Virus record (IMG/VR): IMGVR_UViG_3300013132_000064
Location: 1 to 53,707 of that record
DNA: 53,707 nucleotides
From: a virus
Lineage: Duplodnaviria > Caudoviricetes
Strand: one strand, 5' to 3'
Shown: in pieces, positions 1 through 53,707 of the stretch
Numbering within the stretch: position 1 is the first letter of the stretch
Layout: each line of letters begins with the position of its first letter
Made by a program: the position numbers and the translations under genes
The notes under the pieces: generated by a model
The model's database searches: none
What the model saw: only the letters and a program-made list of their open reading frames with translations
Told to the model about the DNA's origin: nothing

Positions 1-970
1 CATATACTGTAGTTCCACTATTAAAATTACTTGGAAGCGTAATTCTTCTTTGATTTCCAGTAGCTTGATAATTTACATCTGCTACTGTTGAACTGGATAT
101 AACACTAGCAGAAACTCCAACCGTTGAACCGAGATCGTAATCTGTTCCAGAATTAAACCTTGTTTCTATTACATATAAATAATTTCCTATATCTGTAGAG
201 GTTGGGGTATATGTTGTGCCTGTTCCAATCTGTGTTCCGCCAGATGTGCTATTTGTAGAATTTCTATACCAAACGACGGTGGTTCTAAAAGATTCTGCTT
301 TTCTAGCCTCAGATGTATCCCATGTTGATGAATATGTTAATTGAGTTCCAACAGATGGATTATAAGAACTTAAAGATGTTGTTAGGTTTATTGGTATTCT
401 TCTAATTATTTGTATATATGGAGATGTAGACGATCCAGAATATGTTGAGTTAGTAGCATTTGCTGTTACTTCAAATCTAATATATTTACGATCATATGTT
501 TCATTATTTGTTGAATTATCCCATGTAGATAGTGGCAGAACATCCTGTCCTGTTCCGCCAGATGTCCATCCAGATCCAGTACCGCTTTCTCCAGAAAAAG
601 TTACACCTGAAGATAATCCATCATTAGTAGAATAATATCTCCAAGCATAACTATAGCTAGCAATAGTCCAGCCATTAGGATCCCATTGAGCATTGTTTCC
701 ATAATAATTAGAACCTATTCTAATTCTGCTACTTGATGTTAATCTATCTGCATATGTAGTAGTAGAATCAGGTCCTATCCAAGCTGGTCTTGTAGCAAAT
801 ACTCCAGAAAGAGGCCATACCTTCAACCAGTTTGCTGCTTGCCTAATCCAAATTCCTACTGCAGATCTCCATCCAGTAGATCCCAAAGCTGCAGTCTTAA
901 TAAAAAGATTAGACATCTTTCGCCATCCAGTATTGCCAGCGCCTGCTGTTTTAATAAAAAAATCAGACAT
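1..970 (-). CDS. Tail tip/fibre protein with Ig-like repeats (partial, runs off the window start)
   Basis: Absent from the ORF track because it has no stop in the window. ATG at 970 reads MSDFFIKTAGAGNTGWRKMSNLFIKTAALGSTGWRSAVGIWIRQAANWLKVWPLSG..., followed by Ser/Thr/Trp-rich beta segments (VGTQLT..W, YTPTSTDIG). It lies directly after the 755-aa tail protein. Confidence 0.75.
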   Translation of the reverse strand, partial: MSDFFIKTAGAGNTGWRKMSNLFIKTAALGSTGWRSAVGIWIRQAANWLKVWPLSGVFATRPAWIGPDSTTTYADRLTSSSRIRIGSNYYGNNAQWDPNGWTIASYSYAWRYYSTNDGLSSGVTFSGESGTGSGWTSGGTGQDVLPLSTWDNSTNNETYDRKYIRFEVTANATNSTYSGSSTSPYIQIIRRIPINLTTSLSSYNPSVGTQLTYSSTWDTSEARKAESFRTTVVWYRNSTNSTSGGTQIGTGTTYTPTSTDIGNYLYVIETRFNSGTDYDLGSTVGVSASVISSSTVADVNYQATGNQRRITLPSNFNSGTTVY

Positions 971-978
971 TTTTTATC

Positions 979-3246
979 CTAACTATACTGAATGAATATG
1001 TCACCGAGAAGACCGTCTGTATCGGATGAAGTTTTTGCACCTGTTCCAGCGCTTATATTTCTAATAGTAGCATTTGTTAGAGTTGTTCCCGTTGCAATTG
1101 AAGTTCCTCCAGACAGTCCTCCTTGAGTACTAATTCTTCCACTTACATTTAAATTTGTAAAATTGGTTCCGAAACCTATGTCTACCCATCCACTCGCAGC
1201 GCCAGTATATATTGTAAGCCTTCCTGTACCATTCATCGTCATTATAGCATCACCAGATGGATCAGTAAACGATAATGTACTTGAACTTAATGCAGATGAA
1301 GTTGGTTGATTTCCGAAATTTCTTCCAGAAATAAATATTGCTCCATTGCTAAATATTGATTCTCCAGTTGCCGAAATATTTATATTTCCATTTTGTATAG
1401 CAACTGTTTGGACTACTGAGGGGAAGAAAGAATCTGCTCCTGATATCGACAAGCTACCTCCACTTATTTCTGCTCCATTAATACTAGATCCCGAAGTTAA
1501 GCTTCCCTTCATAAAAATATCTCCAGCACCATTTATTCTAAAGTTTTTTGTAGATATGGTTCCGTTATCTAAGTCGTAAATAGATCCATTACCTGTAAAT
1601 GTTTCTCCACGAATACCTCTTTCTCCTGCCGCCACGTTATTAGATATAATTGCACCAGTAGAAATAACGCTTCCAGTTACAGTGGTTCCCCCATTCCCAT
1701 CGTTTAGCTTATCAATAATTTGTGATTTTGAAAATAAAACAGTATCTAATTTTCCAGCAACTGCGGCTGCGGCTTCGGCGGCTGCTTCAGCAGCGTCTGC
1801 AGCGTCTTCTTGTGCTGCTGCGGCAGCGTCGGCTGCTGCGTCTGCGTCTGCTTGTGCACCATCAATTGCATCTTTTGTTGCTCCTGAAGTGATTATTAGT
1901 GCTCCTTCAATTTGAGCATTATTTGCAAATATTGTTCCTGTCGTTGGGTCTAGTCTTACGTATTTTCTATTAGCCCCAATTCCATTATCTTGTACTAGAA
2001 GTCCATTATTATTTAAAACAAATCCTCTGGTTCCTTCTGGGAGTGTGTCGTTTACTATTTGTCCAGAATATATTGATGCGCCAGATGTTTTCATAAACAA
2101 ATGCCCTGCAACAGTTGCGCTTCCCCCTACACCCAGATCTCCAGTTATAGAAAGATTAGTCCCATCCCAATACATAAACTGAGTATTACCGCCAACCCTA
2201 AACTGTCCCGTTGTTAGCCAATAGTTATTATTGTTTCCAGTCTTATTTAAAATAATTCCATTATATGTATTAGAAGACAAAGATGGAGTTGTGGTTAAGC
2301 TAGTGTTAATACTTGTTGCTATTCCAGTTCCAAATTTAAATAAATCGCCAGTTGCTCCGCCTATTGATATATAACTTTTAAGTCTTGCCCAACCATCTGG
2401 GTTTGTAGGATCTACAGCCGTAAATGTGCCGCCAGGCAAATATGACTGAGTGTTATTAAATTGATCTACTGACGCTACTTGAAATGAGTATTGCACATTT
2501 GGGATTAACCCTGTAGCTGTATAGGAGTTGTTTGGATAGTCTACAAATCCATATTCGTAAATAGGGTTTTCTGTATCGTATGTCCATCTTATTCTATATC
2601 CACGAGTTCCATTTGTATCTGCATTTGGATGATGTGTCCAAGAGAATGTAGCATATGCACTAAAACCTGTTTGATCATTCGGGTCTACCCCTGATGTTAC
2701 ACCTGGATTTGTAGGATTGTCTGGGGGTGTTAGATCTACTATTAGAGGGCTTTCTGTTAGTATTGTTTGCTCATCACTAAACAATGAAACTCCGCCTGAG
2801 TTAGAAACGGCCTGAAGCTTTACATAGTATTGTCCAGCCGCTGCTGTAATAGTTTGAGAGCCAGCTTTTTGAAAACTACCAACGACTTTATATTCAGAAC
2901 CAAAGCTGCTGCCTTTTGCCCAAATATCTATTCTCTGCAAGTTGTCTTTATAATTTGCCCCAAGATAATCTTTGCCAGTCCAAGAAACAATAATTGTGTT
3001 TCCAGTATAATCAAGATCAATTGCCCTAAACTGCGGTTTATTTATTGTGTCAGCTATAGTAGTTAATTTAAAAATATTAGACCATGTGTCTTTTATTTCT
3101 TCGTTTAATTTTTTATCTTCAAATATCCATTGAAACTGAAAAGCATAGGTGGTGACTAGGTTAAGCGGATTAATAGTAATTTCATAATAGTCCTTATTTG
3201 ATGGATCTGGTTTACCATTTATATTAAGGTCTGCTGGCAAAGTCAT
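979..3246 (-). CDS. Minor tail protein/central fibre with fibronectin type III domains
   Basis: FN3 signatures (YYVKLQAVS, GLIPNVQYSFQVASVD), an Ala/Asp-rich coil and a Gly/Ser/Thr beta-rich C-terminus; located in the tail tip cluster. Confidence 0.75.
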   Translation of the reverse strand: MTLPADLNINGKPDPSNKDYYEITINPLNLVTTYAFQFQWIFEDKKLNEEIKDTWSNIFKLTTIADTINKPQFRAIDLDYTGNTIIVSWTGKDYLGANYKDNLQRIDIWAKGSSFGSEYKVVGSFQKAGSQTITAAAGQYYVKLQAVSNSGGVSLFSDEQTILTESPLIVDLTPPDNPTNPGVTSGVDPNDQTGFSAYATFSWTHHPNADTNGTRGYRIRWTYDTENPIYEYGFVDYPNNSYTATGLIPNVQYSFQVASVDQFNNTQSYLPGGTFTAVDPTNPDGWARLKSYISIGGATGDLFKFGTGIATSINTSLTTTPSLSSNTYNGIILNKTGNNNNYWLTTGQFRVGGNTQFMYWDGTNLSITGDLGVGGSATVAGHLFMKTSGASIYSGQIVNDTLPEGTRGFVLNNNGLLVQDNGIGANRKYVRLDPTTGTIFANNAQIEGALIITSGATKDAIDGAQADADAAADAAAAAQEDAADAAEAAAEAAAAVAGKLDTVLFSKSQIIDKLNDGNGGTTVTGSVISTGAIISNNVAAGERGIRGETFTGNGSIYDLDNGTISTKNFRINGAGDIFMKGSLTSGSSINGAEISGGSLSISGADSFFPSVVQTVAIQNGNINISATGESIFSNGAIFISGRNFGNQPTSSALSSSTLSFTDPSGDAIMTMNGTGRLTIYTGAASGWVDIGFGTNFTNLNVSGRISTQGGLSGGTSIATGTTLTNATIRNISAGTGAKTSSDTDGLLGDIFIQYS

Positions 3247-4142
3247 TAGAAGGTTAGCCCTATCTTATACTCTATATCTATTGGCTTTCCTGCATTTTTT
3301 TGCAGCGGTGTAGGTAGCACATCTCTAGCAATCATTCCGAATGTTGGATCAAAAGTATCTTCATCATTTATTCTGACTCCTTCTAGATAGGCCACTGTGT
3401 CTCCTCCTGATCCCGCCGTTACTTGAATTCCTATTTTATTTATGCTATTTGATGGATTGTTATTTGATGTTAGAGACGAAAAGTTTATTGAAGACATCTT
3501 GTGACCTGTGGCGCCAGAAACATTGAATGTTGCTTCATAATAAGCAGTCGCAGAACTATATAGTTTTAATTTTATTGAACTAAGATTTGAATCTTCTTTG
3601 TGATAAGCAAGTACAATTGAGTCATTGGACCCGTAGCCAGATATATCAAAAGGAAGAATTGATGAAGTGTATTCTTCAGAAGAAGATGCGCTAACATCTA
3701 TCATCATTAAAGATGATCCCATTCTTGGCACAGGAAATGTTGGCTCAGCTTCGCTATATGCCACAAGTTCTGGATTCTGATTAGAGCTGTTAAACCAAAC
3801 TAAATTGTTTTCAAAATCTGATAATATCTTGCTGTCAAATGAATTAGTAGATGTTCTACTTCCTGGATACAAAGCAATCTCTTTTATTGTGCCTGCAATA
3901 TCTTGAGGGACTGTGGTCTTGTATACAACAGCATAGGTGCTATTTCCTTGTTCATCAGTTTGTATATCAATGCTTCCAAAAGAAGCAGGCAGTCTATAAA
4001 ACTCAAACCCTAATCTAGTATTTGTATCCGCCGAAGCATAGTCTGACGCTCCTGATATTCCTATTGCAATATCTTGCTTAGGAAAAGAAACCATCCCAGC
4101 TAAATAAGAAGCAATAAACCTCTTTCCAAATTTAGTTATCAT
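3246..4142 (-). CDS. Minor tail/baseplate protein
   Basis: N-terminal MITKFGKR...IAIG...T-RL-FE-YR motif typical of fibre-anchoring baseplate proteins; overlaps both neighbours. Confidence 0.6.
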   Translation of the reverse strand: MITKFGKRFIASYLAGMVSFPKQDIAIGISGASDYASADTNTRLGFEFYRLPASFGSIDIQTDEQGNSTYAVVYKTTVPQDIAGTIKEIALYPGSRTSTNSFDSKILSDFENNLVWFNSSNQNPELVAYSEAEPTFPVPRMGSSLMMIDVSASSSEEYTSSILPFDISGYGSNDSIVLAYHKEDSNLSSIKLKLYSSATAYYEATFNVSGATGHKMSSINFSSLTSNNNPSNSINKIGIQVTAGSGGDTVAYLEGVRINDEDTFDPTFGMIARDVLPTPLQKNAGKPIDIEYKIGLTF

Positions 4143-4513
4143 TTCTTTGGTACCCTTCCAGATATTCCTACAACAGGATATCCTGTAGAATTTTTTATTC
4201 TTAATATTAGTTTAACAGAGACTGGTTTAGTTGTATAGTCTAGGACCATGGACTTGATGCTGATATCTTCTAGCTTTGGGATTAAGCTAGATATTGAGCC
4301 CTCTTGATACTCTTCTGCTAATGACTGAAATTGAGTAGAAAAATATTTATCAGTACCGCTTCCTATGGAGGTTGTTGTTCCCTTTATAGTTCCGCTTACT
4401 AACCTAATGGCTGAAGGGTCTATGGCAAGAGCCTTGGGATCAGTATCTACTCCAAATAGAGGTGCTACTTGATCTATTTGATTGCTAGACTTTTTAGAAT
4501 TTACTGCTGACAT
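4139..4513 (-). CDS. Hypothetical tail-cluster protein (124 aa)
   Basis: ORF packed between tail genes, with an ATGA overlap with the next gene and a promoter-like motif upstream. Confidence 0.6.
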   Translation of the reverse strand: MSAVNSKKSSNQIDQVAPLFGVDTDPKALAIDPSAIRLVSGTIKGTTTSIGSGTDKYFSTQFQSLAEEYQEGSISSLIPKLEDISIKSMVLDYTTKPVSVKLILRIKNSTGYPVVGISGRVPKK

Positions 4514-4519
4514 TTTTTA

Positions 4520-4528
4520 ATTATACCA
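4520..4528 (-). promoter_or_regulatory. Extended -10 promoter (TGGTATAAT), probably leaderless
   Basis: TGGTATAAT followed by 6 nt then the ATG at 4513; no Shine-Dalgarno (SD) sequence. Confidence 0.6.
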
Positions 4529-4529
4529 T

Positions 4530-6200
4530 TTATTGACTATATATAGATCTGGCCGTAATGGTAGTTTCTAATCCCTCCCCCCATGCTTGCTCTACATCTG
4601 TTACTATAAATTTCTCGGTTCCTTGTAGCCCGTGATAAGGATAGTTAATTGCAATAATATCAGCAACAGAAATCAAGGGGTTGCCAAAGGTTTTTATAGA
4701 AATGGTTCTTTGACTCTTGCTCCATTGAAACTTTATAAAATCAGAAAGATTTTTTGCATCTGATATTTTCTGTACCCAATACGATTCAAATGTTATTGGC
4801 TCTTGTATTCCAAACTTGTCTGAGTCTTCATCTGAATAAACTATTTGATCGCTTTTTACTAAGTTATTGCCTACTACGCTTATCTGAGTTCCTGAAGCTG
4901 ACGACACCGAAGAAGAAACTCCAGAAGAATTTATAAGATAAAGTTCTGCATCAAAAGAAGAAAGCTTAGAGGCTAATACGTCTACCCCCTTATTTAAATT
5001 TTGAAATGTAAATTTTGGATAAGACGGAGACCTTTCATATCTTTTTTTAATATATCTTATTTCTCTTGCTATTGGACCAAACTCCTCTATAAATCTCTGT
5101 GAAGAATTTGAATCCTCTGCGGTTAGTCCAGAAACAAACAGATCTCCATATGCTAATTTTGCTAAACCAGTAAACTGTTGATTGTATAGGTCTTCAGATA
5201 AATTATTATATTCTTGTTCTGATATAGCCATAGCATAGGCATAGTCAAAATAAATAGTACCTAAATTTGCAAACAATGATATATAATCAGATCTTGAAAG
5301 GGTTGGATTTGCAGTTGAGCCTGTGTCTTCTGCTATAACCCTAAATCCATTTATATATGCAATTATAATAGTCTTATTACTAAATACTTTAACCTTGACA
5401 TCTATCTTGTAGCTTGTTCCAGGAATAATTCCCACCTGGTATCCCACACTTTGTGTTGTTTTTAAAACCTGATTGTCTGGCAGTGGTTGTACGACTCCGC
5501 CTTTTACTTTTAATATCTTAAACTCATCTCCCAAAGTAGCTGCTGCCTCTGAGGTCTTTACAGAAATAAAGTATCCTGTAGTTGAACTGTTGTTTGCAAA
5601 AAAACCTAAGCCTCCAGACTGATTTGATGTAGATGCTTTTGGAGCAAAGAATAGGGTGGTTCCAAATGCATAGTACGCTGGAGCGGTGTTAGATACTGGT
5701 GCTGCAACATCAATACCTGTTTTCCTAATTGCACAAGACAAGGTATCCTTAGATCTTGTGTCTGTGCTTATGGCTAACAATGATTTAGCAATTTTAATTT
5801 CATCGTTTAGAGCAACAGAGGTCTGCTCTGAAGGTTCTCCGTTTTCTTCAGAACTATTCTTTTGAGCAATCATTTCCTTTGTAATCTTTGGAACTTTAAA
5901 GCTAAAATATTTATATACAGACGCTTGGCCATCTCCATCTGGCAAAGGGTATGTTCTTAATCTTAAGTAATATGTTTTGTCTGTTTGCAAGGACTTTGTT
6001 ATTTCTGATTTTCCGTTTGTAAAATTGCCGATTATGTCATCTGCTGGTGGGCTATTGTAGTTTCTTGAAGGTGATATTTTGCCAACAAATGATTGTTTTG
6101 TAATATCTGCAGACTCTATAGTAAGTGTTCCTTCTAGGGTGGAGGCTCCTTCTGCTAGTCCATCGGAGTCAAAAGTAAATTCTACTTGTTTTACTGTCAT
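4530..6200 (-). CDS. Baseplate hub/Tal-like protein, C-terminal part, with inserted beta-sandwich domains
   Basis: C-terminus ISIKTFGNPLISVADIIAINY...FIVTDVEQ is typical of hub C-termini; located after the Dit-like and 671-aa genes. Confidence 0.6.
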   Translation of the reverse strand: MTVKQVEFTFDSDGLAEGASTLEGTLTIESADITKQSFVGKISPSRNYNSPPADDIIGNFTNGKSEITKSLQTDKTYYLRLRTYPLPDGDGQASVYKYFSFKVPKITKEMIAQKNSSEENGEPSEQTSVALNDEIKIAKSLLAISTDTRSKDTLSCAIRKTGIDVAAPVSNTAPAYYAFGTTLFFAPKASTSNQSGGLGFFANNSSTTGYFISVKTSEAAATLGDEFKILKVKGGVVQPLPDNQVLKTTQSVGYQVGIIPGTSYKIDVKVKVFSNKTIIIAYINGFRVIAEDTGSTANPTLSRSDYISLFANLGTIYFDYAYAMAISEQEYNNLSEDLYNQQFTGLAKLAYGDLFVSGLTAEDSNSSQRFIEEFGPIAREIRYIKKRYERSPSYPKFTFQNLNKGVDVLASKLSSFDAELYLINSSGVSSSVSSASGTQISVVGNNLVKSDQIVYSDEDSDKFGIQEPITFESYWVQKISDAKNLSDFIKFQWSKSQRTISIKTFGNPLISVADIIAINYPYHGLQGTEKFIVTDVEQAWGEGLETTITARSIYSQ

Positions 6201-8212
6201 TTAGTTTTCCACCCCACATTTTTTAAACCCTTCCATTGGCTAACTACGTTTGCAGGATTTGGTGAATGAGAAGAAATTTTTGTGCCTAAAGCACCTCTTG
6301 TTTTAATTCTATATTGATTTGTTGTAATAAAGTCTAGGCCAAAAGAACTACTTGTTGTATCTGAAACTGTCCTAGCTTTGCCCTTGTACTTGGCAAGATC
6401 TGCAGGACCTGTAATATCAATATATACTGTTTGTCCTACGGTATAAGATACTCCATTTATAGTATCGTTTACTGCTGTTGTATATTTATATCGTATTGCA
6501 TCGTACTCAATAATTTCTTGATTTAATAAAAGATAGCCTGAAAATTCTGGAAGAACTGTGCTTAGCTTTGATATTTGATCATCAATAATAAATATTGGTT
6601 TAAGCGTGATATATTTATTAGCTTCGCTCCATGTAGACTTAGTTTCGTTTGTCACATTACCAAGAGAAGATTCAAGAGATGCAGATATTAAAGAAGTATT
6701 GTCAACCGACACCAGTTCTTTAGCGCTTTGCTCATACGTTGTAAGATAGGCTGTGCTATATAAAACTCTGATTTGATTTACTGATGGGAGGTCTCTTAAA
6801 TTCATTGAAACAATATTAGGAAGCTCTCCGCTAGCGCCTGCCGCATATCTAAATGTCCAGTTAATATTTCTAGAGGCACTAAACATATAGTCTCTTGAGT
6901 AAAATTGTAATACATTGTTTTCGTCTACCGAAGCCGACATCTGTATATCTTTACATAGTTCTTGAAGCATTACCCATACCGTTTTTGTACTATCACTCCA
7001 CCAGTAATCTGGGGTTATTATAGACTTGTCGTCTGAAGTTAAGTTAAAATTATAATTGGTAAAACCAACTGAGTCGAGCATTCTTCTTATAATAGCAACA
7101 GCAGAATATCCATCACAAACCATGTCTGGGCAGATTGTTTCTTGCAGTACCTTAGCGTAATCTAAAGCGAACAAAGCTGCCTCTCCATATTCGCCAATAG
7201 ACCAGCTATCTAAAATAAATACACCTTGTGGTATTTTAAAATAAGCTCCATTTAAATCGGTTAATGTTCCGTCTGGGTGGTACAGCTTTGCATATGACTT
7301 AATCTCTGCGTGCTTAGACAAGTATATGTAATCAGTATCTATTTCTTCTACTGCTATCTTGGAGTATGATTTAAACAGTATGTCAGTATCATTAAATCCA
7401 TTTAGCCCTACCTCTAAAGAATTAGCAGTCAAGTTTCCAACTGGCAGGATTCCCTCGCTGCTAGATGAGGAGTCTTTTGTAATACTTAAAGACAATATAT
7501 TGTTGGTTATATCTTTTACCCAATGTGGAGATAGTTCTATTACACCTATGTACCCGCCAGGGTTTACCGCAGTTAGTGCTAATGTGCTAACCATTACGTG
7601 TGCATCTGGATTTAAAGAATTTTCTGATCTTGTCCATCCTGTACCTGTGTAATAAATCTCAACCACACCATTTGCGGGAACAGTCTTAGATAAAGATGAA
7701 GACACATCTGTTCCATCTATTAATACAGACCAAGATGTAGGGATGCGGTGACCTATTTCAAACTTAAAAACTATTTTATTGCATGGGACCTTTTTATTTT
7801 TTTCGCTTACGGCAACTCCTGATTGGAAATACCTGATACCTATTGAAGCATTTTCATTTAAGGGCGTAACAAAATATTTATAATATACGTCTTTGGATGG
7901 ATAATATGTTCTATACGGATGTAGATAGTTATTGTTTCTTGGATCAGCCCAGCTCTTTTCAGTTATATCTCCAGAGATAGCATATTTTACTCCACCAGCA
8001 ACTGGCCTAAAAGTTTTAACAATTGTATCTAGTGGGAATAATTTTTTAAATGGGGACTTTCCCTGTATTACAGCGTATGGGTTTCCAGTCAAATCATCAT
8101 CAGAAAGAGTGACAAGTGTATTGCAATTAATATCAATTAATGCGCCTGCCGTAGACTGTACGGTTTGGCTTTTGTTAAAGGTATCAGTAACTTTTGAATC
8201 TACCGATATCAT
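6197..8212 (-). CDS. Baseplate hub/Tal-like minor tail protein, N-terminal part
   Basis: Second gene after the TMP; hub-like motifs (VGNLTANSL, PQGVF, TVW-MLQELC...VDENNVLQF). Confidence 0.65.
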   Translation of the reverse strand: MISVDSKVTDTFNKSQTVQSTAGALIDINCNTLVTLSDDDLTGNPYAVIQGKSPFKKLFPLDTIVKTFRPVAGGVKYAISGDITEKSWADPRNNNYLHPYRTYYPSKDVYYKYFVTPLNENASIGIRYFQSGVAVSEKNKKVPCNKIVFKFEIGHRIPTSWSVLIDGTDVSSSLSKTVPANGVVEIYYTGTGWTRSENSLNPDAHVMVSTLALTAVNPGGYIGVIELSPHWVKDITNNILSLSITKDSSSSSEGILPVGNLTANSLEVGLNGFNDTDILFKSYSKIAVEEIDTDYIYLSKHAEIKSYAKLYHPDGTLTDLNGAYFKIPQGVFILDSWSIGEYGEAALFALDYAKVLQETICPDMVCDGYSAVAIIRRMLDSVGFTNYNFNLTSDDKSIITPDYWWSDSTKTVWVMLQELCKDIQMSASVDENNVLQFYSRDYMFSASRNINWTFRYAAGASGELPNIVSMNLRDLPSVNQIRVLYSTAYLTTYEQSAKELVSVDNTSLISASLESSLGNVTNETKSTWSEANKYITLKPIFIIDDQISKLSTVLPEFSGYLLLNQEIIEYDAIRYKYTTAVNDTINGVSYTVGQTVYIDITGPADLAKYKGKARTVSDTTSSSFGLDFITTNQYRIKTRGALGTKISSHSPNPANVVSQWKGLKNVGWKTK

Positions 8213-8213
8213 T

Positions 8214-8699
8214 TTATACCTCTTCCAGAGTTAGCGATACATCCCAAAATTCTTGAGCAGGGTCTGCGGTTTTACCCTTAACATTTCTTTTTACTACTGT
8301 AAAATTACAAGAAGTAAATACAGCCAAAATCTCATCGTCTCTGTCTACCGTATTGCTCCCTACAACTTCTTTACCATAAACAATTTTTACTTTAAATGAA
8401 GATCTCCCTTTTGACGCAAGGGCATAATACTCTTGTATATCTACTGCTCCCCATCCTCCGTCTACTGTAAGACTTGATCTTGACGGAAGCATTCTCCAAG
8501 AAACACTAACAGACTTTTTATCAGCCACCCAATATTTTCTTAAGAATCCATTTGCCATTCTTTGAGATTTTTCAATTCTATTTATGTTTACGGAAGATGG
8601 CTCTCTGTTATGCTCTGAGATTTTTTGCCACGTTGGAGTAGAGGTTGAAGATGTATCAAAATATATAAGGGAGCCTACTGGCAAGAATACTGTTGACAT
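8214..8699 (-). CDS. Distal tail (Dit-like) protein
   Basis: 161 aa immediately after the TMP; RMANG-LR...K-S-SW and a terminal WDVSLTLEEV strand. Confidence 0.7.
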   Translation of the reverse strand: MSTVFLPVGSLIYFDTSSTSTPTWQKISEHNREPSSVNINRIEKSQRMANGFLRKYWVADKKSVSVSWRMLPSRSSLTVDGGWGAVDIQEYYALASKGRSSFKVKIVYGKEVVGSNTVDRDDEILAVFTSCNFTVVKRNVKGKTADPAQEFWDVSLTLEEV

Positions 8700-11600
8700 T
8701 AGCTATTACTTCTCGGCAAGCCAAGGCGAGCCAAGTCCTTTCTTTGTAGATCCACAATATATCTTCCGATATCTTCCTTAGACATATTCTCAGGAATATT
8801 ATATGTATTTTTTATTTGCACTACTGTAGGGCTACCTACGGCGGCTGCTTGATTCATTGTACCATTTCTTAGTGAATTAATATAGTCTGTATCGTAGACT
8901 CCTTCGGTTCCTGCCCTTAATATTGCTCCAACCTCTTGTCCATAACCTCCAGGAACAGCGCCATTCCAGTCATGGAACTTTCTAATTTCCCCAGCATACC
9001 CTCCCATTGCCATCTTCATAATATCAAATGGTCTCTTTGAGAAATCAGATATCTTTTTAAATCCGACTCCAGCTCCCTCAAAAAGAGATAGAATATCATA
9101 TCCCTTATCCTCTAAAACATTTGCGTATGTATTTCTTGAGTTTGCGGTAATTTTACCCAGCCATCCGCCTCTGTTGACTATTCCTTTTACTCCAACATCC
9201 TTTAGTACATTAGCCAGATTAAACCAAGCATATGGATTTAATCTAGATGTTGTTTCAGCTACAACTTCCCCTGCTGTGCCCTCTGCTTTTAATGCCCTTA
9301 GCAGGTGTTGATAATGCTCAAATTTTCTTCCTGGCAGTGCTAGCTTAGAAGGATTATTTAATGCGGCGCTAACCAATGCTTTGTACGCATCTGGGTTTTG
9401 AGAGAAAATGCTTGGAGCATTATGTCTTAAATCTATTACTTCGCTTGGCTTTAGCTTAGCAAATATTTCATATAGGTTTGATGTTTTGCCACGTGATAGC
9501 AATTCAGATCCAAACATTGATGCAGTAGTAATGTCGTCAGTAGCAAAGAACTTTCCTCCAAGCCATCCACCAGAACCTCCAGATCTGGCTGTGTCTAAAA
9601 TACCTTGCTCTAAATTTCCTCCATGGAACATTCTAGAAGATAAAAATTCCTCTAAAGATTTACTAGATGCAAATCCAGGCATATGCAAAGTATCTTTCAT
9701 TTTTACTGGGTTTCCAGTAAAAGGCAATTCTATTTTTGAAGAAAGCAGGCTTTCAAAGGTGCTTGCTTTGGGAGCCTCTATTGCAGCTTTTGCAACTTTA
9801 CCTGGGCCTGCGAAAGGAATGGCGGCCATTGCAAGATTTGCATAATCTCCCTTAGTTCCACTTCCACGAATTATTTCTGATACTCTTCTAACTAGGTCTG
9901 AAGTCATTAACTTATGCATCAATGGATTATGTATTCCCAGAACTTTTTCTGTGATTCCCAAAGATGCCAAGGCGTACATTTGTAATGCATTTAATCCCTT
10001 GCTAGAAGCTCCAGCAGCCATTCCCATCGCATGAGGAGCCGAGCTATAATTTACTGATCCGCCACCTTTAAGTTTCTTTGCATTTAATGCATCAAAAGTT
10101 TCTTTACCGTAGTGATCTACTGCTGCTGCACGTATTACATATTCCCCATCAGACAAATATGCTGGAATAGAATCAGATGTAGAAGTACCTGGGCCACTAA
10201 CTCCTCCGCCTGGCCCGTAATACTGTACCTGTCCACCAGAAGCCAACCTTTTAACGGTAACCCTATCTCCATTTACACTTGTTACTTCGTAGCGCTTTCC
10301 ACTAGTTGTACTAAATTGCGTTCCTTTAATTGGAGTAATGTCTGCATCTTCTAAAGCCTTTACATTTGTTTGGTAAACTGGAACGCCGCCAGCGCTACCG
10401 CCCTTTATGTTCTTATCATCTAAAGGCTTTTGAGTTGCGCCTGCGAATAGAGCAACTGCAGCAGCGAACGCATCAACAGAAGATTTAAATTGTGCATTTC
10501 CTCCTACTTGCTTATTAAGAGCATTTACAAGGCCCTGCGCCCAACCCATTTGATATACACTATCGCCTTGTCCATATGCGCTACGCATACTTCTTGCCGC
10601 AGTTTGAACTTCTATTGGCGAATCTTCGTCTAACATTTCTGCAAAAATAGTAGAAATTTCTTGTGCGTCTGCTCTACTCATTATATTTTTGCCAAAATTA
10701 CGTAAAGCAATTTCTTCTAATCTATCTCTATAGCTTTCGAGTTGAGCCAAGTCTGCTGCTTTTTGAGTAGCATTTGCTGTTTTGGCATTATAAGAATCTT
10801 GAGCTTGCTTTAATTCTTTTTGCAAATCCTCAATTCTTTTTTCTAACTTATCAATTTTTGTATCATAAGTATCATTAATCTTGTCTCTAGTAAGCTGTCT
10901 TTGTCTATCTGCAACTAATTTTTCTATGGCCAGCTGTTCTTGTGCTGCAAGAGCTAGGTCTCCTGTGGCTACTGCTTGACTGTATCTAATTTGTGCTTGA
11001 GATAACTGGACCTCATACGTTTGGGCCTGCTCTTGAACATCTAGAGCTTTAAGCCTTGCAGCCCTTTCTTCTTGCAATGCTTTTATTGTTTTTTGAATAT
11101 TGTCTATTTTATTCTTATAATAATCTTCGTCAACCTTTTTTAATTTAGCAACTACGTCCTTGGCATCTTTAGCCTCTTTCTTAACTCTTGCAATTATATT
11201 GGCCAAAGGTAATAGTGGGTTTTTAGATCCTTTCGATGTATCTTCAGTAACTGAATTCATAACATTCTGCACAATTGCCAAATTCTTTGCAAATGCTGCT
11301 GCCTGCTCTGCCCCCATGGCAGCTAAGTTTACGATTTCTCCAAATCCAGCCTGATAAAGCATTATCTTTGCTGTAATGCTTTCTATTGTTTCCGCTGCTC
11401 CTAGTATTGCACTATAAATTATATTTTCATTTTTTAACGCTTCAAGATTATCTTCAGATATTTCTTTTTGTGCGCCCTTCATCTTGGAAATTTTTTCCAT
11501 AGTTAATTCAAGGGCATCTGCTTGATCTAGAATATTTTCATTTTCATCTTTTGTTCCTACCAGAGCATCCTTATATATAATGATAGAATTTAATAAAGTG

Positions 11601-14600
11601 TCTAGGCCTCTGTTGAATTCTTCTGCATTGAAGTCTTCGCTCTCCAATTCATTTTTAAGAGCTTTAATAAGCATAGAGATTCCGCTTACAGAATCTGATA
11701 TTGAGGTAAAGTCTTTTGATGTAATTGCAGCTAAAGCCTGTCCCGCCTTTTCTGAAGCTCTAATAATTGCATATATTTGATTTGTAGCTTCTTGGGCCGA
11801 CATTCCCATAGCAACAAATTGAGCCTTAATTTGTGCAGCATATTCAACGACTCTACCAGAGTCTATGTTGTTAAATGCCTCTACATAATCTTGTTGATTT
11901 TCTTTAGCATTTTTTATTGCGTCTCTTAACTCTTTTATTGTAAGAGTTAAACCAGGGGTTCCTGTTCTTGTGTAAGACTGGTAAGTTGATTTTACTTTAG
12001 CCCTATGTAATTCTAGCTTTTCATTTATGTCTTTAATACGATCAGACATCTCTTTATATTTTTTAATTCCTACTGAGCTAAATGAATCTTCAGTTCCGCC
12101 AAAAGCTAATCTATTTGCTTTTCCTGCTTCCTCTGCCGACTTTTTCCAGGAAATCAGTCCTTTTACAATTAAGGTTATTGCAGTAATGACTAGGCCAGGA
12201 ATGGTCAAAGATTTAAGTATTTTAAATAATCCTCCAGCAGAAGTAGATGCAGCTTTTAATCCCATGATAATTTGTGGCAAGAAGGAGCCTGCAATTCCTC
12301 CTACAATTGAACCCATTGAGCCGAAAGAAGATCCAACCATACTTCCGCCAAGTCCGCCAACCATTCCATATCCAAGCATTCTTCCCATGCCCATGCTCTT
12401 TGGTCCTGGCCCAGGGACAACATTGCCGTTCTGTATATTTAAAGGCATGGAGGTTGGGCCTGGAAGATATCCAGACATTCTTAATCTATCTGATATGCGT
12501 GGCCTATAAGATGTGGAAGGAGGAGTTACAATTGGTGTTGGATAAATTGGAGTTCCACCAATACCCATAGTTGCTTGACTTGCTCTTCTATCTGTTACTG
12601 TATATCCTGGTCTTTGATTATCTCCATAAAATCTTCTTCCTCTTCTGACCGTTCCGCCAGCACGAGTTCTTCCAACCCTTCCGCCTCTATTAAAGCTGTG
12701 CTGAGCGGCCTTTTGATAAGAAGAATACAAAGCACTAATTTCTCTTGACATTGCATCATCAACTATATTTCCCCACTTAGTTTCCGATAATGGCTTATCT
12801 CCAAGCTTTGTCATTGCTTTATTTACTCTGCCTAGAGTACGTGATGCTGCTCTATATGCTACCTTATACGGGACTCCTGAATTTGTTAGATGAGAAATTA
12901 AAGAAATTAAATGTTCTGGACGTCTTGATGATTGCAACCACATATTTCCTGTGGCTGAACCATTTCTTAAAGCAGCATTAAAATCTTTAGTAATTGTTAT
13001 TAAATTATCTGGCAGCAATTGATATTTTTTAGATGCGGTTGCTCCGCCTGGCATAGTTCCAAATCTTTGTTGTATTTGAGCTCCTGTTAATATTCTGCTG
13101 GATCCTTGCATTGGGAATCCAGAAAGAGATCTTAAAAATCTACTAGTTATTACATGACCAAGAACTTCATTTTGATTACGCTCTCCAAATCTTATTGAAC
13201 TATCCCAAGCAGATCCAGATCTTCTATATAAAGCATGATAAGGAGTCGGACCGTATGCTACCCCTGGATCAAATACTCTTGGAGAATTGCTTGATCTGCT
13301 GCCAGATGCACCTGTGTCATAAAATCTTCTTGCTCCACGGGCTATATTTGGATTCCATTGAGTTAGTCCAGATAAAATTCTTTGTATCGCACCACCAGCA
13401 AATCTATTTTGAACTGGAACAACCATTGCTCTACCTTCATTAAGAGCTCGCATTCCATCTGGATCCTGTTGCGCTACATCTTTGCGGATAACAAATTCTC
13501 CTGGAGTAAGCATTGCAGGAACTACATCTGCATTTACATTAGGACCTGGAACCTGGTCTCCGTCATTATAAAATACCTTTCCGCCATCATTAAATTTAGG
13601 AAGTCTTGTTACTTCTATAGAGTATGGTGCTCCGTAAGTTCTTATTCCACGAAGACGGCCAAACTCTTCGAGCACTCCACGACTAGACCCCCTCTTAAAC
13701 ATATCTCGTAAATTATATTTGCCTGAAGGGTCTGTAGCAGGTTGATCTATTAGTGGAGCTTTTCTAGGATCAAACGGAAGTCCACGAAGAGCTGCGTATT
13801 GAGCAAGCTCTGCAGTCATTTCTGCATCTATTTGAGCATTAAGCGCAAGAATTCTAGCTCTAGCTTGGTCTACAGTAATTTTAGCAGCACGAAGCTCTGC
13901 TACTATAGCTGCAGATTCATTAGCAGCTTTTGTTGCAAATTTTGATGTTATGGGCAAAAGATCATCATATGTATTTAAAAGATCGGAATTTATTGTTCCG
14001 CCAAGAGCAACTGTTTTCTTGATTACTTCAACTTCTTGTTGAGTTCTCATAGAAAGTGTTCCCATTAATGCATGGAATTTTGCTGCTTCTTGAGAAACTA
14101 TTCCTGTTGAAACTCCTCCAATAGAAGTTAATCCTTCTATATTAGGAAGCCTATCATGCATGTAAATTTGTGGCGCTGCGCCTATTCTTTGATTTACTGG
14201 AATAGCTCCTGGAACTACTCCAAATATTCCACCAGAAGCAAATCCGCTCTTTCTTGGATTTATATGAGAGAACGCTCTAGTTCCTTCTTCTCCAACAAGA
14301 GGATGTGTCGGATCCACATATCTTCCAGAACCGCCAGGCATAAGAGTACTTCCTGCTAATGTGCTTATTGCTGGGCGGACAGATATGTTTCCATTATTTA
14401 CTGCAGTTTGTAAAAGATTAAATTCATCTACTAAATTTCTTAATGCTTGTTCCAATATAGCTGCAGCTTGAGCATCGCTATAGAATGTGTCTCCTAGTGT
14501 CTTGGCTGCATGCTGTGCTGCAATAATTTCTGGGGTGAGCATCTTCCAGCCCTTAGATCCAGCAAACAAGGATTTTAGATTAGTTGCTCCTTTTAATATA

Positions 14601-16294
14601 TATCCAGCAAAGTTTGCCAAAACACCAGTTAGCATAATTATTGGTCCAGCAATTGCTGTAAAGCCAGCAAAAGCAGTAATTAATTTTTTAACAGGATCTG
14701 GTAAGCGATTTAAAAACTTTAAAAGCTTTGTTACAATATTTATAAATTTTGTTCCTATATCAAGAAACTCTTCTCCAAGCGTTGACATTTCTGCTTTTAA
14801 AGATTCTATGGCTCTTCTGTATTGTCCAGAAGCTGAATCGGTGACTGCTGATAATTCTCGACCCGCCAATTCCTCCAAGTCTCCAGCACTTGCTTTCATT
14901 AAATCTAAAACTTGTAAGGTTTGGCTGCCTTGCTTTCCAAGGTTTTCAAATAACGCATTTAGTCTTGAAAACTGAAACTTACCAAACAATTGTTCAATAG
15001 CCTGTTGCTTAGATAAAGGATCTAATTTATCTAAAGCTGCTTGTAATGCGAATAGGGTAGCGGTTGTATCTCCAGCATTATTCTTTACTATTCCTAATAA
15101 ATCTATTCCGAATCCTTCAAACTTTTTTACCGCCACATCTGTTGGGTTAATTAAAGATGCCAATGCTGACTTTAAAGCATTTGCTCCTTCAGATGCATTA
15201 ATACCGCCTTCACGCATAGCTGTTAAATAAAGAGCAAGATCTTGTATACTTCCGCCCAATCCTTTAATTACTGGTCCAGCTTTTGGAATTGCTTCAACAA
15301 GATCATTTAGCGTTGTTGATGTTTGGTTTTCAACTGCGTTTAAAAAGTTGATAGATTCAGATAGCTGATCTGTGTTTTGCTTAAATGCACTCTGTATAGC
15401 TAGAGTTGCTTTCATAGCTTCTTGACGATCTACTTCGCCAAGTACAGCAAGCCTTGTTGTTTCTTTTAATGAACCTAAAAGATCTTCGCCAGTTTTCCCA
15501 GTAGCTGCGATATCAGCAGCCAAAGAAATGGTTTCTTTAAAGTTAACCCCCATGGTTGTTGCTAATTCTTTAGAGGTCTTTGTTATTTCCGCTCTTACAG
15601 CTCCAAGCTCTTTTGCAGTAGTGCCACTTACATCTCCATAAACCTTAGTAAGTCTTACAAGCTCTTGATCGGCTTCTCTAAATGCTTTAGCAGCCGCTGC
15701 GCCAAATGCGGCAATAGGAACTGTTAGTCCTACCGTTAACTGACGTCCAGCCCACTGAGTATTCTTACCCCAGTTGATAAGAGAGGTGGCGCCTTCATTA
15801 ATTGCACGATTCATTATTTGCAATTCCATGTTGGCTAGTTTTGTTTTATTTTTTATTAAATCCAGTCCTCTTGGAATATGAACTTCATACTGCATGAGGC
15901 CTTGAGCATTTCTGCCCAATGGTTGCATAACAGCATTTTGTAGCATTACTTGCTGTCTAGCTAAGTCTCTTATTAATCCGCCACTTGTTTTAGCATGTTG
16001 CTGAAATGCTGAGTAAAAATCTCTAAGCTTTAGTCTTCCAGCGTCTAATCCTTTTCCAAATTTTTCTACATCGGAATGTAAAGTAACAAAGTGAGACCCG
16101 AATTGCCCAGTGCTTCTTAGGGTTTCTCCAAATGAATTGTTTATTACTTTTACTTGAGATGCTACTGTTTTACCAGCAGAAGATAAACTTTGCTGAAGGT
16201 TTTGTAAACTAGCCGTAGCCCTGTGCACTTCAGACACAAGGCTAGACAGATCTGCTCTGGCGACTATATTAGTTATAATCTGCTCGTCGGCCAT
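8699..16294 (-). CDS. Tape measure protein (2531 aa) with internal cargo-like domains
   Basis: TP901-type TMP core (Ala/Leu helical; ETTRLAVLG, GINASEGANALKS), hydrophobic segments, coiled coils and a GPGTSTSDSIPAYLSDGEYVI motif; follows the tail chaperone genes. Confidence 0.95.
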   Translation of the reverse strand: MADEQIITNIVARADLSSLVSEVHRATASLQNLQQSLSSAGKTVASQVKVINNSFGETLRSTGQFGSHFVTLHSDVEKFGKGLDAGRLKLRDFYSAFQQHAKTSGGLIRDLARQQVMLQNAVMQPLGRNAQGLMQYEVHIPRGLDLIKNKTKLANMELQIMNRAINEGATSLINWGKNTQWAGRQLTVGLTVPIAAFGAAAAKAFREADQELVRLTKVYGDVSGTTAKELGAVRAEITKTSKELATTMGVNFKETISLAADIAATGKTGEDLLGSLKETTRLAVLGEVDRQEAMKATLAIQSAFKQNTDQLSESINFLNAVENQTSTTLNDLVEAIPKAGPVIKGLGGSIQDLALYLTAMREGGINASEGANALKSALASLINPTDVAVKKFEGFGIDLLGIVKNNAGDTTATLFALQAALDKLDPLSKQQAIEQLFGKFQFSRLNALFENLGKQGSQTLQVLDLMKASAGDLEELAGRELSAVTDSASGQYRRAIESLKAEMSTLGEEFLDIGTKFINIVTKLLKFLNRLPDPVKKLITAFAGFTAIAGPIIMLTGVLANFAGYILKGATNLKSLFAGSKGWKMLTPEIIAAQHAAKTLGDTFYSDAQAAAILEQALRNLVDEFNLLQTAVNNGNISVRPAISTLAGSTLMPGGSGRYVDPTHPLVGEEGTRAFSHINPRKSGFASGGIFGVVPGAIPVNQRIGAAPQIYMHDRLPNIEGLTSIGGVSTGIVSQEAAKFHALMGTLSMRTQQEVEVIKKTVALGGTINSDLLNTYDDLLPITSKFATKAANESAAIVAELRAAKITVDQARARILALNAQIDAEMTAELAQYAALRGLPFDPRKAPLIDQPATDPSGKYNLRDMFKRGSSRGVLEEFGRLRGIRTYGAPYSIEVTRLPKFNDGGKVFYNDGDQVPGPNVNADVVPAMLTPGEFVIRKDVAQQDPDGMRALNEGRAMVVPVQNRFAGGAIQRILSGLTQWNPNIARGARRFYDTGASGSRSSNSPRVFDPGVAYGPTPYHALYRRSGSAWDSSIRFGERNQNEVLGHVITSRFLRSLSGFPMQGSSRILTGAQIQQRFGTMPGGATASKKYQLLPDNLITITKDFNAALRNGSATGNMWLQSSRRPEHLISLISHLTNSGVPYKVAYRAASRTLGRVNKAMTKLGDKPLSETKWGNIVDDAMSREISALYSSYQKAAQHSFNRGGRVGRTRAGGTVRRGRRFYGDNQRPGYTVTDRRASQATMGIGGTPIYPTPIVTPPSTSYRPRISDRLRMSGYLPGPTSMPLNIQNGNVVPGPGPKSMGMGRMLGYGMVGGLGGSMVGSSFGSMGSIVGGIAGSFLPQIIMGLKAASTSAGGLFKILKSLTIPGLVITAITLIVKGLISWKKSAEEAGKANRLAFGGTEDSFSSVGIKKYKEMSDRIKDINEKLELHRAKVKSTYQSYTRTGTPGLTLTIKELRDAIKNAKENQQDYVEAFNNIDSGRVVEYAAQIKAQFVAMGMSAQEATNQIYAIIRASEKAGQALAAITSKDFTSISDSVSGISMLIKALKNELESEDFNAEEFNRGLDTLLNSIIIYKDALVGTKDENENILDQADALELTMEKISKMKGAQKEISEDNLEALKNENIIYSAILGAAETIESITAKIMLYQAGFGEIVNLAAMGAEQAAAFAKNLAIVQNVMNSVTEDTSKGSKNPLLPLANIIARVKKEAKDAKDVVAKLKKVDEDYYKNKIDNIQKTIKALQEERAARLKALDVQEQAQTYEVQLSQAQIRYSQAVATGDLALAAQEQLAIEKLVADRQRQLTRDKINDTYDTKIDKLEKRIEDLQKELKQAQDSYNAKTANATQKAADLAQLESYRDRLEEIALRNFGKNIMSRADAQEISTIFAEMLDEDSPIEVQTAARSMRSAYGQGDSVYQMGWAQGLVNALNKQVGGNAQFKSSVDAFAAAVALFAGATQKPLDDKNIKGGSAGGVPVYQTNVKALEDADITPIKGTQFSTTSGKRYEVTSVNGDRVTVKRLASGGQVQYYGPGGGVSGPGTSTSDSIPAYLSDGEYVIRAAAVDHYGKETFDALNAKKLKGGGSVNYSSAPHAMGMAAGASSKGLNALQMYALASLGITEKVLGIHNPLMHKLMTSDLVRRVSEIIRGSGTKGDYANLAMAAIPFAGPGKVAKAAIEAPKASTFESLLSSKIELPFTGNPVKMKDTLHMPGFASSKSLEEFLSSRMFHGGNLEQGILDTARSGGSGGWLGGKFFATDDITTASMFGSELLSRGKTSNLYEIFAKLKPSEVIDLRHNAPSIFSQNPDAYKALVSAALNNPSKLALPGRKFEHYQHLLRALKAEGTAGEVVAETTSRLNPYAWFNLANVLKDVGVKGIVNRGGWLGKITANSRNTYANVLEDKGYDILSLFEGAGVGFKKISDFSKRPFDIMKMAMGGYAGEIRKFHDWNGAVPGGYGQEVGAILRAGTEGVYDTDYINSLRNGTMNQAAAVGSPTVVQIKNTYNIPENMSKEDIGRYIVDLQRKDLARLGLPRSNS

Positions 16295-16300
16295 TAGTAA

Positions 16301-16669
16301 CTACTCCTTAGAATAACCTAGTCCCATTCCGATTCCGAATCCAGCTTCTGATGCGAACACTCCTTGTAGCGAAACGATATCTTCTCCGTCTGCATCTACC
16401 CCCAGTGCTCTTCTTCTTACATCCTCGAAGGTGGGACCTGTTTTCTCTGCATTATCATCTAAAGATATACCTTTAAGTGATGCTGCAAACTTTCTCTGGT
16501 TTTCTTCCTTCTCCCTCATTGATGTCAATGTTTGAAGAAGTTCTGGCATTGATAGCGAATCCTCTAGGTCTTCGTAATTTTTCCAATGACCTAAAAGAAA
16601 CACTTCGCCTTCTAAAGCGGCTAGATCTAGTTCTGACCAGCCAGAACCGCTGCCGCTAGAAGGTTTGGG
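16301..16669 (-). CDS. Tail assembly chaperone, gpT part (made as a G-T fusion by -1 frameshift)
   Basis: This frame is -1 relative to the upstream chaperone and is open from the slippery site (PSSGSGSGWSELDLAALEGEVFLLGHWK...); lies just before the TMP. Confidence 0.8.
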   Translation of the reverse strand, partial: PKPSSGSGSGWSELDLAALEGEVFLLGHWKNYEDLEDSLSMPELLQTLTSMREKEENQRKFAASLKGISLDDNAEKTGPTFEDVRRRALGVDADGEDIVSLQGVFASEAGFGIGMGLGYSKE

Positions 16670-16959
16670 TCGTCCATCTTAATCCCTCCACACACTTCTA
16701 GTATGCGATTGATTGTTGGAACGTCCAATGCGTCTTCCAATGTTTCTCTATCTTTTACCAAATCTGGTAGTTGTTTTTCTAATGCAACTGCACACGCATC
16801 TATAAGAATTGTTAATGTTTCATCTTCTGTCTGTGATGTTGCTGTTTTTTGAATCGCCGCCATAAACTTGCGGAGTTCCTTAATTGATAGCGGCTTAAGT
16901 TTAACCTTAGCGCCATTTTGTAGTTCGATTTCTTCTACGTTATATACTGTAGTAGCCAA
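16627..16959 (-). CDS. Tail assembly chaperone (gpG-like)
   Basis: Between the major tail gene and the TMP. Start reassigned to TTG at 16959 (MATTVYNVEE...) because AGGAGG lies just upstream. Confidence 0.85.
   Translation of the reverse strand: MATTVYNVEEIELQNGAKVKLKPLSIKELRKFMAAIQKTATSQTEDETLTILIDACAVALEKQLPDLVKDRETLEDALDVPTINRILEVCGGIKMDDPNLLAAAVLAGQN
16663..16669 (-). other. -1 programmed ribosomal frameshift heptamer C CCA AAC
   Basis: X XXY YYZ heptamer in the correct phase (GAC CCA AAC, D-P-N); the -1 frame has a TAA just upstream and stays open downstream. Confidence 0.8.
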
Positions 16960-16985
16960 TTTATCCTCCTTGGATAGTCTCAATT

Positions 16986-17014
16986 ATTATAACATATAGA
17001 TATTAAGGAGACAA
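16986..17014 (-). promoter_or_regulatory. Sigma70-type promoter TTGTCT-N17-TATAAT (with extended TG)
   Basis: -35 at 17009-17014, 17-nt spacer, -10 at 16986-16991; immediately after a terminator. Confidence 0.75.
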
Positions 17015-17016
17015 AC

Positions 17017-17040
17017 GAAAAGCCCCCATTTCTGGGGGCT
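17017..17040 (-). terminator. Intrinsic terminator after the major tail gene
   Basis: AGCCCCCA-GAAA-TGGGGGCT hairpin followed by TTTCGTTT. Confidence 0.85.
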
Positions 17041-17061
17041 CCCGTGACTACCTAAAATAAA

Positions 17062-17760
17062 TTAGGCTGGTGTCCAAGTACGATCAATAATCTTTCCGTA
17101 CTCTGATCCAGAATAATTTGAATCTGGGAGCAAGCGGAATGTTACTGGGAAAGTAGTTGGTGTATTACGAGCAAGGGTGAATTGTGACTGTTGTACAGAC
17201 AAAACACGACGTGCGTAATAAATGCGCTCTGAGTAAGTTGAAGCTTCTGTTGGAGCTTGTCCTATACCGATAAGCTGACGCTCTGTTGGCTGAACGCCAA
17301 GAGCACCTGCCTCAAGTCCTAGAACCTGTGATCCTGCTGAACCTGTAAGCGTTGATTGTGCCTGTCCAAAAACAACTAGAACGTTTTCTAGTGTACCTTC
17401 GGACAATTCTGTTGCAATCATAACCTCCATCGCAGACTTAAATAGCTTTGCTGTATCAAGCAACTGGTCAACAGTTACTGAATCGTATGTTGGGTTATAA
17501 GTGATCTGAAGACCATTGTTTGTAAAACCTACGTTACGATATGAGTTATCTGCACCTTGCGCTGCGTCTAGTGTTACACGATATGAAGCAGCACTGTTGT
17601 ATGCTGGTACGCCATTCTTAGCTCCAGAAGTAGCAGTACGTGCTACGCCTGGCTCAGAGTTTTCAACCTGTGTAGCATAGTTAGCGGTGGTGGAATCACG
17701 CTGTGTGATGTAAAGCGGTGAAGCACCGACTAGAATTTGCTTGGCTGAGTTAAATGCCAT
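17062..17760 (-). CDS. Major tail (tube) protein
   Basis: VGFTNNGLQITYNP...VDQL...TELSEGTLEN and PVTFRLLPD motifs of siphovirus tube proteins; strong SD (AGGAGGT), own promoter and terminator. Confidence 0.85.
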   Translation of the reverse strand: MAFNSAKQILVGASPLYITQRDSTTANYATQVENSEPGVARTATSGAKNGVPAYNSAASYRVTLDAAQGADNSYRNVGFTNNGLQITYNPTYDSVTVDQLLDTAKLFKSAMEVMIATELSEGTLENVLVVFGQAQSTLTGSAGSQVLGLEAGALGVQPTERQLIGIGQAPTEASTYSERIYYARRVLSVQQSQFTLARNTPTTFPVTFRLLPDSNYSGSEYGKIIDRTWTPA

Positions 17761-17788
17761 TGTTTCTTACCTCCTGTATAAAGAATAC

Positions 17789-17802
17789 ATATATATATAT
17801 AT
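17789..17802. repeat. (AT)7 dinucleotide tract in the major tail gene leader
   Basis: atatatatatatat read directly from the sequence. Confidence 0.9.
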
Positions 17803-17851
17803 TTTTTCAATCTGTAAATCTTGGCTGGCTAGGCCCTTTCCTCTATGTCTA

Positions 17852-17880
17852 ATTTTAGACTAAAAAGGGTCATAAGGCAA
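17852..17880 (-). promoter_or_regulatory. Sigma70-type promoter TTGCCT-N17-TAAAAT
   Basis: -35 at 17875-17880, -10 at 17852-17857; same hexamers as the promoter at 23525-23553. Confidence 0.75.
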
Positions 17881-17881
17881 A

Positions 17882-18391
17882 CTATACGAATCGGCCTTCA
17901 GTATTTACATGCCTAGAGTATTTGACCTCTAAAACGACGTCCGTAGACAAGAACCCAGACAGTTCTTCAGATGGCTCTGTGGCTGAAATGTCGGCTATGA
18001 ATATGCTATAGAATTTAAACTTGTTGGACGGAGGCATAAAATAATTTATATCTCTTCCCGACTCGTCCATTCTTCTGTATAGGTCCATCATTAAATTCCT
18101 AATAGCCACGATCTCTGAAAAGTCTGTCGAGTATATTGTGAATAGTATTTGCTCGCAACATACCACCCAGTTATCTTCATATGATAGGCCTACCTTGTCA
18201 TAGACTATATGGGTCTTCCCGCTCAAAAACTGATTCATTTCAGCAAGCTGCTGTACTGGAATTATGGGGGTTATTTCTTCATCGATATTATCGCTATAAT
18301 AATCCGAGGCATCTAGTATGCCAGTGGACTTTAAGTTATCCCAAAGATGCTTCCTTATGTCGAACATAGGGTCTAATTTATAATCTGTCAT
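17882..18391 (-). CDS. Tail terminator-like protein
   Basis: Size and position directly before the major tail gene. Start placed at MTDYKL (18391), after GGAGGA. Confidence 0.65.
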   Translation of the reverse strand: MTDYKLDPMFDIRKHLWDNLKSTGILDASDYYSDNIDEEITPIIPVQQLAEMNQFLSGKTHIVYDKVGLSYEDNWVVCCEQILFTIYSTDFSEIVAIRNLMMDLYRRMDESGRDINYFMPPSNKFKFYSIFIADISATEPSEELSGFLSTDVVLEVKYSRHVNTEGRFV

Positions 18392-18395
18392 ATCT

Positions 18396-19175
18396 TCATC
18401 CTCCAAACGCCGACTCTACAGATATCTTTGCTTGAATATCTAGCGTGTTAGGCGAAAAGGAATATTTAACCGTCTTTATATTTTTAGGAAGTCCCATTGC
18501 TTTAGCAATCTTATAATTAAATATCTTTTGAAATCCTGATCTTTTAATAGAACTGCTTACCAGGTTGCCCCTAAAGAATTGAGCATATGCTATTTTAAAC
18601 CTACTTGTAGTTTTACCTCCGCCTGCACGGCGTACTGTTACTGATTTTCCTTTTGGCATAAACACCATAGACCCACGAACTTCAAAAACTAATCTTTCAG
18701 CATTCTTTGGTCTTATTACTAGAGGGCCGCCTTCTTCCATAACAACCGCCTTGTTTCTAAACACATGTCTTGTGTTTCCAAAATTAGACGGCACTGCAAT
18801 CTTAGACATTTCAAAATCGTATCCTATTTGAAAAGATAAACCATTTTGATTTTTAGTTTTTAATTTAAATAATCTAGCAGACGGATCGCCTACGGACTTC
18901 CATTCATAAACATGATGAAATTGAGATGGATTAGCTCTTGCTTTTGCATCTACATAATCTCCAAAGTCATTACTTATTTGTTTAAAAATAACATCCCTAA
19001 ATTTTTTTTGAAATGCAGCACTTGTAGGAAGGCTGGCTAAAACGTGAGTTTGATAATAAAGAGCTGCTGATACCTGAGCCACTGTGCTATCTTTTAGTGC
19101 ACCAGTCTGCGCCCCTGATGACATTAGCTTTGCTAATCCACTTGAGGCTTGCATCAATACAAAACTAGATGCCAA
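18396..19175 (-). CDS. Neck/tail completion protein
   Basis: Basic protein in the head-tail cluster with HHVYEW and MEEG-P-VIRPKNA-RL-F motifs. Confidence 0.55.
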   Translation of the reverse strand: MASSFVLMQASSGLAKLMSSGAQTGALKDSTVAQVSAALYYQTHVLASLPTSAAFQKKFRDVIFKQISNDFGDYVDAKARANPSQFHHVYEWKSVGDPSARLFKLKTKNQNGLSFQIGYDFEMSKIAVPSNFGNTRHVFRNKAVVMEEGGPLVIRPKNAERLVFEVRGSMVFMPKGKSVTVRRAGGGKTTSRFKIAYAQFFRGNLVSSSIKRSGFQKIFNYKIAKAMGLPKNIKTVKYSFSPNTLDIQAKISVESAFGG

Positions 19176-19593
19176 TTTGCTGATTCTCCGATCTCTTCAT
19201 TGATGAATTGTATCCTAAAACTCTACCGAATGGATCGGTTATTGGGGTAACCCCCATAACTTCAAATACGGTTGGTGTTTCAGTTGGATAGTTAAGTTCA
19301 GTCCAAATATAAACATTTTCAGAGTTTTTAATATTTGTAATCTTTTCTCTGGCTGTTAGTCTTTCGGTAGTTCTAACTTGAATAATCTGATCGTTTGTAT
19401 ACCTTTTGTCAAATATCTGATTGTCGCTAGATCTAGTTGTAGCTGAATTACTTATAACTCCTTTTGCGTGGCAAGGAAGAGTTTTATAGTATATCCATTC
19501 TTTTTTTAAAGCACCAGTGTTTGAATCTTGTATATCTGTTTGCTTGTATACATCCATAGTCATAGAAAGAACGGCATCAACTATAGACGACAT
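19165..19593 (-). CDS. Head-to-tail stopper/closure protein
   Basis: 142-aa beta-rich protein after the adaptor; FEV-GV-P..DPFG motif. Confidence 0.65.
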   Translation of the reverse strand: MSSIVDAVLSMTMDVYKQTDIQDSNTGALKKEWIYYKTLPCHAKGVISNSATTRSSDNQIFDKRYTNDQIIQVRTTERLTAREKITNIKNSENVYIWTELNYPTETPTVFEVMGVTPITDPFGRVLGYNSSMKRSENQQIGI

Positions 19594-20576
19594 TATATCA
19601 ACGAGGCTTTGTTTACGACAAAATCTGCAAGAAGCCTATCTGCGTATGCGTTGCCTGTCCCCAAGAAAGCTTCAGGATTATACTCAAATTGCCAGTCAAA
19701 TGTTTGTATATTTTGAACATATTGATTTTTCCAAACTATATCTTTGGCAAAAAAGTCTTTCATTAATTCTATTGTTGCAAGATCTACCTTGTCTGGAACT
19801 TTCTTCCAGCCAAATGTTCCATGAACTTCATACATTACGTTGTTTCTAAATACTCCAGATCCATCATTTATTGATGGCGGAACCATACCGTTTGCAACAT
19901 ATACAGTATTGTCAAGCATGTTTGCCCTATTAATTCTTATTCCAAAATTAGTTTCTGATACCTGTACGTCGTAACCCCAAGCATTTACTACAGGACTAGA
20001 CAAATTATCTACCAAAATAATATCATTCATATATAGTCTATCTAGGGATTGAATTTTCTCTGGAAGCGGCAATATATCTGAATCAGATCCCAGTACTCTG
20101 TATACATCTTTATACTGAAAAAATTGTTGTCCTGTGTAGTTTTCGATTCTTTGACGAGCATATCTTTCTGCTGCTGCCAATTCTCGATATGACTTATAAG
20201 TAGGATCGGAAGGATCCGTGCTTATGCCTAGACACATGCAGGCCTGAGACAAGTCTGTGTAAGGCATTACAACAGATACATCGTTTGCATAAAAAATAGT
20301 CTCTCCAGACATGTTGTATTGCCAAACTAGTCTTAATGTAGATAGATCATCTGTTATGGTATTTGGTAAATACACAACATACATTCCGACATTGGTTTCA
20401 TCCTTTTCGGAAGTTATTGTTGTTAGAAGTTGCGTAAGCCCAGGATCTTCTTCTTCAGGGGTTTCTGTTATATTATAGACCTTAACTATTGGCAGAGCAT
20501 CTGAGTCTGTTGGTGCACCTCTATAAAATATTTGATGATAAACTGGAGATGAACTATTTCTTAATACCTCTGCCAT
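19593..20576 (-). CDS. Head-to-tail adaptor with an N-terminal extra domain
   Basis: ARQRIENYTGQQF, G-FGW..VP..V..A and TGNAYAD-LL motifs typical of adaptor proteins. Confidence 0.75.
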   Translation of the reverse strand: MAEVLRNSSSPVYHQIFYRGAPTDSDALPIVKVYNITETPEEEDPGLTQLLTTITSEKDETNVGMYVVYLPNTITDDLSTLRLVWQYNMSGETIFYANDVSVVMPYTDLSQACMCLGISTDPSDPTYKSYRELAAAERYARQRIENYTGQQFFQYKDVYRVLGSDSDILPLPEKIQSLDRLYMNDIILVDNLSSPVVNAWGYDVQVSETNFGIRINRANMLDNTVYVANGMVPPSINDGSGVFRNNVMYEVHGTFGWKKVPDKVDLATIELMKDFFAKDIVWKNQYVQNIQTFDWQFEYNPEAFLGTGNAYADRLLADFVVNKASLI

Positions 20577-20586
20577 TTATTACGGC

Positions 20587-20988
20587 TTAGTTATAATACT
20601 CCTGCACTTCCTTTGGAGTAGCTAATCTAAACCCTTCCTCCTTATCAAAAATTTCTTGAGCATCCTCTTCAGACATTGCGACAAATGGGTGATCTTTTGT
20701 AAATGTATATCCCACAATGTCATATCTAAAATTATCTCTAGTCATTCTTACCAAAACCTTGTCTGCTGACTGCTCCTTTGACGGATCAAGTCTTGGAAGA
20801 ACTTCATATCCTTCTTCTTCTACACTATCTTCTATATCTTTAATTGTCTTTTGATATACCGCCCATGTCACGCCTTCTTCTGCGAGAGCAGCTACGATAT
20901 CAGCCTTATTTTTTAGGCCCTCAGTTTCCACAGCAAAGTCTTCTGCGATTTTCTTGAGTTCAGATACTTTTAATGTCTCAAATGACAT
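20587..20988 (-). CDS. Head-associated protein with an N-terminal Rho-N/HeH-like motif
   Basis: LKVSELKKIA...GLKNKADIVAAL. Start reassigned to MSFETLK (20988), after AAAGGAGA. Confidence 0.65.
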   Translation of the reverse strand: MSFETLKVSELKKIAEDFAVETEGLKNKADIVAALAEEGVTWAVYQKTIKDIEDSVEEEGYEVLPRLDPSKEQSADKVLVRMTRDNFRYDIVGYTFTKDHPFVAMSEEDAQEIFDKEEGFRLATPKEVQEYYN

Positions 20989-21013
20989 ACTTTCTCCTTT
21001 TCTAGGTATGTCC

Positions 21014-21042
21014 ATTATAGCATTGATAAATTAAAATGAAAA
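21014..21042 (-). promoter_or_regulatory. Promoter TTTTCA-N17-TATAAT with extended TG
   Basis: TGCTATAAT at 21014-21022; the -35 overlaps the terminator U-tract. Confidence 0.65.
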
Positions 21043-21062
21043 GCCCCCCAAAAATGGGGGGC
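21037..21062 (-). terminator. Intrinsic terminator after the major capsid gene
   Basis: GCCCCCCA-TTTT-TGGGGGGC hairpin followed by TTTTCATTTT. Confidence 0.85.
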
Positions 21063-21092
21063 ATTTCTTGCAAGCCTACTAATTAATTAAAA

Positions 21093-22145
21093 TTAAGAAG
21101 CGACCTTAACGTTCTTTACGACTACCCATGCATCTGCCTGCTCAATTTGGGTTCCAACACGAGTAAATAGTGTGTACTCGATGGAGTCCTTCTTTGGCCA
21201 GAAAAAGCGATAAACGGTGACGTCACGCTTGATTCCAATAACAACGTTATTTGGGAATGTCAAGTGAACATCTCCATGGGTGCCTGATGCACCTGAATGT
21301 GTTCCTGTTTGGGTTTCGTTGAGTAGTGGGACTTCAACAATCGGAATACCGAATGCGAATGGTGCCACATATCCTGCTGGTCCACCTAGTGGTGCAACTC
21401 CGCCACGGATAACGCTTGATGCGATATCTGATGGAATTGTTTGGTTTGTTCCAATGCTGTTAGCATATAGGAAGTCCTGAATTAGGTTTGATCCTGCAAG
21501 GAAGCGAAGATCTCCACGGCGTTGCTTGTACTTACGTGGCAAAGCCTTAAGAGCCTTATTGAATACCTCACGAGAAACTGTAGCTCCCGCTGCGTCTACG
21601 ACGTGTGCGCTAGCCTTAGCCTTCTTAACAATTCCATCGAAGGACTTGTAAAGAAGATCTGTGGTTTGGGCTGTATCTCCATTGAGGATAACATCTTCAA
21701 TGTCGTTACCTGCTTGAGTTGCCATCAAACGTGCAATATGATCTTCGAGATCAGCACCTTCGATATTGTCCTCAAGTGACTCTGTTGAAAGCTCCCAATC
21801 CATGCGGAGTTTCTTTGTTGTTAGAGAAATCTTGGAGAATGTAACACCTGAGTTTGCACTGTTGGTGTTATCTCCTTCGCTAGCGAGCTTCATTAGCTTC
21901 TCGCCTACTGACATACGATCAATCTCGGTTGTGTCAGCTCTCATACGTACTGTACGTGCGACTTTACCGATTACGGTTGCGTCGAACATATAGTCAAGGA
22001 AACGAGCAGATTGCTCTGGGTTTAGGAGACCTCCGTTTCCGTTTTCGGAAGCACGGTGTACTCCAGTTCCACCAGTGGTGGATGCAAATGTACCTGTTAC
22101 TGTTGAGCCTGCCTCAGCAGCTTTTTCTAATAGTTCATTGCTCAT
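21093..22145 (-). CDS. Major capsid protein (HK97 fold)
   Basis: GGLLNPEQSARF, ELSTESLEDNIEG, ILNGD and DGIVKKA motifs; follows the protease/scaffold gene and is followed by a terminator. Confidence 0.92.
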   Translation of the reverse strand: MSNELLEKAAEAGSTVTGTFASTTGGTGVHRASENGNGGLLNPEQSARFLDYMFDATVIGKVARTVRMRADTTEIDRMSVGEKLMKLASEGDNTNSANSGVTFSKISLTTKKLRMDWELSTESLEDNIEGADLEDHIARLMATQAGNDIEDVILNGDTAQTTDLLYKSFDGIVKKAKASAHVVDAAGATVSREVFNKALKALPRKYKQRRGDLRFLAGSNLIQDFLYANSIGTNQTIPSDIASSVIRGGVAPLGGPAGYVAPFAFGIPIVEVPLLNETQTGTHSGASGTHGDVHLTFPNNVVIGIKRDVTVYRFFWPKKDSIEYTLFTRVGTQIEQADAWVVVKNVKVAS

Positions 22146-22164
22146 TATTTTTCTTTCACCTACC

Positions 22165-22728
22165 TTAGTTAATTATATCGTTCACGGAACCGAGGAAAGA
22201 ACCGTTCCATTTGGATTTCTTGATTGTTGTTCCAACCGACCCGCCGAGGTCAGAGGACTTCTTAATTGCAGTCTCTGATTCAACTGCATCGACACGCTTT
22301 TGGACAGTATCAATCGTGTTCTTGATGTCTTTTACAGCATTAGATAGTACTGAATGCTGCTCTGCCAATTCTGAAATTCTAGTGTCAACACTCTTGCTGA
22401 ATGTCTCCACTGTTTCTTTAATTACTGCAACTTGTGTTGCATTTGCTTCTGAAGCCTTGCTCAAAGTATCCGAGAAAAATGACTTTAGGTCGCCCAACAT
22501 TTTTGCAAAATCAGGCTCTTCCATCACAGCTTCTGCGACCTCAGTTGTTTCAACTAGTGCATCTACTGCTTTCTCAAGAGTTTCGGCAGGAGCGTCTTCT
22601 GCAGGTGCTGTCTCAGCTGGTGCTGCTTCTGCTACTGCTTCCGCAGCAGCTTCGGCAGGAGCTGTTGTCTCTTCTACAACTGCAGGAGTTTCTTCCACTG
22701 CTGCAACTGTTTCTGTGTTTTCTGACAC
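22165..22728 (-). CDS. Nested in-frame scaffold protein (187 aa)
   Basis: Internal AGGAGGT (22735-22741), 6 nt, then an in-frame GTG (22728) exactly at the start of the acidic/coiled-coil part. Confidence 0.7.
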   Translation of the reverse strand: MSENTETVAAVEETPAVVEETTAPAEAAAEAVAEAAPAETAPAEDAPAETLEKAVDALVETTEVAEAVMEEPDFAKMLGDLKSFFSDTLSKASEANATQVAVIKETVETFSKSVDTRISELAEQHSVLSNAVKDIKNTIDTVQKRVDAVESETAIKKSSDLGGSVGTTIKKSKWNGSFLGSVNDIIN

Positions 22729-23517
22729 TACATTACCTCCTTCTGCGTTTGCCTGTTTTGCGATTGTTTGTGTTTCAGGCAACGTAAATCTTGATCTTTT
22801 GTAAGAATCAAGAATCTTATCTATATCCTTTGCTTTGTTAACATCATTAGACTCTACCCATCCAATTAGAGCTGCTGGTTTTCCTGTGACGGGAGAATCG
22901 TATGTCTTATCTGTTGAGATAAAAACAGAATCGCTTTCCTCACAATAAAAAATATTTTCAATAACGGTTTCTGCTGCAATTCCCTTAAACATTAATTGAC
23001 CATTCTTTTTTTGAATAGACAAAATATTGCAAAGCTCATTTGCTGGAGAGTCTACGATTGATAGTTCCATCAATTCATATCCTTTAATAAATCTAACTGT
23101 TTTTCCAGTAGACTTATTAACTTCATTATCAGAATCTGTTATTTTTCCGCCGATTGAGAATCCTGCCAAAGTTCCATCCAAAACTTTTTCCCAAGTGTCT
23201 TGTGCGCCTTTTGAAATATATGCATCTACATATACTCCATTATAAAATTCTTTTGTAGATGGATCGTAGTATGTCTCTGGCTTAAATGAAACCATTTTGC
23301 CTACAGCATTTGATCCATGCATCTCACGAATATTTCCACGGAAGCTTTCAAATGCCTTTAGGCTAGCTTCTGCAGTTACAAGGTCTCCAGTTTGATCAAC
23401 GTTATCTAGCGTTGCAAAGCCAGACACTGTTCTTTTTTCACGGTTGACTTTTGTGAATGGAACAGATAGACTAATGACGTCGCCATTAGATGACCATAGA
23501 GATTTCTCAATATTCAT
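22165..23517 (-). CDS. Prohead protease (HK97-type) fused to a scaffold domain
   Basis: VSGFATLDNVDQTGD, IREMH, GFSIGG and ELSIVDSPAN; acidic Ala/Glu linker and C-terminal coiled coil. Start reassigned to MNIEKS (23517). Confidence 0.9.
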   Translation of the reverse strand: MNIEKSLWSSNGDVISLSVPFTKVNREKRTVSGFATLDNVDQTGDLVTAEASLKAFESFRGNIREMHGSNAVGKMVSFKPETYYDPSTKEFYNGVYVDAYISKGAQDTWEKVLDGTLAGFSIGGKITDSDNEVNKSTGKTVRFIKGYELMELSIVDSPANELCNILSIQKKNGQLMFKGIAAETVIENIFYCEESDSVFISTDKTYDSPVTGKPAALIGWVESNDVNKAKDIDKILDSYKRSRFTLPETQTIAKQANAEGGNVVSENTETVAAVEETPAVVEETTAPAEAAAEAVAEAAPAETAPAEDAPAETLEKAVDALVETTEVAEAVMEEPDFAKMLGDLKSFFSDTLSKASEANATQVAVIKETVETFSKSVDTRISELAEQHSVLSNAVKDIKNTIDTVQKRVDAVESETAIKKSSDLGGSVGTTIKKSKWNGSFLGSVNDIIN

Positions 23518-23524
23518 ATGTATT

Positions 23525-23553
23525 ATTTTATACTTGATACAATCAAAAGGCAA
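23525..23553 (-). promoter_or_regulatory. Promoter TTGCCT-N17-TAAAAT, probably leaderless
   Basis: The -10 ends 7 nt before the ATG at 23517; no SD. Confidence 0.75.
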
Positions 23554-23570
23554 ATAATAGTTGAGTGATA

Positions 23571-25151
23571 TTACTCAACCTGTCTTCCTTCCCCTTTAGG
23601 ATTTCTGGCTTCCCCTTGACCATCTGGGGCCTTGGCTGACCGCTCTCTATCCCTGGTTCTGCTTTGTAGTGCCTGTGCCTTAACTTCTGCTGCCTGGGCC
23701 TGCAAATCTACGACCTCATCGCCGCCATCAAGAGGGATCATACCCTTTCTAATTCTAACTTCATTTGGGGTAATTACCTGCATTCTTAAATATCTTTCAT
23801 CAATTTGAGACTGAGTGTCCTCGTCAGTAAGAGTTAATTCATTGAATTTAAGAATAAGGGCGTCTGTTTTTTCTTCAAATATTCTATTTATTTTCTTTTC
23901 AAGGATAATTTGAGATGGTCTGCAGACCTGCTCCTTAAATGTTTTATCTGCATCTCTAGCATTTGCCAAAGACACCCCTTCAGGAACTCCAATTTTATTA
24001 ATAGGAACTCTGTGGGCAATTAATATTTCATCTCTATTTGCGGACCTATAAACATTAAATGAAGACTCTTGAGTATTTGCCTCAACTGGTTCCATTTTAA
24101 ATTCAACCTTAGAATCTGGTGAATCTGCTGGTAGGGGAACATATAGAGATCTATGGCTCTTGCCCTTTAGCCCGACCTGGAAAAATTCTAATAGCTTTCT
24201 TTCTGACTCTGAGGAAAGCTTTGCTCCCTTGACTGTAATAATATATCTTGGGACTGCCTTGTTTTCAAAATAATCTAAATTATATTTTCCAGAAAATTCG
24301 TTTCCAGCTAATGCAACTTGTGCTGCAACGATATCTGGTATTCCGTAATAATTATTCATAGGAGTGTACTTCTTTAAATGAATAATTTCATTAGGTCTAT
24401 CTTCTTGACCAGCAATTGGATTCTCGGTATCCTGATCTCCGAAGTTACGGAAATATACCGCCTTGCCGTATAGCAATTGAATAAAGCCGTCACGAAGGCG
24501 ACGTACACGCATCGTCTTTGCAGGAATGTGTCCTATATAACCTATGTTTCCTGCTGTAGTTCTTCCTACTTCTAGATAGCCATTACCTGTTGCCTCAAGA
24601 TCTGTGTAGACCTTGATAAGAGTTTGAGTAAATGTATCTTCATCATTTGTAGAGTCAAGCCAAACATGCAGATCTTGTCTTAATTTATTAAGCTTCCTTC
24701 TTGCTCGCTCTAGCTGTTTTTCATCTGTAATATTATCTATTGCATCGTTGGTCTTCTTTGTTTCTACAAAATCAAATCCTAGTCCGACTATGTTTGCAAC
24801 CTTAGCATTAATTGCTGCGTAGTTATAGGGCGAAACTTCATAAATTTTTGATAGATACTCTAAGTTGTATGTAGGCTCAATTAAATCAAACATGGCATAT
24901 CCAGTTATGGCTTGAGCCAAAAGGTTTTGCTGTGTGGCAGTTCCTTCTATTCCAGTAAATGCCTTAGTAAATTCTCTGCCTATTTTTCTTCTAAACGAAG
25001 CGCCTAGCCCTCTTAGCTTTTTAATCTCTTCAAGGTCGATCTGAAAAGGATCATTAGATATAACATCAGAGGAACTCTTAAACTTAAACCAGTCTGAGTT
25101 GTTTGATATCTCTATTGTATTGTCAGAATTTTCGTCTTCTATAAATTGCAT
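23571..25151 (-). CDS. Portal protein (PBSX/HK97-like)
   Basis: DLEATGNGYLEV, EIIHLK...YYGIPD, YFENKAVP, AHRVP and ITPNEVR motifs; upstream of the protease and capsid genes. Confidence 0.92.
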   Translation of the reverse strand: MQFIEDENSDNTIEISNNSDWFKFKSSSDVISNDPFQIDLEEIKKLRGLGASFRRKIGREFTKAFTGIEGTATQQNLLAQAITGYAMFDLIEPTYNLEYLSKIYEVSPYNYAAINAKVANIVGLGFDFVETKKTNDAIDNITDEKQLERARRKLNKLRQDLHVWLDSTNDEDTFTQTLIKVYTDLEATGNGYLEVGRTTAGNIGYIGHIPAKTMRVRRLRDGFIQLLYGKAVYFRNFGDQDTENPIAGQEDRPNEIIHLKKYTPMNNYYGIPDIVAAQVALAGNEFSGKYNLDYFENKAVPRYIITVKGAKLSSESERKLLEFFQVGLKGKSHRSLYVPLPADSPDSKVEFKMEPVEANTQESSFNVYRSANRDEILIAHRVPINKIGVPEGVSLANARDADKTFKEQVCRPSQIILEKKINRIFEEKTDALILKFNELTLTDEDTQSQIDERYLRMQVITPNEVRIRKGMIPLDGGDEVVDLQAQAAEVKAQALQSRTRDRERSAKAPDGQGEARNPKGEGRQVE

Positions 25152-25152
25152 A

Positions 25153-25497
25153 TTATTTACCTCTCGAAATTAAATTTTTCATTTCGTCTTTATAAACGCC
25201 AATGTCTAATGGGTCTGGAACTAGTCCCCATTCTAATCTTTGTTTTTGATATTCAAATTCTTCATCATCAATTTTTCTGCGTCCCGACAGAAATTTAGGC
25301 TTACCATCATAGATACCAAAAGATCTTACTTCACGAGCAAGAGCGTCTATTTTAGACTTATTCCCCTTTTTGGAGGTTATGGATAGAAAGTTTCCGTCGT
25401 CATCGCCTATCCACCTACCGTCTGGCATTTCCCAGACATATATGCCTAAAGTGGTCTCTTCTTCTTGGATCTTGCTGTTGACCTTATTAATATTCAT
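25153..25497 (-). CDS. Hypothetical protein upstream of the portal (114 aa)
   Basis: Well-packed ORF with its own promoter; no motif recognised. Confidence 0.7.
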   Translation of the reverse strand: MNINKVNSKIQEEETTLGIYVWEMPDGRWIGDDDGNFLSITSKKGNKSKIDALAREVRSFGIYDGKPKFLSGRRKIDDEEFEYQKQRLEWGLVPDPLDIGVYKDEMKNLISRGK

Positions 25498-25505
25498 AGG
25501 AATTC

Positions 25506-25534
25506 ATTTTACCACTTTTCAGTGCCTAAGTCCA
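25506..25534 (-). promoter_or_regulatory. Promoter TGGACT-N17-TAAAAT with extended TG
   Basis: The -10 (25506-25511) ends 8 nt before the ATG at 25497; no SD. Confidence 0.7.
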
Positions 25535-25537
25535 GCT

Positions 25538-25560
25538 TTTTGTCACACCAAGTGACAAAA
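25538..25560. promoter_or_regulatory. Perfect inverted repeat TTTTGTCAC-N5-GTGACAAAA (operator or hairpin)
   Basis: 9-bp arms directly upstream of the -35; no 3' U-tract on either strand. Confidence 0.55.
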
Positions 25561-27279
25561 TTATACGCTTCGAATAACTATATATTCATCATCATAGTAT
25601 TCTGCGCCAGAGTCTGTCACCTCTAATGACGAAAGTGAGCTTGATAGGGCAGGTCTAGATATATATGAATTATAATTATCTACTATATCTGCTTCTGAAA
25701 AAATAGATTCATAAAGGGCTATATTATTATATGAATTAGAGGGGCCAGCCAAATTAAAATTAATATCTCCATTTATTGAAGAGTCTGTCACTATAGTCAC
25801 CAAATAAAGCATGTCTGAGGCGAATACAGAGCCGATAGATGATGTGGAGGTCTTTGATACCCCATTGACATAAAACTGGCTTATACCCGTCTTAGAAATT
25901 GCTCCAGAGCCATTCCAGGACAGGTTTAGCCCAGAAGAATTTACTAGGGTTGTAGCTGTTAATGCTGAGGGTCTAAAAAAGAACTCTATTGTTCTAATAT
26001 TAGAGGCATTTATTTTAAATCCATTATTTGGGATTGTCACAATACCGTCATTTTTAAATCTTAATAGTGGGGGAAGATTAAAAGAAGATACAGAATAATC
26101 ATAATCTGATTCTATTTTATACCCATAATTTTGAGCATATACGTCCTTACTGGAATAAAATTTAATTTTAAACTTAGAGAATCTTGGTAAATACTTAGAG
26201 GCGTCGCTAGAATATATTCTTATTTTAATGTATAGCAGTCCTTCTGAAACTGTTGTGCCTTTATTATAGAATGGCATAAAAGATCCGTTAGAGCATTCTT
26301 CATAATTTTCTCCGTCTTGGCTGACAAATACCGTAATACCTTTATCCGCCAGCCATTCTATTTTTGAGGAAATTATTCCTAGGCTAGGGGGCACGTTTAA
26401 TATATCGTACAAGAAAACTTCTTTTGATTCTGAAGCTTCCGATAAATAAAAAGATAGAAATCCAAAGCTTGGATCATAGAACAAATCTTCTTCTACAAAG
26501 CTTTTCATTTTATCTGGTGTAAATTCGTAAGTAAATACCTTGGGCATGTCTTCTTCATTTGTTGGGAAGAGATACCCTCCTTTTGAATCTACTATTTGAA
26601 AAGGACTGACTGATATTATGCCGCTTAAATAATGATCGTATATTTTATTAGATGTAAGAGCATACCTATAAACTGCTGGTGCATCTACTATAAAATAATC
26701 ATTAGCGCTTTCTGTTGGACCTAGGTATAGAGACAAAGAAGAGTTATCAAATTTAAATCCTGATATAGACTTTGAAGCAACTTCTGCTCCATCTATAAAA
26801 AGCTTAATAGAATTAATTGCATATACCCCAACTAAGTGCATTACCTTTTTGCTGTTTGAAATAGTATATGTAGCTTCATGAGATTGAATTTTAAATATTA
26901 CATTTCCATTTTCATAGAAAAGACCTATTCCTGCAGACTCGTCTGCAAACAATACTGTTCTATCTGAAGTAGTTATATTCTGATGAATCCAAACCTCTAT
27001 TGTAAAATCATTATCAGATGTATCTATATCTCCTAGTCCTCCACTTGCCGTAGAGGCATAGTAGTCTTTTGTTGTAGGAAGAGATATATATTTAGAATTA
27101 TTAATTAAATTACCAGCAGCCCCACCTGGAATAAGTGGAAGTATTGATGAGTCTAGGCCTCCATAATATGTTCCGTTATTAGCACACCCAGAATTATCAA
27201 ATGCAATAGATCCAGAAGATTCATCTAGCTTCCAAAATCCTATTGGATAATCTCTTATAACTTTAAGATGATATGACAT
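25561..27279 (-). CDS. LamG/concanavalin A-like domain virion protein
   Basis: PIGFWKLDESSG, FTIEVWI, HLVGVY...LFIDG and AVYRYAL motifs, plus a second degenerate LamG at the C-terminus. Start MSYHLKV, after GGAGGTGAG. Confidence 0.8.
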   Translation of the reverse strand: MSYHLKVIRDYPIGFWKLDESSGSIAFDNSGCANNGTYYGGLDSSILPLIPGGAAGNLINNSKYISLPTTKDYYASTASGGLGDIDTSDNDFTIEVWIHQNITTSDRTVLFADESAGIGLFYENGNVIFKIQSHEATYTISNSKKVMHLVGVYAINSIKLFIDGAEVASKSISGFKFDNSSLSLYLGPTESANDYFIVDAPAVYRYALTSNKIYDHYLSGIISVSPFQIVDSKGGYLFPTNEEDMPKVFTYEFTPDKMKSFVEEDLFYDPSFGFLSFYLSEASESKEVFLYDILNVPPSLGIISSKIEWLADKGITVFVSQDGENYEECSNGSFMPFYNKGTTVSEGLLYIKIRIYSSDASKYLPRFSKFKIKFYSSKDVYAQNYGYKIESDYDYSVSSFNLPPLLRFKNDGIVTIPNNGFKINASNIRTIEFFFRPSALTATTLVNSSGLNLSWNGSGAISKTGISQFYVNGVSKTSTSSIGSVFASDMLYLVTIVTDSSINGDINFNLAGPSNSYNNIALYESIFSEADIVDNYNSYISRPALSSSLSSLEVTDSGAEYYDDEYIVIRSV

Positions 27280-28339
27280 CCGACTCACCTCCATTTACTG
27301 CTTTATTGTAAAATAAAACATTGTCTACTAATCTTGGATCGTATTTTAGACCTAATGCCATTTTACCATGCTCTAATGCCTCATTGTAAAATCCTAGGTA
27401 GTAGTTCGCCAAAGCCGACAGATCGTATGGCTTCCATCCCCAGGCATCAGCTTCACAAAAATACTCTAGATATTTTTTCTTTATTAATAAGGCTTTATCT
27501 GCAAACTCTTTAGTCTGTTCCCAATCTTGTTTTTCGTAATACAATTGAGCAAGATCTACAAAGGGCTCTCTTCTTTCAGGGCACTCTTCTATTGCTTGTC
27601 TTAACCAGAACTCTGCATTATCTGGCTCACACTTTGCTAAGTATCTCATAGACTCACATCTCTCTGGCTTCCAGACTGCTGAAGGCAGGCTAAGATGTCT
27701 TCTAAACTCTTTGGCGGCATCTTCGTAACTTAATCTGTAATACAATTCTCTAGCATAATAATGAGAGTTTCTATCGCTTGCTGGATCTTCTTGAACTGCT
27801 AAAGATAGTAGAGCTAAATATTGGGATCTAGATTTTAAATTATCTGGCAAATGATATATTTTAATATCTGTTGATTGTTTTTTTTCTTCTATTCCATATG
27901 GCCCAACAGATTCATGAACTGGGTACTTCCACCTATACCCTTGTCTCTTGTGTATTCTTAAGGCTTCAAATTCTAGTCCTGGGTCGCCTATTTGATCTAT
28001 ATGAGTAACTAATTTATGTAATGGTCTATTTATTTCAGGATTTAATTTTTCTATTTCTGATCTCCAGCCTTTGGACAGTACCTCGTCTAAATCTAAAGAT
28101 ATGCAATAATCTATATCCTTTGGCAATAGAGCAAGAGCAGCATTTCTAGCATCATCAAATCTCCAAGGGTTAATAGAAATATTAAAAACATTTATACCAA
28201 GTGATTTAGCTATCTCTACTGTTTGGTCTTGTGAGCCTGTATCTGCTATAAGTAAATAATCTGCTTCTTTTGCAGACTCATACCATCTTTTTACAAATTG
28301 CTCTTCATTTAATGCGATACTGTATACCGCTATTTTCAT
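27263..28339 (-). CDS. Glycosyltransferase family 2 with TPR repeats
   Basis: IALNEEQFVKRW, DTGSQD, FDDARNAAL, DLDE (DxD), W-YPVHE, then helical TPR-like repeats. Start MKIAVY. Confidence 0.9.
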   Translation of the reverse strand: MKIAVYSIALNEEQFVKRWYESAKEADYLLIADTGSQDQTVEIAKSLGINVFNISINPWRFDDARNAALALLPKDIDYCISLDLDEVLSKGWRSEIEKLNPEINRPLHKLVTHIDQIGDPGLEFEALRIHKRQGYRWKYPVHESVGPYGIEEKKQSTDIKIYHLPDNLKSRSQYLALLSLAVQEDPASDRNSHYYARELYYRLSYEDAAKEFRRHLSLPSAVWKPERCESMRYLAKCEPDNAEFWLRQAIEECPERREPFVDLAQLYYEKQDWEQTKEFADKALLIKKKYLEYFCEADAWGWKPYDLSALANYYLGFYNEALEHGKMALGLKYDPRLVDNVLFYNKAVNGGESDVISS

Positions 28340-28353
28340 TCTTACTCCAATGA

Positions 28354-30753
<2,400 letters not shown>

Positions 30754-30764
30754 TTTCTAGCCTC

Positions 30765-31478
30765 CTAGACTATAGACCACTTAGATCTTAGATCTTTTTC
30801 TACAGTATTGTACTCTGCAAACTGAAGAGCTCTATCGTAGATGATTAGTTCTCCTATTTTAAAGTTTCCATAAGAGGAAACATATCTTCCTATTGATTGT
30901 CCAGTCATTGAAGCAATAGAGCCTGAAGATACAGCACGAGAGACTTCAGCATTGTTTCTTCTTACGATTCTTAAATTATTTGAAAGGTCATAAACTAGTG
31001 TGTAGATTTCTGTTGTTCCTGCTGGGGCAACTGTTACAATAGATCCCTGATCATCATTTCCAAATCCAAATCTATGAGTATTTGAAGTAAGGTTACCAGT
31101 ATACAAATTAGTTCTTGTTGCAGTATTTGTTCCGCCTATAATCCAAGTATTATTATTTGCTGGCTTTGAAGCAACATAAATTACAGTAAAAGATTTTCCA
31201 GCAATATAAGATAAAGTTTGATCTGAAAATGTCATGAAGTCGTCTGTCCCGTCAAAATTGATTGCTCCCAATCCGCCGAGACCAGTTGGCTGAAATGTTG
31301 GTCTATTTGCTCCAGAGCTTGACATGTTTCTAACTTTTCCAGACTTATCGTTCCATTGAGAAACTAAATTCGAACCATCTCTAATTACTGTAGCTGGCAG
31401 GGCAGCATCTAGGTGGAGCTGCATACCCACTGTGGTAAATCTAGCTCTTCTAAAATTTGAACGCTGATTATCGAACAA
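30765..31478 (-). CDS. LamG-like lectin domain protein
   Basis: LHLDA...VSQWNDKSG, INFDGTDD and IGELIIYDRAL motifs. Confidence 0.75.
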   Translation of the reverse strand: MFDNQRSNFRRARFTTVGMQLHLDAALPATVIRDGSNLVSQWNDKSGKVRNMSSSGANRPTFQPTGLGGLGAINFDGTDDFMTFSDQTLSYIAGKSFTVIYVASKPANNNTWIIGGTNTATRTNLYTGNLTSNTHRFGFGNDDQGSIVTVAPAGTTEIYTLVYDLSNNLRIVRRNNAEVSRAVSSGSIASMTGQSIGRYVSSYGNFKIGELIIYDRALQFAEYNTVEKDLRSKWSIV

Positions 31479-31919
31479 TTAAGCTTCTCCTCCTGGATAA
31501 ACGACTGGCTTATTTGGCCAAGTTACATCTGATATATTATCATATTCTTTCAAAAGAAGCAGCTTATCTCTGTAAGCTTTCCAAGCATTAATATGTGTTT
31601 CAGAAAGAGTGGTATCTGAATCTACCCAGCTTGTTGATATTAGTTCAAAATCAATGTAGGCTTCAAGAATTTCTTTTTGCTCTTCTGTTGATATGTTTTC
31701 TACTCTTACTGAATATACTTTACCGCCTTGAATATAAGGCTCACATTCAATTAGCTTTTGTGTATTTGTATTATATTCAATAGTATTAATTACTTCTACT
31801 GCATCATTATCTTCTAAGAAGCTTCCGTATTCGCCGCTTTCAGGAAAAGAGGAGTTTGGAAATAGACGATCTAGCCTTCCAGAGGCTACTATTTCATTGT
31901 TCCTTACTATGGCGTACAT
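31479..31919 (-). CDS. Tail fibre assembly chaperone-like protein
   Basis: C-terminal W-AYRDKL...VTWPNKP motif. Confidence 0.6.
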   Translation of the reverse strand: MYAIVRNNEIVASGRLDRLFPNSSFPESGEYGSFLEDNDAVEVINTIEYNTNTQKLIECEPYIQGGKVYSVRVENISTEEQKEILEAYIDFELISTSWVDSDTTLSETHINAWKAYRDKLLLLKEYDNISDVTWPNKPVVYPGGEA

Positions 31920-31931
31920 TTTGCCTCCTAA

Positions 31932-32369
31932 TTAAATAAATAGATCAGCGAATGCGTATCCGCCAAATATGTTGGTGCCACCGTCTCTGGTATAAAAATT
32001 TAACAAAGTGGTATTTGTTGATAGCAATGGTGCAATATTAGATGCTCCGCCGCCGTCCCACTTAATTGTTCCTGGCCAAGTAATGGTGTATGATCCACCG
32101 TTCTTGATCTCAACTTGCCAAAATGCTCCCTTACCAGAAGTAGGCATTCCTGCAAAAGCTACGGTCATATTTCCGTTAGCAATCATTTTAAATACTCCAG
32201 CTTCAGAAACATTGCAAGTTGCAGTTCCTGCAGCATTAATGGTTCCCTTATCTTGGTACTCTACAGGGATATTAAAATATGTATAACCCTGTCCATTAAT
32301 TGGAGCCTGTAGATATGTGTATGTCCATAATGCTGGTGTTACAGCACTTGGCGACATTGATACTGGCAT
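31932..32369 (-). CDS. Tail fibre-associated beta-sandwich protein
   Basis: GGSYTITWPGTIKW-GG...P-L...FYT-DGG motif common in phage fibre domains. Confidence 0.6.
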   Translation of the reverse strand: MPVSMSPSAVTPALWTYTYLQAPINGQGYTYFNIPVEYQDKGTINAAGTATCNVSEAGVFKMIANGNMTVAFAGMPTSGKGAFWQVEIKNGGSYTITWPGTIKWDGGGASNIAPLLSTNTTLLNFYTRDGGTNIFGGYAFADLFI

Positions 32370-32394
32370 ATTATTCTCCTCTTATTTCTTTGTG

Positions 32395-33327
32395 TTAAGC
32401 TGTCTTAACCCAATATGTAATTATGCAAACTCCAGAGCCACCGCTTCCACCGCATCCTCCACCTGATCCCGTGTTCTGATAAGCAGATTCTCTTGGAGAT
32501 CCAATATAGTCTCCACGACCTTGTCCTCCACCATTTGAGCCTGGGCCTCCAGTACCTCTTCCGCCGCCACCGCCGCCTCCAGCTACTCCATAAAGCCCTG
32601 ATCCTCCCTTGCCGCCTGTTTGACGACGACCAGAGTCATTTGAGTTGGCCATTCCTGGGCCACCTCCTGAAGAACCTTCTGAAGAAGCACGGCTTCCACC
32701 GAAATATCCTGAATATCCTCCGTTGTTATAAAAGTTTAATCTTCCGTAGTGTCCAGCGCCACCAGCGCCTCCGCCGCCTCCGCCAGAACCCCATGAGTTC
32801 TGCCAGTTACCTTGGCCGCCGCCGCCTGAACCAATTCCTGTGATGTTGTCTGCTCCTGGTCCACATGAACCAGACTGACCGTTTCCTTGTGTTGATCCTC
32901 CACCGTATGCGACCATATAAAATGGTTGTCCCGAAGTTCCAAATGTAGAGTTTCCACCTTGACCATTGCATCCTCCGCCGTTACCGATTCCAATTGATAT
33001 TCCAGAGTTTACTGCAACTGATGAAATGTCAAGAATTCTTCTTAGAACTTGGCCTGCTCCGCCGCCACCGTGGTTTGTTGATCCATTATCGCATCCACCA
33101 CCACCGCCGCCACCTACCAAAGTAACTTCTACTTGAGGAGCGCTATTATTTGGGCGAGTCCATTGTCCACCAGATAAAATAGTTACGTTGTACTGATTAT
33201 AAAATCCAGAAATTTGTGCAGCCAATAGAGGGATAGCTACAGAAACAGAAAGTGTTCCTGCGGCAGTTTTTATTTCAGAGTCCAGCCCTGGTACAAATAT
33301 TTGATTAATCGTTCCGTATGTTGCCAT
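32395..33327 (-). CDS. Glycine-rich fibre/adhesin protein (paralogue of 33860-34864)
   Basis: WTRP...V-LVGGGGGGG...GGSGVCIITY glycine-rich domain architecture. Confidence 0.8.
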   Translation of the reverse strand: MATYGTINQIFVPGLDSEIKTAAGTLSVSVAIPLLAAQISGFYNQYNVTILSGGQWTRPNNSAPQVEVTLVGGGGGGGCDNGSTNHGGGGAGQVLRRILDISSVAVNSGISIGIGNGGGCNGQGGNSTFGTSGQPFYMVAYGGGSTQGNGQSGSCGPGADNITGIGSGGGGQGNWQNSWGSGGGGGGAGGAGHYGRLNFYNNGGYSGYFGGSRASSEGSSGGGPGMANSNDSGRRQTGGKGGSGLYGVAGGGGGGGRGTGGPGSNGGGQGRGDYIGSPRESAYQNTGSGGGCGGSGGSGVCIITYWVKTA

Positions 33328-33575
33328 TAGTTAGGCACCTCTATTTCTAGCCATTCATCATGGTTAATGTATTGTGGATCTTCGGGAAGCAATTCTGCTG
33401 GCTTCTTGAATTTTCCTTCTTCTATTTTCCAGGCAACTCCTGGTTTAATTTCTAAATCTGTTATATCAACTCTTTCAAAAGCTGACCAATCTGGATGAGA
33501 TGAAACAAATTCTTCATCTGCTATTATAATGTTTCCAACAACACCATTTGCAATAATTGCCCATTCTCTTGCCAT
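33327..33575 (-). CDS. Small fibre-associated chaperone-like protein
   Basis: WAIIANGVVGNII...PGVAW...GKF..P motif typical of genes next to Gly-rich fibres. Confidence 0.6.
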   Translation of the reverse strand: MAREWAIIANGVVGNIIIADEEFVSSHPDWSAFERVDITDLEIKPGVAWKIEEGKFKKPAELLPEDPQYINHDEWLEIEVPN

Positions 33576-33576
33576 A

Positions 33577-33858
33577 TTAGTTGCCTCCTGCTAATTCATC
33601 TGCAGCTGGCTCAGTTAATGGAACCAAAGGTTCTGCAGGGAGTGGTGTTGGAAGAACTAAATCATTTTTATTCCAACTCTGTGTTTCAAAATTATATGTC
33701 CAATGCATTCTTGGATGATCTTCTGGAACCCACTCTGTGTAATCAAAATAAGCAAGATCTTTCCAATCTTCGTTACTCAATACTGCATCTACATTTTCTA
33801 GGTAAACGAGGTTATGCATTGTTCCGTCTGGATTGACTAGTGCAAATCTTTTAAACAT
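33577..33858 (-). CDS. Small fibre-associated chaperone-like protein
   Basis: FALVN-DG...N-V...P..HWTY...W; same family pattern as the neighbouring gene. Confidence 0.55.
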   Translation of the reverse strand: MFKRFALVNPDGTMHNLVYLENVDAVLSNEDWKDLAYFDYTEWVPEDHPRMHWTYNFETQSWNKNDLVLPTPLPAEPLVPLTEPAADELAGGN

Positions 33859-33859
33859 A

Positions 33860-34864
33860 TTATGCCTTGACGTACCAAGTAATTATTGCTACGCCATTAC
33901 CTCCTCTTTGGCCTACTCCACCACTGTGATTATTTCCTCCGCCGCCTGAGCCAGTTCCGTCTCGTCCTCCAGCGCCTGAGTTATCTGTTGTTTGTGATCC
34001 TCCAGCGCCTCCGCCGCAAGATCCTCCGCCGCCTGCTCCGCCGCCGCCACCACCGCCACCTGCAATTCCGTATAGTCCATCTCCTCCTGAGCCACCTACT
34101 CCAATCCAGCTTGTCCAGCTATGATTAGCTCCTGCTCCGCCGCCTGATGCACCTGGACCGAATCCAAATCCACCTTGGTATCCTGGACTTCCTGTTCCGT
34201 TACCTTGAGTTGTATTCATAGCCATCCAACCAGAGCCACCAGCGCCACCACCGCCACCTGCTGCGCCATATTGCCAGTCTCCACCAGCGCCACCGCCGCC
34301 GCCTGAACCTCCGCCATTTCTGCTTCCCATGCCTGCGCCCATGTTGCCACTGTTTCCATTGTTGCCAGTTCCATATGGATATCCTCCACCACCACCGCCG
34401 TAAGCGATACAGTAGAATGAATTTCCATTAACTCCAAATGATGAGTTGCCACCATTATTACCATTTGAGTTTCCGCTAACAGCATTACCTCCAGCACCAA
34501 TTGTTACTGGGATAGTTCCTCCAATTGCAACAGAAGAAATGTCTAGCCATGTTTCAATTAGCTGACCTGATCCGCCGCCTCCTGAGCCGTTGTGAGACCA
34601 AGAATGACCGCATCCACCCGATCCTCCACCACCGACAAGTATAAGCCTTATTACTGGACCAGAGTTTGCTGGTCTTGTCCAGTTACCAGAGCTGTAAATT
34701 CTTTGCTGTCTTGGCAAAAACATCGAGCTAACTCCAGCAGCAGCAATTGCTTGTGCAGTAATTCCTTCCTGCAATCCTTCTGTGATTGATGCATTAATTG
34801 TTTGTGTCAATCCAGGCAGGTATGTATTACTTGCTGACGTGGATACTTGTCCGCTAAAGGCCAT
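33860..34864 (-). CDS. Glycine-rich fibre/adhesin protein
   Basis: SGNWTRPANS...LVGGGGSGG...LDISSVA...GGNGVAIITWYVKA. Confidence 0.8.
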   Translation of the reverse strand: MAFSGQVSTSASNTYLPGLTQTINASITEGLQEGITAQAIAAAGVSSMFLPRQQRIYSSGNWTRPANSGPVIRLILVGGGGSGGCGHSWSHNGSGGGGSGQLIETWLDISSVAIGGTIPVTIGAGGNAVSGNSNGNNGGNSSFGVNGNSFYCIAYGGGGGGYPYGTGNNGNSGNMGAGMGSRNGGGSGGGGGAGGDWQYGAAGGGGGAGGSGWMAMNTTQGNGTGSPGYQGGFGFGPGASGGGAGANHSWTSWIGVGGSGGDGLYGIAGGGGGGGGAGGGGSCGGGAGGSQTTDNSGAGGRDGTGSGGGGNNHSGGVGQRGGNGVAIITWYVKA

Positions 34865-34881
34865 TTTTATTACTCCTTAAA

Positions 34882-35202
34882 TCAAGATGATGTTATTTTA
34901 ACACCTGAGATGAACATTGATACTGCTGCTGCATTCCCTGCTGTTACTGCGATAGTTTCAGCTGTATTAAGAACTTGCTTAATATCCAATGTCATAAAGG
35001 TTTGTGGCGGAAGACTTAGCTGGTAAGCCAAGAAAACTCCTGCCATTTTTACGTTAAATGTTTGTGCTGAAAGTGTTAGGTTCTGTACAGTAATTGATGT
35101 GATAACATCTGTCTCTGCAGCAGGAACTGTCCAAACACCTGTCTCTACGTTAGGTACGACTCCTGCATAAAATCTCGCAGGCAAACTTACTGTTGTTGGC
35201 AT
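34882..35202 (-). CDS. Small beta-sandwich virion protein (similar to the N-terminus of the collagen fibre)
   Basis: WTVP...ITSITVQN...LPP..F..L...VL...ETI...V...ISG pattern shared with the N-terminus of 28354-30753. Confidence 0.6.
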   Translation of the reverse strand: MPTTVSLPARFYAGVVPNVETGVWTVPAAETDVITSITVQNLTLSAQTFNVKMAGVFLAYQLSLPPQTFMTLDIKQVLNTAETIAVTAGNAAAVSMFISGVKITSS

Positions 35203-35534
35203 TATAGTACTCCCATGTGGTTATAAATTGTAAAATTGTTTAACTCATTAGCAACTGCTGCTACCTGAGTTGCGCCAGCAGCGGCAACTGCTGCAACCTG
35301 TGTGCTTCCAGAAGCAGTCACTGTTGTGACTGCGCCAGTTACGGCGGAGGAAATGTCATTTAGCTTTGTATTTGTCGCAGCAAGAACATCATTTACTCCT
35401 AAGAGATTGCCCATTGCTTCGATTGCTTTTGCTAGATAAACTAATTCTTGTGCTCCTAGTGTGGCCGTATTAAGAGCGGTAACTTTGGTCTTAAATAGGT
35501 CAACCTGAGCGGTTAAACTTGCATAATCTGGCAT
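35202..35534 (-). CDS. Coiled-coil virion protein (paralogue of the N-terminus of 36896-37567)
   Basis: MPDYASLTAQVDLFK versus MPDYTTLSTQIEQYK; shared EL...LGV-D pattern. Confidence 0.65.
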   Translation of the reverse strand: MPDYASLTAQVDLFKTKVTALNTATLGAQELVYLAKAIEAMGNLLGVNDVLAATNTKLNDISSAVTGAVTTVTASGSTQVAAVAAAGATQVAAVANELNNFTIYNHMGVL

Positions 35535-35554
35535 TTATCTCTCACCTCTCATAT

Positions 35555-35563
35555 AGTATAGCA
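35555..35563 (-). promoter_or_regulatory. Extended -10 promoter TGCTATACT
   Basis: In a 37-nt intergenic gap, followed by a GAGGTGA SD. Confidence 0.55.
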
Positions 35564-35571
35564 TAATAGAG

Positions 35572-35973
35572 TTATTGGGCAGGCGGGACAGGCCATTCAA
35601 CGTTATAATCTACAACATCTTCTGGCAGGTCTCTTAGAGCCTGTCTATATTCTCTCCATTGCTCTCTTAATTCTTCAGACATGGGGGCAGTTTCAATCCA
35701 GTCAGTTTCTAGTAATTTAACATTTCTTAAATGCCTAGTTGCAGACTTGGCTCCAGATATTAATATCTCTGCCTTCCAAGCATTATGTTCTTGGTCAGTC
35801 ATAACCCTTGGAGTTCCATTATCTAGTTTCATATGTTTTTCATATGAAAATTCTTCTATCTCATACCAATCAGATCCTTCTGGGGTATCTACTGATGTTG
35901 TTGTACCAATTTGATTTCCCGCCTCATCAAATTGAACCCACTTTTTAATTTCTGGCAATATTTCTTCTGTCAT
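35572..35973 (-). CDS. Tail fibre assembly chaperone
   Basis: LRN..LLETDW...W-EYRQALRDLP...WP-PP signature. Confidence 0.85.
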   Translation of the reverse strand: MTEEILPEIKKWVQFDEAGNQIGTTTSVDTPEGSDWYEIEEFSYEKHMKLDNGTPRVMTDQEHNAWKAEILISGAKSATRHLRNVKLLETDWIETAPMSEELREQWREYRQALRDLPEDVVDYNVEWPVPPAQ

Positions 35974-36896
35974 TATCTATCTCCATATAATGTAGCGGCC
36001 TGATTCCATACTTTATGAGAATCAATTGTGCTTGTATAGTTATTATTGTTATGCTCATTAAATGCCCATGCTGCCATAGTCAATCTCATGTCTGGCTGAA
36101 TCCAGAAATTAGAATTGAATGTTGACTGCAAAGAATAGAATCCATTAGTTTCTGTCCAGTGATAATTATTTCCAGTATCTGTCCAGTAATGAAATGTATT
36201 GCACCCAAGAACTGCTGCAGTTTTACCTGGAGCTAGCGAAAATGTTCCGCCAATTCCGTCATTGGATGGATTTGATCCAGTTCTTGTTGCAAGATTTGAC
36301 CAGCTTACGCTTGTAGAGCTTGAATATGTTGTATTGTTTGGAATACCTACTTGTAGTCCTGCTCCATCTGCTCCTGATGCCCATCTGGTTGAGAACAAAA
36401 AATAGACAGTTACGTTATAACTGTTTGTAGGATGAAAGTTTCTAATAAACATTACCCTAGATCCAAAAGGACCTGCTGAAGTATTCTGTGGATATGTGTG
36501 TAAGCGTGAAGCAACATTTCCGCATATATTATTTGTTGCCCAATCTAGCCTCTTGACTCGTCCAGACATATAATTCTTATAAGATTCACTTTGTCTACGA
36601 TATCCGCCAAGTGCGTGCCAAAATGCTCTTTCAGCATCCCACGGTTGAGTTCCCGTCATGTATGTATGAAATGTTGTCCAATCATCTCCGTTACCCCATG
36701 AATAGTTACCCATCATAGAATTGCCACGAACATTTACAGAATAAATAGATGGAATGTGGAATGGAATTCTAGATCCGTCTGTAACCTCTCTAAACATTTC
36801 AATTGGTTGCTTTACTCCAAGAGAAGCTGCTGTTACTCCTAGGCTGCTTGCGCTTACTCCTATTGTTGGAATAAATAATGTATCAAAATTTGCCAT
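35973..36896 (-). CDS. Putative receptor-binding/fibre tip protein
   Basis: Trp/Asn/Thr/Gly-rich beta protein followed by a chaperone gene. Start probably MANFDT (36896), overlapping the upstream stop. Confidence 0.55.
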   Translation of the reverse strand: MANFDTLFIPTIGVSASSLGVTAASLGVKQPIEMFREVTDGSRIPFHIPSIYSVNVRGNSMMGNYSWGNGDDWTTFHTYMTGTQPWDAERAFWHALGGYRRQSESYKNYMSGRVKRLDWATNNICGNVASRLHTYPQNTSAGPFGSRVMFIRNFHPTNSYNVTVYFLFSTRWASGADGAGLQVGIPNNTTYSSSTSVSWSNLATRTGSNPSNDGIGGTFSLAPGKTAAVLGCNTFHYWTDTGNNYHWTETNGFYSLQSTFNSNFWIQPDMRLTMAAWAFNEHNNNNYTSTIDSHKVWNQAATLYGDR

Positions 36897-37567
36897 TATG
36901 TTAGTACCCATCCTCTCGTAGCATTTACATAAACTAATCTTACTGCGGCTCCTGCTACGTTTACAACTAGATCTTCTAGTAAGCCTTGTATTCTTGAAGA
37001 GTTTCTTCCAATAGTAAATGCAGGGGATGCGGTGCTTACTGTTGCACCAGTTGCATCTATTAATGTGACAGCAAACCCTAGAGATGGGTTTAGGGGTAGT
37101 GTTACGGTAATACCTTGTTGAGTAACAAATATTCTATCGTTATTTAATGAAGTTAAACTTGCTGTAGCTGTTGTCCAGTTTGATGGCAGCTGTCCAAGAG
37201 ATGTTTGAAGTCCAGAAACTGTAGACTGTAGAGTTGAATATTGTGTAGAATTTGTAGAAACAAATCCCTCTACGTTTGTTGTTCTGGCTTGCAGATCATC
37301 TATATCTGCCTCTGCGGATGTCAATCTAGCTCCGTTAGTTCCAGCATTAAATGCTGTTATGGCTGCGGTTTTAGTAGTCTCAATATTAGCAATAGCTGAG
37401 GTAAGTGCGTTGTTTAAATCTGCTACTCCCAAAGAATTTGCTATTGCATTTAAAGAGGCTCCGACTAATGACAACTCATTTGCATCTAGAGTGCCGCTAT
37501 TCATCAGTGCTGATGCTGCTGTTTTATACTGCTCTATCTGTGTGGATAAAGTTGTGTAATCTGGCAT
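36896..37567 (-). CDS. Fibre protein with coiled coil and a C-terminal fibre adaptor domain
   Basis: ITVTLP-NPS-G..V...D...TIGRN-S-IQG...LVY...RGW motif. Confidence 0.7.
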   Translation of the reverse strand: MPDYTTLSTQIEQYKTAASALMNSGTLDANELSLVGASLNAIANSLGVADLNNALTSAIANIETTKTAAITAFNAGTNGARLTSAEADIDDLQARTTNVEGFVSTNSTQYSTLQSTVSGLQTSLGQLPSNWTTATASLTSLNNDRIFVTQQGITVTLPLNPSLGFAVTLIDATGATVSTASPAFTIGRNSSRIQGLLEDLVVNVAGAAVRLVYVNATRGWVLT

Positions 37568-37570
37568 TTT

Positions 37571-40500
37571 TTAGGCCTGCGCTTCCGTCCATGATAGCGT
37601 TGCTGAAATATTAGCCGCTGATGAACCTAGATTTGTTGCAACAATTGACAAGATGTCTGGGGCATTTGGGAATCCTGGAGCTGCTGTACTTCCGTCTCCA
37701 TTTAGGATTGAGTTACCCAAATCTCTAACTTTTGTCAAGTCAATACGAGTAACTGAGTAGTTGGTACCACCTGAGTTATCCGTATAGAATGCGAATACAC
37801 GGTCTCCTCCCGAAACTGTATTTGTTGGCGAAAGAACTGGGGAACCTGGGACACCTGTTCCGTCATGATAAATAATTTGTGCAAGAGAACCAGAGCCTAC
37901 TCTGCTCTGTGACCATGCATTAGGAATATCAACTCCGTTTAGAGATTGAGCATTGAGAATTCCTTCAATCAAAAATTGTCCTTGAGACAATATGTTTACG
38001 TTAAACAGCTTCAGCTGCATCGTATTCATAAGCTCACGAAGACCAAAGTTTCTTCCTGTACCGTTATCTACTGAAGGCGCCACTCTAAGAGAAATTAAAG
38101 GACGTGCCTGCTGGGTAGCTCCAAACACCTGTGTTACTCCTCCATTTGGATTTATAGCTGAAGATGTTTCGTCTGGCTGAGCGAGGGCGTAAGATATTGT
38201 ATTTGATGTAACTGCTGACAAAGTAAATGTTCCATTATAAAAACTTGATGTTGTTGCTCTAGCATTATTTGCAGTAGGAACTAAAGTGAATGGAATATTT
38301 GTTGATGATCTTGAGAACAATATTGTTGTACTAGTTACGCCAGTAATTGTCCAGGTGCCATTAAATACTCCGTCTACACCAACAACAGTAACACTCTGTC
38401 CTACTCTATGTCTGTGTGCTTGAGACATTGTTAGTTCTGCTATGTTAGATGTCAACCTCTTATATGTGATTGTAGATATATCATTAACTCCAGAAACTAC
38501 TGCCGCTACTCCAGCTAACAATGAGTGTGGGGCTGATGTTGTTAAGGTTGCAATTCCAGAAGATCTAACTCTTGAAACAAGTGTTGCTGAGACTGATCCA
38601 GAACCTCCAACCTGCATAAATCTCTGCATACCTGCTGTAAAGATGAACGAGGAGTCGTCGTCGAATCCTCCGTCCATAATAACTGAAGATCCCCAGTGTG
38701 ACATAACTGGAGCGCATTCCTGAGAAATTACTTGAATAGAAACTTGAGCGGATCCTGATCCTCCTGGAATTGTAGCATCTGGTCTGAACGTTGCTTGAAC
38801 ATAACTTCCATTTAAATTGTATGCTTGTCCTGAGTAATATGTTACATAAGGCTGTCTGCGAATCAAATTGAGTGCATATCCTCGTGCTGTTGAATTATAT
38901 GCACCTATACTTGTATATTGTGCAATTTCGCAATAGCTTTCATCTGAGATTCTTAAGAATCCGCTTGCTGGCCAATAATCAACATTTTCAACATACATAA
39001 CTGTATCGTTTGGTAGTAGGTTTGAACCTCTTACGGCAGTTCCGCCTGCAACAAGTCTTGTAAACTTTGTTGGCTCATTCATTGCTTCATAACGAGCTGG
39101 CAAGTTACCAGAACGCTGGTACGCCTGTACATTTACGTTATTATGTGAAATTTCATGGGCCCAAGAAATTTTTCCTCCTTGGCCTCTAAATCCATAACGA
39201 ATTGTTCCTGCGCCGTACCATGAGTAATCAATAAATGTCATTTGCATCTTTGATGGATCAAATACGTGGCCAGAAGGACCAGTTCCATCAAATTTATCTA
39301 GGTTCCATTGTGATTGTGGAATTTTTTGGATTTGTGTCTTTCTAAATTTAACGTTAGGCTGCGTTGCTCCTCTATACGCTGGAGCAATTATCATATCTGT
39401 ATCTGAGTTGATTTGAATAACTCTATATGATTGTCCTCTGATAACAATTTTGTCTCCTGACAACAATTGTTTTCTAAAGATAGTATTAGTTCCAGTTACA
39501 GTACTATTAAATTTAGTTACCGAAACCGTTCCTCGTAATTCTTGAGTTGACCACTGACGGCAGCAATAAATCCCTTGCCCATCATACTCAAACCAAAATC
39601 CATCTTGTTCTGAATACAATCCAGCTCTAGTTGAAGCACCTTTCCATGTATATGCTGTTGCATATACGTTAACTCCGCCAGGAATTTGATCAATTGCTGA
39701 TAGCACCTGTGAAAAGTTTACATTATATTTAAATGTTGTAGAGTCAATAACTGCTGTGATTAAATGAATACCATTAAATGGATTATAGTCTCCAGCAATT
39801 TCAACTCCGTCAATTTTGATATAGGCTCCTGGCTGAAGGTTGTGTGAATCTAGTGTGGTTACTGTTATATCGTTTGATCCAACATTTACACTTTGTGCTG
39901 CGATATACTGAACTTCAAATGTTGGAGTAAATTTTGTTCCAGTTGAAAACAGGATTGACTTTCCTGACTGATAACGGAAGAATCTACGTGTTTGACGAAT
40001 TGTTTGCGTTCCGCAAACATTGTTACCAGTTGAAAGGATAACTCCACCGTCCATTGGTCTGTGAGTTACATAACCTTCTGGCTTTGCATAAAATCCTTGA
40101 CCAACCGTATTGATTGGATTATTAATTTGTTGAGCCGCCATAAATGACATTGTATTTGGGCTATCTACTGTATCAATAAAGAAGCTTCCGTAAAAATTGC
40201 TTCCTTCTTTTTGTGTTATAAGAATTGGTGTACCTGGAAGAAGTCCATGTGGTTTTGGAGACACTACTGTAATTCTTGAAGGATTTGCTTGATCGGATAC
40301 TGCTGAAAATGATCCTAATGCTCCTGTGCTTCCGCCCATAATATGAGCATTATCAAAAATTCCTCCTCCATAAATTGCAGTTAGGGTTCCATCTTGCAAA
40401 TTTCCACTAACTACGCCCTTTGCAATATATGTAAATGTTACAGAATCAATTGGGTTAGCAAGGAACGTTCCGTCTGCCTTATCATTTAAAGTTTCTGCTA

Positions 40501-41062
40501 CTGATACGACATCACCAGAACTTAATCCGTGTGGGGTATTGCAAACAACTGTGATTGTGGAGAGTGGTGATTGTCCTCCGCCAGTAATCAATTGAACATC
40601 ATAAGCGTTTCCTCCAGAAGTCTTTCCAAAGAATCCTGGGTAATTATTAATTAATGTGAGTGTTTCCCACTTAGAGTTCTGAATACCGTATTCAAAGTCG
40701 GTATCAATCAAAGACTTTGGAGATGCTACTCTTAATTTTCCTACAGCATCTACTAGAAAGTCCGATGGTTCAAATTTTTCATTTTCTGTATCATAAACAA
40801 CTTGCCATTTATCGTTTACATTCATGTTGGCAGTATTATATTTTAATACAAGTACAGTTTCTCCATGTGCTGCATCTTTAGAGTGATCAAATGCATGAGA
40901 CACAAGGCCGAGAGAAGGATCGGAGAAGTTATAGACAATCTTGTTAGCAGTAACGTTGGTTATTAGAAGAAGCTGATTGTGTCTAAGTAATTCAGGAAGA
41001 CGAAGTGTGCTCGTTCCTGGTGTGAACTCTACGTGTGTTAACTCTAATACTCTTCTTGCCAT
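37571..41062 (-). CDS. Large virion structural protein (1163 aa) with repeated beta-barrel modules
   Basis: Repeated T...(P)HGL..G..V....NG...F-Y modules, and KLRVASPKSLIDTDFEYG as seen in large-phage structural proteins. Confidence 0.7.
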   Translation of the reverse strand: MARRVLELTHVEFTPGTSTLRLPELLRHNQLLLITNVTANKIVYNFSDPSLGLVSHAFDHSKDAAHGETVLVLKYNTANMNVNDKWQVVYDTENEKFEPSDFLVDAVGKLRVASPKSLIDTDFEYGIQNSKWETLTLINNYPGFFGKTSGGNAYDVQLITGGGQSPLSTITVVCNTPHGLSSGDVVSVAETLNDKADGTFLANPIDSVTFTYIAKGVVSGNLQDGTLTAIYGGGIFDNAHIMGGSTGALGSFSAVSDQANPSRITVVSPKPHGLLPGTPILITQKEGSNFYGSFFIDTVDSPNTMSFMAAQQINNPINTVGQGFYAKPEGYVTHRPMDGGVILSTGNNVCGTQTIRQTRRFFRYQSGKSILFSTGTKFTPTFEVQYIAAQSVNVGSNDITVTTLDSHNLQPGAYIKIDGVEIAGDYNPFNGIHLITAVIDSTTFKYNVNFSQVLSAIDQIPGGVNVYATAYTWKGASTRAGLYSEQDGFWFEYDGQGIYCCRQWSTQELRGTVSVTKFNSTVTGTNTIFRKQLLSGDKIVIRGQSYRVIQINSDTDMIIAPAYRGATQPNVKFRKTQIQKIPQSQWNLDKFDGTGPSGHVFDPSKMQMTFIDYSWYGAGTIRYGFRGQGGKISWAHEISHNNVNVQAYQRSGNLPARYEAMNEPTKFTRLVAGGTAVRGSNLLPNDTVMYVENVDYWPASGFLRISDESYCEIAQYTSIGAYNSTARGYALNLIRRQPYVTYYSGQAYNLNGSYVQATFRPDATIPGGSGSAQVSIQVISQECAPVMSHWGSSVIMDGGFDDDSSFIFTAGMQRFMQVGGSGSVSATLVSRVRSSGIATLTTSAPHSLLAGVAAVVSGVNDISTITYKRLTSNIAELTMSQAHRHRVGQSVTVVGVDGVFNGTWTITGVTSTTILFSRSSTNIPFTLVPTANNARATTSSFYNGTFTLSAVTSNTISYALAQPDETSSAINPNGGVTQVFGATQQARPLISLRVAPSVDNGTGRNFGLRELMNTMQLKLFNVNILSQGQFLIEGILNAQSLNGVDIPNAWSQSRVGSGSLAQIIYHDGTGVPGSPVLSPTNTVSGGDRVFAFYTDNSGGTNYSVTRIDLTKVRDLGNSILNGDGSTAAPGFPNAPDILSIVATNLGSSAANISATLSWTEAQA

Positions 41063-41073
41063 GTTTTATTCTC

Positions 41074-41694
41074 CTAAAATATCATGCTTGTAGCTTGAAT
41101 TACTGAGTTGTTCATAGTCATGTTTGCCAATGTCTGGTACTTAGGATAGTATACACCAAGATTTAACTGTTGGTCTACCTTCCAACTATTTAACTCATCT
41201 ATTACATTTTGTACTGCTGTTTCTCCAGCTGGTCCTGTGGCACCAGTTGGTCCTGTTACTCCTTGTGCTCCTGTATTTCCAGATGGGCCTTTGATATTGC
41301 CAACTAGACCCCAAATCTCCGTCGAAGAATTATATTGGAAATAATCTCCAGAAGTTGTATTTAAATATGTATCTAATCCATTCTTTTGTGCTGGGTTAGA
41401 TGTTGTAGGGTTTGCAATTCCAGTAAATGTATATGATCCTCTTGCTCCAGGAGTTCCTTGAGTTCCCGCCGCTCCTGCTGCGCCTGTTGGACCGATTGGA
41501 ATTTGAAAATTGAATATAGCAGCTCCAGAAGAACCAGAGTTTGTTACGGCTGCTGGAGATCCTGCTGGCACTACGTTTACAGTTCCAATAGAAATTGTTG
41601 CTGCGGCACCAGTTGGTCCTGTTGCACCCTGTGGGCCAGGACGAGATCCAGCTACGGTTACCCAAGCTGTGCCATTCCATCTTTTTAGTGACAT
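41074..41694 (-). CDS. Short collagen-like fibre protein
   Basis: GPQGATGPTG runs and an ISIGTV...VTNSG...A-FNF-IP-G module. Confidence 0.8.
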   Translation of the reverse strand: MSLKRWNGTAWVTVAGSRPGPQGATGPTGAAATISIGTVNVVPAGSPAAVTNSGSSGAAIFNFQIPIGPTGAAGAAGTQGTPGARGSYTFTGIANPTTSNPAQKNGLDTYLNTTSGDYFQYNSSTEIWGLVGNIKGPSGNTGAQGVTGPTGATGPAGETAVQNVIDELNSWKVDQQLNLGVYYPKYQTLANMTMNNSVIQATSMIF

Positions 41695-41719
41695 ATTATA
41701 ATACGCCTCCTACCTCTAA

Positions 41720-41728
41720 AGTATACCA
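41720..41728 (-). promoter_or_regulatory. Extended -10 promoter TGGTATACT
   Basis: Intergenic, followed by an AGGAGG SD. Confidence 0.55.
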
Positions 41729-41734
41729 GAACGA

Positions 41735-44170
41735 CTATTCAAATCCCATCCAAGCGAGGGCTTTTAAATCCTCGAAGACTGAAGAGTTCGTTGATATTGT
41801 CTCGTTAATATTCGATGCAGTAACTATTTTAAGCCAGTTGCCCTGAGTTCTAACATAAGCAGCTCCTGTAGCTGCATCTGCTGCTATAAAGCCATTTGGA
41901 GCATTTGGCGGGAAGTCTGCAATAGTTGGATAATTAGGAAATGATAGTTGATCATAATAGCTTGGGCTTTCGTTTTCATTAATATCTACCCAAAGTTGAA
42001 CGTTGTCTGGATTTGGAGGGGTTGCTCCAAATTCTAATATTGCTCCATCAAATTCATCTGTGTCGATCCAAAGTTCTCCAGGATAAGATGGAGTTGTTGG
42101 CTCATCAGCACTATAAATTAACTCTTGAATTGGCTCTGTAGCGTCTACCCAAAATTCATATTGTTGAGGATCTGGGGCAACTGCTCCTGTAAAGAATTGA
42201 TTGAATGGGGTATCTATATCGTCTACATCAATCCAAAGATCTCCATTACTTGTAGATCCGCTTGGAGGAGCAATAAGTCCAACAAAAAATGTGGATGGGG
42301 ACAACGTGTTGTCTGTAGGTATTAGACTTAGGCCTCCGCCGCCCGTGCCAACCTGAACATCTTGCCACAAGCCTCCTGAATAAACTCTAAGCTTATCTGT
42401 AATTCTATTATAATAAATTTGACCATGAACTCCATTTGTTGGGTTTTGATCCAAAGCTATAATAATTCCGTTTGTAAAAGTATTTGTAGATGTCCAAGTA
42501 TTGTTTGTTGACAAAGATAAATCAGAGGCGACATATTCCCATGTAGAAGACCCAGCATTCCAAACCTTAAGGGCTCTAGTATTTCCTGTTCTGTACTCGT
42601 CTGAATCAAACCAAAATTCTCCATTTGCTGGATTTGTTGGAGCTGAGGCTGAGACAATAGCTTTCGATGGGGGAATTATTGTTTCAAGAATTAACTTATT
42701 TGCCACATCGTCATAAGTAGCATTAATATTTGGGTTTAATCCATGAACAAATAAAGGAGCTATATAGTCTTGAGCCTCTTCTTGTGTTAATTGTGCTGCC
42801 ACCGCCAAATTAATTCTATTATTTACATCGTCATAGGTTGCTGTGACATTTTGATGAAAGGCATGAGTTAGCAAAGATGCTGCTGAATCTTGGGCAGCTT
42901 CTGTAAATCCTGGTAGATCTGCTGTAGTTATAGCAAAATTTAATTTTCCTGAATCATCATCATATGTTGCAGAAAATCCTGTAGGCTCTGTGTTTCCAGA
43001 CACCATTCCGCCTGCAACATCTTGAATTCTTTCGTCTGTGTCTGCCAGGGCTAAGTATGTATTTGCTGCGTCTGTTATATTTAATTTAGTCGCTAAAGCG
43101 TTAGTAATTGTAGTTGCAAAATTAGCGTCATCGCCAATCGCTGCAGCAATTTCATTTAGTGTGTCTAGCAGTCCAGGCGCAGAATCAACTAAATTAGATA
43201 TTGCTGTATTTACATATGTTTGAGTTGCTATTACGCTTGTATCTACAGATACAGTGATTGTATTTAAGGTATCATCAAATGATTTTGTGATTCCATTTCC
43301 TGCAGTAAGCGCTGTTGCTATTGCTGTTACTACTTCGTCGTCGCCATATGTTGCGGTTAAGTTAAGCTTATTGTTTACATCATCAAAAACAACGGTAATT
43401 CCTGTATGAGTACCGCTAGTTACTATGGCAGCTGCTACATCTTCAACTCTTTCTTTAAACTGAGTGCCTGATTCTATTTCATCATATATAAGTTGTTCTG
43501 AAGCAAGGATTGCCTCCTGTTCTGCCGCATCGGCTTTATCTGATGCGTCTGTTGCAGCGGCACTAAGTATAAATGCTTCTCTAGTATCAGTATAAGTTTT
43601 TGCCTCTTGAATTCCAGCAGAAAGTTCTGTGTCTCTAGTAATTGAGGATGGTATTTCTGAATCTGGAATATACCCATCTGGTCCCAGAGAGGCTACTCCA
43701 TCTGGATTGCCTACTTGATTTAACGAAACATAAACTGTCGGTAATGCATTTCCTAAACTGTATACAGCTTCATCTACGTAGGTCTTAGTAGCGACTTCTG
43801 CGCTTGTAGAAATACTATATGTTCTGGTCTGATCGTTATACGTAAATTCTATATTTACGTGATTTCCGCCCTGAAGGGCAGACTTGATTGCGTTATAAGC
43901 TCTATCATTATTAAAGTATTGAGCGGTCAAGCTTTCTGCCACATCGGCAGTAGTTATAGTCTCAACAAAAGTTTTTAGCGTATTTAATACGTTCTGTATT
44001 GAATTTGTATCAGGAGAATTATTGATTCCAAGCTTAAGTTGAATTGCTTCGACTGCGTCATTTAAGTTTCTATGCTGTGCGGAATGGGATAGCTGACCCG
44101 AAGCTCCCATTGATGTAGAGCCAGATGGATTTGGAAAATTATCTAAAGCTGTGGGGTACGACGTAGCCAT
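41735..44170 (-). CDS. Acidic repetitive tail fibre/decoration protein (811 aa)
   Basis: MATSYPTALD N-terminus, repeated TYDD..(N/G)K(L/I)NL units, an APGLLDTLNEIAAAIGDDANFA fibre motif and repeated P...(G)-LW(I/V)D units. Confidence 0.75.
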   Translation of the reverse strand: MATSYPTALDNFPNPSGSTSMGASGQLSHSAQHRNLNDAVEAIQLKLGINNSPDTNSIQNVLNTLKTFVETITTADVAESLTAQYFNNDRAYNAIKSALQGGNHVNIEFTYNDQTRTYSISTSAEVATKTYVDEAVYSLGNALPTVYVSLNQVGNPDGVASLGPDGYIPDSEIPSSITRDTELSAGIQEAKTYTDTREAFILSAAATDASDKADAAEQEAILASEQLIYDEIESGTQFKERVEDVAAAIVTSGTHTGITVVFDDVNNKLNLTATYGDDEVVTAIATALTAGNGITKSFDDTLNTITVSVDTSVIATQTYVNTAISNLVDSAPGLLDTLNEIAAAIGDDANFATTITNALATKLNITDAANTYLALADTDERIQDVAGGMVSGNTEPTGFSATYDDDSGKLNFAITTADLPGFTEAAQDSAASLLTHAFHQNVTATYDDVNNRINLAVAAQLTQEEAQDYIAPLFVHGLNPNINATYDDVANKLILETIIPPSKAIVSASAPTNPANGEFWFDSDEYRTGNTRALKVWNAGSSTWEYVASDLSLSTNNTWTSTNTFTNGIIIALDQNPTNGVHGQIYYNRITDKLRVYSGGLWQDVQVGTGGGGLSLIPTDNTLSPSTFFVGLIAPPSGSTSNGDLWIDVDDIDTPFNQFFTGAVAPDPQQYEFWVDATEPIQELIYSADEPTTPSYPGELWIDTDEFDGAILEFGATPPNPDNVQLWVDINENESPSYYDQLSFPNYPTIADFPPNAPNGFIAADAATGAAYVRTQGNWLKIVTASNINETISTNSSVFEDLKALAWMGFE

Positions 44171-44177
44171 ATATGTA

Positions 44178-44185
44178 ATTATACC
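44178..44185 (-). promoter_or_regulatory. -10 promoter GGTATAAT, probably leaderless
   Basis: TATAAT followed by 7 nt then the ATG at 44170; no SD. Confidence 0.6.
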
Positions 44186-44204
44186 CGAAATTTAATTTAA
44201 AGCT

Positions 44205-44471
44205 CTAGATTACGTAGCCGTCGTCCTTTTTAGAAGCCTCTTCTTCAGGATTAAACTGACCCCATTTTCCTACAGGGCATTCTGCATTAGGCAACTTAGT
44301 TTTTGAGTCCATAAGACAGCCACATTTTTTACATTGTTTAGTAAGCTTTATTAAGTGTGGGCATTCTAGGCATATGGCAAATCTTTCAGCAGCAATCTCT
44401 TCTGTGACCCTGCCTATCTTTTTATTAAAAAGATCCCAAGGTCTTGCTGGTCTGTCTGGGTAATCTGTCAT
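44205..44471 (-). CDS. Small Cys-rich metal-binding protein (DUF6171-like)
   Basis: R-AICLECP...QCKKCGC-M..K...ECPVGKW motif. Confidence 0.75.
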   Translation of the reverse strand: MTDYPDRPARPWDLFNKKIGRVTEEIAAERFAICLECPHLIKLTKQCKKCGCLMDSKTKLPNAECPVGKWGQFNPEEEASKKDDGYVI

Positions 44472-44478
44472 ATCTATA

Positions 44479-45423
44479 TTATACCTTATCTAGTGGGAAA
44501 AAGGTAGGGGGTATATAAAATTTGCTTTTACACATTTGTTTACCAAACTTTATTCCAGCATAATCCTCATATTGTTTTTTAATAGAACTTTTGTTAATCT
44601 TTTTTTGTATGTATTCCTCTTCCTTTAGATAAATTTCATTTAATTCTTTTTGGCTAGGCAAATACATTGACATACTAAGCCTGTCTCCTCCATGCTGATT
44701 TAATCTATTTTGATATAAGTGAGTTAGCCCAACTTCTAGGTTCGGATGCACAATAGCATATCCAGACTCTATTAAGTCTAATGTCTTTGAATATTCTTCC
44801 GCCCAAAAGAAAACCTCTTCGTCTAGAGTAAGAGATTCTTGATATTTACCTAGAGTAAAAACAAAATTTGCAGAAAATTTTCTTGCTGGGGCAAAATCAA
44901 CCTTTAGTGGATCAAAAGAATTAGCCCACAATGGGAGGACTCTATGAACTAGTTTATCGTTAGTCATATAAGACCACAGAGGAATTGTTGTGTTCGCAAC
45001 AACTCTTTTTCTTTTGCTTTTATAAAAATATTCATTTAAATAAGCAGATAAAATAGTCTTTTCAGAGCCAACAAAATTTATTGCTTGCCCATATAAAGAT
45101 ATCAATCCTTCATCCCAGTTTTTTTCAAATTTTGTATGAGAATCTATTTGTAGTATGTATTTTTCACCATCATACAAGGACTTTGCTCTATTTCTGCCCT
45201 TTGATATACCGAGACTTTCTTTTGCATAAGAAAAGAGCAGCCTAACATTTTTATATTTAGAAAAAGCCTTTTCAATATCTGCCTTTTCTTCTAAGGTCGC
45301 ATATTGATAATGCAGTCCAACATAAACTCTTTTAGGATTCTTTGCTTTTTTAAAAACATCTTTTATCGTCTTGTGTATTTCTAGATCTCTAAGACTAGGC
45401 ACCGAAACAAATATTGTATTCAT
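44479..45423 (-). CDS. GlcNAc transferase (GT60/Skp1 GlcNAc-transferase-like)
   Basis: IFVSVPSLRD-E...A-NP-RVYVG, Y-GE-YILQIDSHT-F...WD..LI, FSANFVF and F-AEE motifs. Confidence 0.85.
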   Translation of the reverse strand: MNTIFVSVPSLRDLEIHKTIKDVFKKAKNPKRVYVGLHYQYATLEEKADIEKAFSKYKNVRLLFSYAKESLGISKGRNRAKSLYDGEKYILQIDSHTKFEKNWDEGLISLYGQAINFVGSEKTILSAYLNEYFYKSKRKRVVANTTIPLWSYMTNDKLVHRVLPLWANSFDPLKVDFAPARKFSANFVFTLGKYQESLTLDEEVFFWAEEYSKTLDLIESGYAIVHPNLEVGLTHLYQNRLNQHGGDRLSMSMYLPSQKELNEIYLKEEEYIQKKINKSSIKKQYEDYAGIKFGKQMCKSKFYIPPTFFPLDKV

Positions 45424-46205
45424 AGGTATCTTTTTTTCTTTCTATAATCTCTTTTATACATGCCGCCCATTGCCTCACCGCTAGAGTCGTATCTTTCTTT
45501 GTCATACTCTGCAATATCTTTTGCAGAACTTTGAAGAAATTCTCTATTCGGATTATCATGAACTCCAGAATTCCAATCATCTCTTTTAAAAGGAATGACT
45601 TGAACAACTGGGGTGCCTGCTGGAATTTTACCAGAAAAATTATTTTTCATTAAAAACGGGAAAAGAACTGGCATAATATAAGAATCTGTATCTACAACAC
45701 CGCTTAGGGTATAAAATGGTAGATCTGATCTATTTAAAGGGTGAGTAAATAATATACTGTATCCTGGTGGGGTTTTTATCAGGTATTGATTTGACCATTT
45801 AAATGCATAGCTAATAAACTCTGGACTAAATGGCATATCTCCTAACTGTGTTATGGGATGCATTGATACTGCTTTATGCTCTACGTTGTGACCGCCCTTT
45901 ATTTTTGATATATTTTCTTCTTCATCGTGTTCAAAATAATAGTCTTCTGTTGTTGTTAAAAAGTAACCAGTTGTAAAAGCATCTAGCACAGGAATACATC
46001 TTTTTATTGTTAGATCTTCAATTTTAGCATTAGACTTTAACTTTGTTTTTGACGGAATGTTTTTATACCACTCTGGTATGAGCTCAGATCCTCTTTTCAT
46101 TTCCAAAAATTTAATTGAGTTTCTGTCTGACCAAATAAACTCTATTCTTCCATTGTCGGAAGAGCTAGTTATTGTTTTTTTCTTCCACTTATTTCTTTTT
46201 ATCAT
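45420..46205 (-). CDS. Uncharacterised protein, probable dUTPase-like beta fold (paralogue 2)
   Basis: IPEWYK, KRCIPVLDAFTTGY, IKTPPGYSILFTHP-N, PF-TLSGVVDTD and IPAGTPVVQVIPFKR. Start probably at 46205. Confidence 0.65.
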   Translation of the reverse strand: MIKRNKWKKKTITSSSDNGRIEFIWSDRNSIKFLEMKRGSELIPEWYKNIPSKTKLKSNAKIEDLTIKRCIPVLDAFTTGYFLTTTEDYYFEHDEEENISKIKGGHNVEHKAVSMHPITQLGDMPFSPEFISYAFKWSNQYLIKTPPGYSILFTHPLNRSDLPFYTLSGVVDTDSYIMPVLFPFLMKNNFSGKIPAGTPVVQVIPFKRDDWNSGVHDNPNREFLQSSAKDIAEYDKERYDSSGEAMGGMYKRDYRKKKRYL

Positions 46206-46950
46206 AATCTGCCTTATATTTTTTTGGTATCCAAACCTTAGATCTATAAAATCCATAACTAACTTCTCTAGAACTATTTGCCAAGAATTTATCATAATCG
46301 TCCATTATCCTAGCTGTCGATATCCATGAAGATCTTTTAATTGGTATTAGCTGAGCAACTGGAGTTCCTTTTGGAATAATTCCAGTAAATCCTTTTTTAA
46401 TAAAAAACGGCATATTCCCATTAGGGCTAAATCTATCGCTTTCCATTATCCCACTCATAGTAATAAATGGAAGATCAAAATAATTCATTGGATGAGTAAC
46501 AAGCATACTCCATCCTCTGGGCAGCTTCATTCCCCATTTACATTGCCAAACCATGTGACAACTAGAATATCCCTCTGGTCTAGGTATTGTGTGTCCCAAA
46601 TCGCCTTTTCTTTCTGCTAAAACTTCCCAATTTGATGGAGATTCTTGATAGCCGCCAAAAATATCTGGCTCTACATATCTATACTCTACTCCGTCTTCAT
46701 CATTTTTTGTAAACTCAATATCTGCCCAAGATGTTATAAAATATCCAGATGTCAATGCATCTAAAAACGGCATGCACCCCTTCATTCCTGAGACTCTATC
46801 TAAATCAGAACTATCAGTAACTTTGTTTGTTTCTGGATTTAAAAAACTTTCGCCTTTTCTATACCATTCTGGAATGAGGCTAGAGGAGGGTACGGGGGGA
46901 TCTATTGGTAGATGGTATTCTGGTCTTAATACAAAAGTTATTTTTTTCAT
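46189..46950 (-). CDS. Uncharacterised protein, probable dUTPase-like beta fold (paralogue 1)
   Basis: IPEWYR, KGCMPFLDALTSGY, LPRGWSMLVTHP-N and IPKGTPVAQLIPIKR. Confidence 0.65.
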   Translation of the reverse strand: MKKITFVLRPEYHLPIDPPVPSSSLIPEWYRKGESFLNPETNKVTDSSDLDRVSGMKGCMPFLDALTSGYFITSWADIEFTKNDEDGVEYRYVEPDIFGGYQESPSNWEVLAERKGDLGHTIPRPEGYSSCHMVWQCKWGMKLPRGWSMLVTHPMNYFDLPFITMSGIMESDRFSPNGNMPFFIKKGFTGIIPKGTPVAQLIPIKRSSWISTARIMDDYDKFLANSSREVSYGFYRSKVWIPKKYKADYDKKK

Positions 46951-47276
46951 TTATCATGATCGTGGTGATGATGGTGATCAGCGTGATCATCATTTGTATT
47001 AATAAATTTACCGTCTTCGTATTTAAACCCTCTCATGACTTCTTTATTGGAAACATTTACAATTGTGGGTTCGCTTAAAAATATCGCTGCTAATCTAGGC
47101 TGACAGGAAAGAACATCTACAACTTCTCCGTCTATAATAAAAGCAATTCTCTCTGTCATATCTATTGGAGGTGAAGGCAAAGCCTTTTTCTTTTTTATTG
47201 GCTTTATTTTATTAGTAAACTCTTTATATCTTCGATTTCTATATTCTTTTTTAACTTCTTTAAATTTATTGCTCAT
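46947..47276 (-). CDS. Small fibre-chaperone-like protein with a poly-His tail
   Basis: IAFIIDGEVVD...G-KYEDGKF motif; C-terminal DDHADHHHHHDHDK. Confidence 0.65.
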   Translation of the reverse strand: MSNKFKEVKKEYRNRRYKEFTNKIKPIKKKKALPSPPIDMTERIAFIIDGEVVDVLSCQPRLAAIFLSEPTIVNVSNKEVMRGFKYEDGKFINTNDDHADHHHHHDHDK

Positions 47277-48559
47277 TAAGACACCCTAAATTCGTTTATC
47301 TCCGATGTTTGAGAATCTGCGTAGGTCACAGGAGACTTTAGTATACCATGTTTTTTAGTTTTTGTATATCCTGAAACAGTTGTTGATTGATCAGATCCTA
47401 TTTGAGAAGTATAGTTAGAGCCAGAAAAAGCTCTTACGGTAACGCTGTTTCCGCTTAATATAGTTCTAAATCCAGCTATAGTTGATGCAAAAACAAATGT
47501 AGCAACAACACTAACAGTTCCTGATATTGATCTCAAAACCCTAACTCTATTACTTACAACACAATTACAGGTAAAAGAATTCCCTGGGGACCAAGCTGAA
47601 CAACAATTTGCAGCAAAAGCATTACAATTGCCACCTGTTGAAGGGTTGTTGGCTGTTGCCCAACCTGAACAATTTCCTGGGTTCGTTCCACTTGACCAAC
47701 TGTTGCAAGTAAATGAGAACCATTGAGTTGGAGGGTTTGTTGGATTTGTAGTTGCACAGTTTCCTCCACTTGGTGGATTAGTTCCTGAACTAGTATTCCC
47801 AGCAGCGCAATTTCCTCCAGCTATATTATTACTACATCTTTTACAGCCGTTTGGCCCACTGAGTCCGCCGCAAGAAGATGAGGTACAGCAGCTGCCCCCG
47901 CATAAAGAAGAAGACGCTCCATTACAGCTAGCGCAACCACCGCAACCACATGTATAATTAGTTACTGCTTGAAAATTATTCCATGTTGTGCATGTAAATA
48001 TAGTAAAAGGATTTCCTGGAACTATTGGGTTCCATGTTGCACAATTTCCGCCACCGCCTGCATTCCATCCTGAGTTGGTAGTCCCAGCGCTGCAGGTAGT
48101 AAATGGAGTTCCTGGATTGAAGTTTTGACAAAAAGTATAAGAGTTTCCTGGCACTACGGGATTTGTATTTCCATTACAACAAGTAAAGAATTGATTGCAG
48201 ACTGCTGAATTAAAACATGTTTGACATTGCTGTACGCCGTCTACTGTTGTGCCCCACCAAGTTCCAGCATCGGTAACCCAAAAAGATGATCCCACCCCTG
48301 GACCTACTCCATCCACAGAAATAGTTACATCTTCTTTTGTAAATGTAAGAGTGGCTAAAGGATATGTTGCAGGACTGTCTCCGCTTAAAGCTTTATTATT
48401 AGATATACCCCATGTTCCTTTTATTTGAGCCCAAGGAGATCCACCAGTTGAACCTAAAGAAAATGCATTATTTGATCTATCAAACAAATCAATAGCAGAC
48501 AACAAAGCTTTTAGCCTTGATACTGCAATATTTTTTCTTCTTCTAATTGCACCAGCCAT
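47276..48559 (-). CDS. Virion-associated beta-sandwich protein with a 28-Cys insertion
   Basis: D-FDRS...LG...W....GTW-I N-terminus and KHGI C-terminus flank a Cys/Gly/Asn/Thr-rich insert of about 220 aa. Confidence 0.75.
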   Translation of the reverse strand: MAGAIRRRKNIAVSRLKALLSAIDLFDRSNNAFSLGSTGGSPWAQIKGTWGISNNKALSGDSPATYPLATLTFTKEDVTISVDGVGPGVGSSFWVTDAGTWWGTTVDGVQQCQTCFNSAVCNQFFTCCNGNTNPVVPGNSYTFCQNFNPGTPFTTCSAGTTNSGWNAGGGGNCATWNPIVPGNPFTIFTCTTWNNFQAVTNYTCGCGGCASCNGASSSLCGGSCCTSSSCGGLSGPNGCKRCSNNIAGGNCAAGNTSSGTNPPSGGNCATTNPTNPPTQWFSFTCNSWSSGTNPGNCSGWATANNPSTGGNCNAFAANCCSAWSPGNSFTCNCVVSNRVRVLRSISGTVSVVATFVFASTIAGFRTILSGNSVTVRAFSGSNYTSQIGSDQSTTVSGYTKTKKHGILKSPVTYADSQTSEINEFRVS

Positions 48560-50040
48560 TATGAACCTATTGTGTCACCAGTCATTATCCAAGAATTAGC
48601 AGCAATCTTTTCAATAAATAAAGAAGAGTATTGGACCCTTGTTCTCCTATGGTTTTCTGGAGATACTAGTGTTGCTGGGGCTTCTGATTGTACTTCTACA
48701 TATCCTGCTCCCATTTGTCTAATTTCAAAAGATGATCCAACTTCCCAATTAGAATCCGTTGTTTCATTAGGCAATGTTAAAAATACTGCAGATTCATTTG
48801 TAAAATGAATCATTTTATATTTATGTAAAGAAGAGCTTGCTGTTGTTGCTCCAGGCACAGAAACGTATAAATATAACTCATCTGTTTTTTTATCTAATTC
48901 TGTTTGTACTGCTGTAGACACTGGCTTACTGGCATCAGAAGTATTATCTGCATTTTCTAAGCCAACCATTGCTTTTGTAATTCCGCCAACCGTCCCTGTG
49001 AAAGTTGGATTGTTAATTCTGGCGATTGTACTATCTACACTAAATTGTGTTCCATTTAATGATAAACCCGTGCCTGCTGTATATGTGCCTGCCCCTGCAA
49101 ATTGCGTAAATTCAATTTCGCTAACTCCTATTGTTCCAACAACATTTGTTTGAACCCAACTTGTATCATTGTTATATGTTCCTGATAAAACAAAAATAAA
49201 GTCTCCCCCGTCTATTTCTGCGGGTGAATCAAAATCTGTTGCTCTAGTTGGAGCTCCAGAAGCAGATACAACATATATTCCATTCTCAGTTTTATTAGTT
49301 TGGTTTTTAACTAGTATTCTATTTCCAGTTGCTAGCGTTACTCCGTCTAAAACAGATCCGTTTTGTACGTCTGTGGATAAATCAATATTTGTTATTGTTG
49401 CCGCCACCGCAGATGCATGTACGTGCAAGCCTTCTGAAACAGCGTCGACATATTGTTTGGTTGCTGCATCTAATGAATTTACTGGATCTGCATGCAGGAC
49501 TAGACTGCCTGTTAAAATACCTCCAGATTTTGTTAAAAGGTTTGTCGTATCTGTTATTCCATGAACATTTGTTGTTGCTAAATTATGAGAAGACAATTCA
49601 GTATCTCTTGTAATTGTAGGTGGGATTTCCCCATCTGGAATATACCCGTCGGAACCAATAGAGGCAACACCATCTGGGTTGCTTATCATTGAAAATGTTA
49701 CATATGACTCTGGAAGAGCGTTTCCTAAATTATTAACCGCTGTATCTACATAGACCTTGTCAGCTACTGTGTTATCTATTGATAACAAAAGTGCACCATT
49801 GTCATATAATGCATCTATTCCAGTTCCGCCTTGTATAAAATTAGCAACCTCTTGCTGAACATTTAATGATAACTCAGATGGAAGTAGATTAATATATGGT
49901 AGGTCTCCGAATACGTCTTCTCCATTTCCAACTTTTAATTTATTAAGAGTTGTATTAACGGCAAGCTCGCCTGTTTCTAAAACTCTAGTGGATGTAGCCC
50001 ACTCTTCATTTGTAGCTCTTCTAAGTAGAATTACTGGCAT
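48559..50040 (-). CDS. Tail fibre protein with an Mtd-N/hyaluronidase-N-like domain
   Basis: LRR...W...L..GE....T..KLKVGNG...DLPY; ATKQYVD and DGVTL..G-RILVKNQ...ENGIY. Confidence 0.8.
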   Translation of the reverse strand: MPVILLRRATNEEWATSTRVLETGELAVNTTLNKLKVGNGEDVFGDLPYINLLPSELSLNVQQEVANFIQGGTGIDALYDNGALLLSIDNTVADKVYVDTAVNNLGNALPESYVTFSMISNPDGVASIGSDGYIPDGEIPPTITRDTELSSHNLATTNVHGITDTTNLLTKSGGILTGSLVLHADPVNSLDAATKQYVDAVSEGLHVHASAVAATITNIDLSTDVQNGSVLDGVTLATGNRILVKNQTNKTENGIYVVSASGAPTRATDFDSPAEIDGGDFIFVLSGTYNNDTSWVQTNVVGTIGVSEIEFTQFAGAGTYTAGTGLSLNGTQFSVDSTIARINNPTFTGTVGGITKAMVGLENADNTSDASKPVSTAVQTELDKKTDELYLYVSVPGATTASSSLHKYKMIHFTNESAVFLTLPNETTDSNWEVGSSFEIRQMGAGYVEVQSEAPATLVSPENHRRTRVQYSSLFIEKIAANSWIMTGDTIGS

Positions 50041-50291
50041 TATGCCCCGCCTCCATCAATAACTCCAGGGTTAATAACATTGACGTCTGCTACTGCAAAG
50101 ATGGCTCCATCATATTCATGGGTATGTTCAAGAATTCCTTCAATAGCTCCACTTACATTATGCCATTCGTCGCCATCATAGAATTTTAATTTGTCATCTG
50201 TAGTATTGTAATATAAAGAACCCATATGATGAGTTCCTGAAGGATGTTCTGGTAATGCTACTGCATGTAAGGGGACTAATCTTCTTACCAT
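50040..50291 (-). CDS. Small fibre-associated protein
   Basis: GSLYYNTTDDKLKFYDG-EW motif and a terminal IDGG. Confidence 0.65.
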   Translation of the reverse strand: MVRRLVPLHAVALPEHPSGTHHMGSLYYNTTDDKLKFYDGDEWHNVSGAIEGILEHTHEYDGAIFAVADVNVINPGVIDGGGA

Positions 50292-50304
50292 CTAAACCCC
50301 TCCC

Positions 50305-52053
50305 TTACGCTGTAACGACTACTCTGAACTGGTTCTCCGCTGGAGCCTGTGAAAATCCTATGGTTGTTGAGTTTGCGCTTGTCAAAGCAACATCTGCTTC
50401 TACTAAGTTTGTTCCCTCGTAAACTTGAACTGTAGCCCACTGATTATTTAAATTATGATTTACTGTGTAGCTAGTTGCTGTTCCATTTCCAATTAAGGAA
50501 GTGTATTTACGAGCTACTACTGCTGTATCGATTGCTACATCGTTAGCATTTACAATAATTCCTGTACCTTGACCTACATTAAATACTGTTCCGTCAAGAG
50601 TAAGACCTGCTCCGCCTGTATATGTTCCAGCACCAGAGAATTGAGTAAAGCTAATTGCATCTGTGCCAATTATTGCTGGGGATAGGGTTTGTACCCAACC
50701 AGTATTTCCATAGGTTGATCCAAGGGATACAAAAATAAAGTCTCCAGACTTTATTTCTAAGTTTGTATCAAAATCTGCTGCTCTTTGTGCTGGGCCTGCG
50801 GCGGTAACTACATATATACCATTTTGTGCAGCATTAGTTTGTCCATTTATAAGAACTCTGTTTCCTGCAACTAATGTCACGCCGTCGACTACATTTCCAG
50901 CTTCAAGGGCTGTAGCCAAATCAATATTTGTGCCTACAAAAACCCTAGCGGCTTCATGAACATGAAGTCCTTCTGCTACAGCATCAACATATGCTTTGGT
51001 TGCTGCGTCGTTTGCCTCTGTAGGGGCTCCAAGATTTACAATCTTGTACGTACCAGCATCAAGATCTGCGCCCAAATCAATATTTGTGCCTAATACTTTA
51101 TTTGTTAGTGTTTGTTGATCATCTTTTGTTACTACTGTTGAGTCAATATCTAGTGTGAGAGTTCCATCATTGTCGTTATAGACTTTGTCTAGTCCAACTC
51201 CAGCTACAATTAAACCATCAACGATATCTTCAATTCTATCTTCGCTGATTGCGACATCGCCACTTGTTACAACGAAGTCTGTCTCATCAAAACTTGCGAT
51301 ACCCTTATTTGTAGATGTGGCATCTTCACCTTTTACTGTAATTGATGCTCCAGTATGAGTTACATCAATTCCTTCTCCGCCAAGAATTGAAATTCCATGA
51401 CCAGATGGAGTAAGAGCACCATCATCTGTTGTTACAGACTTGATTACGGTGTCTTCTAGTTCTACTGCACCATTTGTTACATTAAAATCTTCGGAATCAA
51501 AAGAAGCAATACCTTTATTTGTTGTGCTTGCATCTTCTCCAACAATTGTAATTGTATTTTCTGTGACATTTACATCTATGCCCTCTCCGCCATTAACAGC
51601 AAGATCTTCGCTAAGAAGATTAATTGATGTTGTTCCAGAATCTCCAGTGATGTCTAGAGTGGTTGCTACTTCTTCTTCACCAGCTGCAGTTAGACGACCT
51701 TGTGCGTCTACTGTGAATGTTGGGATCTTTGTTTGCGATCCATAAGCGCCTGGTGTTACTGCTGTATTATCTAAATCTAAAGTTGTTTCGTTGGTTGAAT
51801 CATTAAAGGTTGCAGTTAAGCCTGTTCCGCCCTTAACATATTCACCAATTGTGTCTGTGATTACTTCAACTGAACCAGAAGTTGGAATCCACTCTGTGCC
51901 ATTCCAGAAATATAGGGTTTTATTGCCATTAGTATTATTATAATAAATTTGGCCTTCGACTGGTGTTGCTGGAGCTGTACCCAAATTCTGAATTCGTGCA
52001 TTGAGTAGCTCATTCTGTAGTAAATCTAAACTAACTACAAATTTTCTTGCCAT
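50305..52053 (-). CDS. Tail fibre/decoration protein (582 aa)
   Basis: GQIYYN...WNG, TVDAQGRLTAA, tandem DA(S/T)-TNKGIASFD repeats, ATKAYVD, DGVTL..G-RVL and HNLN. Confidence 0.8.
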   Translation of the reverse strand: MARKFVVSLDLLQNELLNARIQNLGTAPATPVEGQIYYNNTNGNKTLYFWNGTEWIPTSGSVEVITDTIGEYVKGGTGLTATFNDSTNETTLDLDNTAVTPGAYGSQTKIPTFTVDAQGRLTAAGEEEVATTLDITGDSGTTSINLLSEDLAVNGGEGIDVNVTENTITIVGEDASTTNKGIASFDSEDFNVTNGAVELEDTVIKSVTTDDGALTPSGHGISILGGEGIDVTHTGASITVKGEDATSTNKGIASFDETDFVVTSGDVAISEDRIEDIVDGLIVAGVGLDKVYNDNDGTLTLDIDSTVVTKDDQQTLTNKVLGTNIDLGADLDAGTYKIVNLGAPTEANDAATKAYVDAVAEGLHVHEAARVFVGTNIDLATALEAGNVVDGVTLVAGNRVLINGQTNAAQNGIYVVTAAGPAQRAADFDTNLEIKSGDFIFVSLGSTYGNTGWVQTLSPAIIGTDAISFTQFSGAGTYTGGAGLTLDGTVFNVGQGTGIIVNANDVAIDTAVVARKYTSLIGNGTATSYTVNHNLNNQWATVQVYEGTNLVEADVALTSANSTTIGFSQAPAENQFRVVVTA

Positions 52054-52065
52054 GTTTCACTCCTT

Positions 52066-52518
52066 TTAGGACAGATATGCTGTCCCTGAAAATGGCTGGG
52101 CCATCGTCAGTGTTAAAGTATCATTACTATTATAGTCTATTCCTGTTTCTAACACATCGCCAGCGCTATTTTTAATGGTCACATTTGGCTTAAAGCCTAA
52201 ATTATGTGTTATCAGCACAGAGTAAACTCCAGATACTGGTCCAGTAACCTGTGGGAGGGACCAGCTAATTTCTTTAGAGAACTCTGAAGGTAGTTGCTGT
52301 AGCGGATAGGAGGTTACTCCAGTCCAAGTATGATCCAAAAGCTTTGGACCATAAAACATTGTATTTGTCTTATCATAATAAAAATCGCCTTCTACTCCCA
52401 ATGCTTCTGGTGGTACTCCGATGCCATTTAGGATAGTCTTGCCTCTGGGACCTTGTGGGCCTGGGGCTCCTACTACGACCTTATTTACTTCTTCAGTAAT
52501 TATTACATTATTAGACAT
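52066..52518 (-). CDS. Small virion protein with a short collagen motif
   Basis: GAPGPQGPRG, G-EGDFYYD...YGPK and ITHNLGFKP motifs. Confidence 0.65.
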   Translation of the reverse strand: MSNNVIITEEVNKVVVGAPGPQGPRGKTILNGIGVPPEALGVEGDFYYDKTNTMFYGPKLLDHTWTGVTSYPLQQLPSEFSKEISWSLPQVTGPVSGVYSVLITHNLGFKPNVTIKNSAGDVLETGIDYNSNDTLTLTMAQPFSGTAYLS

Positions 52519-52868
52519 TATATTGTCACCGACCTACTTAGGGTTATAAATCCTTCAACTAATTTGGTTTTTGTGCCATTGCTATCTGTAAGCATTATGT
52601 CGTATGACGACTTTGGATAGAATAATTTATTTGTTTGGGCGGGACTCATCTGTATTGTAAGCTTTCCTAATGATCCGTCTATTGTTATTCCTCCAGATGG
52701 TTGAGAATTCAATGTAAAAGCTAACTTGCTTCCGCCCTTTGTATCTCTTACCTGCATTTTAGCAGATGCGCCAACTAAAGATATAGGAACAGCGCTATCG
52801 TCTTTATACTCTACAGTAAAACGAAACGTTGTATTTTGATCTACTTCCCAATTCTTTTGGCCAGCCAT
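52518..52868 (-). CDS. Ig-like virion protein (BppU-N-like)
   Basis: DQ-TTF...ISL-GASAKMQVR...G-L-I...QT...YDI...K-LVEG motif. Confidence 0.65.
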   Translation of the reverse strand: MAGQKNWEVDQNTTFRFTVEYKDDSAVPISLVGASAKMQVRDTKGGSKLAFTLNSQPSGGITIDGSLGKLTIQMSPAQTNKLFYPKSSYDIMLTDSNGTKTKLVEGFITLSRSVTI

Positions 52869-52876
52869 AAAATCTC

Positions 52877-52910
52877 CTAAAATAGGAAAACTCCTATGCC
52901 TATTTTAGCA
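52877..52910 (-). promoter_or_regulatory. Extended -10 TGCTAAAAT overlapped by a 10-bp inverted repeat
   Basis: CTAAAATAGG (52877-52886) and CCTATTTTAG (52899-52908); the AGGAG SD is adjacent. Confidence 0.6.
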
Positions 52911-52937
52911 CAGGAGCTGTCCTAACTACTTATTAAA

Positions 52938-53165
52938 TTATGCCTTCTTTGTAAATCCGAAAGAATTTTCGTTTGGATTTAATGCCTTCAAAATAACAGG
53001 CAATGTAGCGGCAATACCACCCTTGATTAAATCTCCTGGGTCTGTATTACCAGTCATATATAGAGCGATGGCGGCACCAAGGAAATGGCGACCATAGCTT
53101 GCTAACGCTGCTAGAATTCTCTCTTGCATTGTTACCTTTCCATCATTATTAAGATCTTCTTTCAT
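52938..53165 (-). CDS. Holin-like small membrane protein
   Basis: 75 aa, two moderately hydrophobic helices, LNP....FG followed by a basic tail; strong SD. Confidence 0.55.
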   Translation of the reverse strand: MKEDLNNDGKVTMQERILAALASYGRHFLGAAIALYMTGNTDPGDLIKGGIAATLPVILKALNPNENSFGFTKKA

Positions 53166-53179
53166 AAAGACCTCCTTAT

Positions 53180-53250
53180 CTGGGCACCTTGCCCAGGAAT
53201 TTTGAGGTTGCCCTCAAATCTATTATACTACTAAGTGGTGATATCCACAA
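53180..53250 (-). promoter_or_regulatory. Promoter TTGTGG-N17-TATAAT and a two-hairpin 5' leader
   Basis: -10 at 53222-53227; hairpins TTTGAGG-GCAA-CCTCAAA and CTGGGCA-AGG-TGCCCAG lie before AGGAGG. Confidence 0.6.
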
Positions 53251-53707
53251 TCTCGCAATTTCCGTCTGAAGTGCATGCGAGAGTTTGCGTTCCGCTTGTT
53301 CCGTCTTCTGTCTCATAGAAAGATAAATCTTCCCAACGAATTGACGACGGCATCTTGGCAAGAAGCTCTAAATATTCTGTTTCTGTAACTTCTTGATATG
53401 GAGCCTGCTTGTAGGAATGATCGGAATGCGGCAGGAATGAAATACCAGATACCTCATCAAAGTAGTGATATACCCATGCACCGACTTCCATCCACTCATC
53501 TTCTTTAACCGATACAGTAATAGATGGTTTATGCTCACACCATTCACGCTGATATACAAGCCAAGTATTTAAATGATCTAAAGCAGTTAAGTCATCTCTA
53601 ACTATTGCACCTTCTGGTGCTTTTACTGGAAATGAAAATACATATGTATCATTTGGCTTCATAAAATCATCTTCTACAGGAATTCCAACCTCTTTAAGAA
53701 ATGTTGA
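53231..53707 (-). CDS. nrdJ: Class II (B12-dependent) ribonucleoside-triphosphate reductase, C-terminal part (partial)
   Basis: WCEHKPSITV, SGISFLP, YKQAPYQE and the terminal ACTSDGNCEI cysteine pair; the frame is open to the window end. Confidence 0.88.
   Translation of the reverse strand, partial: STFLKEVGIPVEDDFMKPNDTYVFSFPVKAPEGAIVRDDLTALDHLNTWLVYQREWCEHKPSITVSVKEDEWMEVGAWVYHYFDEVSGISFLPHSDHSYKQAPYQEVTETEYLELLAKMPSSIRWEDLSFYETEDGTSGTQTLACTSDGNCEIVDITT

Follow-up and report, generated by a model that had tools for sequence, protein, structure and literature searches.

To our knowledge, the enzymatic domains known so far in phage tape measure proteins (TMPs) are cell-wall lysins. Virion lysins are embedded in TM4 Tmp, T5 Pb2 and the phiIPLA35 TMP, according to the available part of PMC6116005, and their substrate is peptidoglycan, outside the cytoplasm. 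Injected phage ADP-ribosyltransferases (ARTs) are known from heads: the accessible portion of Iyer et al. 2017 (PMC5512222) describes T4 Alt, which is packaged in the head, and predicted polyvalent proteins of phages and plasmids, whose ART domain, ART-PolyVal (PF18760), has its prototype in the vRNAP of Roseovarius Plymouth podovirus 1 (RPP1). TMP-related effectors of the Sle1 type belong to actinobacterial contractile injection systems, as set out in the available text of PMC13277306. Our literature search returned no paper that, by title or abstract, treats an ART-type domain in a TMP, and the term "tape measure" has no occurrence in the accessible text of PMC5512222 and PMC9503650; the supplementary tables of polyvalent-protein papers might list such architectures.

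The locus described here lies in a 53,707-nt stretch of DNA from a freshwater phage (the window), where a TMP, P0001, carries an ART-PolyVal-like domain. Like the TMP-embedded lysins in the accessible part of PMC6116005, this would be an enzymatic domain within a TMP; unlike them, an ART-type domain needs NAD+, and its site of action would therefore be cytoplasmic. Like ART-PolyVal as portrayed in the available part of PMC5512222, the domain is phage-borne and forms part of a very large virion protein released from the particle on infection. It shares with ART-PolyVal, in collinear order, the strand-1 HG, the strand-2 aromatic-[FL]-T with its helix Ala and the strand-5 G-x-x-G-I, and with some members a helical insertion at a matching point. 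It differs in falling below every Pfam threshold, in having Lys for Asp in strand 5 and in its carrier, a tail TMP and not a polyvalent protein that is packaged in the head and has MuF or metallopeptidase domains. With T4 Alt it shares the concept of a virion-delivered ART active before phage gene expression, whereas Alt, by the same portion of PMC5512222, is a separate, head-packaged protein of the R-S-E clade with no sequence relation to the P0001 domain. The likeness to Sle1-type effectors, drawn from their description in the available text of PMC13277306, lies in a TMP-like carrier whose C-terminal functional domains can be exchanged, a toxin being one of them; their carrier belongs to a cellular contractile injection system, whereas here it belongs to a phage tail. 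Polymorphic toxins with PT-TG (PF14449) also combine a conserved carrier, a variable distal cassette and a recurring junction motif before some cassettes. The sequence-only reading of this DNA had identified a PT-TG pre-toxin motif, but the PF14449 model gave no Pfam match at E ≤ 10 in aa 2075–2427 or in the window DNA; moreover, no immunity gene is evident at the locus, and, unlike in these toxins, the cassette has a conserved C-terminal tail after it and is therefore internal.

A cassette inserted into the tape measure protein

P0001 is a phage TMP of 2531 aa, encoded as a single open frame on the minus strand (8699..16294). Its residues 239–438 (14981..15580, minus strand) match PhageMin_Tail (PF10145) with 103.6 bits against a Pfam cut-off of 33.2 (E 1.7e-29), and the protein matches tape-measure families in PHROG (best E 4e-119). 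The gene is surrounded by a siphovirus tail module, its neighbors being tail assembly chaperone-like and minor tail genes; directly downstream, a 161-aa ORF (8214–8699) whose sole match is phrog_1194, of unknown function, precedes the minor tail genes. No tRNA was found in the window.

Near its C-terminus, P0001 contains a genuine insertion of ~400 residues. BLAST of P0001 against five related TMPs (L030, L031, L032, L047 and L068) showed that aa ~2085–2481 (~397 aa; 8852..10042, minus strand) are missing from the closest relatives. Residues 2482–2529 align with the C-terminal tails of L047 and L068, and since this conserved tail follows the upstream GE2 block after ~15 aa in those two proteins and after 397 aa in P0001, the segment is a true insertion. 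The sequence-only reading had recognized the insert but put it at ~345 aa, slightly smaller than the block defined here; the strings on which it relied were correctly placed in the TMP (LKGGG at aa 2075, nt 10072; GDYANLAM at aa 2149, nt 9850; MFHGG at aa 2222, nt 9631; NLYEIFAKL at aa 2273, nt 9478; GVKGIV at aa 2368, nt 9193; MAMGG at aa 2428, nt 9013).

In a comparison of 43 complete related TMPs, the cassette is bounded by a conserved IPAxLSxGEYV motif on one side and by the conserved C-terminal tail on the other. The upstream border is the GE2 block (aa 2016–2077; 10064..10249, minus strand), which contains IPAYLSDGEYV (motif at aa 2043), matches the TMP gp16 of PDB 8zdo (E 3e-15) and is conserved in relatives; the downstream border is the tail itself (aa 2482–2531; 8702..8851, minus strand), which shares 56–60% identity with the C-termini of L047 and L068. 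Three parts, all on the minus strand, lie between them: a junction module ending in GSGTKGDYANLAMAAIPFAGPGK (aa 2078–2175; 9770..10063), the ART-PolyVal-like domain with a helical sub-insert (aa 2210–2420; 9035..9667) and a GE3-like block (aa 2421–2481, MAMGG...GAILRAGTEGVY; 8852..9034) with 58% identity to P0003 aa 977–1050. The junction module is 51% identical to P0002 aa 2759–2852 and also resembles P0003 aa 605–689, and its motif GSGTKGDYANLAMAAIPFAGPGK is found again in P0009 and P0013; the junction is missing from every one of the 80 closest TMP loci (the best 80 of at least 592 contigs), of which 43 are complete.

The GC and GC3 of the cassette bear no foreign signature, and the DNA at its borders holds only two short imperfect direct-repeat pairs, which we take as chance. 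An assembly chimera as the origin of the cassette is ruled out because contigs from other runs cross both boundaries: one from run X2 spans 8360–10215 with 0 differences, one from run X3 (10,762 nt; X3 may itself be a source of the DNA) has 3 differences, and one from run X5 (20,832 nt), with 93 differences and one 6-nt insertion, is a natural ~96% variant.

The region into which the cassette is inserted varies among relatives. At least 592 related viral contigs were found, complete relatives being ~108–116 kb long, and the slot was surveyed in the best 80 loci, 43 with a complete TMP (35 of these 1918–2318 aa long). After GE2 the slot is empty in most of the 43; elsewhere it holds CHAP+LysM (L045, L097 and P0002), Phage_lysozyme2 (L090 and P0003) or OmpA (P0003 and P0009), all the cargo above Pfam cut-offs being wall-directed. 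The P0003 slot also contains an apparently truncated ART-PolyVal-like remnant, in which FKG replaces the HG motif (hhalign E 2.5e-4 against the ART-PolyVal profile). The carrier is thus conserved and its distal content variable (empty, CHAP+LysM, lysozyme, OmpA or ART-like), as in polymorphic toxins, and the cassette is almost certainly cargo in a variable TMP slot. The earlier suggestion that the segment might be swapped among enzyme folds in related TMPs is borne out by this alignment, in which relatives leave the slot empty or fill it with other folds.

Probable relationship of the cassette core to ART-PolyVal

Among billions of proteins searched, only 13 others carry the cassette core (aa 2210–2420). 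The domain lies near the C-terminus of a giant ORF, ~350 aa before its end, in 15 of 15 related viral loci, 14 of which clearly encode TMPs (N-terminal identity to P0001 39–62%). The family alignment comprises 13 sequences that are only 17–29% identical, in which HGG, Phe2250, Asp2288, Arg2290, Gln2299 and Arg2351 are invariant. In the ~96% variant from run X5, 9 of the 15 differences listed within the domain are synonymous, the list of differences being partial. Judged by these comparisons, the sequence of the ART-like domain is under constraint.

Searches with single sequences and curated models did not connect the domain to any family. At E ≤ 10, the PF18760 model, with a Pfam cut-off of 31.2 bits and the RPP1 prototype as positive control at 41 bits, matched neither the segment nor any of the 13 family members nor the window DNA, and at E ≤ 1 it matched none of 10 related records. 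Pfam applied to the segment in three cuts returned noise only, and PHROG applied to four pieces of it returned nothing below E 0.2. By sequence, the PDB yielded only the GE2 match to 8zdo gp16, and hmmsearch with the family profile found nothing relevant there. In 50,697 phage records, tblastn found no match for the segment or for the final 933 aa. A search for related loci among viral contigs with the segment alone as query gave none, and neither did a protein homologue search with the RPP1 ART domain as query, a search limited by its word index.

Comparison of profiles gave a different picture. Aligned by hhalign, the 13-sequence family and 14 ART-PolyVal domains gave a local score of 37.75 (E 3.4e-5, probability 72%), a score reached by none of 100 local-mode column shuffles. 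The global-mode control is unclean: with the 14-sequence profile, 3 of 100 shuffles attained the real score, and their distribution has a heavy tail (sd 21). Ten of the 14 sequences were scanned by Pfam, all 10 matching PF18760 and 8 of them above cut-off; a crAss-like locus (L006) with stops within its frame was left out of the set. Earlier hhalign comparisons were weaker (E 0.038 against one ART sequence and 0.022 against 8), and their real scores were reached by 1 of 150 local and 0 of 150 global shuffles. In the global alignment, HGG falls opposite YHGT, FFAT opposite G-x-[YFW]-[FL]-T and GVKGI opposite G[YF]DG. The motifs are collinear with matched spacing, each family having the helix Ala at +6 from the Thr, and the point of helical insertion is common to several PF18760 members (L009, L111 and L119).

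An AF2 model of the core (pLDDT 65.9) is alpha/beta with a large helical sub-insert, so that the "non-helical" character first ascribed to the insert does not simply hold. Foldseek against BFVD returned a polyvalent protein as its best match (E 4.5e-5), with named ART-PolyVal proteins at ranks 15, 17, 22, 24 and 28, and the model of another member of the family (pLDDT 67.1) led to the identical top target (E 2e-3); both models were built on one shallow alignment, and the TM-scores are 0.3–0.4 with rmsd of 8–14 Å. The modeling proposed by the sequence-only reading thus favored ART-PolyVal in BFVD and yielded nothing below E 0.3 in the PDB, where the best E was 0.35 and weak Tpt1/KptA rows appeared at E 0.8–4 with TM of ~0.16–0.2. 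Neither Foldseek nor hmmsearch against the PDB gave a significant match to solved PARP/diphtheria-like H-Y-E ART structures. In the ESM Atlas, the top three clusters carry PF18760 (scores 0.94, 0.92 and 0.92; 192 of 256 features shared; 16 of 30 matches), a result to be read with the caveat that shuffled proteins can gather uniform family matches too.

Because hhalign, Foldseek against BFVD and the protein-language-model neighbors agree, we regard the domain as a remote homologue of ART-PolyVal. Its profile-profile and fold similarity to recognized members is of moderate strength only, and the core is probably a very divergent ART-fold relative of that family. Of the ART-PolyVal/PARP-like domain proposed from the letters, the remote ART-PolyVal relation therefore stands and the match to the PF18760 model does not.

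At the presumptive active site, the strand-1 His corresponds to His2224 (FHGG; codon 9623..9625, minus strand), which is invariant in 13 of 13 sequences and is paired by hhalign with the His of YHGT. The strand-2 aromatic ("Tyr") position is occupied by the invariant Phe2250 (9545..9547, minus strand), which hhalign pairs, as F58, with the [YFW] column; as this residue is Phe and not Tyr, it conforms to the definition in PMC5512222 only as a conservative replacement. Phe at this position had been read as a possible sign of degeneration or of altered specificity; we do not take it as decay, because RPP1 and two other PF18760 members (L004 and L008) share it. At the strand-5 position of the catalytic Asp in G[YF]DG, the global alignment places Lys2370 (GVKGIV; 9185..9187, minus strand), so by alignment the Asp appears to be lacking; the family has Lys in the window copy and in 7 of 13 members and Asp in 6 of 13, with P0012 and P0014 as examples of Asp-bearing relatives. 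The position also varies within PF18760, being Thr in L119 (50.2 bits) and Lys in L011 (30.0 bits, just below cut-off). The window copy alone departs at three near-invariant columns (Pro to Glu2229, Tyr to Phe2261 and His to Asn2374), Asn2374 (9173..9175, minus strand) being His in the other 12 of 13 members. The changes at Lys2370 and Asn2374 had gone unremarked in the sequence-only reading.

Possible roles of the cassette

We propose that a cassette of three parts, a junction module, a divergent ART-PolyVal-type domain and a GE-like block, was recombined into the variable slot that runs from the second IPAxLSxGEYV motif to the C-terminal tail. The TMP is housed in the tail lumen and exits the virion as infection starts, and the ART-like domain would therefore reach the envelope or cytoplasm of the host before the DNA. 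Its most likely action there would be to bind NAD+ and to alter a host target or deplete it, by mono-ADP-ribosylation or NAD+ cleavage, using a putative non-canonical site made up of His2224, Phe2250 and Lys2370 in place of Asp. We infer that the ART-like part is ejected, that it gains access to NAD+, that any catalysis takes place there and that it is delivered as an effector for host takeover. The explanation as a whole, a TMP-borne ART-type cargo cassette that is delivered to the host and acts on NAD+, is the best we have, and we advance it tentatively, with less than even confidence; catalytic activity of the domain on NAD+, taken separately, is possible but falls short of probable.

The altered site raises the question of whether the domain is an enzyme at all. 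Lys2370 in place of the strand-5 Asp, the His-to-Asn2374 and Tyr-to-Phe2261 changes unique to the window copy and the apparently truncated remnant without an HG motif in the P0003 slot would all suit an ART-fold pseudo-enzyme of ART-PolyVal descent, its transfer chemistry lost, that serves as a TMP-borne binding module for NAD+ or a nucleotide, or for a host or tail-tip protein. We consider this somewhat unlikely, as 13 sequences that differ greatly retain HGG and several polar residues without exception, synonymous changes prevail in the X5 variant and PF18760 members vary at the Asp too (Thr in L119 and Lys in L011). The neighboring cargo points elsewhere: all slot cargo above Pfam cut-offs in related TMPs (CHAP, lysozyme, LysM and OmpA) is wall-directed, and lysins borne by TMPs are established in the available part of PMC6116005, so the cassette could be an envelope-acting or structural module that helps the TMP to cross or anchor in the envelope, with an ART likeness that has no functional meaning. 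Such a role seems improbable for a segment in which searches of Pfam, PHROGs and the PDB reveal no likeness to a hydrolase family and whose sole consistent signal is ART-PolyVal. Nevertheless, that the other recognized cargo of the slot acts on the cell wall, where NAD+ is absent, also counts against the NAD+-directed reading that we favor.

A more radical position is that the core is a new alpha/beta domain without any ART relation, the HG, FFAT and GxKGI likeness being due to chance and the weak matches being false positives. The failure of the curated models, the insignificant Foldseek results in the PDB, the low TM-scores and the warning that shuffled proteins can collect uniform family matches in the ESM Atlas count in favor of this position. 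We nonetheless doubt it strongly, since three different methods converge on one family, the motifs are collinear with equal spacing (Thr to helix Ala at +6), 0 of 100 local shuffles attain the real hhalign score and three PF18760 members (L009, L111 and L119) have a matching helical insertion point.

Implications for possible tail-borne effectors

The cassette suggests that the inner ruler protein of the tail can also carry enzyme cargo. If the delivery of an ART-type cargo described above is correct, long non-contractile tails can deliver cytoplasm-directed effectors via the tail lumen, before the DNA. A broader version would make the TMP C-terminal end a modular injection platform across a large clade of freshwater siphoviruses (at least 592 contigs), carrying cytoplasm-acting enzymes besides wall-degrading modules, with the ART-like family (His-Phe-Lys or His-Phe-Asp) as a new branch of the ART superfamily that has its own chemistry or target; we regard this generalization as unlikely at present. 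Further cytoplasm-acting cargo may be represented by GNAT-like and kinase-like pieces that fall below threshold in relatives. Such a platform would be the tail-lumen counterpart of the head-packaged polyvalent proteins, and the clade offers a natural series for testing the cargo of TMPs and its destination, from an empty slot through a lysin to an ART-like domain with Asp and one with Lys.

The tape measure protein and its inserted block

The 53.7-kb viral contig has an estimated completeness of 48%, and its long ORFs are all encoded on the minus strand. The frame at 8699-16294 (-) is a single ORF of 2531 aa (P0001) which, judged by its sequence, is the tape measure protein (TMP): it carries a Pfam match to PF10145 at aa 239-438 (E 1.7e-29), PHROG TMP families match it down to E 4e-119, and it lies between minor tail genes downstream and, upstream, an Ig-domain tail protein with two small ORFs, one of them tail assembly chaperone-like. 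Within the C-terminal 514 aa, a solved relative was found for one part only, the block that contains the second IPAxLSxGEYV motif, GE2 (window 10064-10249, aa 2016-2077), which matches aa 964-1013 of the TMP gp16 in PDB 8zdo/8zdq (E 3e-15). The major capsid protein (window 21093-22145) is 57-61% identical to counterparts in Streptomyces phages of ~130 kb, and the G+C content of the window is 38.7% despite this likeness; 230 phage records match. TMP relatives also occur on contigs binned into MAGs with many taxon labels (L121-L131), Bacteroidota-type in 5 of the 11 loci, including the best (Bacteroidia, 69% identity), with Acidimicrobiaceae, Methylococcus, Aquiluna and Rhodobacteraceae among the others. 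Binning has probably swept up phage contigs here, and the labels give at most a weak hint of the host.

The strings quoted in the sequence-only reading lie where it placed them: LKGGG at aa 2075, GDYANLAM at aa 2149, MFHGG at aa 2222, NLYEIFAKL at aa 2273, GVKGIV at aa 2368 and MAMGG at aa 2428. A scan with TMP aa 1-600 yielded at least 592 related viral contigs, and the best 80 of these, 67-85% identical over that region, were analysed. Their TMP is complete in 43, measuring 1918-2318 aa in 35 and at least 2501 aa in 8. The closest relatives among the best 80 are L032 and the pair L030 and L031, whose 2162-aa TMPs are 79% identical to P0001 over aa 1-954; in all three the TMP stops ~100 aa past GE2. 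The end of P0001 (aa 2482-2529) is 56-60% identical to the final ~46 aa of the TMPs of two other loci, L047 and L068; because the distance from GE2 to this tail is ~15 aa in those loci and 397 aa in P0001, we place an inserted block at aa ~2085-2481 (window 8852-10042). The cassette is unremarkable in GC and GC3, and its borders carry no meaningful DNA repeats. The insertion is not a product of misassembly: a contig from sequencing run X2 covers 8360-10215 with 0 differences, a 10,762-nt contig from run X3, possibly itself a DNA source, covers 8300-10700 with 3, and a 20,832-nt contig from run X5, of a separate study, also spans the block. The X5 contig is a ~96% variant: it has 93 substitutions in 2.4 kb and a single in-frame insertion of 6 nt, which falls within the TMP at window 10388, upstream of the cassette. 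All ten listed runs are labelled as lake or freshwater metagenomes.

A second variable TMP region lies at aa ~965-1300 (window 12395-13402): the alignment of relatives starts at aa 1, breaks off at aa ~950-1000 and resumes at aa ~1200-1360, and the stretch between is unmatched. The region has no match in Pfam or PHROG; in the ESM Atlas, aa 965-1205 drew weak, mostly unnamed viral matches and one cluster bearing LPD38, a polyvalent-protein-associated domain (score 0.89, low recognition of 1420).

Parts of the cassette and cargo of its relatives

The cassette consists of a junction module (aa 2078-2175) that ends in GSGTKGDYANLAMAAIPFAGPGK, a core domain (aa 2210-2420) and a GE-like block (aa 2421-2481). 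The junction module is 51% identical to aa 2759-2852 of the database protein P0002 and similar to aa 605-689 of another, P0003; its core motif recurs in P0009 and P0013, a second form (GQGxxGD) occurs in P0002, P0004, P0009 and P0012, and the module is absent from all of the best 80 TMP loci. The GE-like block is 58% identical to P0003 aa 977-1050. P0003 therefore has the junction and the GE-like block in common with P0001 and differs in the middle, so that the flanks are conserved and the centre is exchanged. The predicted swapping of the segment among enzyme folds was borne out in the relatives, in which Pfam finds CHAP with LysM (L045, L097, P0002), Phage_lysozyme2 (L090, P0003) and OmpA (P0003, P0009) in the slot; the 1218-aa slot of L085 has no Pfam match. 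The proposed PT-TG pre-toxin motif fared otherwise: the segment has no Pfam family at E<=10, and we rejected the junction module as PT-TG, PF14449 being silent on the window DNA at E<=10. Between its junction and GE3 flanks, P0003 (aa 690-977) has an apparently truncated ART-PolyVal-like piece (GLGTYFTT...AKSFA, with FKG at the expected HG); this middle contains GLGTYFTTNPNIAKSFA, which aligns to the ART-PolyVal profile with hhalign E 2.5e-4 and probability 43%.

The core domain and its probable relation to ART-PolyVal

The core domain is a new sequence family. Exhaustive phmmer against 1.84 billion representative proteins gave 9 proteins at E<=0.001, query included, with matches divided between junction and core, and two profile searches gained 8 more (P0010-P0017). 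The core is present in 13 other proteins, none with a Pfam domain at that place, and the window copy had no match in PHROGs or by PDB sequence search. At all 15 viral-contig loci encoding it, the domain is part of a giant ORF that continues for ~350 aa beyond it (3303-3706 aa in 14, one being cut by the contig end), and at 14 of the 15 the N-terminus is 39-62% identical to the P0001 TMP; among the best 80 close relatives, 3 of 43 complete TMPs carry it. In the 3303-aa TMP of L029, whose main copy is at aa 2943-3144, the domain profile also matches weakly upstream, at aa 2280-2385 (i-E 4.7e-4). The window copy is divergent and stands alone in the family, sharing 17-29% identity with the other members. 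It retains the invariant His2224, Gly2225, Gly2226, Leu2228, Phe2250, Ala2258, Asp2288, Arg2290, Gln2299, Leu2335, Arg2351 and Gly2377, and alone departs from three near-invariant columns (Pro to Glu2229, Tyr to Phe2261, His to Asn2374). Of 26 listed TMP differences in the X5 variant, 15 are synonymous and 11 not; within the domain the counts are 9 and 6, with invariant residues untouched among the differences listed, a sign of constraint that is only rough because 40 of 89 differences are listed.

The sequence-only reading had also seen an ART-like domain here; remote similarity to ART-PolyVal came from Foldseek against BFVD, the ESM Atlas and hhalign, and the curated model did not match. PF18760, which gave 41 bits on the Roseovarius Plymouth podovirus 1 prototype, matched neither the window (E<=10) nor any of 10 related records (E<=1); by that model the core domain is not a member. 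The AlphaFold2 model of the core is mediocre (pLDDT 65.9, pTM 0.69). The structural search suggested earlier gave a split answer: nothing in the PDB fell below E 0.3, with Tpt1/KptA, an ART-clan enzyme, recurring weakly, and BFVD returned a "large polyvalent protein" at E 4.5e-5, one of 3 matches below 1e-3, with ART-PolyVal names at ranks 15, 17, 22, 24 and 28 and low TM-scores (0.3-0.45). The domain model of P0012 (pLDDT 67.1) found the same top BFVD target (E 2e-3) and ART-PolyVal names at ranks 11, 13 and 21; the two models are not independent because one alignment underlies both. The top three ESM Atlas clusters bear PF18760 (scores 0.94, 0.92 and 0.92; 192/256 features common, 16/30 matches, recognition 2460). 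DUF3990, an ART-clan family, touched one core-family member at E 0.2, as it likewise touches some PF18760 members.

For profile comparison we built a set of 14 ART-PolyVal domains out of phage records and viral contigs. Pfam found PF18760 in 10 of 10 scanned; 8 cleared the cut-off, and L011, at 30.0 bits, and L012, at 26.7 bits, fell slightly short of it. One crAss-like phage record, NC_055901.1, matches the start of ART-PolyVal at 12893-13924 (L006) with 8 stops in the best frame under table 11, which suggests stop-codon recoding in that phage. Against the 14-sequence set, the family scored 37.75 in local hhalign mode, with E 3.4e-5 at 72% probability, and 30.46 in global mode; column shuffles reached the local score in 0 of 100 cases (mean 9.4, sd 2.2) and the global score in 3 of 100, the global null being heavy-tailed. 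An earlier set of 8 sequences was weaker (E 0.022); of 150 shuffles in each mode, 1 reached the real score locally and none did so globally. We consider the core domain probably a true, remote relative of ART-PolyVal. Chance resemblance would accord with the silent curated model and the low TM-scores; with the local shuffles and the BFVD match set beside these, it is improbable.

Possible function of a tape-measure-borne domain

The defining residues of the polyvalent-protein ART, according to Iyer et al. (PMC5512222), are a strand-1 His, a strand-2 Tyr and a strand-5 Asp. By hhalign, His2224 aligns to the first and the invariant Phe2250 to the strand-2 aromatic column, which in ART-PolyVal is Phe in the prototype, L004 and L008, Trp in three sequences and Tyr in the others; the spacing from Thr to the helix Ala is identical in both families. 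At the strand-5 Asp of G[YF]DG, the window copy has Lys2370 (GVKGIV). With this loss of the catalytic acid, its predicted catalytic activity is possible but somewhat doubtful. The main rival, an ART-derived module that binds and does not catalyse, would suit Lys2370. Lys stands at this position in 7 of 13 family members; Asp is kept in the other 6 (VIDTIAH type), and PF18760 sequences too have substitutions there (Thr in L119, at 50.2 bits, and Lys in L011). We hold this module to be rather unlikely. An envelope or structural role would sit easily with the lytic and OmpA cargo of related slots and less so with the ART-PolyVal likeness, and we give it little weight.

Siphovirus TMPs are held to build an envelope conduit at infection, and TMP-borne lysins are established, according to passages of PMC7824862 and PMC6116005, respectively. 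On the favoured reading, the cassette would leave the tail on the TMP ahead of the DNA, and the ART-like domain would then bind NAD+ and modify or deplete a host target. Known carriers of ART-PolyVal are head-packaged polyvalent proteins, whereas the core domain here is carried by a TMP. No TMP-borne ART was found in the literature searched, "tape measure" does not occur in the available parts of PMC5512222 and PMC9503650, and supplementary tables of polyvalent-protein papers could bear on novelty. A conceptual precedent is offered by contractile injection systems, whose Sle1-type effectors are TMP-related and have exchangeable functional domains (PMC13277306). The kind of domain is known, and its setting in a TMP is new. 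Sub-threshold Pfam matches to a GNAT acetyltransferase in the post-GE2 region of L097 (E 0.0024) and to an ABC1 kinase-like piece at P0009 aa 3118-3156 (E 0.0034) would, if real, represent additional cytoplasm-type cargo in giant TMPs.
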